Source: Monosiga brevicollis MX1
Lineage: Eukaryota
Direction of reading: 5' to 3'
Length of the DNA: 39,556 nt
NCBI RefSeq assembly: GCF_000002865.3
Contig: NW_001865092.1
Span: forward strand, 15,536 to 55,091
The notes under the pieces were generated by a model. That model was not told the DNA's origin and ran no database searches. It was given only the letters and a program-made list of their open reading frames with translations. The translations under genes and the position numbers were made by a program. Below, in pieces: positions 1 through 39,556 of the stretch (positions are counted from its first letter, which is position 1; each line of letters starts with the position of its first letter).

Positions 1-963
1 TGCTGCAACAGCATCTCCACCACCTTGACACAACCCCTATGGCAGGCCATGTGCAGTGGTGTATCGCCACCCTGTGGGATGATGCATCCGCATGACGAAC
101 AGGTACAGCATCATCATCATCATCATCATCATGTGGTCCAGGTCACCATCAGTGGGGAGGGTGGGGGGAAAGAGGGAGGTACTGTACTGACGTTGGTCTT
201 GGCTTTAGCATCAACACCGTACGCAACAGCATCTCCACCACCTTGTCACGACCCTTATGGCAGGCCTTGTGCAGTGGTGTTTCGCCATCCTGTGGGATGA
301 TGCATCAGCATGACGTACAGGTACAGCATCGTCATCATCATCATCATTATCATCACCACCATCATAGGGGGGGGGGGGAAGAACTGTACTGACGTTGGTC
401 TGGGGTTTAGTATCAATACCGTGCTGCAACAGCATCTCCACCACCTTGACACAACCCCTATGGCAGGCCATGTGCAGTGGTGTATCGCCACCCTGTGGGA
501 TGATGCATCCGCATGACGAACAGGTACAGCATCATCATCATCATCATCATCATGTGGTCCAGGTCACCATCAGTGGGGAGGGTGGGGGGAAGAGGGAGGT
601 ACTGTACTGACGTTGGTCTTAGCTTTAGCATCAACACCGTGCTGCAACAGCATCTCCACCACCTTGACATGACCGTTACTGCAGGCCATGTGCAGTGGTG
701 TCCAGCCACCCTGTGGGATGATGCATCCGCATGACGAACAGGTACAGCATCATCATCATCATCATCATGTGATCCAGGTCACCATCATGGAGGGGTAAAG
801 GGGGGAAGAGGGAGGTACTGTACTGACGTTGGTCTGGGGTTCAGCATCAACACCGTGCTGCAACAGCATCTCCACCACCTTGATATGACCCTCATGGCAG
901 GCCCAGTGCAGTGCTGTATAGCCATCCTGTGGGATGATGCATCAGCATGACGTACAGGTACAG

Positions 964-1041
<78 letters not shown>

Positions 1042-2775
1042 TATCATGTGGTAAAGGTCACCATCAGGGGGGGGGAGGCGTAAAGGGGGGAAGAGGGAGG
1101 TACTGTACTGACGATGATCTTGACTTTAGTATCAGCACCGTGCTGCAACAGCATCTCCACCACCTTGTCATGACCGTGAATGCAGGCCTGGTGCAGTGGT
1201 GTTTCGCCATTCTGTGGGATGATGCATCAGCATGACATACAGGTACATCATCGTCATCATCATCATCATTATCATCACCACCATCATAGGGGGGGGGAAG
1301 AACTGTACTGACGTCGTTCTTGGCTTTAGTATCAACACCGTGCTGCAACAGCATCTCCACCACCTTGACACAACCCCTATGGCAGGCCATGTGCAGTGGT
1401 GTATCGCCACCCTGTCGGATGATGCATCCGCATGACGAACAGGTACAGCATCATCATCATCATCATCATCATGTGGTCAGGTCACCATCAGTGGGGAGGG
1501 TGGGGGGAAGAGGGAGGTACTGTACTGACGTTGGTCTTAGCTTTAGCATCAACACCGTGCTGCAACAGCATCTCCGCCACCTTGACATGACCGTTACTGC
1601 AGGCCATGTGCAGTGGTGTCCAGCCACCCTGTGGGATGATGCATCCGCATGACGAACAGGTACAGCATCATCATCATCATCATCATGTGATCCAGGTGCA
1701 CCATCAGTGGGGAGGGGTAAAGGGGGGAAGAGGGAGGTACTGTACTGACGTTGGTCTGGGGTTTAGTATCAACACCGTGCTGCAACAGCATCTCCACCAC
1801 CTTGATATGACCCTCATGGCAGGCCCAGTGCAGTGCTGTATAGCCATCCTGTGGGATGATGCATCAGCATGACGTACAGGTACAGCATCATCATCNNNNN
1901 NNNNNNNNNNNNNNNNNNNNNNNNNNNNNNNNNNNNNNNNNNNNNNNNNNNNNNNNNNNNNNNNNNNNNNNNNNNNNNNNNNNNNNNNNNNNNNNNNNNN
2001 NNNNNNNNNNNNNNNNNNNNNNNNNNNNNNNNNNNNNNNNNNNNNNNNNNNNNNNNNNNNNNNNNNNNNNNNNNNNNNNNNNNNNNNNNNNNNNNNNNNN
2101 NNNNNNNNNNNNNNNNNNNNNNNNNNNNNNNNNNNNNNNNNNNNNNNNNNNNNNNNNNNNNNNNNNNNNNNNNNNNNNNNNNNNNNNNNNNNNNNNNNNN
2201 NNNNNNNNNNNNNNNNNNNNNNNNNNNNNNNNNNNNNNNNNNNNNNNNNNNNNNNNNNNNNNNNNNNNNNNNNNNNNNNNNNNNNNNNNNNNNNNNNNNN
2301 NNNNNNNNNNNNNNNNNNNNNNNNNNNNNNNNNNNNNNNNNNNNNNNNNNNNNNNNNNNNNNNNNNNNNNNNNNNNNNNNNNNNNNNNNNNNNNNNNNNN
2401 NNNNNNNNNNNNNNNNNNNNNNNNTGTACTGACCGTGTCCTTGGCTTTAGTATCAACACCGTACTGCAACAGCATCTCCACCACCTTGTCATGACCCTTA
2501 AGGCAGGCATTGTGCAGTGGTGTACGGCCATCCTGTGGGATGATGCAAACATGCAGTATATGTCTCATGTTATACCAGAACGTCACCCCATTTGGTGACA
2601 TATTCAAAGTGTTACCCATATCACACAACATCATATCAAACTGCATACGTACCTTATCTTTGTATTGGGCAGCATCTCGAATGCGTTGTTGGTCCCAACT
2701 GGTCAACAGCTGCAGCGCCTCTTGTGGATCTGATGAATCACACGCACTGTACAACTGCTCTCCATCATCACTCAT
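1..2775 (-). CDS. Modular ankyrin-repeat gene 1 (N-cap exon plus at least 10 one-repeat exons; continues past base 1 and spans the gap)
   Basis: Exon 1 is 2653-2775 ([41 protein letters not shown]). 99-bp phase-0 exons bounded by CAG and GTCAGT lie at 2434-2532, 1750-1848, 1530-1628, 1313-1411, 1113-1211, 828-926, 612-710 and 394-492, then 192-289 (98 bp, frameshift) and <1-71. Each reads xGxT(P/A)[28 protein letters not shown]. Confidence 0.92.
965..1040 (+). repeat. (CAT)n microsatellite inside an ankyrin intron
   Basis: Long perfect CAT run. Shorter CAT runs occupy the same position in nearly every repeat intron of the family. Confidence 0.95.
1896..2424. other. Assembly gap (N run) inside the ankyrin exon array
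   Basis: Run of N flanked on both sides by repeat-intron sequence. Confidence 0.99.
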
Positions 2776-3350
2776 AATAACGGTATCTCTCTCTCTATTC
2801 ACCATCCGCTTCAAACCGCTTTGCTTGCTTCTCTAGCCACCACCAATTTCATGAGCCCCCTCCAAGTACAACTCGTCTGACAACCTAGAATTCGACAGGC
2901 GCGCGCCGTTTCCAAAACGGCAGCCGGTCACCGGGCTCTTTGCTCTTCTCTGTCTGATGCACCAAACGACTCACCTTTGGCCAGTAGTTCTCGATGACAG
3001 TTGCGAGGACGGGTGGACTTGATTGCCCAAGCGCACGTTGTCGACTGCGAGGCGAGATCAGTGGCCTCACAGGCAGCAGTGCTTTCAATCAAAACGTTCC
3101 GGCGTCGCCGCAAGACCCCGATCAGGTAAGTCCCAAACCAAGCACAAACGATCAGTCACCACGCACACACAAAGCAAGACACGTCAAGCAGCCCGCCGAT
3201 GCCGATATCGAGACCGAGACCGCTGCCAAAAGAGAGCAAAAGAAGAAGAAGTCAAAGGCAAAGGGCAAAAAGGCAAAGAGGGAACAAGAAAAATGCCAAC
3301 ACACACACACACGTTTACTCTTATTCTTCTTTTTTAATTTTTTACTTTCG
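2776..3350 (-). promoter_or_regulatory. Conserved upstream module of the ankyrin family, copy 1
   Basis: Shares blocks such as AAACGGCAGCCGGTCA, GAGGCGAGATCAGTGG and CGTCAAGCAGCCCGCCGATGCC with the sequence upstream of the other four N-cap exons. A regulatory role is inferred from position only. Confidence 0.6.
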
Positions 3351-3821
3351 AGAAAAGTTAAATTCCAAAGCGCCCGTTAAGCTTGTTCGGATGGCGATTT
3401 CTTTGCGAGCATTGTCTCAAAGGCTCGCTGTGTAGGTCACAATCAGCTCATTGCCGTCAATGTCACAAGACCTTACGCGACCACACTTTGTGCAAAGCAA
3501 AGCCGACTGGAAAAAAAAAAAAAAACTTACAGTGTAGTAAAGAACAAACTCACACCACAACCCGCCTTTTTTTTTCGCGGCGACCCGCAGCTCGGCACGC
3601 AGCGATCAAGCCCCGAGTTTCTCTGCCACAGGGGAAGCTGGAAAAAAAGGGGGTGTGGACATCCAGCTGCTCATCCAGGAGCCAGCTTTGTGTGTTTTTG
3701 ATATGGGACTGGCAGCCCTTACCTATCAGACCCCGAAGCACCGAGAGATACTCCTGATAAATTCGATCACAAGCGCACAACGCTTCCCAAACAAACGCAC
3801 AAAGAGAAAACAAAAACCACG

Positions 3822-5683
3822 CTAGACGGTTGTATCTCGCTCCAGCCTGGGACCGAGATTGTACGCCAAGCCGCCCGTGGCGCCGGCTTGCTGAAGGCGA
3901 GCTATGAGTTGGTCGAGTCTGGCGCAGGGCGCGACTAGAGTGTCGTTGACGAACCAGCCTTGATCGTCCGGGCTCCACCGAAGCAGATGGTGGCGAGGGC
4001 GCCCGGCATGTGCCACGGTCATGGCAAGGGAGCCGTCCGGCCGCCGTCGTAGCAAGAAGGCATGTCCATCCGGGCGTCCCTCTTGCACCAGCAAAGACTC
4101 GGCTTCCTGCCGACCCATGTCGCCGTGCACCACAACGTGGGGGCTCGCGGCGGAACCGGGGCCGATCGTGTCGTGGGTTGCAAAGGCAGGACCGTCGCAG
4201 GGCATGGCTTCATAGTTGCCAATGTCAGGTCCGGGCGGGAGGGTGAGCGTGGCTTGGTTGTAGCCTGCAGGACGAGGTTTTGAGGATGTAGGTCCGATAT
4301 CTCTGGCCACGCCATAGTCGGGGGGCAGGACGTCGGGATCTGGCTCTGGCCCGTGCTGCTGACCGTACAGCGGGTTTTGGCATAGGTATTCATCGGGTAC
4401 GTCTGGGGTATAAGAGGGGTTGGTCCGGCGCTCAGCGCGCCGCCGTCGATGGGCAATGAGCATCAAACCAAGGTCCGTTTTTTTGGAAGAGGAGGCCATG
4501 GACGATGGAGCGGTCGGGGGGCTAGCGAAGCGTCGGGGTGTGGACGTGGCCAGCGACGTGCTGGTTGTTGATACGGTGCTTGAGGTTGATGTGGTGCTGG
4601 TGGTGGTGGTCGAGGTGGTCGAGGTGGTCGAGGTTGTTGTGGTGGTTGTCGTTGTGGTTGTCGAGGTGGTCGAGGTCGTGGTGGTGGTTGTCGTGGTGGT
4701 TGTCGAGGTGGATGAAGTGGTGGTAGTGGTGATGGGCACGGGCACACTCAACGGGAGCGCATCGCCGCAGGCCTCTGCAAACCCGTACGGAGCCAGATAT
4801 GAGCACGCGCAAAAACAGGGTATACTCACGCATCCACAACCACCACACACACAATATTGTTGAGAGTAAAAAGCTCATGGATGGAGGTGGGAGGGGAAAG
4901 GGGCGGACCTTTGTCGGCGTTGAAGCAGCCGTACAAGCGAAGGTTGCCCATGGCGATGGAGCTGTTTTCCGCAAGTGTGACGGAGCCGCCGATGCGAAAG
5001 TCGAGGGTTGAGAGGTCGGTTAGATCGAGGGCCCAGTGCAGGGTCAAAGCCATTTCCGTGGTGTTGGGGGCGGCGAGGGGGCGGGTGCTAACGGCGAGGG
5101 CCACGTCGGAGCCAAAACCGGAGCTTGCGATTTTGTCCCAGCAGGCGCCATCACCCGACACCACGAGGCCGGCTTGTTTGTCGCGGAGGGAATCACGACC
5201 AACGGTGAGGAGGGCTCGAATGTTTTGATCACACGAACCACCGAGGCTCATCCAGTTGGTGCTATCCATGCGCAGGATGATGTCGAGGGATACGACGCCG
5301 GCGGCAAGATCGGGAGGGAGGGTCACCGAGCGCTTGTTGCTTTCACGAGAGCGGCCAGCAAAGAAGAGAAAGCTGGCTGGATCGTCAAAGTAGGGGACGG
5401 GGTCAAGAAGGGCGGGGGCCAGCATACCGCAAGGTTCGGTCGGGGGCAAAGCGGGGGAGTCGTTGTAAGAGGTGAAGGTGTCAAGCTGAGGCTGGCAGCC
5501 GACGGGGTCGTCCTTGGCGTTCGACAGAAAAAAGCTGGCGCCACCACCCACACTGTCGTCGCGGCTGTCCCACAGGAGGACGGTCTCTGTTGAAGCGCCA
5601 TGGTGGGCACCCAGGACGAGGGCAACCAAGGCGATGGTCCAGAATGGTGCCAGGCGATTGCCTTGTTTCCGAGATCGGCGCAT
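3822..5683 (-). CDS. Receptor-like protein: signal peptide, ectodomain, Thr/Ser mucin stalk, Tyr-motif tail and C-terminal SH2 domain (~575 aa)
   Basis: Exons 4909-5683 and 3822-4774 join in frame across a phase-1 GT..CAG intron. N-terminal hydrophobic segment FWTIALVALVLG; poly-T/S stalk; NPSY, NPLY and YEAM motifs; SH2 signature HGDMGRQEAESLL...FLLRRRPDGSLAMTV...HHLL...LDQLI. Confidence 0.82.
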
Positions 5684-5684
5684 T

Positions 5685-6355
5685 TCTCAGGCTCCAGCAC
5701 GTCTGGAGGCCGTTTTTGGGTTGCGAGGAAGCGCGTAGGTTTGAGGAAGCGTTTTGAGAGAGGTTTCAGAGACGTCCGGCGGAACGGAGCGAAAGCTTTG
5801 GTGGTGTCTTGAGGTCAATTGAACCAGCTGCGGTCGGCAAGCATTCACAGTGTCCAGACCAGGTGCACCGTTAGAATAGCTGTAGAGTCGCTCAATCCCG
5901 AGGATAGGAAAAGACACAAGAGAGCAGAGCACACAGGAGAGCAAAGGGGAGACAGAATGGCAGGGGGCTTGACGTACCTGCGGTCGGCAAGCATTCACAG
6001 TGACCAGACCAGGTGCACCGTTAGAATAGCTGTAGAGTCGCTCAATTTCGAGGATAGGAAAAGTGCAACTCGTGCCCGACCGCAGGTGCCACCACAAAGG
6101 GAAACAACAGTAGTCACAAGCTCATTGCCCCAGGGCAGCTGCCCAGGCATCGTGGGGACCGCGACACACGCGGTGTTACTCATATGACTCCCACGAGGAG
6201 GATCAGGCCCGGGGGGTCCAAGTGTAGGTGTCAATGTGTGTGAAGTCGTAGCAGCTATGGGATACCGATAGGAAGACCCATCGTGACGGACGCTGAGTGT
6301 GTGCGAAAGCAGTGGGAGTGTTCAAATGCGTGGAAGCACGGATTTGACGCTAACA
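5685..6355 (-). mobile_element. 3' LTR of a Ty3/gypsy chromovirus
   Basis: On the minus strand it starts TGTTAG at 6355, directly after a polypurine tract (6356-6372). Its last ~440 bp match 14811-15253, which ends CTGACA (here CTGAGA). It carries an internal ~65-bp direct repeat. Confidence 0.8.
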
Positions 6356-6492
6356 CCTCCCCCCCCCCCTCGCCAGCCGGAGCCCCGATCCGGCGAGGAT
6401 GGTTCAAAGACAAACGGAAGAAATGGCGAAGGCACGCTGAGAACAAAAAGGGAAACAAGGATGAGAGAAAAAAAAAATGCAAGTTTCATGAT

Positions 6493-7860
6493 TCATGCAA
6501 GCACGCAAAATGGGGTTACACTTGACCGTTCCCAGGTCGCCTCCTCCTTCGAGTAACCCATCCACTTGACGAGATACTCGATACGAGGACGGCCCGCACG
6601 GCCCTTGGGCCGTACAGTGCGCTTGTCGAGCAAAGTCTCGACTAGATAGTACTCGCCATACGAGTCACGAAAAATTGGAGCAAGACGGAAGTCCTCCGCT
6701 GCGTTTGCCGGAAGCTGGTAACGGCGTAGATGCTCGAGGTTGATAACTGGATGGGCGCGAACGTCGTTCGGCAGCTCAAGTCGATATGCATTCGAGCTCA
6801 CGCGCTCGAGTACCTTGAATGGCCCAATGCAACGGGCGCCCAATTTCGAGGAGTGTGTGGCACGATCTGTGGGCGACCGCACCGCCTTGATGGAGACCAC
6901 CACCCAGTCGCCGGGCTTGAACTCCACCATGTTGACCTTCCGGTCATAACGTTCAGCCGCCTCTTCCTGGCCGAGGGCCGTCACATCCGCAACGTATTGC
7001 CAAATGTTCTGGAGGCGCCGAAGTTCCGAGTCTGCATCGTCGTCGCCAAAGGCTGCCGCCTTAGGCTGAACTAAAAGGGATGACGGTGTCACTGGATGCC
7101 GCCCAGTCGCCGCAAACAGTGGCGTCAGGCGCGTGACCTTGTGCGTGGTGCTGTTGATGGCATAGGTAGCCATGGGAAGCATCTGGACCCAGTTGTCGCG
7201 GTCGGTCTCCGCGCCGGTGCGGAGGCACTCGATCAGAACTCTGTTGTATCGCTCAGTCAGTCCATCTGTCTGTGGATGGTGAGCCGTCGAGAAGTCGAGG
7301 TTGGTTCCAAATGCTTTGCACATCTTCTGAAAGATGCTGGCAACAAAACGGGTATCACGGTCAGAGACGATGCTCAAAGGCATGCCGCCCATCGGCAACA
7401 TCATCTCCAAAATCAGGCGAGCTGTATCGAGAGCGTTGATAGCTTTCTTCGTAGCTCTGGTCATCACCATGCGTGTCAGGTGGTCCACAACCACCAAGAT
7501 GGCGTCGCAGCCCTCACACTTGGGCAGCCCCGTGATAAAAGTCAAGCCCCAGAGGTCTTTGAGCTGGGAGCGATCGTTAAAGAGGCTGCCAAGCGCATAG
7601 TAGAGGCCCGTAATGTCGTTGCAGGAAGCGTGGGTGAGGTGGAGGCGGCAAATGCTGATGGCAGGCGAAGCGGACTGGGCAGCGAGCTGGTCGAAGAAGC
7701 GTTGAAAATGGGGAGGTTGGCGTTGTGTTGACCCAGCCGTGGTATCGGCGCGAAGGATGGGCAGCATCCACATTGGCGTGAAAGGTGGAAAGCTTGAAGA
7801 GTTGAGGGTGAGGCAGGTGGCATCCGCGTTCAAATTCGTATGCGCAACTTCGCCTGGACA
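6493..7860 (-). mobile_element. pol: Degenerate Ty3/gypsy pol 3' end: integrase plus chromodomain (chromovirus)
   Basis: Integrase motifs FITGLP..AILVVVDHLT, SIVSDRDTRF and STAHHPQTDGLTERYN; GPY/F motif IGPFKVLER..AYRLELP; chromodomain EYLVKWMGYSKEEATWE. A frameshift near 7540 puts the first catalytic Asp (LGLDF) in another frame. No RT or gag is recognisable. Confidence 0.92.
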
Positions 7861-8149
7861 ATGAAACACGTTCATCAGATCAAGCCGAATTCAGGGCGAG
7901 AATAAGTGAACGATCTTTTTGCTTTCGGGAGCAATGGCAGCTTGGTTGGCCTTGTGAAGATCGGTAATGGACATTGTACATACCTGTGTGCTGCCCTCAG
8001 TCCTGTAATGCTTGCCAAGTCCAGTTTCACACGCGGCCCATCTGTGCTACACAAACTACATCATGAGCCACCTACCTCCGTTCCGGCTTAAACCAATTTG
8101 CGCTTCACGGGCTACCTTGATAAACGGCAGCCCGCATTGACCCGTAGAG

Positions 8150-8760
8150 CTAAGCATGGCCCGACGGGCTCCCACGGCAGCGCCTACCTCCCAACGGCAT
8201 CAAACTTCCATACACTCACGCACGAGGCACCGTGACGTGTTCCTTTGCAAAGCATGTGCGCCTGAATAGCCCGTGTTCATTCGCAGCCAAGCACAACAGT
8301 TGAGGACCCCCAAGGCCTCATCCAGGCTCGGCACGGCACGCGCACGCCCACAGGCTCACAGGGCAGCGCCTGGCTCGAAACGTCGTCTGATATCCATGAT
8401 ATCCCGCTGAAAGCAACATGACTGTGTTTTAAATCGCACATGTGAGGCTGAGCAATTTATGATCCTTCGTACCCGAGTGTCTCAGCAGAAAAGCACCTCA
8501 ATGGCCTCACCCAGGACTGGCAGGTCCCACTAGCTCAAACGGCAGAGCCTACCTCAACAAGGCCACAGACACACTTTATACACCGTCACAAGCGGCGCAA
8601 AAATGCGTCTGCCATGCCGTCCGAGCTTCTGAGTAGCTGCAGATGGACCATGCAAAAGTGCTGCCATGACCAAGTCCCGCCATGAGAAGAAGCCCGTCCA
8701 GCAAAGCCAAGCCCGGACCAGCGCTTGGAACGGCAGAGCGTACCTAAATACGGCAGCATC
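8150..8760. repeat. Degenerate tandem repeat, ~185-bp period, ~4 units
   Basis: GCTCxxAxGGCAG(C/A)GCCTxxCTC-like blocks near 8168, 8354, 8533 and 8722. GGCCTCA(T/C)CCAGG occurs near 8314 and 8503. Confidence 0.55.
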
Positions 8761-10441
8761 CCAGGCAAGCATCTCGAGAAATTCATCGCGCGTGTTTGCT
8801 TGACACTGTACAGCATCCTCATGTTTTGTCGCTTGGTCCTTGTCTGGCTGTCACAGAGGCGCACGCGTGGTCAGCATTTAAAAGCGCAACAAGTCTTAAA
8901 GGGCGCGCACGGTCAGCTCAAGCGGCAGCGCACACCTTTGCAAAAGTTTTAAGCTGCCACTGCTTGATCAAAGCAGCACAGATGCAAGTCGTTGACAAGC
9001 ACAAGCTATGACATTAGCCTGCCATCAGCCGATCCTGAAAAATGGCCTAGGGACCCACCCCTGGCAACAAAATTAACCAAAGCGCTTCGGGACGGCGTTT
9101 GGTAATGGGCAATGTCCTCACGAGGCCTCACTCACCGTCAACCTGTCTTGCAATCAAGTCATACAGGCCCACACATTTTTCATGACGTGCCAGAGGCCGT
9201 CCCGTCGGCTCTGAGCTCTTCGGAACTCAAGGTGCAGCTGCTTTGGCCTCGGCTGTCTCAAGCAAGGGACGCACGGCGCAAAGCAGCATTCGCCAGGGAG
9301 CATGGTAGCCTCCATGCCACGTCTTGACATTAGAACGCACCCAACGTGCTCAATGTTTCTCATAACACGTTTTGAAAATGCGCTCAGCGCTTTGACAAGA
9401 GCCTCAGTGCGCATATCTCCTTGATCCTATCGTAACGTGCCGCGCGCCTGGGTGAGCAACTTGGCGCCTCTCGCTGGAAAAGCATACATGGATTCTTGAG
9501 TGGCAGTGCGTACCAGTTTATCATTTTGACGTAATTCTTCCGCCTCGCCAGCACATGAGTGCATGCAACTGGTGTGTCACGTGGCCGAGCTGCTTCTTCA
9601 GGACTGCATTTGCCTGCCTTCTGCGCCTCAGAGCCCCAGGCGCCGTCCTCAGGCGCGTAAAAAAAAAACAAAGAAGAGCCAGTGGAAAGAACATTAACAT
9701 GTAAATTTTGTTCACACCACCATTTAAAGTTTTATGATTGTTGACGCAAAAAAAATTTTTGTTCCTTTGATGTACAGGTAAATTCTTAAAGTTTCAAAGT
9801 TTTAAAGTTATGAACAAGCTTGTCAGCAAAGGTTTTGAAGCAGAACTTTGGATGCGGTCCACGATTGCCATCTTGTTCGGTCCGCAGCAGGAAAGGGCAG
9901 CAACACAGGTGCTTGCACCACCACCACCATGGTTGTGCATGTGAGCCATCACCACCATCATGAGCAAAGAGCAGACAATGAAAAGCCAGCTGATTAGATA
10001 AGCACCGCCACCACCCCTGCCTGAAGCGTGCGCCAACATGGTCCTCGAGGCGGTTGAGGCTGAATTTTCTCGCATATGTCCTTGCAGGGCGCAAGTTTGA
10101 GCTGATTCTTAGCCCTGCACCGCAAAAGCCTGACGCTCATTTCCGCCAGTGCGAACTGCATTGACATGCAAGCCTCAGGCTCGGCTTGCTCGATTTTAGC
10201 CGTATGATCAAAAGTCACGGGTGATGGTCTCGAAAAGCGTTTGCTAGTCTCTCGCTTGGGTTTTGGGTTTGTCACCTGCTGATAATAGACCGCAGATCGT
10301 CAAACGCAAGCGCCTCAAACATCTCAAGCTGTGCGCGCCAGTCGACCCTGAGAAGGACCGCAACCAAAGCGTCGCAGAGCCTCTTCTGCTCATTCTCTGT
10401 TTGCATAGCGATCCACAAGCCCACCACAAGCTTCAAATATT

Positions 10442-11281
10442 TCAATTCGTAGGTGCAGCTTGAGCGGTGGCCGTTTGAGCGGCCTGGTAGTCACAAAGGG
10501 TATGTAGGTCGTGGATGTTGAACAATTGAGGATCCACGCGCCAGCCGACACTACAGAGAACAGCAGCAGCGCACCGCCAGCGTCTGGCCTGCTCCGCGTG
10601 AATCAAGCCTTGGACTGGCGCCACGTTGAAACTCCAATGAGAACAAGACAAGGCCAACAATGACTTGGGAATCAGGTTCGCACCATTGGCATTCGAAGTA
10701 TGGTAGGAGCAAGGGGTACGGGTAACGCCCAATAGCTCTGCAACCAGCTATAAAGCGAAACAGATTCTTCGGTGAGCGAGCTTGCCTCTGCAATCAGTAC
10801 CGAAATTCAAAAAGGCCCACCTCCAGCTCGATGCAACTCTTGCTTAGGAGCAGATCCAAGGGTCGTGCACCCGTGTGCCACGGCAGGCAATCACGTATCA
10901 ATCGCAGGTGCAGCAGAATAGCAGATAAAGTACGGCATCGTGGTAATTGGCTTACAAGATCTCTCGCATCCGGGTCGGCACCGTGCCGCAAGAGTTGATG
11001 GGCAGCCTTTTGGCTGGGATAAAAGGCCTTGCAGACTAGATGGAGCGGCGCTTGGCCGTCCTATATAGGATAATCAATGTTTGGAAACATGAGGCCTGTT
11101 TGTATTTTTTTTTTTTTTTCAATAAAAAAGGGGCTGAGGGGAGCGTCGGGTGTGTCGGGGTAAATTTGAAGAAACGACACTAAAAGCCGCTTGAGCGCGC
11201 GAGGGAGGCGGAGGCGCGTTGGCAAGGGATCGGACGCGTACGGTGGGCAGGGTGTGGAAGAGATAGGAACGGGCAAAGGCG

Positions 11282-11315
<34 letters not shown>

Positions 11316-12336
11316 AGGGAAGGGAGAAAGAGAGAGGTTTTGTACTGACGTTCGTCTTGGCTTTAGCATCAACACCGTGCTCCAAGAGCATCTCCACCAC
11401 CTTGACACGATTGCAACGAAAGGCATAGTGCAGTGGTGTATAGCCTTCCTGTGGGATGATGTATCAGCTTAACGTACAGGTACAGCATCATCATCATCAG
11501 CATCATGTGGTACAGGTGTACCATCATAGAGGGGGAGGAGGGAGGTCCTGTACTGACGTTTTCCTTGGCTTCAGCATCAGCACCGTGCTTCAACAGCATC
11601 TCCACCACCTTGACATCACCCGCACGGCAGGCCAAGTGCAGTGGTGTATAGCCAACCTGTGGAATGATGCCGATGCATAGGGTACAGGTACAGCGTCATC
11701 ATCATCATGTGGTACAGGTGCACCATCATAGGGAGAAGGGTAAAGGGGAGAAGAGGGAGGTACTGTACTGACGCCGGTCTTGGCTTTAGCGTCAGCACCG
11801 TGCTTCAACAGCATCTCCACCAGCTTGACTTGACCGTTAGAGCAAGCATAATGCAGTGGTGTCCAGTTTGCCTGTGGGATGATGCATCAGCATGACGTAC
11901 AGGTAAAGCATCATCATCATCGCCATGTGGTACAGGTGCACCATCACAGGGGCGGGGGGGTAAAGAGGGGAAGGGGGAGGTACTGTACTGACGCTGGTCT
12001 TGGCTTTAGCGTCAGCACCGTGCTTCAACAGCATCTCCACCACCTTGACTTGATCGTTAGAGCAGGCCAGGTGCAGTGCTGTCCAGCCAGCCTGTGAAAT
12101 GATGCAAACATGCAGTATTTGAAACATTGTTCATTCCACAACGTCACTGAACTTACATGTTAGTAAAACCAAACAGTGGTATGACACAACATCATACCAA
12201 ACAGGAGACGTACCGTATCTTTGTATTTGGCAGCATCTCGAATACGTTGGCGGTCCCAACTGTTCAACAGCTGCAGCGCCGCTTGTGGATCTGATGAATC
12301 ACATGCATCATACAGCTGCCTTCCCTCATCATCCAT
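10442..12336 (-). pseudogene. Modular ankyrin gene 2 (N-cap, 4 family repeats, 1 divergent repeat, long C-terminal module with lesions)
   Basis: Exons 12214-12336, 11993-12091, 11773-11871, 11558-11656, 11350-11448 and 10956-11060 are intact. Compared with gene 5, the 3' module has its acceptor CAG changed to CAC (10875) and frameshifts near 10795 and 10632. Confidence 0.75.
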
Positions 12337-12790
12337 GGTAACGTTATCTCTCTTCTTCAAACATCCACCACCAATCTCATGAGCCCCCTCCAACAACCCA
12401 AAATTCGGACTTGGATTCGACGGGGGGCGCGCACTTTTTAAAACGGCAGACGGCCAGCGGGTCTTTGCACTTCCCTGCCTGGTGCACCAAGCGACTCACC
12501 TCTGTCCAATAGTTCTGGTCACGTTTGCGAGCGCAGGTGTACTTGCTTGCCCAAGCGCACACTGACGACTGTGAGGCGAGATCAGCGACCCCACTAAAAA
12601 ACAAAAAAGTGGTTGCGATGCTCTCAATCAAAACGTTCGGCGTCGCCACAAGGCCCCCAACCAGGAGAATCCCGTACCGAGCACAAGCAATCAGTCACCA
12701 CACACAAAGCAAAACACGTCAAGCAGCCCGCCGATGCCGATATCGGGGAAGAAAGAAGAAGAAGAAGAAGGAATATCGAAAGCAAAATAG
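12337..12790 (-). promoter_or_regulatory. Conserved upstream module, copy 2
   Basis: Homologous to 2776-3350. Confidence 0.6.
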
Positions 12791-14810
12791 CCAATGCAAG
12801 CAGGACGTTTTCAGAGGAAGAAGAACAAAAATGCTTCTCCCCTCTTCATGTTTTCCCTTTGTTTCCCTCAAACCAAAATAGTCTTACAAGCAATTCTGAA
12901 GCGTTCGACGTGCATTGCTCTTTTACTTGCCATGTGGTAGCTTGAAAGCAGTCCGAGCCCATTGCAAGCAGGTTACAAAGCAACGCAAGACTGGAGCTTG
13001 GACGTAAAAACGCGGACTGCCCCTGTGCCAGCCATGACATTCCAAGCCCTCATTGGCTGCCCGAACAGCCCAATTGCATGCCCTCGCGGCACAGGTCTCT
13101 GGCAAGCTCACAAAGCGATACACCCCACACCACGAACCTCAGCGATTGAAGGCAAACGTACACCCTGTCTTGCCCGTGCCAGTCGGGGCCACGGCCAACA
13201 GCTAGCCGTGCCGGGCCGAGCCCGAGTCACAGCCCGCGCCAATCAGCACATGATCTCTATGAGACGCATAGCGCTTGGACCAGGCGTGCAAGAACACCAG
13301 CGGGATGATTAAAAATTTTTATGACGGCTAGTGGCATCAAGAAACTTGGCAAGAGGCTCGTCACTCCAAAGCCGTCGCTTTTCAGCTGCACGCGCCTCAC
13401 GAATTTTACATGACCTGCCTCTAGCTAACCCTCACTTGTTTTTTTGTTTTTTTTTGTGGCAGGAGCTGTGGTGGTGCGGGCGCTGGTGGGCTGCTCGCTC
13501 TCGAATACCGCATGACAATCATGCTCATTTTCATTTTGGACACGAGCAGGCTATATCTGGCTTTGATGATCAAGTACAAAGTGCTCGAGTCGCCATCACA
13601 GACTGGTCTGGTTTTCTGCGGTGCATTGTCCTCCACACGATCAGTGCTCGGCTCAAACCGTTGCAACGATGGCGCATCAGGTAAAGCGGGCTTCGGCACA
13701 TCCGGTATAGCAGGCTCCAACGCGTTGGGTGGTAGGCAGGTCCGTCACACTAAGTGGAGGCAGCTCTTGTTCATCAGGCTCAGGTAAATCTGGTACATCA
13801 GGGGTGTAGCCGGTTCCAGCGCACTAGGTGTAGCCGGCTGGTCCAACCCCTTGCATCAACCAATAGAACGCGCGCCCATCCAATTCTCAAGGCTCAGAAT
13901 AAAGATAACATGACATCAATTTTGTATTCTCGGGACGTTGGACGATCAGTTACTTCACAGGAACACCAATGGTCGGGCAACCGACCAGGTATTCCCATAC
14001 AAGCGACGCATTCGTCGAGGCGGGTCACGACTACAAAGAAGACAACGCAAGCCAAAAAAGAAAAGGAAAGATCGAACAAAAACATCAACAGCACGGCCTT
14101 ATGATGGCAAGAAGACAAACAAAAGCAGACAAGGTCGTAAACAAAAGAGCAAAAGTGCCCTGGTGGATGGACACAACGCACGACGCCACGCAAGACAAGA
14201 CAAATTTGAGGGACATGCGCTGGGAGGTGGGAGAGAGGAGCGCGCCTCGGGCCATTACGCGGTCCAGACACGCAGCGTCGTATCCCACGAGCCACCTCGC
14301 ATTCTTCACGCGCTTCCGGTGCTAATCCTAAAGTCCTCGTCCACCTGGGACCATCCTGTGGCACAGCACTACTGTCAGAAACACCCAGCGTTTCGCGCGC
14401 CAAAACTCGCAAAAATCACTCTTGCCCTCGACTCTGGCAGCAGGCATCATGGATAGCATTTTCAAAAGCAGGCCGCAGATGGGTTCCTCACCTTTCTCCA
14501 AGCAGCTGTGCTTGGTACCAAATCTGAACTGGCTGCGGTGCTCCTGGGCCTCGCTAGCGCGTCCATCAGCGCACGAGCGGTCGCGGTTCCCCATGGTCAA
14601 ATCGAGGAATTGTCTTGACAACAAACGGCAGCCCAACATGAGATCAGCAAGAATGGTCCATCCATGTCGGTCACGCGGCAATGCCGTTGGGCTACCCGTT
14701 CATCCCTGTCGTCGCTTGCACCTCGACAGCTCTTGCCCATCGCGCAACAGCGACAACTACGCACCACCAGGAGCGCGCGCGCCGCCCATGGCCCGCTTCA
14801 TCGTGGAACA

Positions 14811-15253
14811 TGCCTTGGGGCGATAAGCTTGCCACTACTGTTGTTTCTCCTTGTTGTGACACCTGCGGTTGGGCACGGGTTGCACTCTCCCTATCCTCGG
14901 GATTGAGCGACTCTACAGCTATTCTAACGGTGCACCTGGTCTGGTCACTGTGAATGCTTGCCGACCACAGGTACGTCAAGCCCCCTGCCATTCTGTCTTC
15001 TCCTTGCTCTCCTGTGTGCTCTGCCCTCTTGTGCACTTTCCCTAGAGCGGCTCTACAGCGATTCTAACGGTGCATCTCGTCTGGTTACTGTGAATGCTTG
15101 CCGACCGCAGCTGGTTCAATTGACCTCAAGACACCATCAAAGATTTCGCTCCGTCCCGACGGACATCTCTCAAACCTCTCTCAAAACGCTTCCTCAAACC
15201 TACGCGCTTCCTCGCAACCCAAAACCGGCCTCCAGACGTGCTGGAGCCTGACA
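14811..15253 (+). mobile_element. 5'-truncated LTR of the same chromovirus family
   Basis: Reverse-complement match to ~5685-6135, including the internal direct repeat. It ends in canonical ...CCTGACA. Confidence 0.82.
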
Positions 15254-15650
15254 ATAAATAAATTAACATGAAAAAAAAAAAAAAAGAAGAAGAAGAAGGA
15301 CATGAAGCACAGTCATCGAGCGCGCGCCTCGCACTTGTCCGACCAACTTTTCTTTAACGCGCGTTGGCCGTTAGGAATGGTCGCTCACATCCGGGTGGGG
15401 ATAAGATTGATATGACTGGAGTGGCAGTTAGCCAACGGGCTTGTAATGCCACGGCTGGCAAAGGGGCAGTACACGTTGTACGTACACAAGCCTCACTTTC
15501 GTGGTGCTCTAGAAGCTGCTCGTAACGGGGCCATGGCAGGCAAGGGGGCGGTACACGTTGTACGTACACAAGCTTAGACTTTGCTCGTAAGACTGTTGTT
15601 GCTTTGACCTTTCCCCCAAAGTACATGTAAAAAATTAAAGAAATGTAAAC

Positions 15651-16315
<665 letters not shown>

Positions 16316-18065
16316 ATGAGTGCTGATGGAAAGCAGCTGTGGTGTGCGTGCGATTCATCAGATCCACAAGAGGCGCTGCAGCTGGTGACCAGCTGGGACC
16401 AACAACGTATACGAGATGCTGCCCAGTACAAAGGTTTCGTACGTATGCTGTTTGGTATGATGATGTTGTGTGACATTGGTTACTTTTTGAATAATATGTC
16501 TTTGGATGAGGTGACGTTATGGTATAACATGGGACATGTACTGCATGTTTGCATCGTCCCACAGGATGGCTGGACACCACTGCACATGGCCTGCCGTAGC
16601 GGTCTTGACAAGGTGGTGGAGATGCTGTTGAAGCACGGTGCTGACACTAAAGCCAAGGACGAGGTCAGTACAGTACCTCCCTCTTTCCCCCATTACCCCC
16701 CTATGATGAGGGTGCACCTGTACCCCATGCTGATGATGATGATGCTGATGGTGCTGTACCTGTACGTCATGCTGATGCATCATCCCACAGGCTGGCATGA
16801 CACCACTGCACTATGCCTGCGGTAAGAATGATGCCAAGGTGGTGGAGATGCTGTTGAAGCACGGTGCTGATGCTGAAGCCAAGTCCAACGTCAGTACAGG
16901 ACCTCCCTCTTTTCCCCTTTACCCCCCTATGATGATGGTGCACCTGTACCCCATGCTGATGATGATGATGCTGATGATGCTGTACCTGTACGTCATGCTG
17001 ATGCATCATCCCACAGCGTGGCATGACACCACTGCACTATGCCTGCGGTAAGAATGATGCCAAGGTGGTGGAGATGCTGTTGAAGCACGGTGCTGATGCT
17101 GAAGCCAAGGAAAACGTCAGTACAGGACCTCCTTCTTTTCTCCCTCTACTCCCCCCTATGATGAGGGTGCACCTGTACCCCATGATGATGATGATGATGC
17201 TGGTGATGCTATACCTGTACGTCATGCTGATGCATCATCCCACAGTATGGCGATACACCACTGCACGAGGCCTGCCTTTACGGTCATGTGGAGGTGGTGG
17301 AGATGCTGTTGAAGCACGGTGCTGATGCCAAAGCCAAGGACAACGTCAGTACAGTCCCCCCCCTTGGCCCCCTTTACCCCTCTGGCTGCTGCTCCTGCTC
17401 CCGCTTTGCCCCCGTCCCTCCTCTCCTCTACACCCTGCCCACCCGTGCGCGTCCGTTCTCCGCCCTGGTTCCTTTTCTTCTTTCCCGCTATCCCTCTTCT
17501 TCTCCTGGTTTGCATCCGCCCGTTGTCAGTGCTCCCTGTTCCCTGCTGGTCTCTTCCGCCTGCCGTCCTCGCTCTCCCCTTTTCTGATCCATGTGGGCAT
17601 CACTCCACCCTTTGCCATCACGCTTCTGCCTCCCTCGTACGCCCAAGCGGCTTTCGGTGGCCGTGCCTTCACTTTTGCCCGGCACACGCGGCGTTTGTTT
17701 TCGTTTTTTTCTTTTTTTTTTTTTTTTTTCTTTTTTTTTTCTTTTTTTTCTCTCCAAGCGCGCCTCCTTTCGGACGCCTGCCACCTGCCTACCCCGTTTG
17801 TACACCTCCCTCGCGTGTGCCGTCTTCATCACATCTTTTTTGCATTGTAACCTCGTTTTTGTTATGAAGAAGCAAATGCACATGGCCCAACTCAACCCTC
17901 GCGTCGCTGTCCACCTCACACGCTTTGATCGCTTGGTTGTGGCCATGTCCTCAGGATGGCAAAACGCCCCTCGATCTGGGACGTAGATATGGCGACAAGT
18001 TGAGGCCCGTGTTTGCTGCTCACGAGGCCCGCCTGGCACAACCACCTATTGGACTACAAGCATAG
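16316..18065 (+). CDS. Modular ankyrin gene 3, complete: N-cap, 4 repeats, short C-cap (209 aa)
   Basis: Exons 16316-16438, 16565-16663, 16791-16889, 17017-17115, 17246-17344 and 17955-18065 ([36 protein letters not shown]). All junctions are phase 0 and GT-AG, and no lesions were found. Confidence 0.9.
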
Positions 18066-18379
18066 ACATATGTCTAGAAGCTGCTGGAACACACTGGAAG
18101 ATACCAGTCATGACTATCGTGTTCATCGACTGGAGGCTGATGTCTGATTATCCTTGACGGCTCAAGGAAGCCTGTAGAACATTGTGATTGTTCCTGCCAC
18201 CGAGATATAAGTACGGTCCCGTAGACCGGAAGTGGCAGTTTACTTTGTACTTTTCCCGTTTCTATTTCCTCCGTTTGCTTTGTGAATTGATCATATCCTA
18301 AAAGGTTATGGGCCTCGATGGACGCATGCTGACAATTCGTCTCGATCTGTGTTGTGGCTTCTAGCTCGCTGTGGTTGCG

Positions 18380-18640
18380 TTGCACCAGCTGGAGCTGTGA
18401 GAGCTGAGCTCGCCTGGAATGCCTGTGTCACTCAGCTGGAGTTGTACAAAGCCTGAGCTCACCGTGGATTGTGCCATCCGGTTGGAGCTGTGTGTAAAAT
18501 TTTTGAGCTCGCTTTGGTGCTTGTGCTGTCCGGTTGGAGCTGTGTGTAAAATTTTTGAGCTCGCCTTGGTGCTTGTGTCGCCTGTGGACTTTTAGCTCGC
18601 CCCCGAGTACTTGTGACGCTGGGCTGGAGCTGCGTACTTT
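18380..18640 (+). repeat. Degenerate minisatellite (GGAGCTGTGTGTAAAATTTTTGAGCTCGC core, ~52-bp period)
   Basis: Two near-exact copies at ~18478-18580, with weaker GGAGCTG/GAGCTCGC units on both sides. Confidence 0.7.
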
Positions 18641-18679
18641 GGTGCCTGTGACACCTTACCGAGAACAAGGAGATTTCAT

Positions 18680-18954
18680 TCATCATCATCATCATGTGAT
18701 ACAGGTGCGGGCACCATCATAGGGGAGTCAAGGGGGGAAGAGGGAGGTACTGTACTGACATAGCCCTTGGCTTTCGTATCAAACAGCATCTCCACCACCT
18801 TGACATGACCGTGATAGCAGGCCCCACCACCTTTGTATTGGGCAGCGTCTAGAATTTGCTGTTGGTCCCAATACTCCAACAGCTGCAGCGCCTTTTGTGG
18901 ATCTGGTGAAAAACATGCCCCATACAGATGCCTTCCATCAGCATCATCACTCAT
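18680..18954 (-). pseudogene. Modular ankyrin gene 4, internally deleted and 3'-truncated
   Basis: The N-cap (MSDDADGRHLYGACFSPDPQKALQLLEYWDQQQILDAAQYK) is fused without an intron to [28 protein letters not shown] donor at 18759 is followed by a family intron that breaks off near 18680. Confidence 0.8.
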
Positions 18955-19440
18955 GATAGATGGTATCGCTCTCTATATACCATCCGCTTCAAGCAGCTTT
19001 TTGCTTCTCTACCCACCACCAATCTCATAAGCCCCTCCAGCACGTTTGACAACTCAAAGTTTATTATGATATTGAGATTCGTTTCCAAAACGGCAGCCGG
19101 TCAGCGGGTCTTGCCTGCCTGATGCAACAAACGACTCACCTCTGGTCGATTGTTCTTGGTGACAGTTGCGAAGACAGGTGTACTTGGTTTGCCCAAGCGC
19201 ACGCTGACGACTGTGAGGCGAGATCAGTGGCACTCACACCACGGGAAAAAAAAGTGGCAGCAATGCGCTCAACCAAACGTTCAGGCGTCGCCACAAGGCC
19301 CCGACCAGGATATTCCCGTACCGAGCACAAGCAATCAAGCACCACACGCAAAGCAAGACTCGTCAAGCAACCTCCCGATGCCGATGTCGATACCGATGCC
19401 AAGCAGAAGAGCCAAAAGCAGAAGAGTTGACGAAGAAAAT
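18955..19440 (-). promoter_or_regulatory. Conserved upstream module, copy 4
   Basis: Homologous to 2776-3350. Confidence 0.55.
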
Positions 19441-20169
19441 GCAAAGAACATGTGCGCACACGTGTAATGCCTGTCTGCCAGCCGTGGCAGCTGGTCAGCA
19501 TCCCAAGCCCGTCGGCGAGCCGCTTTAACGCTGCCGACCAGATCGAACATCTCCTCAACCAGATGCGAGCGACCATTTCCGACGACGAGCGCGCCAACTT
19601 GATTTCTTGGGTGCCAACTCTTGTCCAAAAGAAACATGCAGTGACTCATTGCGTTGCCCCTCCTCCGTAGTGCTGGACAGCTTGGGCGAGGTTCGGGTTC
19701 TCCCAGAGTACCCATTCCAATCATGACCACTCTACCAGAAGCAACCAAAGTAGGAGATTAAAGCAATTTTTCTTGGTCTCGAAATCTGAGCAGCTGCTGC
19801 CTTAACCAGCAATCGAGCCACGTGATCGCGCTCATCACGATCGCTGGCTTGTTGGGCATTCCAGAGCACATGGCAGGGCGAGCGCGCCTCGCGCTCACGA
19901 TGTTGGTGCTTCTTGTGCTTCTTCTCTTTTTCTTTTTCTTTTTTAAGTTCGCGCTTGCTCTGGTCACTCCCGCAGCCGCCGCTACCGAGACACAATTGTC
20001 ATCATTCGATGTCATGGTAAATCAAAACGGAGCGGTTACCCGCTCTTTTTCGATGGTTGCTGGACTGGTCTGCTTCAGACGTTTGGCAAAGCCCGCCCTG
20101 CCCGTTGACTTTATTTTCTGATTGCATAGCGATCGACAAGCCAACCACAAGCGCCACACATTTCAATTT

Positions 20170-21946
20170 TCAAAGTCCTACTTGAGCAGCGGACGTTCGA
20201 GCGGCCAGGTCACCAAGGGCTTGTAGGTCTTGGATATCGAACAATCGAGGATCAACGCGCCAGCCGACGCTACAGAGAACAGCAACAGCGCGCCGCCAGC
20301 GTCTGATCTGCTCCGCATGGATCAAGCCTTGGACTGGCGCCACGTTGAAATCCGATGAGAGCAAGACAATGCGAACAATCAGATGGGAATCAGGTGCGCA
20401 CCATTGGAATTCGAAGTTCGGTAGGAGCAAGGGGTACGGGTTACGCTCAACAGCTCTGCAACCACCTATAAAGTGAAACAGTTTCATCGGTCAGCAAGCT
20501 TGCCTCAGCAATGTAACCAAAATAAACAAAAAAAAAAGACCCACATCCAGCTTGATGCGATCCCTGCGAAGGACCAGATCCAAGGGTCGTGCACCCGCCT
20601 GCCACAGAAGGCCATCAGGTATCAATCGCAGGTGCAGCAGAAGAGCGGAAAAGCACGGCATCATGATAAAGAGCTTACGAGATCTCTCGCATTCGGGTCG
20701 GCACCGTGCCGCAAGAGTTGCTGGATACCCTCTCGGCTGGCAGACAAGGCAGTGCAGGTCACATGGAGCGGCGTTTGGCCGTCCTATATTATAATCATGT
20801 TCGGGAACATGAGGAACGAGCTCTTACCAAGGGAGGAGGCAACACAATACATTCAATTTTAGACGGCAAATAGCGCAATTAACGTGATTGGTGATGTTGG
20901 GGTCTACATTGTGACTCAACAAACTTTGTACCGCCTTCATGCTACCACCTTGGCAGGCAGCGTGTAATGATGTCGCTCCATCCTAGCCGCAAAAACAAAT
21001 TCATCAGACAGAGACAGGCATAAGCAACAAACTGGCCTTTTCAACATATGAGGGGGCACGTAAGAAGCTTCTTACACGATTTCTCGCGTTGGCGTCTGCA
21101 CCATGACTTAGAAGGATCGAAGTGATCTCGGCGTGATCATAGTCACAGGCGATGTGAAGTGGTGTGTTTTCACGCTGCCGAGGCATTGGATGGCCAGCAG
21201 CGGCATCGTTTGAGCAAGACGGACACGCACGCAGCCCAAGACAAAGGGTCTGGATGAGCCAGTGGAATCCAGGACATTGCAAGCCCGAGCGAAGAAGGTG
21301 CGGCACAAGGTTCATGGCCAAGTAGAATCACAAACCCAATCCTTGACTTCAACATTGGCGTGGTGCTCCAGAAGTAGCTGTAAGATCTTCACATAGTTGC
21401 CATGGCAGGCTTTGTGCACCGGTGCGCAGCCATTCTTTTTTTTTTTTTTTTTCCAGGCAGGGTGGGGAAAGGGTGAGCGTTGGGTGAGCCTGGGTAAAGC
21501 AGAAGAAACGACTACTCAAAGCCGCTTGAGCGTGCGAGGGAGGCAGGAGCACGATGGCGAGAGATAGAATAGTGCCCGGTTTGAAGTCACGACATCAGAA
21601 GGGGACGCCGGTGTAGATACAGTGGGACAGGGCGGGGTGCAAGGAGCGTGTGCAAAAGGGTGGACGGAAAATGGGAACAGAAGAGGGATAGCGGGAAAGA
21701 AGAAAAGGAGCAAGGGCAGAACGGACGCGCACGGTGGGCAGGGTGTAGAAGAACGAGGGACGGGACAAAGACGACGAGCAGCGGGAGCAGCAGCAGCAGC
21801 CAGAGGGAGGGGGGAAGGGAGGCACTGTACTGACCCTGTCCTGGGCTTTAGCATCAGCGCCGTGCTTCAACAACATGTCCACCACCTTGACATCACCCTT
21901 TTCGCAGGCACAGAGCAGTGGTGTAATGCCATGCTGTGGGATATGC

Positions 21947-21985
<39 letters not shown>

Positions 21986-22744
21986 TACCATCATGTGGTA
22001 CAGCTATACCATCATAGGGGGGCTAAAGGGGGACGAGGCACTGTACTGACCCTGCCCTTGGCTTTAGCATCAGCACCGTGCTTCAACAACATCTCCACCA
22101 CCTTGCCATCACCGTAAAGGCAGGCATAGTGTAGTGCTGAAAAGCCATTCTGTGGGATGATGCATCAGCGTTACGTACACGTACAGCAGCATCATCATAT
22201 GGTACAGCTGAAGGGGGGTAAAGGGGGAAAGAGGTACTGACCTCGATTTTGACTTTTGCATCAACACCGTGCTTCAACAGCATCTCCACCACCTCGACGC
22301 GATCGCTGCGGCAGGCTTTGTGTAGTGGTGTCCAGCCAGACTGTGGGATCATGCATCAGCAGTCATCACCATCATCAACCGTGTGGTACAGGTGTATACC
22401 ATCGAAGGAGGACAAAAGGGGTTACTGTACTGACGTAGCTCTTGGCTTCAGCATCAACACCGTGCTTCAACAGCGTCTCCACCACCTCGATGTGACCGTT
22501 AAGGCAGGCATAGTGTAGCGGTGAAAAGTCACCCTGTGGGATGATGCATGTCTCATGTTATACCATACTTTCAGAAGGTATATATCACACACCACATCAT
22601 GCCAAACAGTATACGACGTACCTCATTTTTGTATTGGGCAGCATGACGAATACGTTGTTCGTCCCAACTGTTCAACAGCCGCAGCGCCTTGTGTGGATCA
22701 TAGTAATAACACGCATCAAACAGCTGCACTCCATCATCATTCAT
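20170..22744 (-). CDS. Modular ankyrin gene 5 (N-cap, 4 family repeats, 4 divergent repeats, long C-terminal module with an in-frame TGA)
   Basis: N-cap exon 22622-22744. 99-bp exons at 22435-22533, 22242-22340, 22051-22149, 21835-21933, 21336-21434, 21076-21174 and 20884-20982, then 20679-20783 (105 bp). The last exon starts at 20598, has TGA at 20491-20493 and is then open to 20170. Confidence 0.8.
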
Positions 22745-23260
22745 GGTAACGGTATCTCTCGATCACCATCCGCTTCAAAACCGCTTGATCCACTTCAAAT
22801 CCGCTTGATGCTTCCTCTATCCACCATCAATCTCGTGAGCCCCCTCCATCTGTCAACCCAAAATTCGGACTGGGAGTCGACGTGTCCAAAACGGCAGCCG
22901 GTCAGCGGGTCTTTGCTCTCCTCTGCCTGAACCGCCAAACGACTCACCTTTGGCCAAAAGTTCTGGGTCACATTCACGAGCACAGGTGTATTTGCTCGCC
23001 CAAGCGCCCGCGACGACTGCGAGGCGAGATCAGTGGAAAAAAAAAAAAAAAGAGTGGCAGCGATACTCCCAACCAAACGGTCTGGCGTCGCCACACAAAG
23101 CCCCACCCAATCAGGAGATTGCCCGTACCAACCACAAGCGATCAGTCACCACACACCAAGCAAGAGGCGTCGAGCAGCCCGCCGATGCCAATGTCGATCC
23201 CGATGCCAAACAGAAGCAAGCAGCAGAAGAAGAAGAAGAAGTTAAAAGCAAAAGCCACAA
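22745..23260 (-). promoter_or_regulatory. Conserved upstream module, copy 5
   Basis: Homologous to 2776-3350. Confidence 0.55.
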
Positions 23261-23420
23261 GGCGGAAGGGGGGTTTGGCTATATTTTTTTTCAAGGTAGA
23301 AAATTTAAATCTTTAGTAAATTCTGCTTGGGTTGACAGACTTTTTTCAAGGTAGAAAAATTTAAATATTATTGACATGGAATTGGTTTTTATTTAAAGTT
23401 TTATTTTTTAAATCATCGTC

Positions 23421-24689
23421 ATGAAGGGGACGCTGTGGACCGCGGTGCGCTGCTGGGTGCTGATCGGCAGCAGCTTTCTTGTCTGGGCCCTTGCTGTGGA
23501 TGTGATCGAGCCCAGCATCAGTGTCGATGCCGAAGGCACGCTGTTCATCAATGCCAGCAACCGCGTTGTGCTCAACGGCGTTGATGTGCTGGAACGTCTC
23601 AAGTCTCTGACAGTCTTCAGTCCGAGCACGTTCAGGGGTTACACCATCACCAGTGCCGCTGCCGGTGCCAGCTCGGCATACGCGGCAGACCTGGACAAGG
23701 ATGGCCACCTCGATGTCCTGAGCGCCAGCCACGATGACGGCAAGATTGCGTGGTACCACAACAACGGTAACGGTGCCTTTTCCGCGCAGATGGTCATCAC
23801 GGAGGCCGCAATCGGAGCGGCCTGCGTGCACGCAGCAGACCTGGACAACGACGGTCATTCCGACGTTCTAAGCGCCAGCCAAAACGACGATAAGATTGCG
23901 TGGTACCGCAACCATGGCAATGGCACCTTTTCCACCCAGCGCGTCATCACCGCAGAAGCCGACGGGGCCTGGTCGGTGTACGCGGCAGACTTGGACAATG
24001 ACGGTAACCTCGATGTTCTCAGCGCCAGCCGGGACGACAACAAGATCGCATGGTACCAGAATAATGGCAACGGCACCTTTTCCAGCCAAATTGTCATCAG
24101 CACGACCTCGGGTACCGCGTTCTCCGTCTACGCGGCAGACTTGAACAACGACAGCTATCCCGATGTTCTCAGCGCAAACTCCGCCGACGGCGATAAGATT
24201 GCGTGGTACCGCAACAATGGCAACGGAACCTTCTCCGACCAAATTGTCATCACCACCGCTGCCGATGGTGCATGCTCGGTGTACGCGGCAGACTTGGACA
24301 ATGACGGTGACCTCGACGTTCTCAGCGCCAGCCGGCACGACAACAAGATTGCGTGGTACCGCAACCACGGCGACGGCAACTTTTCCACGCCGATCGCCAT
24401 CACCACAGCCGCTGAAAGTGCATTTTCGGTGTATGCAGCGGACTTGGACAGCGATGGCCATGTCGATGTCCTCAGCGCCAGCTATGGCGACAATACGATT
24501 GCGTGGTACCGCAACAACGGTGACGGCTCCTTTTCCACCCGAATTGTCATCACGACCGCCGCCGACTTTGCGTGGTTTGCATATGCGGCGGACCTGGACA
24601 ACGATGGCGACCTCGACGTCCTCAGCGCCAGTCGAAACGACGACAGGATTGCGTGGTACGCCAATCAGTGGAGCGACATGTTTTCTTAG
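23421..24689 (+). CDS. Secreted FG-GAP/VCBS-like repeat protein, predicted 7-bladed beta-propeller (422 aa, intronless)
   Basis: Signal peptide followed by seven ~50-aa repeats of (V)YAADLDxDGxxDVLSASxxDxKIAWYxNxGxGxFS, each with a DxDxDG Ca-binding-type loop. Confidence 0.92.
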   Translation: MKGTLWTAVRCWVLIGSSFLVWALAVDVIEPSISVDAEGTLFINASNRVVLNGVDVLERLKSLTVFSPSTFRGYTITSAAAGASSAYAADLDKDGHLDVLSASHDDGKIAWYHNNGNGAFSAQMVITEAAIGAACVHAADLDNDGHSDVLSASQNDDKIAWYRNHGNGTFSTQRVITAEADGAWSVYAADLDNDGNLDVLSASRDDNKIAWYQNNGNGTFSSQIVISTTSGTAFSVYAADLNNDSYPDVLSANSADGDKIAWYRNNGNGTFSDQIVITTAADGACSVYAADLDNDGDLDVLSASRHDNKIAWYRNHGDGNFSTPIAITTAAESAFSVYAADLDSDGHVDVLSASYGDNTIAWYRNNGDGSFSTRIVITTAADFAWFAYAADLDNDGDLDVLSASRNDDRIAWYANQWSDMFS

Positions 24690-25607
24690 CTTTTGGACTC
24701 CTTGTTAGCAAAAATCGCTGCTCTTTGCATTGCCTGACTCAGTTGCCCTTGCGACCCCACGTTTGTCAATTGATTGAAGCGACATACTCAAAGAAGACAT
24801 TGGAAAAAAAAAAAAAAAAAAAAAACTTGATTGGACGGCTCAAGGCGCACATGTGCGCGCCACTTTATTTGATTTGTCGCCAGCAGGGCTGACTTCACTG
24901 GACTATCAAAGAGAAAGGGGGAGAAACGTGATATCAACCATTCAAGGATCACTGGGCCAGCCGCCAAAAAGACGGAAAGGCCGCAGAGCGTGTCCCCAGC
25001 CAGTGGCGCTGCTGTTTCCGGTTCGGGCCGACCAGCTTTGTACGCTCCGCTCGCGCAGCAACAGCTTGCCCGCCAGCGCCTTGCTTCAGTCTATTGCATG
25101 GCTCAGCTCAGACACGAACCCCGCGCAAACAGAGAGTTATAGTAGCATGACCCGAGTTTCGTAAAACACGGGCGCCCATCTTGATGCGCGGTGACCCTAT
25201 ATATTTGTAGCTCGGCAGTCTCGGACCTCTGCCAAGCATCGGGCAGAGACCAGCTGAGGACGCTGCGTTCATGTCTGGGCAGTGTCCCCCAACCAGGGAC
25301 CTGAGATCGTCTTTGGTAATGTTCAGCAGCTCTCGGTGCATGGAAACGCCATGCTGTGCTGGTTGGCAAACAAGTCCACGGCCGCTCTGGCCGCTTTGGC
25401 CGTTCTGGCCGCTCTGGCCGCTCTGGCCGCTCTGAGCCTTGGTAGATGCCGTCTCGGCCGGGAAGCAAGCGCAGTGTGCTGCCAGCACTCTTCCAAGCTC
25501 GTAAAGCAACGGCTGCTCGTTGATCTGCATGGTCACACAGCCCTCGGAAAACCTCGAGATGTCAGATGCTTCTTCTTTTTTTTTTCCCCTGTCGAGGCCA
25601 AGTGCGC

Positions 25608-26720
25608 CTATGTGGCGGGCTCGGGAAGTTGGGCCAGGCGAGCTTCATGTGCTGCAAACACAGGGACAACGGTAACCCCATGCCGGTGTTGCAGCGCCCT
25701 ATCAAGGGGTGTTTCACCGTTCTAAGATGAAGAGAAAAACGGCAGGACAGATGGCAGGGCAGCAAACAGAAAGCATTTGATGTTAACCGAGCAAAGAATA
25801 AAGAAGATGGATGCGCAGGGGAGGGCGGCCGAGCGGCGGTGACACAGAGCAAAACTCGGGTTGGAGCGGCCACTTTTCTGCTTTGTGTTTGCCAAAATGA
25901 CATCTCGACTCGGGGCGGGCTGGTGGTGAAAAGACTTGAAGCAGGGCGAAAAGGGCAAGGGGACTGACGTTATTCTGAGCTTGAGCGGCAGCGCCGTGCT
26001 GCAACAGTGTTTCTGCCACTTTTGCACAGCCCTTGGCACTGGCAATGTGCAACGGTGTATCGCCATTCTGTCGGTTTTTGTTTGCAACAATCAGAAACAT
26101 GACAGCATCATGAACAGCCATCTGAGCAGCCAAGCCCAAGACTCTCGAAAGAGATGACGAGGTGCATGGAAGAAGGTAGCCTAACATTGTTCTGAGCGTT
26201 CAAATCAGCGTTGTGCTTCAATAGAAGTTCCACCCGGCTGGCGCAACCCTTGATGCAGGCAATATGCAGTGGTGTCTGGCCGTCCTACAGATTGATTTCG
26301 CCCCCACCACCACCATTGTACACAAGTGACGCGCCATGACCGTGAGCTCCTTCAGCAGTTGAACAAGGGTGACGAGAGCCAAGAAAGCGCCATGAGCTTG
26401 TGCTGACCTTGTTCTTGACTCGAGCATCAACGCCGTGCCTCAGCAGAATCTTCATTGCCTTGTCATGGCCGAAACGGCAAGCACTGTGCAGTAAAGTATT
26501 GCCACCCTATACATTGAGTTGTGCGCCACATGTACATTGCCGTGTTCAGCTGTGCTGGCTGTCAAAAACTACAGCCAATTCAACATCCAAAAAAAAAGAA
26601 AAAAAGGGCCGGGAGGCTGACCTTGTTCTGGGTCTGGGCATCGGCCCCGTGCTTCAACAACATCTCCATCACCTCCAGATGGCCGTTCACGCAGGCCCAA
26701 TGCAGCGGTGTATACCCACC
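25608..26720 (-). CDS. Ankyrin gene 6 (4 one-repeat exons plus short C-cap; first exon unresolved)
   Basis: 99-bp phase-0 exons at 26622-26720, 26408-26506, 26186-26284 and 25969-26067. The terminal exon 25608-25721 (NGETPLDRA...[18 protein letters not shown]) is homologous to the gene 3 C-cap. Its introns are unrelated to each other. Confidence 0.85.
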
Positions 26721-26928
26721 CTACAAAATGATTCCCCGCCCCATCACCGCCACCACACACACACATACAGACGCACACACCGCCGCAGCAAGTCCCGTCC
26801 ATTGTGAAGGTTCTTTTCTCGTCGATGAGCAGATCTCATGAGGGCCAGCCTCGGCTTCCTACCTCTCTAAATAACGCAAAGATCAAGTTCAAGTCACCCC
26901 TCCAAACCCAAGAAAACTTAACCGAGTC

Positions 26929-27016
26929 AAGAGATGAAGGAGCGTAAAGGAGCGTAAAGAGATGAAGGAGCGTAAAGAGATGAAGGAGATGAAGCGTAAA
27001 GAGATGAAGGAGCGTG
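26929..27016 (+). repeat. Short tandem repeat AAGAGATGAAGGAGCGTA
   Basis: About 5 imperfect 18-bp units between divergently oriented ankyrin genes. Confidence 0.8.
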
Positions 27017-27262
27017 AAATAAAAAGAGGAGGCCAACAGCACCATGTATTCCCATCTGGTCACCCACGATAGTACTAGCATGGCCCAACATGGCTTAACT
27101 GCGGCGATCGGACGAGAGCCGGTGTATTCCATGTGGTATGACCGTTGGCGAAAGTGGATATCTTAAAATTGTATATGAAGCCACTTCTTTGTGCCTTTTC
27201 GCACGTCGCACCTTGAATTGTGTGAGTCGGGGATTGTCAGATATTTTAGGGCGTGGGGAGAG

Positions 27263-28465
27263 ATGGCGGTGGCGGAGCGAGTTTATGCGCTGTGTCGGGC
27301 TGGTGGGGCGGAGGCGGATGTCTTGGGAGCGTTGGGGGAGTTGGGGGATGATGTTGAGGCCCTGCGTGCGGTGGCTGAGTGGCACGATGGTCGGATGGTA
27401 CGTGGGGCGCTGTTGTGGGGGGGGGCGGGGGCTCAGACCTTGAGCTTCAGAGGCCATCACTTTACTGAACTTGAGGGCTGCGTGGGTGGGTCGCACAGAC
27501 GGTCGGAGGGGGCGTCACGACGCTGCACTATGCTTGTTATCATGGAATGACCAGTGTAGTACGGCTGTTTGTCGGGGTGGCCGGAGCCAACCCAAACTGC
27601 CAGACCGAGGTAAGATGCAGGCGTGGCAGCTCGCTCCCAGCATTCCACTGCGGGTGATGTATCAAGAGGGCTGCTGGTGGCACGTTGTGACCAGTAGATT
27701 GGACGCACGCCTCTCCATGTGGCCTGCAGCCGCGGTTGGACCGACATTATCCAAGCCCTGGTTGTGGCCGGTGCCGACGCCAACCTGGTCGATGTGGTAA
27801 TGTCGCGCACCAAGGATTCTTGCGTGACGTGTGGGTAGTGGTGACCACCAGAACCAACCTCACTGCCCTTTTCTCTGCCTCTCTCTCTCTTTTTTTTTTC
27901 TTTTTTTCTGCGTTGGCATTTTGTTTCGGTTCTCCGTGATGATTCAGAGTGATGATACACCGTTGGCTGCGCTGCTGCACGCCACTCGCCTTCAGCGTGG
28001 TGATCTGCAGACCCAGGTGGGGCTGCGGTGTCTCGACTGCGAGACGAGACGTGTTTCGATCTGGCCACGACTCGCGCCGCGCCGACACACGTTCATGCTC
28101 ATGTGTGCTCCAATGGCGGGAATCAAAGGCGCTGGCACAACCAGCACTTGAAGTCATCATGGCCTTGCACCGGCCATCTGGCGCGGCTCCCCCGCCCCAT
28201 GCGTATGGTAAGCAAACGCGAGATGTTATAATCGCAGCCAGATATGCAAACCCTGTCCATGAGCTCATCTGAATCGTCTGAATACGTGTGTCAAACGTGC
28301 GCGCTGGTAGTGGACGCGCTCGCCCGGTCTGCACGCCGTGGACTTTTGCGCCGGCGCCTTTCGGTGGCTTTGATGGTGGCATGGCTTGATGACTCGAGGA
28401 GCTTGGATCCGGATGTGTTCATGGAGCTGCTGAAACGCGACGACGTCCTTCTGAATCTTGTTTGA
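27263..28465 (+). CDS. Divergent ankyrin gene 7 (3' end uncertain)
   Basis: Phase-0 exons 27263-27397, 27499-27609 (TTLHYACYHG..GANPNCQ), 27698-27796 (GRTPLHVACSRG..GADANL) and 27948-28016 (DDTPL). Exons beyond 28016 could not be resolved. Confidence 0.7.
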
Positions 28466-29058
28466 TGACGAGCCCCGAGCGTGCGATGATGGCAAAAACG
28501 CCCCACAGATCGATGGCGGCATAGAGAGGATCGTTCCCGAATTGGTGTTGCACAAAGCCTGCCTGCTCCTAAAATTTCTGTGAGCTAGACAACCTCGATT
28601 GTTTTAGTTCTGAAATGTAGGCGTCTCACCAGAAGAGGCCTCGGATCTGACCACAGTGTTCAGGATTAATAAATGAATTGAAGCGAAAGGATTAACTCGT
28701 TCTATTTTCAAGCCGGCACAGAAATGGCACGTGTCATGGACGGCCTCGATGGGACCAATCCAGCTCAAAGCGACGCCACGAGACAGCACTATCAAGGAGA
28801 AGAGCTGGCCCGCATTACCGATGAACTCAACGGACTCAAAGCGTGAGCAATGAACAAGGACATCAGGAAGAATTGACAGGCGAAGAAACGATACTCATGG
28901 AGGCTGGTGGGCCAGGTGTGCGCGTACTATTGCACAATATGAACTACAGGCATTGTTGAAAAATCGAAAGGCACTCAAGAACCCCAGCGCGTCTTGTCAA
29001 ACACACAAGAGGCACGGGGAGGTCCGTGCGTGGATCAAGAAGGCCCTGAATTATTTTG

Positions 29059-29499
29059 TCAAGCGGCGTCGCAGGCATTGTGGTCAAGACGGCGGTGGTT
29101 CCGTGGGTGCCGCAGATGCGCGGCGCCTGGTGCAGGCGCTGGATGCGTGAAGCGCAGGAGCAGAGAGATGGAGAGCATGGGCATGAGCATGGCCACGCTG
29201 GGCGCAATGATGGTATGGTAGAGGCGCTCGCTGGCTGGAGGTCGACCGGAGCAGGGTACGCGCCAGGCGGGTTGTTGGTGCTGTGCCATCATGGCGTCGA
29301 AGCACTGGTAATGACCACCGATATTGCCTTGGAGTCGGAAAAGCAGTTGTGTTGAGAGACAGGTGGCGTTGGGCATGTCCATGTGTCCTGGTACAGCGGG
29401 GCTGAAATGTCCATCCGCACGCACCACCAGCCCGAGCAGCAGCCCGAGCAGCAGCCCGAGGCGTGCACAACTTGCCAGCCGGCCCAGGGACTGTGCCAT
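29059..29499 (-). CDS. Possible small secreted or membrane protein (or an exon of one)
   Basis: The ORF has a signal-peptide-like start (MAQSLGRLASCARLGLLLGLLLGLVVRA) and a second hydrophobic stretch. No domain recognised. Confidence 0.25.
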   Translation of the reverse strand: MAQSLGRLASCARLGLLLGLLLGLVVRADGHFSPAVPGHMDMPNATCLSTQLLFRLQGNIGGHYQCFDAMMAQHQQPAWRVPCSGRPPASERLYHTIIAPSVAMLMPMLSISLLLRFTHPAPAPGAAHLRHPRNHRRLDHNACDAA

Positions 29500-29847
29500 G
29501 TCGGTCGAGCCACCGCCCCAACGCCTCACTCGCCGCGCCAATGTCACCACCTGGATCGGTTGGACGAGCCCGGGCGCTGTGAACAGTTGCAATCAGTCAA
29601 TCATCCGACCGAGGCGATGCTGCCGTGGGCTGCCAATCGCCCTGCTGCACGTTGGATCTCGCGCCCACTGACCGACCAAACGCCCCCTCTTCACCCAAGA
29701 TCACCCTCCCAGAAATGTCATCGACCCTGGACAATGCCCCACCCCACCAGCCAGACTACATACGGTCGCCAGTCGCAGCGCAGCCGCGCTCGTCGGGGCC
29801 AGTCCCTGGAGCCCTTCCCTGCTCGCTCTGTCGTTAAGTCATGCCTG

Positions 29848-29854
<7 letters not shown>

Positions 29855-29881
<27 letters not shown>

Positions 29882-29967
29882 GTTTTTTCTGCCTTTAGGG
29901 CCCAAGGTTACATGTGTAACCACAAAGTGATGATCACACACACACACTCTCTCTCTCTCTCCTCTCT

Positions 29968-30031
<64 letters not shown>

Positions 30032-30116
30032 CTGTCTCTCTCTCTCTCTCTCTGCCCTGTCTCTCTCTCTCTCTCTGCCCTGTCTCTCTCTCTGTCTCTC
30101 TCCATGCCTCTCTCTC
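29855..30116 (+). repeat. (CT)n/(CA)n compound microsatellite
   Basis: Long interrupted CT tracts. Confidence 0.95.
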
Positions 30117-30267
30117 ACCGTCTTTGGCTCTGTCGCCACTCCGATGCCAACCACTGGCGTGCCCATCATCGAAGACCTCAAAGCTAGCTCAAAGCAAAAC
30201 AAGAGCCAACAGCATAGAGCCAGCAGGCGCAAAGACGACGGACAAATAAGACAGTTAAGAGGCTCGA

Positions 30268-30512
30268 TGAGCCAGCCAGCCAATAGAGCCACGTGAGCCA
30301 TAAGTCCAGTCCGAAAGAGCCAATAAAGCTAATAGAGCCAGCCAATAGAGTGATAGACCCTAACAGATAGAGCCGATAGAGCCAATAGAGCCGATAAGCC
30401 AGCCAGCCAGCCAATAGAGCCAATTGGATGGAGCCAATAGAGTTCAACAGAGAGCGATTGAGATGATAAGATAGACAGAACCAGCAGAGCCAGCAGAGCC
30501 AGCAGAGCCAAA
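30268..30512 (+). repeat. Low-complexity AGAGCCAAT/AGCCAGC repeats
   Basis: Many imperfect ~9-bp units just downstream of tRNA-Pro. Confidence 0.8.
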
Positions 30513-30527
30513 GCAAAAAGATTTTCA

Positions 30528-30646
30528 GGGGTGATCCGGGAATCGAACCCGGGACCTCTCGCAAATTCGCGCAGTACAGTACAAAGGTGTAACATGCGGA
30601 GAAGTGGAGTCCCGAAGCGAGAATCATACCACTAGACCAATCACCC
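30528..30646 (-). tRNA. trnP-CGG: tRNA-Pro(CGG) with a 47-nt canonical intron
   Basis: GGGTGATTGGTCTAGTGGTATGATTCTCGCTTCGGG[intron 30564-30610]TGCGAGAGGTCCCGGGTTCGATTCCCGGATCACCCC. The intron follows position 37, and a T5 Pol III terminator lies downstream. Confidence 0.93.
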
Positions 30647-31127
30647 AGAAGTTGGAGACGTAAGTCGAAAATATAATATATAAACGAGAATGCAATATTA
30701 GGCGCAAATGTCATCATTTTGTGTATTATATGCAACTTTTGATACACTTTCACTAACGCTCCATCGGCCAAGAGAACCGGCCAGGCACGTATCTCGACAT
30801 GGGGACAAAGTGGAATGAGAATGATTCTTATGATGATGAGAGCTATTCGTATGCACAGGCTCAAGTTTTGTAAATCAATTTTCGGGCTTTCATTGCCCAA
30901 GCAAATTGCAGGAATACTCGGCCGCAACACTCGCGAAAAAAAAAAACGGCACCTCAAACAACATACAACACGCGCTGCAGTGGAACAAGGCCCACCGGCA
31001 CCACCACCACCACGACCAAGATGCAACCGAAAATGGTCGAGATCCAGTTGCATCCCTGAACTGCGCACACACCCACGTGACTCACGTGCACATGCTCTGG
31101 AGAGTCCCGATCTGGCAATGGTCAGCC

Positions 31128-32939
31128 TCATTGATAGACGTGGGTGATGGTCGAAGCAATCGAGTAGCGATGGGAGCCGACCAAGAGGGCTGATGGTGCA
31201 AAGGTGAGGGAAAAGCCAAAGTTGAGTTCCTCGTTGTCAGCTCGAGCTGAGAGGGAACGCACAAACACAAACCGGGTCGAGGTGACCCTGAGGAAAAGGA
31301 GAACGGCGCGCTCAAACTTGGTGGCATTTGTGTCGGTGGCCACCTGAGAGCTAATCGCGAGCACGCCGTCCTGGTAGGCAAGAGCCACACCAAAATCCAG
31401 CTGACTGGGGTTCGACAGGATTCGGCCCACTAGGACGGCCGTGTCATTTGCGCTGTCCAAGGCATAGATGAAAATGGCACCACGACTGTCGGCGGTACCT
31501 ACCCAGCCGGGGGCGCTCACCAGCAGGAGATTGTCGTCCTCCACAAAGGTCAGAGCACTCCCGAAGCGAGTGCCATCGCCACAATCAGCTGGGGGTGTAA
31601 TACGAACGTATTTAGGCTGCCCTTGGGCATCCAGGGCCATACCCGAGGTGTAGAGGTAGACTGCGCCTGGGCGCGGCTCCTGGGTGGCCGGCTCGGACGG
31701 GTCGCTGAGAGCAAGCGCCTTGGCCAAGGGTGCACCAATGGCCACAAACCCAGGACTGACGGCAATGGCCATGCCATAGGCTGCATAGGGATCTGCTCCG
31801 GGCGAGGTCAAAACCTGCGAATGGCGAAAGCGCGGCAATTCCGCACTCGAGACGGGCATGGAAGAGGCCTGATACACGTGTACCGTGTCGACTTTGGCCG
31901 TGTTGAAACGAGGGCTCGCGGGTACCGCCATCAGCAGCGTGGATCCGGACAGCGCAAGACGACGCTCAGTGACCGCCACGTGATCCAGATGTTCGACGGT
32001 AATTTGTTGCAGCAGACTGGCTTGCAGAAGCTTGGGTTGGGACAGGACGGTGGGCAGCACCGACGCTGGCGTCAAAGAAGTCGTTACATCCATTGCCGCG
32101 CCGTCGGATGCCTCCGTAAGTGTGGCAAGTGCGGCCAGAGCTTGGCTCATATCGAGCAATAGAATATCCGTCTGGTCTTCCTTGTGGAGACCCACGGCAA
32201 ACGTGGTTGCATCGGTGGCCAGGGACATGCTGCTCGCGCCCGTGTCTGGCTCTCGATTATCCGTGTCGCGCGCAATGTCGTCGTCGTCAACCTCGTCGAC
32301 ATCCCCATAGACGCCAGGACGTGCCTTGCCTCCCGCAGTAAATTCGGCCAGCTGATTGGGCTCACTGAGCCAAGAGGACTCCATACCCGAGCCTAGCGAC
32401 CAGTTGCCTGTCTCGCGAAGCAGGTCGATGCGCTGCTTGGCTGACAGCCGCGTTTGTTGCAAACGAACCTGTGGGTGGAAGGCGAGGGACGCACGGCAGA
32501 GCAAACGAGCACAAGGTAAGCAAGGGAGCGTCCGGTGAGAGAAAGACAGCTGGGCGACACAAACACTCGGCATTGTTGCTTAGCCCCGGTTCCCTTGCCG
32601 GTCACCGGCGCGTCGAGGCTGACCAACCTGCTGAAGCTGCTGCTGTATGCGTGCGTTTTCCTGCTGAAGCTTGGCAAGCTGAGCAGTGAGATACTGAGCA
32701 GCGGCCGGTTTGACCTCTCGCGGCATCGCGACGATGGCGCCACGTCGTGTTTCATGACTCATGACCAAGGGACGCCACGCCGTGGCAAGGGTTATACCCG
32801 CGACACCAAGCAGGGCCACTCCAGCCACCAAACGCATGATCCAACGTTGTCGATGGCTTGTTCGCCGAGACGATGGGTGGAACACGGGTTCGACGCCCGC
32901 CTCCTCCTGCCCGAGTTCATTCTTGAAGGGCGTCGCCAT
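31128..32939 (-). CDS. Predicted type II membrane protein with a short coiled coil and FG-GAP/integrin-alpha-like repeats (~550 aa)
   Basis: Exons 32628-32939 and 31128-32468 (phase 0). TM segment WIMRLVAGVALLGVAGITLATAW. Repeats YGMAIAV..VAIGAP, FGSALTF..LLVSAP, FGVALAY..LAISS and FGFSLTF..LLVGSH. Confidence 0.72.
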
Positions 32940-33696
32940 GCTCAAAAGGTTTGTGTTGCAAACCCCTGATCACCTCAAGCTCGATGTCCTCGCCCCTGTC
33001 TGTGACGATTCTCAACCAAAGTGATGGGATGAGCGCAACTGGTCTGAGAAAAAACTGGAGCTGGCTGCTGGGCGGTGGAGACGGCGGGCGGATCACACTA
33101 GACACACACATAGGCGAGCACGCCAAAACAATGATACACACAGATACGCCGATTGCAGCAGCGCAGCGGTGCAGCGATTTCTGTCACATCAAGCCCAAAA
33201 TGCATACAAAGGCACCCACAAATTGTCCACAAATCGTCCTTTGTACGACAGAATGTAGAAAAACGTATCGACAATACGTGCTGTTAAATATGCATCAACT
33301 TACTCTACTTCAGCCATTAAAACAACAATAAGGTATGTATCATCTTCATGATCTCATCGTTTGCAAGCTCATGAATGTTGGGGCACCGCATCACGCCAAG
33401 GAGGGACATTGAGGGATGATGATGCGTGATATGGACGGCGGATTGGGGCACGCCGCCAAAGTCACCACCTTCCCCACCCCTCCCGGCTCCCTTCCATTGT
33501 TTCGCCCCTCTTCACTGTCGACCCGTTTGGTAATCGGAGACTGGCCAGATCAGTAAGCGTACCATCGTGTGGGGTCGAAGAACGCGACAATGTCCTCGAT
33601 GGAAAAGCTCACAGAATTGCAGCAATTTTTTACCTTAAAGTTTTGGTTGATATGTCAAAATATGTTTACTTACCATCGGCGATATTTGACCCAGTT

Positions 33697-33769
33697 GGCG
33701 GATTGGCGCAATTGGTAGCGCAGTGGATTCCAGTTCCAAAGGCTGTAGGTTCGAGTCCTGCATCTGTCA
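33697..33769 (+). tRNA. trnW-CCA: tRNA-Trp(CCA), copy 1
   Basis: 73-nt cloverleaf: acceptor stem GGCGGAT/ATCTGTC, D stem GCGC/GCGC, anticodon CCA at 33730-33732, GGTTCGAGTCC T arm, discriminator A and a downstream T run. Confidence 0.93.
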
Positions 33770-33948
33770 AATATCTCTTTTTTTTGCCGTTCTAAGGAAC
33801 AACATGTGTTTTTGACAGGTGTTTACATCTCAATGTCACGTCGTGAATAATGTTATCTGTTTTCTGTTGTTTGCAATTCTACTTCCTTTTAATGTTATTT
33901 ATATACTATATATTTCGCCATTGGCTCTCGGCGATATTTGACCCAGTT

Positions 33949-34021
33949 GGCGGATTGGCGCAATTGGTAGCGCAGTGGATTCCAGTTCCAAAGGCTGTAG
34001 GTTCGAGTCCTGCATCTGTCA
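33949..34021 (+). tRNA. trnW-CCA: tRNA-Trp(CCA), copy 2 (identical, 252 bp downstream)
   Basis: Identical to copy 1, including ~20 bp of 5' flank. Confidence 0.93.
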
Positions 34022-34648
34022 AATATCTTCTTTTTGCTCTTTTTTCTCTTTTGCTGTTCCGCTGATTTTTCTGGTCTTACACGGCAGCGGCCGTTCGGGG
34101 CTCGCCGTTTGGGTACTTTGCAGGGTGACGCTTCAGCGGCGAGGTACGGTTAGCTAGGTCCAGTGGCACTGCCGTCCAGTCTGTCATCAGCTCGATCCAC
34201 TTCTCCCAAACCAAACTAAACCAGCTCCCCTCGCAAACAACCATGGACACGCCTTTCATTTTGGGGTCGACGGGCATGCCTCATGTTTTGACGAGCTCTG
34301 AGATGCCACGACGGCATCATGCCACCCCCGTCCTTGGCCAAGAGCCCAATGATCGTGGTGCTGCGATGGAGTTAACATGATAAAATAAAACTCGTCCAAA
34401 AATATTGACAGCAGAAAAACTACAAAAAAATTACTACAAAATTCACGTTTATTCCGCCCAGTGAAGAGAACCGCCACCCCAGCGGTATTCTGGGGTATTC
34501 AACGTGCATCAGTATCAATTGTTGGTACTGCAAACATTGCAGGCACACGGGCTCACATTCACGCAATACACACATTCACGGGTCGAAAAGCAACTTCATT
34601 CGGCACAAAGCCCCTGGTATGGGCCAAGGCGTCTCCATTCATACCCGG

Positions 34649-37600
34649 TCAACCGCTGCGACAATAAGCAATTGACGCCGTCGACAGCCCCAACAGGCCA
34701 ATAAGGACCTACAAGGACACACAGCGCGGCATGCATGAGTGAGGGCGGTCGTGCAAAAACGACCCAGGCTCTGCGCAACAGTCTCACGTACCATTGGCCC
34801 GTAGAGACCGAGGTAGTAAAGCAACGCCGAGGCCTCGCCAATTGAGCCGACCTGTCGTGGTGCCAGGCAGGGAACGACGTGAGCCCTACGAAAGGTGGAA
34901 CATGCCTCCAAACACAGAGCACACGTCGTGCGTGCACCTGTACTTCCACCCACCTTGTAACCCGAGCGCCACACGCCACCATGGAAGGAGCCATAACGAA
35001 ATTGTTCAAGCTGGTTCGACAACTCAAAGGACGGATTGGCCTTGCTCTGCTCGTTGCGGACGTCGTGGATCAGCAGCGCCCCCATGACCGCGTTGGAGGT
35101 TTCCTGTGGGCCCCCAAACGCACCACACCCCAAGAAAACGTGAGATGCAAGCTTGTGTCCAAGCAGTGCGACCGAGGGTTGGTGCTCTGACCTGCCAAGC
35201 AACCTCAAAGGCCGGGAAGTGCTTCCAACCTCCGTAGGCTGCAGCAAAGCTCTTGTTGTGCACGACCGACAGCGTCGCCGTGGAGGGGGCAATGTTGGAT
35301 GACACACGAGAGCCCCCCGCGCTATCAGAGCCCCCAAAACACAGTCATGAACCCAGTGCAATTGTACAATTCACACGCCTGCTGCGAAGCAAAAGGTTCT
35401 TACCGAGCGACCATGGCACGCCAGTGCTGCAGGCGCTTGGCCAAAGCATAGTTGGGGCCTGTACTCGGAGCAAAACGGGCCAGAAGATGAATACAGAGAA
35501 ACAAAGACGCAGCAGCAGAGCGGGGGTCGAGACACGGAACCACGCTTCGACGGAAAGAGAAAGCACATAAAAATGCCACAAATTCATTCATCATAGCCCA
35601 CACTTGAACCTGACCGGGTACCGGGCCTCAAACTCACCTTGCTGCACAACAATACCGTCGTTGATGGCATAGGTGTGAGTTCCGGAAGCATCCTGAGCCA
35701 GGGGCAAGACGTTCTTGGTGCAAGCCTTCTTCATGACAGTGCGAAGGACAGAGACAAATGTCTTGACCGAGCCAGGGTTCTTGTAGTTGGCCGCGGCCGC
35801 ATCACGAGCATCCGTGCTGACCTGCATCCAGTGCAGCAAAATTTATGACGTGAGAAGAACTATCAATCAAAAGCAAATACACCAGACCATGATGCGCAGC
35901 CTGCGTCATCCACGCACCACAAAGACGTCGGTGGGCGAGCAGAGGTAGGCCAGAGTTGTCACCGTCTTGCGGCGACGGATCACACCGGCCTTGATGGCAT
36001 CCATGGCAAGCGAGACGCGCACATGCTTCTCGCCGTCCAAATAGGCATATCTATTGAAGCGCACAACAAAGTAAATCACTTGCTGCACGTACACAGCAAA
36101 ACACCACCTCGAAACCAAGCAAAAGAAAACGAAGAAGACCAATAAGGAGCGCCATGGGACGAGGGGCAGCCTACCCGCCAACAATAAATTCTTCCTTGGG
36201 CATGAGGTCAGACACCCAGTTGCAAATTTCGGGCGTGTCGGTGAACAGGTTGGCGCCAGCGTTGGCATAGATCAGCTCGTCCGTAGTCAGCTCAGCCACG
36301 GGTTTCTACAGCATGCCCACGCAGCGTGGTTGAGTGTGGCAGCATCGTTTTTGTGGGCGAGCCACGCGTTCAGCCTTGACAGCCAGAGCCGAGTCGTACC
36401 TTGGTTGGGAAGATCAAGGTACCGGCACTCTCGCGAGCCACCTTGATCAGACGCTCCCAGATTTGCGGGCGGTCGAGGTCAAGGGCAATGACGTTGGCCC
36501 CGAGAGCCATGAGGACAAGATAGGGACCCATGGCTAAGGTCAGTATGCAGCCAGCAAGGCGAGGGATCACAAAGCGCGAGGTCAGCGGTGGTGCGTGCGC
36601 CAGACACCTTGTCTGATATGGATATTCAGGACGAACCAGAGCCGGCACCAAGAAGGACAAAGTACTTGTCGCTGAGATCCACCCATTCGTCGTGGTCTGC
36701 CACGGCAGCAATGGCATCACGGGCGCTGAACCACAAAAGGTCAAAATTAAGGAAGGTGTTAGGCAACGCACGATAGAGAAAGGTAGGGGTGTCAAACACA
36801 GCTTCAAGCCAGACCTGGGTTCGATGGTGCCATTCTTGACCCATTGATCAAGTTGCTTCTTCAACGCTTCGCCTACACGAGTGATACGGGATGAGTTGGG
36901 ACGAGAGAAGCAGCAGGCACAACAAAGCACCGACTACAACTGAGCAGGGGATGCCTAGTCATGACGCTTGACAAACCGGTGAGATCTTCAAGGGGAGACT
37001 GCTCCGGGTAAGGTTTGCGACGGTAGGGCACCTTGTACACGGGGTCGCGTTTGCCCGAGCCCTTGATGGTCATGGTGCCCGGGAAGCTGTGGGAAGCCAA
37101 TCAGAATTTGCGTGCGCAAATTTTGGATCAGGGGCAAGCCACGTGGAAAGGGGAACATGAGGCGGACGCGAGCGTATGAGGCCAGAGAGGGAAGTCAGGC
37201 GGATTTGGCAAGACGCACCTGGCCGTGATGGTGCTCATGGCAGTGGCCAAGGACATGACCTTGCCGTCACGAACAAACTCAAACTGGTTGTGCATGTAGT
37301 CGAGACCCGTTTGGGCAACCTTGAGAGCAGTCTCGGGAGTGCGCAGCGAGATGCGCACGTTCTCGATGAAATGCTTGCCGTAGCCAAAGCGCCAGTTGCG
37401 CTCCTTCATGACGGCCACCGCTGCCTGAGGATCCACGTCCATGACGCTGCGTGCAAGCACGGCTTGACCCGTCGAGCTTGTACTATAGAGGGGCAGGGTG
37501 AGTTTGGGGTTGAGGGAACAGCGAACATGCATGGGCATGCAAGTTATGCAGAAAACCATGGTTACCTGCGAGTGCCAGTAGCGTCGGCAGGCCACTGGAT

Positions 37601-39320
37601 GCCCTCGGTGGGCTCGGGGCGAGCAGGGCGGCGCTTGCCAAAGACCTTGCGACGCTGGGCCCACACGTGCATGTAGAGACCCGGAAAAACTGCAGCGAGG
37701 GGCGGGGTGGCGTTGGACGATGAAGCGAGTGTTGAGATATCACGGCGAGGTTTACAAAGGTCAAGGCAAAGGAATCATCAAAAGCAAGAAAGAAAGAACG
37801 GCAGTGCTGACCGATGGGATAGAGAGACAGGAAGGCCATGATGGTGTAGTTGAAGGTGAGAGCGACGCGAGCGAGGAACTGGGCAGTTTCGTCGTCATCC
37901 GGTACGCGCTGCTCCTCGGCCAGAGCATCATAGTAGCCAATGGCTTGAAGAATGCAGGCAATTTCCGACTGGATCGTACGGAGAGCCAACACAGGGGGTT
38001 CAAATTGAGGGAGAAAAACAAAAAGATAGACAGAAAGAGTGGAACGCGAGTGCTGATGGGTTGCTGTGATGATGGGCTGGAGGGACGTACCGCGACGCCG
38101 AGCGGGTAGAGGACGACGAAGAAGGAGTAGCGGCACCAGGTCAGAAAACCAGGGGCATCGCCAAGCAAGAGCTTGGTCCAGTACCAGTTGTAGCGCACCA
38201 CCTAGCACGACGAGCAGCGGTCGGTGAGACTGTGATGTGGAGCGCTTGGTCAATGTGAAGAGAGGGAAAAAAAAAAAAAAAAAGAGCAGGTAGGACACCA
38301 ACCTCAGTGACGGCCCAGGCAAAGGTCATGGTGTAAAAGGCCAGGGAGTTCATGATGCGGGGATTGATCCAGCAGGCGGCCCAGACAAGCATTACGCGCG
38401 AGAGGACCTACAGCAAGCGGAGCCAGGAGGAGGCAAGCCGCGTGAGCTGAGGGCCTCTGGCAACTGGACTTGCGGAGCAAGAGAGGAACTGTGGGAAGGA
38501 GGGGCCGAGCTAGCAAGAGGTCGGACCTGCATAAAAGTGGTGGAGACCTTGGCCTTGACAAAGCCGAGGGCCGCGTGAGCGACCTCGAGGATGGCAGCGG
38601 TTTGGAAGATCTGCGCGAGGGGGTCACGGGAGGCGCCGGGCAGTGAGTTTGGCTCTTTTTGTATGTATGGTGGTGGTCACTTGCTATGACCATGAGCAGT
38701 AGAAGGGGCGGTCAGAGGTGGACAGACCTGGAGAGCATGGAAGAGAGGCATGCCACTGGAGCTATCGGTGCAAAGGAGGCCATGGGCTTGGGCGGGGAGC
38801 CAGGCTGGGGCGAGATCAAGCTCATGATCACCGGCCACCCCATTGCAAAGGTGAAACGGGCGGAGTAGATCGTACAAGATCATGGACCAGCTATCGAAAC
38901 AGGGCCAAAGGACATTGGGTGAGACGGATCGCGGCGGGGACTGGATGTGTTCAAGGGACGCAAGCGCCAGGTCACAAGTTGTTGATTTTTGGTGTGCTGT
39001 GCATTTGCACACGAGTGTCATATCTCCGGGGCGGGGAACGGGGGTAAGCAGGATCAGCAGATTTGACGGGAGAGAGAGGAAGAGGGAGAGGGAGACTGCC
39101 CAGAGACGGGCGCTGCCGTTTTAACGGGGAGATTACTGCGCAGTCAGTGAACTCGAGACCAAAACGCAGTGACATCTTACCCGGCAGCCAGAAGGGCATT
39201 GTAGAGGATCAAGTAGCCATTGACCAGTGCATTTCCACCTTCTGCTTGACCGCTGGTCCCATCCTTCTGGCCCCCAGCCGCCGGACGGGCAGAGGCCATC
39301 GCGCTGCCGTTTCGACTCAT
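34649..39320 (-). CDS. HACD: 3-hydroxyacyl-CoA dehydratase (PTPLA/PHS1 family) fused to an uncharacterised Rossmann-like domain with a C-terminal hydrophobic tail (813 aa, 20 exons)
   Basis: GT-AG exons: 39181-39320, 38728-38890, 38527-38610, 38303-38407, 38091-38201, 37812-37968, 37566-37689, 37219-37482, 36977-37086, 36815-36872, 36637-36725, 36400-36533, 36175-36305, 35918-36050, 35638-35821, 35404-35458, 35192-35321, 34954-35103, 34792-34851 and 34649-34708. They total 2442 nt in one open frame. HACD motifs: YLILYN, QTAAILEVAH, QVLSR, AWAVTEVVRY, RYSFFVVLYPLGVASE and LYMHVWAQRRK. Second-domain motifs: NWRFGY, LLGAGSAMGP, YAYLDG, SPTD, QGPNYALAKRLQHWRA and HGGVWR. Confidence 0.85.
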
Positions 39321-39556
39321 GTTGGGCAATCCCGCGGTCGTGATCACGCCTTGAAAATAGAGGGGACGTGGTTGATTTTAAGGAATGTAAGATCGATTGT
39401 AGAAGAGGGAGGGAGAGAGAGAGAGAGAGAGAGATTAATTGCTTCAATAGCACAACTATCACATTGAGAGATCGAGAAGAGAGAAGAGAGAAGAGAAGTG
39501 ATTGACATGTGAGCACAGAAAGAGAAGAGAGAGAGAAGCGTCGGAAAAGATCAGCA

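Follow-up and report, generated by a model that had tools for sequence, protein, structure and literature searches.

In-frame fusion of a HACD dehydratase with a predicted SDR-fold domain in Monosiga brevicollis and its possible role in acyl-CoA elongation

Introduction

HACD is an established ER dehydratase, and the peroxisomal MFE-2 (Fox2/HSD17B4) combines an SDR (3R)-hydroxyacyl-CoA oxidoreductase with a fused (de)hydratase. Ketoreduction is the step directly before HACD in the elongation cycle (PMC4086937), and the catalytic Tyr/Glu residue pair has been described for Phs1 (PMC5008698). Here we analyze a locus of Monosiga brevicollis MX1 in a window of 39,556 nucleotides (the whole stretch of DNA that was analyzed), for which an initial annotation, made from the sequence alone, proposed that a HACD is fused in frame to a Rossmann-like domain of unassigned family, perhaps an NAD(P)-dependent reductase.

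Structure and expression of the fusion gene

All 19 introns of the 20-exon model (Table 1) are GT-AG, and the single stop codon is the terminal one at 34651-34649. No stop codon interrupts the passage from the C-terminus of HACD to the second domain within the exon 37689-37566, which is spliced in phase 2 to position 37482. The joint 37482/37566 is present in five of the eight runs, with 72-124 letters on its shorter side; X3, X4, X5 and X6 belong to one study and X8 is a marine metatranscriptome from a separate study, whereas X1 and X12 are unspliced and DNA-like and X9 has no aligned contig. An X3 contig of 1441 nt extends from exon 1 to beyond exon 8, crossing the 37086/37219 joint, and contigs of X4 (2030 nt) and X6 (2108 nt) carry HACD and second-domain exons together. 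The RNA joint tables cover 17 of the 19 introns; intron 4 is supported by contiguous contig pieces and intron 18 by homology and a loose end. The Choanoeca flexa transcript protein P0002 is 69% identical to the 813-aa model over 771 columns. HACD and the second domain are thus joined in one spliced transcript, and the fusion put forward in the initial annotation, which had named this very junction as the place to look in RNA, is real.

The same annotation drew attention to a TAA directly after the donor of intron 7 and to a HACD-only isoform that could result from it. The TAA (37564-37562) exists, as part of the GTAA donor, but the isoform finds no support: no transcript retaining intron 7 is present among the RNA contigs examined, a type of assembly that drops rare isoforms. 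Because four of the six phase-2 introns of the fusion gene reach a stop after a single codon when read through, the intron-7 stop is an unremarkable by-product of the donor consensus. The start of the second domain, previously set at the exon-8 boundary, lies within exon 7, at EGIQWP near aa 282, where a Gly and a Pro are conserved in the family.

Table 1. Features of the HACD-SDR fusion gene (positions within the window)
Feature	Position	Strand	Basis
Whole coding region, HACD-SDR fusion, 813 aa, 20 exons	34649..39320	-	gene model, RNA contigs, homology
Exons 1-7	39320-39181, 38890-38728, 38610-38527, 38407-38303, 38201-38091, 37968-37812, 37689-37566	-	
Exons 8-14	37482-37219, 37086-36977, 36872-36815, 36725-36637, 36533-36400, 36305-36175, 36050-35918	-	
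Exons 15-20	35821-35638, 35458-35404, 35321-35192, 35103-34954, 34851-34792, 34708-34649	-	
HACD/PTPLA dehydratase domain, exons 1-7, about aa 30-272, multi-pass membrane	37633..39320	-	PF04387
HACD catalytic Tyr196	38106..38108	-	motif, alignment
HACD catalytic Glu203	37963..37965	-	motif, alignment
Intron 7, 83 nt, phase 2	37483..37565	-	spliced in RNA
Unannotated SDR-fold domain (predicted), about aa 282-813	34649..37606	-	predicted structures, family alignment
Gly-rich dinucleotide-binding loop GAGSAMG, aa 465-471, interrupted by intron 11	36526..36649	-	family conservation
Asp487, end of beta-2	36478..36480	-	conservation, PMC2792337 rule
Ser595-Pro-Thr597 after beta-5, candidate SDR catalytic Ser/Thr	35930..35938	-	position in model
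Tyr666-x-x-x-Lys670, SDR active-site motif	35436..35450	-	conservation
3' UTR, likely poly(A) site near 34505	34505..34648	-	X4 and X6 contigs; poly(T) loose end in X6

The HACD domain

PF04387 matches exons 3-5, of which exons 3 and 5 each pass the curated cut-off alone; P0002 matches the same model with E 2e-49 (167.7 bits, cut-off 27), and the sequence of the C. elegans HPO-8 structure matches the HACD domain with E 9e-33. The catalytic Tyr and Glu are intact, as noted earlier, and Tyr196, judged by its motif, probably corresponds to Tyr149 of Phs1. Among 39 HACD-first rows, Glu is present in all and Tyr in 35, four divergent rows having Phe. Choanoflagellate HACDs fall among the stand-alone HACDs of animals, fungi and green algae in a tree whose branching is not resolved.

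The second domain

The second domain matched no entry of Pfam or NCBIfam and no PDB sequence, and none of 51 family members matches the classical SDR models PF00106, PF13561 and PF08659 at E 0.1. Profile matches to SDRs in PDB reach only E 0.09-1.5, and an ESM Atlas search returned clusters of hypothetical proteins, none of them named. The domain is predicted to consist of an N-terminal alpha/beta subdomain, a Rossmann core and a hydrophobic C-terminal helix. In the loop after beta-1, which is one residue shorter than the classical SDR loop TGxxxGxG (PMC2792337), the first Gly is retained in 329 and the last in 316 of 330 domains. Asp487 is predicted to favor NAD(H), by the rule linking Asp after beta-2 to this cofactor (PMC2792337); Asp occupies this position in 307 of all 330 domains and in 102 of the 125 domains of a representative set that was not chosen by motif, and a 15-member clade has mostly Ala-Arg-type residues in its place. 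The first position of the Ser595 site is Ser or Thr in 124 of the 125 representative domains; to judge from the model, the hydroxyl of either Ser595 or Thr597 could act in catalysis. In the YxxxK motif, Tyr is invariant (125/125) and Lys nearly so (123/125).

Both AlphaFold models of the domain display a Rossmann fold with SDR topology, the domain-only model with pLDDT 96 and pTM 0.94, and dozens of SDRs match both at Z 15-17 over 210-240 residues. Ordinary SDRs align with about 210-235 residues, chiefly of the Rossmann core, whereas the alpha chain of yeast FAS aligns with the domain-only model over 306 (Z 17.9, rmsd 3.8; model residues 3-510 against 383-955) and mycobacterial FAS over 265 (Z 16.5). 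A second structure comparison has fungal FAS in all of its top 21 rows (305-315 residues, Z 17.1-19.9, rmsd 3.7-5.4), as does Foldseek in its top 7, such rows being one protein family counted repeatedly. The rmsd of the FAS matches is 4-5 A, and in the wide structure searches they and peroxisomal dienoyl-CoA reductase are no more than 1 Z unit apart. We accordingly regard the domain as a predicted SDR nearest in structure to the ketoreductase (KR) module of type I FAS. The Rossmann-like character suspected earlier agrees with these models, and the idea of an NAD(P)-dependent reductase is likewise supported.

Sequence-level support for kinship with FAS-I KR is weak. Against shallow FAS profiles, hhalign gave E 0.05 and, in a second run, E 0.009 with a probability of 4.5% and a score of 29 versus 21 for the best shuffled profile; the match is limited to the first helix and a beta-alpha-beta unit, and a global profile alignment of the domain to FAS KR yielded no match.

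Distribution and history of the fusion

Clustered at 50% identity, the family comprises 2619 clusters, 804 of them at E 1e-30. Homologs exist in both Actinobacteria and protists, as the initial annotation had anticipated; stand-alone second domains are found in protists and bacteria, the bacterial carriers including Acinetobacter, Chloroflexaceae (Chloroflexota), myxobacteria and actinobacteria. The fusion, which it was suggested to seek in other protists, proved widespread, with full-length forms in transcriptomes of other choanoflagellates, Amoebozoa, Neobodo and stramenopiles. PF04387 is carried by 69 of the best 120 matches, and the collected proteins comprise 101 HACD-first forms, with the Monosiga model, P0001 and cluster mates counted, and another 15 in the HACD-last order. 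Of 50 long or partial matches scanned, 40 contain PTPLA, no other fused partner being recurrent, and one PTPLA-carrying match has a PKD channel domain as well. No viral relatives of the second domain were found in the search, and plasmids yielded matches in six records, all of A. baumannii and either unannotated or annotated as hypothetical.

The HACD-last domains form one clade (support 100/98). Independent origins of the fusion were considered and not adopted: the trees reject neither a single clade of HACD-first domains (p-AU 0.16) nor one of all fused HACDs (p-AU 0.32, in a tree of 45 of 106 rows with stand-alone rows picked by similarity to the choanoflagellate HACD).

The expected lipid-gene neighborhoods of bacterial homologs were not found consistently. 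In 80 bacterial loci, nfuA is present in 44 and a rhomboid gene in 42, with synteny chiefly in Acinetobacter. Acyl-CoA genes lie near 4 of 34 other loci (L009, L033, L065, L070; 109 of 119 selected neighbors scanned) and lipid genes near 4 of 21 actinobacterial loci (L101, L116, L118, L119; 21 of 22 loci and 57 neighbors, the unpublished G006 left out); in these counts, which have no background control, no neighbor recurs across bacterial groups. PTPLA was found in none of five bacterial carriers, the positive control likewise giving no signal. Across 401 actinobacterial genomes, 22 (G006 included) have the family, 12 have FAS-I and one has both, with no signal of the mutual exclusion that we considered.

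A strict PTS1 is absent from all 105 fused proteins (93 HACD-first, 12 HACD-last), and 9 of the 12 HACD-last proteins end in a dilysine ER-type signal. Among close stand-alone homologs, 46 of 51 have a hydrophobic tail. In the stand-alone representatives a strict PTS1 does occur, at the end of 16 of 89 against an expectation of 0.15 (P about 6e-28, a value to be read with the common descent of such signals among relatives in mind), and these paralogs cluster in one tree region.

Proposed function and alternatives

We propose, with a probability of roughly 45%, that the HACD-SDR protein made from a single transcript works as a two-step ER enzyme, ketoreduction being followed by dehydration. With NADH as the probable cofactor, the SDR domain would turn 3-ketoacyl-CoA into (3R)-hydroxyacyl-CoA, from which the HACD domain would make trans-2-enoyl-CoA. 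Splicing, reading frame and conservation of the fusion and of its catalytic motifs are observed; the SDR fold and its similarity to FAS-I KR are predicted, and we infer substrate, direction, cofactor and ER location. A carbonyl-reducing SDR is favored because the domain has YxxxK and Ser/Thr, unlike divergent enoyl reductases, which have YxxMxxxK or have lost the Tyr (PMC2792337). Also in favor of the two-step enzyme are the recurrent pairing of the two domains, the FAS KR-like predicted structure, the place of ketoreduction directly before HACD in the cycle, the lack of a strict PTS1 in fused forms, the dilysine ends of most HACD-last proteins and the hydrophobic tails of close stand-alone homologs. 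Against it stand Asp487, which predicts NAD(H) whereas the known elongase KAR uses NADPH (PMC4086937), the weak profile similarity to FAS-I KR, the PTS1 of some stand-alone representatives, and the bacterial carriers, in which neither PTPLA nor a recurring lipid neighbor was seen.

The NAD-type Asp, together with the PTS1-bearing paralogs, leaves open a beta-oxidation-like direction, in which HACD would hydrate enoyl-CoA and an NAD+-dependent SDR would oxidize (3R)-hydroxyacyl-CoA to 3-ketoacyl-CoA for chain shortening. The arrangement would resemble MFE-2/Fox2 as an SDR fused to a (de)hydratase, but the partner there is a hot-dog hydratase 2 and here the membrane HACD (PF04387). We consider such reverse chemistry unlikely: fused proteins lack PTS1 and HACD-last forms carry dilysine signals, HACD is a dehydratase of the ER, and the PTS1 proteins are distant paralogs.

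Rather improbable, too, is the reduction of another lipid carbonyl by an SDR merely co-located with HACD, which could, for example, serve wax-ester synthesis by turning acyl-CoA into an aldehyde or alcohol, or act on a 3-keto sphingoid base. The bacterial carriers belong to groups of neutral-lipid producers, and the tail anchors of the family are like those of other ER lipid SDRs; however, fusion to HACD in both orders is left unexplained, and wax-ester or sphingoid neighbors are not recurrent in the scanned bacterial loci.

Still more doubtful is a role of the SDR at step 4, following HACD, as an enoyl-CoA or 2,4-dienoyl-CoA reductase in place of Tsc13/TECR. It would fit the proposed HACD and TER subcomplex (PMC4086937) and the standing of DECR2 (4fc6), the top non-FAS match, at rank one or two of each wide structure search (Z 17.3 and 16.9), but that match covers only the core, full-length alignment being obtained solely with FAS KR chains, and the active site of the family, YxxxK with an invariant Tyr plus Ser/Thr, is neither of the YxxMxxxK nor of the Tyr-less type.

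That modelling or assembly joined two adjacent genes, or that the transcript is mostly HACD-only, is highly improbable: the NCBI model itself is a 1835-aa chimera and intron 7 holds an in-frame TAA, but the junction is spliced in five runs and complete fused ORFs occur in many independent transcriptomes.

If the two-step ER enzyme is the correct reading, part of acyl-CoA elongation could be carried out by a bifunctional enzyme in numerous protists, among them diatoms and the nearest relatives of animals. The proposed second activity is hidden because databases label these proteins only HACD or hypothetical; the literature listings searched (subscription journals and supplements being outside the scope) describe neither fusion nor family. 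For the family, which is large yet absent from Pfam, a fold and an active site are now predicted and a reaction can be tested; its stand-alone members, as putative relatives of the FAS-I KR, offer material for studying the origin of the megasynthase. One speculative and, in our view, improbable scenario is that an ancient free-standing acyl-CoA ketoreductase family, sister to FAS-I KR, was fused early to HACD as a KR-DH elongation enzyme, was put to separate use in paralogs with a tail anchor or in peroxisomes, and disappeared from the animal and fungal lineages, leaving HACD1/2 and Phs1 as the orphaned half.

Comparison with known systems

HACD1-4, Phs1 and PAS2 (PF04387) share with the choanoflagellate protein the PTPLA domain, multi-pass membrane helices and the Tyr and Glu pair, but end where it continues with a catalytic-type domain of ~530 aa. 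KAR/HSD17B12/Ifa38/KCR1 resemble the second domain as membrane-bound SDRs with the proposed reaction; in contrast to them, it has no Pfam adh_short match, comprises about 530 aa, is predicted to use NAD(H) and is fused to HACD. SDR enoyl reductases of the FabI/InhA type have YxxMxxxK where this domain has YxxxK. The KR module of FAS-I (2uv8, 4v8l) is the best and longest structural match, over the Rossmann core and the preceding region, with Ser-Pro after beta-5 and YxxxK similarly placed, but identity is 13-14% and Thr/Ser follows beta-2 where the second domain has Asp. Moreover, the FAS-I KR sits in a megasynthase with ACP and KS, whereas here the protein has two domains in 813 aa, and its homologs occur alone or fused to HACD.

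Gene structure and expression

The Monosiga brevicollis HACD-SDR gene reads in frame from the dehydratase into the second domain. Exon 7 (37689-37566) carries the end of the HACD domain and the start of the second domain, and is joined by a phase 2 splice to 37482. This junction, which the initial annotation singled out for an RNA check, was found in five of the eight sequencing runs compared (X3-X6 from one study and X8, a marine metatranscriptome), confirming the proposed fusion; the region is unspliced in X1 and X12, and no X9 contig aligned. HACD exons and second-domain exons are joined on single contigs, none of which covers the whole CDS. The second domain had been placed from exon 8 onward, but it begins within exon 7, and intron 7 therefore does not mark a domain boundary. 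The TAA from which a HACD-only isoform had been envisaged is present, but it is part of the donor and not distinctive, as the same holds for four of the six phase-2 introns of this gene.

Exon 8 is 100% identical to MONBRDRAFT_37825 of M. brevicollis, an 1835-aa model that also holds kinase-like, TLC and phosphodiesterase segments and in which the Gly-rich motif is mis-spliced. The NCBI model (P0001) has only exons 4-19 in common with the window (34792-38407), with a few substitutions; its kinase, TLC and phosphodiesterase flanks are absent from the window. DNA run X1 covers the sequence above 38410 in lower-depth pieces, and RNA-run variants lie at 38363, 38578-38579 and 38766-38778. A second copy, an allele or a different assembly is a possible source of these differences. 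In Choanoeca flexa, a complete transcript-encoded protein of 778 aa has the same fusion; it is 57% identical to the Monosiga product over HACD and 76% over the second domain. An artefactual fusion is thus highly improbable.

Features of the window and stand-alone paralogs with PTS1 ends
Feature	Position	Strand	Description
HACD-SDR gene	39320 (ATG) to 34649 (TGA)	minus	20 exons, 19 GT-AG introns, 813 aa, no internal stops
tRNA-Trp(CCA), tandem	33696-33770	plus	shortly downstream of HACD-SDR gene
tRNA-Trp(CCA), tandem	33948-34022	plus	shortly downstream of HACD-SDR gene
Frame noted by eye from ORF list	6493-7890	minus	presumably retrotransposon integrase/chromodomain-like
Frame noted by eye from ORF list	23412-24689	plus	presumably 425-aa FG-GAP-like repeat
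Frames noted by eye from ORF list	1064-26800		presumably several ankyrin-like exon fragments
Assembly gap	near 1890-2430
PTS1 stand-alone paralogs			P0216, P0256, P0252, P0240, P0255, P0222, P0197, P0210, P0258, P0245, P0169, P0246, P0209, P0199, P0181, P0182; ends SKL, ARL, SRL or AKL

Predicted fold and active site

Family models and solved-structure sequences gave no match to the second domain. AlphaFold2 modelled the C. flexa fusion (pLDDT 93.9, pTM 0.79) and a stand-alone A. baylyi protein (pLDDT 96.2, pTM 0.94) with confidence, predicting an SDR in both cases. The domain-only model best matches yeast FAS alpha (Z 17.9, rmsd 3.8, 306 residues, model 3-510 vs 383-955), with 265 residues aligned for mycobacterial FAS and about 210-235 (Z 15-17) for ordinary SDRs. 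In one structure search the first 21 rows are all fungal FAS chains, as are the first 7 of another, and the full-length fusion model agrees on this match. Because the yeast ketoreductase (KR) proper maps to about 672-972, the match reaches into the scaffolding region before it. By the usual FAS boundaries, a subdomain of the second domain may correspond to DM3 or the four-helix bundle. A bioRxiv paper (10.1101/336578) describes the DM3 of type I FAS as an ancient, conserved element. A type I FAS-like KR region also occurs in long open frames of 10 of the 301 Myxococcota genomes sampled (L121-L130).

Motifs were counted in 125 domains from a search not selected by motif, and the motif-selected bacterial-locus scan was therefore left out. 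Tyr is present in 125/125 and Lys in 123/125 (YxxxK), Ser/Thr after beta-5 in 124/125 and Asp after beta-2 in 102/125. By the active-site and cofactor rules in PMC2792337, the second domain is a predicted YxxxK SDR with NAD(H) preference. The earlier idea of an NAD(P)-dependent reductase agrees with this fold and these residues, function being predicted. In one 15-member clade, the Asp is mostly replaced by a small residue followed by Arg, which suggests NADP(H) use. Four fusions with divergent HACD (P0173, P0218, P0250, P0270) have Phe for the catalytic Tyr; three of them belong to this clade and pair with an SDR without the NAD-type Asp. Their activity is possibly changed.

Distribution and history

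The second-domain search gave 1317 matches among 7993 scored candidates, with PF04387 in 69 of the 120 matches listed, and the HMM search 2619 clusters at 50% identity. Named fused members come from four more choanoflagellate species and Barroeca, several amoebozoans, Neobodo, Triparma and diatoms, so the fusion sought in other protists exists; stand-alone ones come from Creolimax, Rigifila, Stygiella and several amoebozoans. No animal or fungal names appear among the named matches, a minority of all. The proteins collected comprise 101 HACD-first, 15 HACD-last and 160 without HACD, the last including fragments and bacterial proteins. At least 455 bacterial loci (Acinetobacter, Actinomycetota, Myxococcota, Chloroflexota, Burkholderiales) encode relatives, and together with the protist members they bear out the earlier suggestion of a family in Actinobacteria and some protists. 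Salpingoeca rosetta PTSG_07138 (P0276, 363 aa) runs from HACD into the SDR start and stops, and is probably a truncated annotation of the fusion.

A quick FastTree analysis of 167 SDR domains places the choanoflagellate fusions with those of Neobodo and amoebozoans and splits the HACD-last proteins between two positions. When 45 HACD domains were analysed in a careful tree, three separate clades emerged: HACD-last (100/98), HACD-first outside the choanoflagellates (100/100) and choanoflagellate HACD-first (100/99). The choanoflagellate clade is part of a polytomy that also contains stand-alone HACDs of animals, fungi and green algae. The two domain orders imply at least two rearrangement events; tree tests did not reject a single origin of the fusion, and independent fusions are not proven.

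Targeting signals

PTS1 and dilysine patterns follow the usual conventions. Strict PTS1 is absent from 93 HACD-first and 12 HACD-last proteins; 9/12 HACD-last proteins have a C-terminal dilysine motif, and a hydrophobic tail occurs in 39/93 HACD-first and 46/51 close stand-alone proteins. Among 89 more distant stand-alone representatives, 16 have strict PTS1 ends (0.15 expected), in one part of the tree, a probable peroxisomal branch. It would thus appear that ER-type, peroxisomal and bacterial branches exist within the family, a pattern that suggests a role in lipid acyl-CoA metabolism and leaves its direction unfixed.

Proposed function and comparison with known systems

HACD dehydrates 3-hydroxyacyl-CoA made by the ketoreductase of the preceding step (PMC4086937), and its catalytic residues have been described (PMC5008698). 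Given a YxxxK SDR of FAS-ketoreductase shape tied to HACD in both orders, the simplest reading, tentatively held (probability about 0.45), is that the SDR domain, as a ketoreductase, would supply 3-hydroxyacyl-CoA, which the HACD domain would dehydrate. An MFE-2-like reverse direction is distinctly less probable, and reduction of another lipid carbonyl slightly less so again. Enoyl or dienoyl reduction is unlikelier still: peroxisomal dienoyl-CoA reductase lies within one Z unit of the FAS match in wide structure searches, whereas the second domain has YxxxK and differs from YxxMxxxK enoyl reductases (rules as in PMC2792337). Bacterial neighbourhoods, suggested earlier as a source of lipid genes, FAS-I co-occurrence and viral searches were uninformative on function. 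At a single locus (L065:5203-5988), a bacterial homolog is immediately preceded by an enoyl-CoA hydratase gene of the same orientation.

HACD-SDR is a real, expressed and widely conserved architecture, from which we infer bifunctionality, and it brings to light an unannotated SDR family. The literature searched, outside subscription journals, holds no description of the fusion or family, and a prior mention is possible. The second domain resembles the KR of type I FAS in predicted structure, but its weak profile likeness to bacterial FAS-I KR regions and the nearly equal match to peroxisomal dienoyl-CoA reductase in the wide searches count against kinship. The pairing of HACD with an SDR is analogous to KR-DH and MFE-2.
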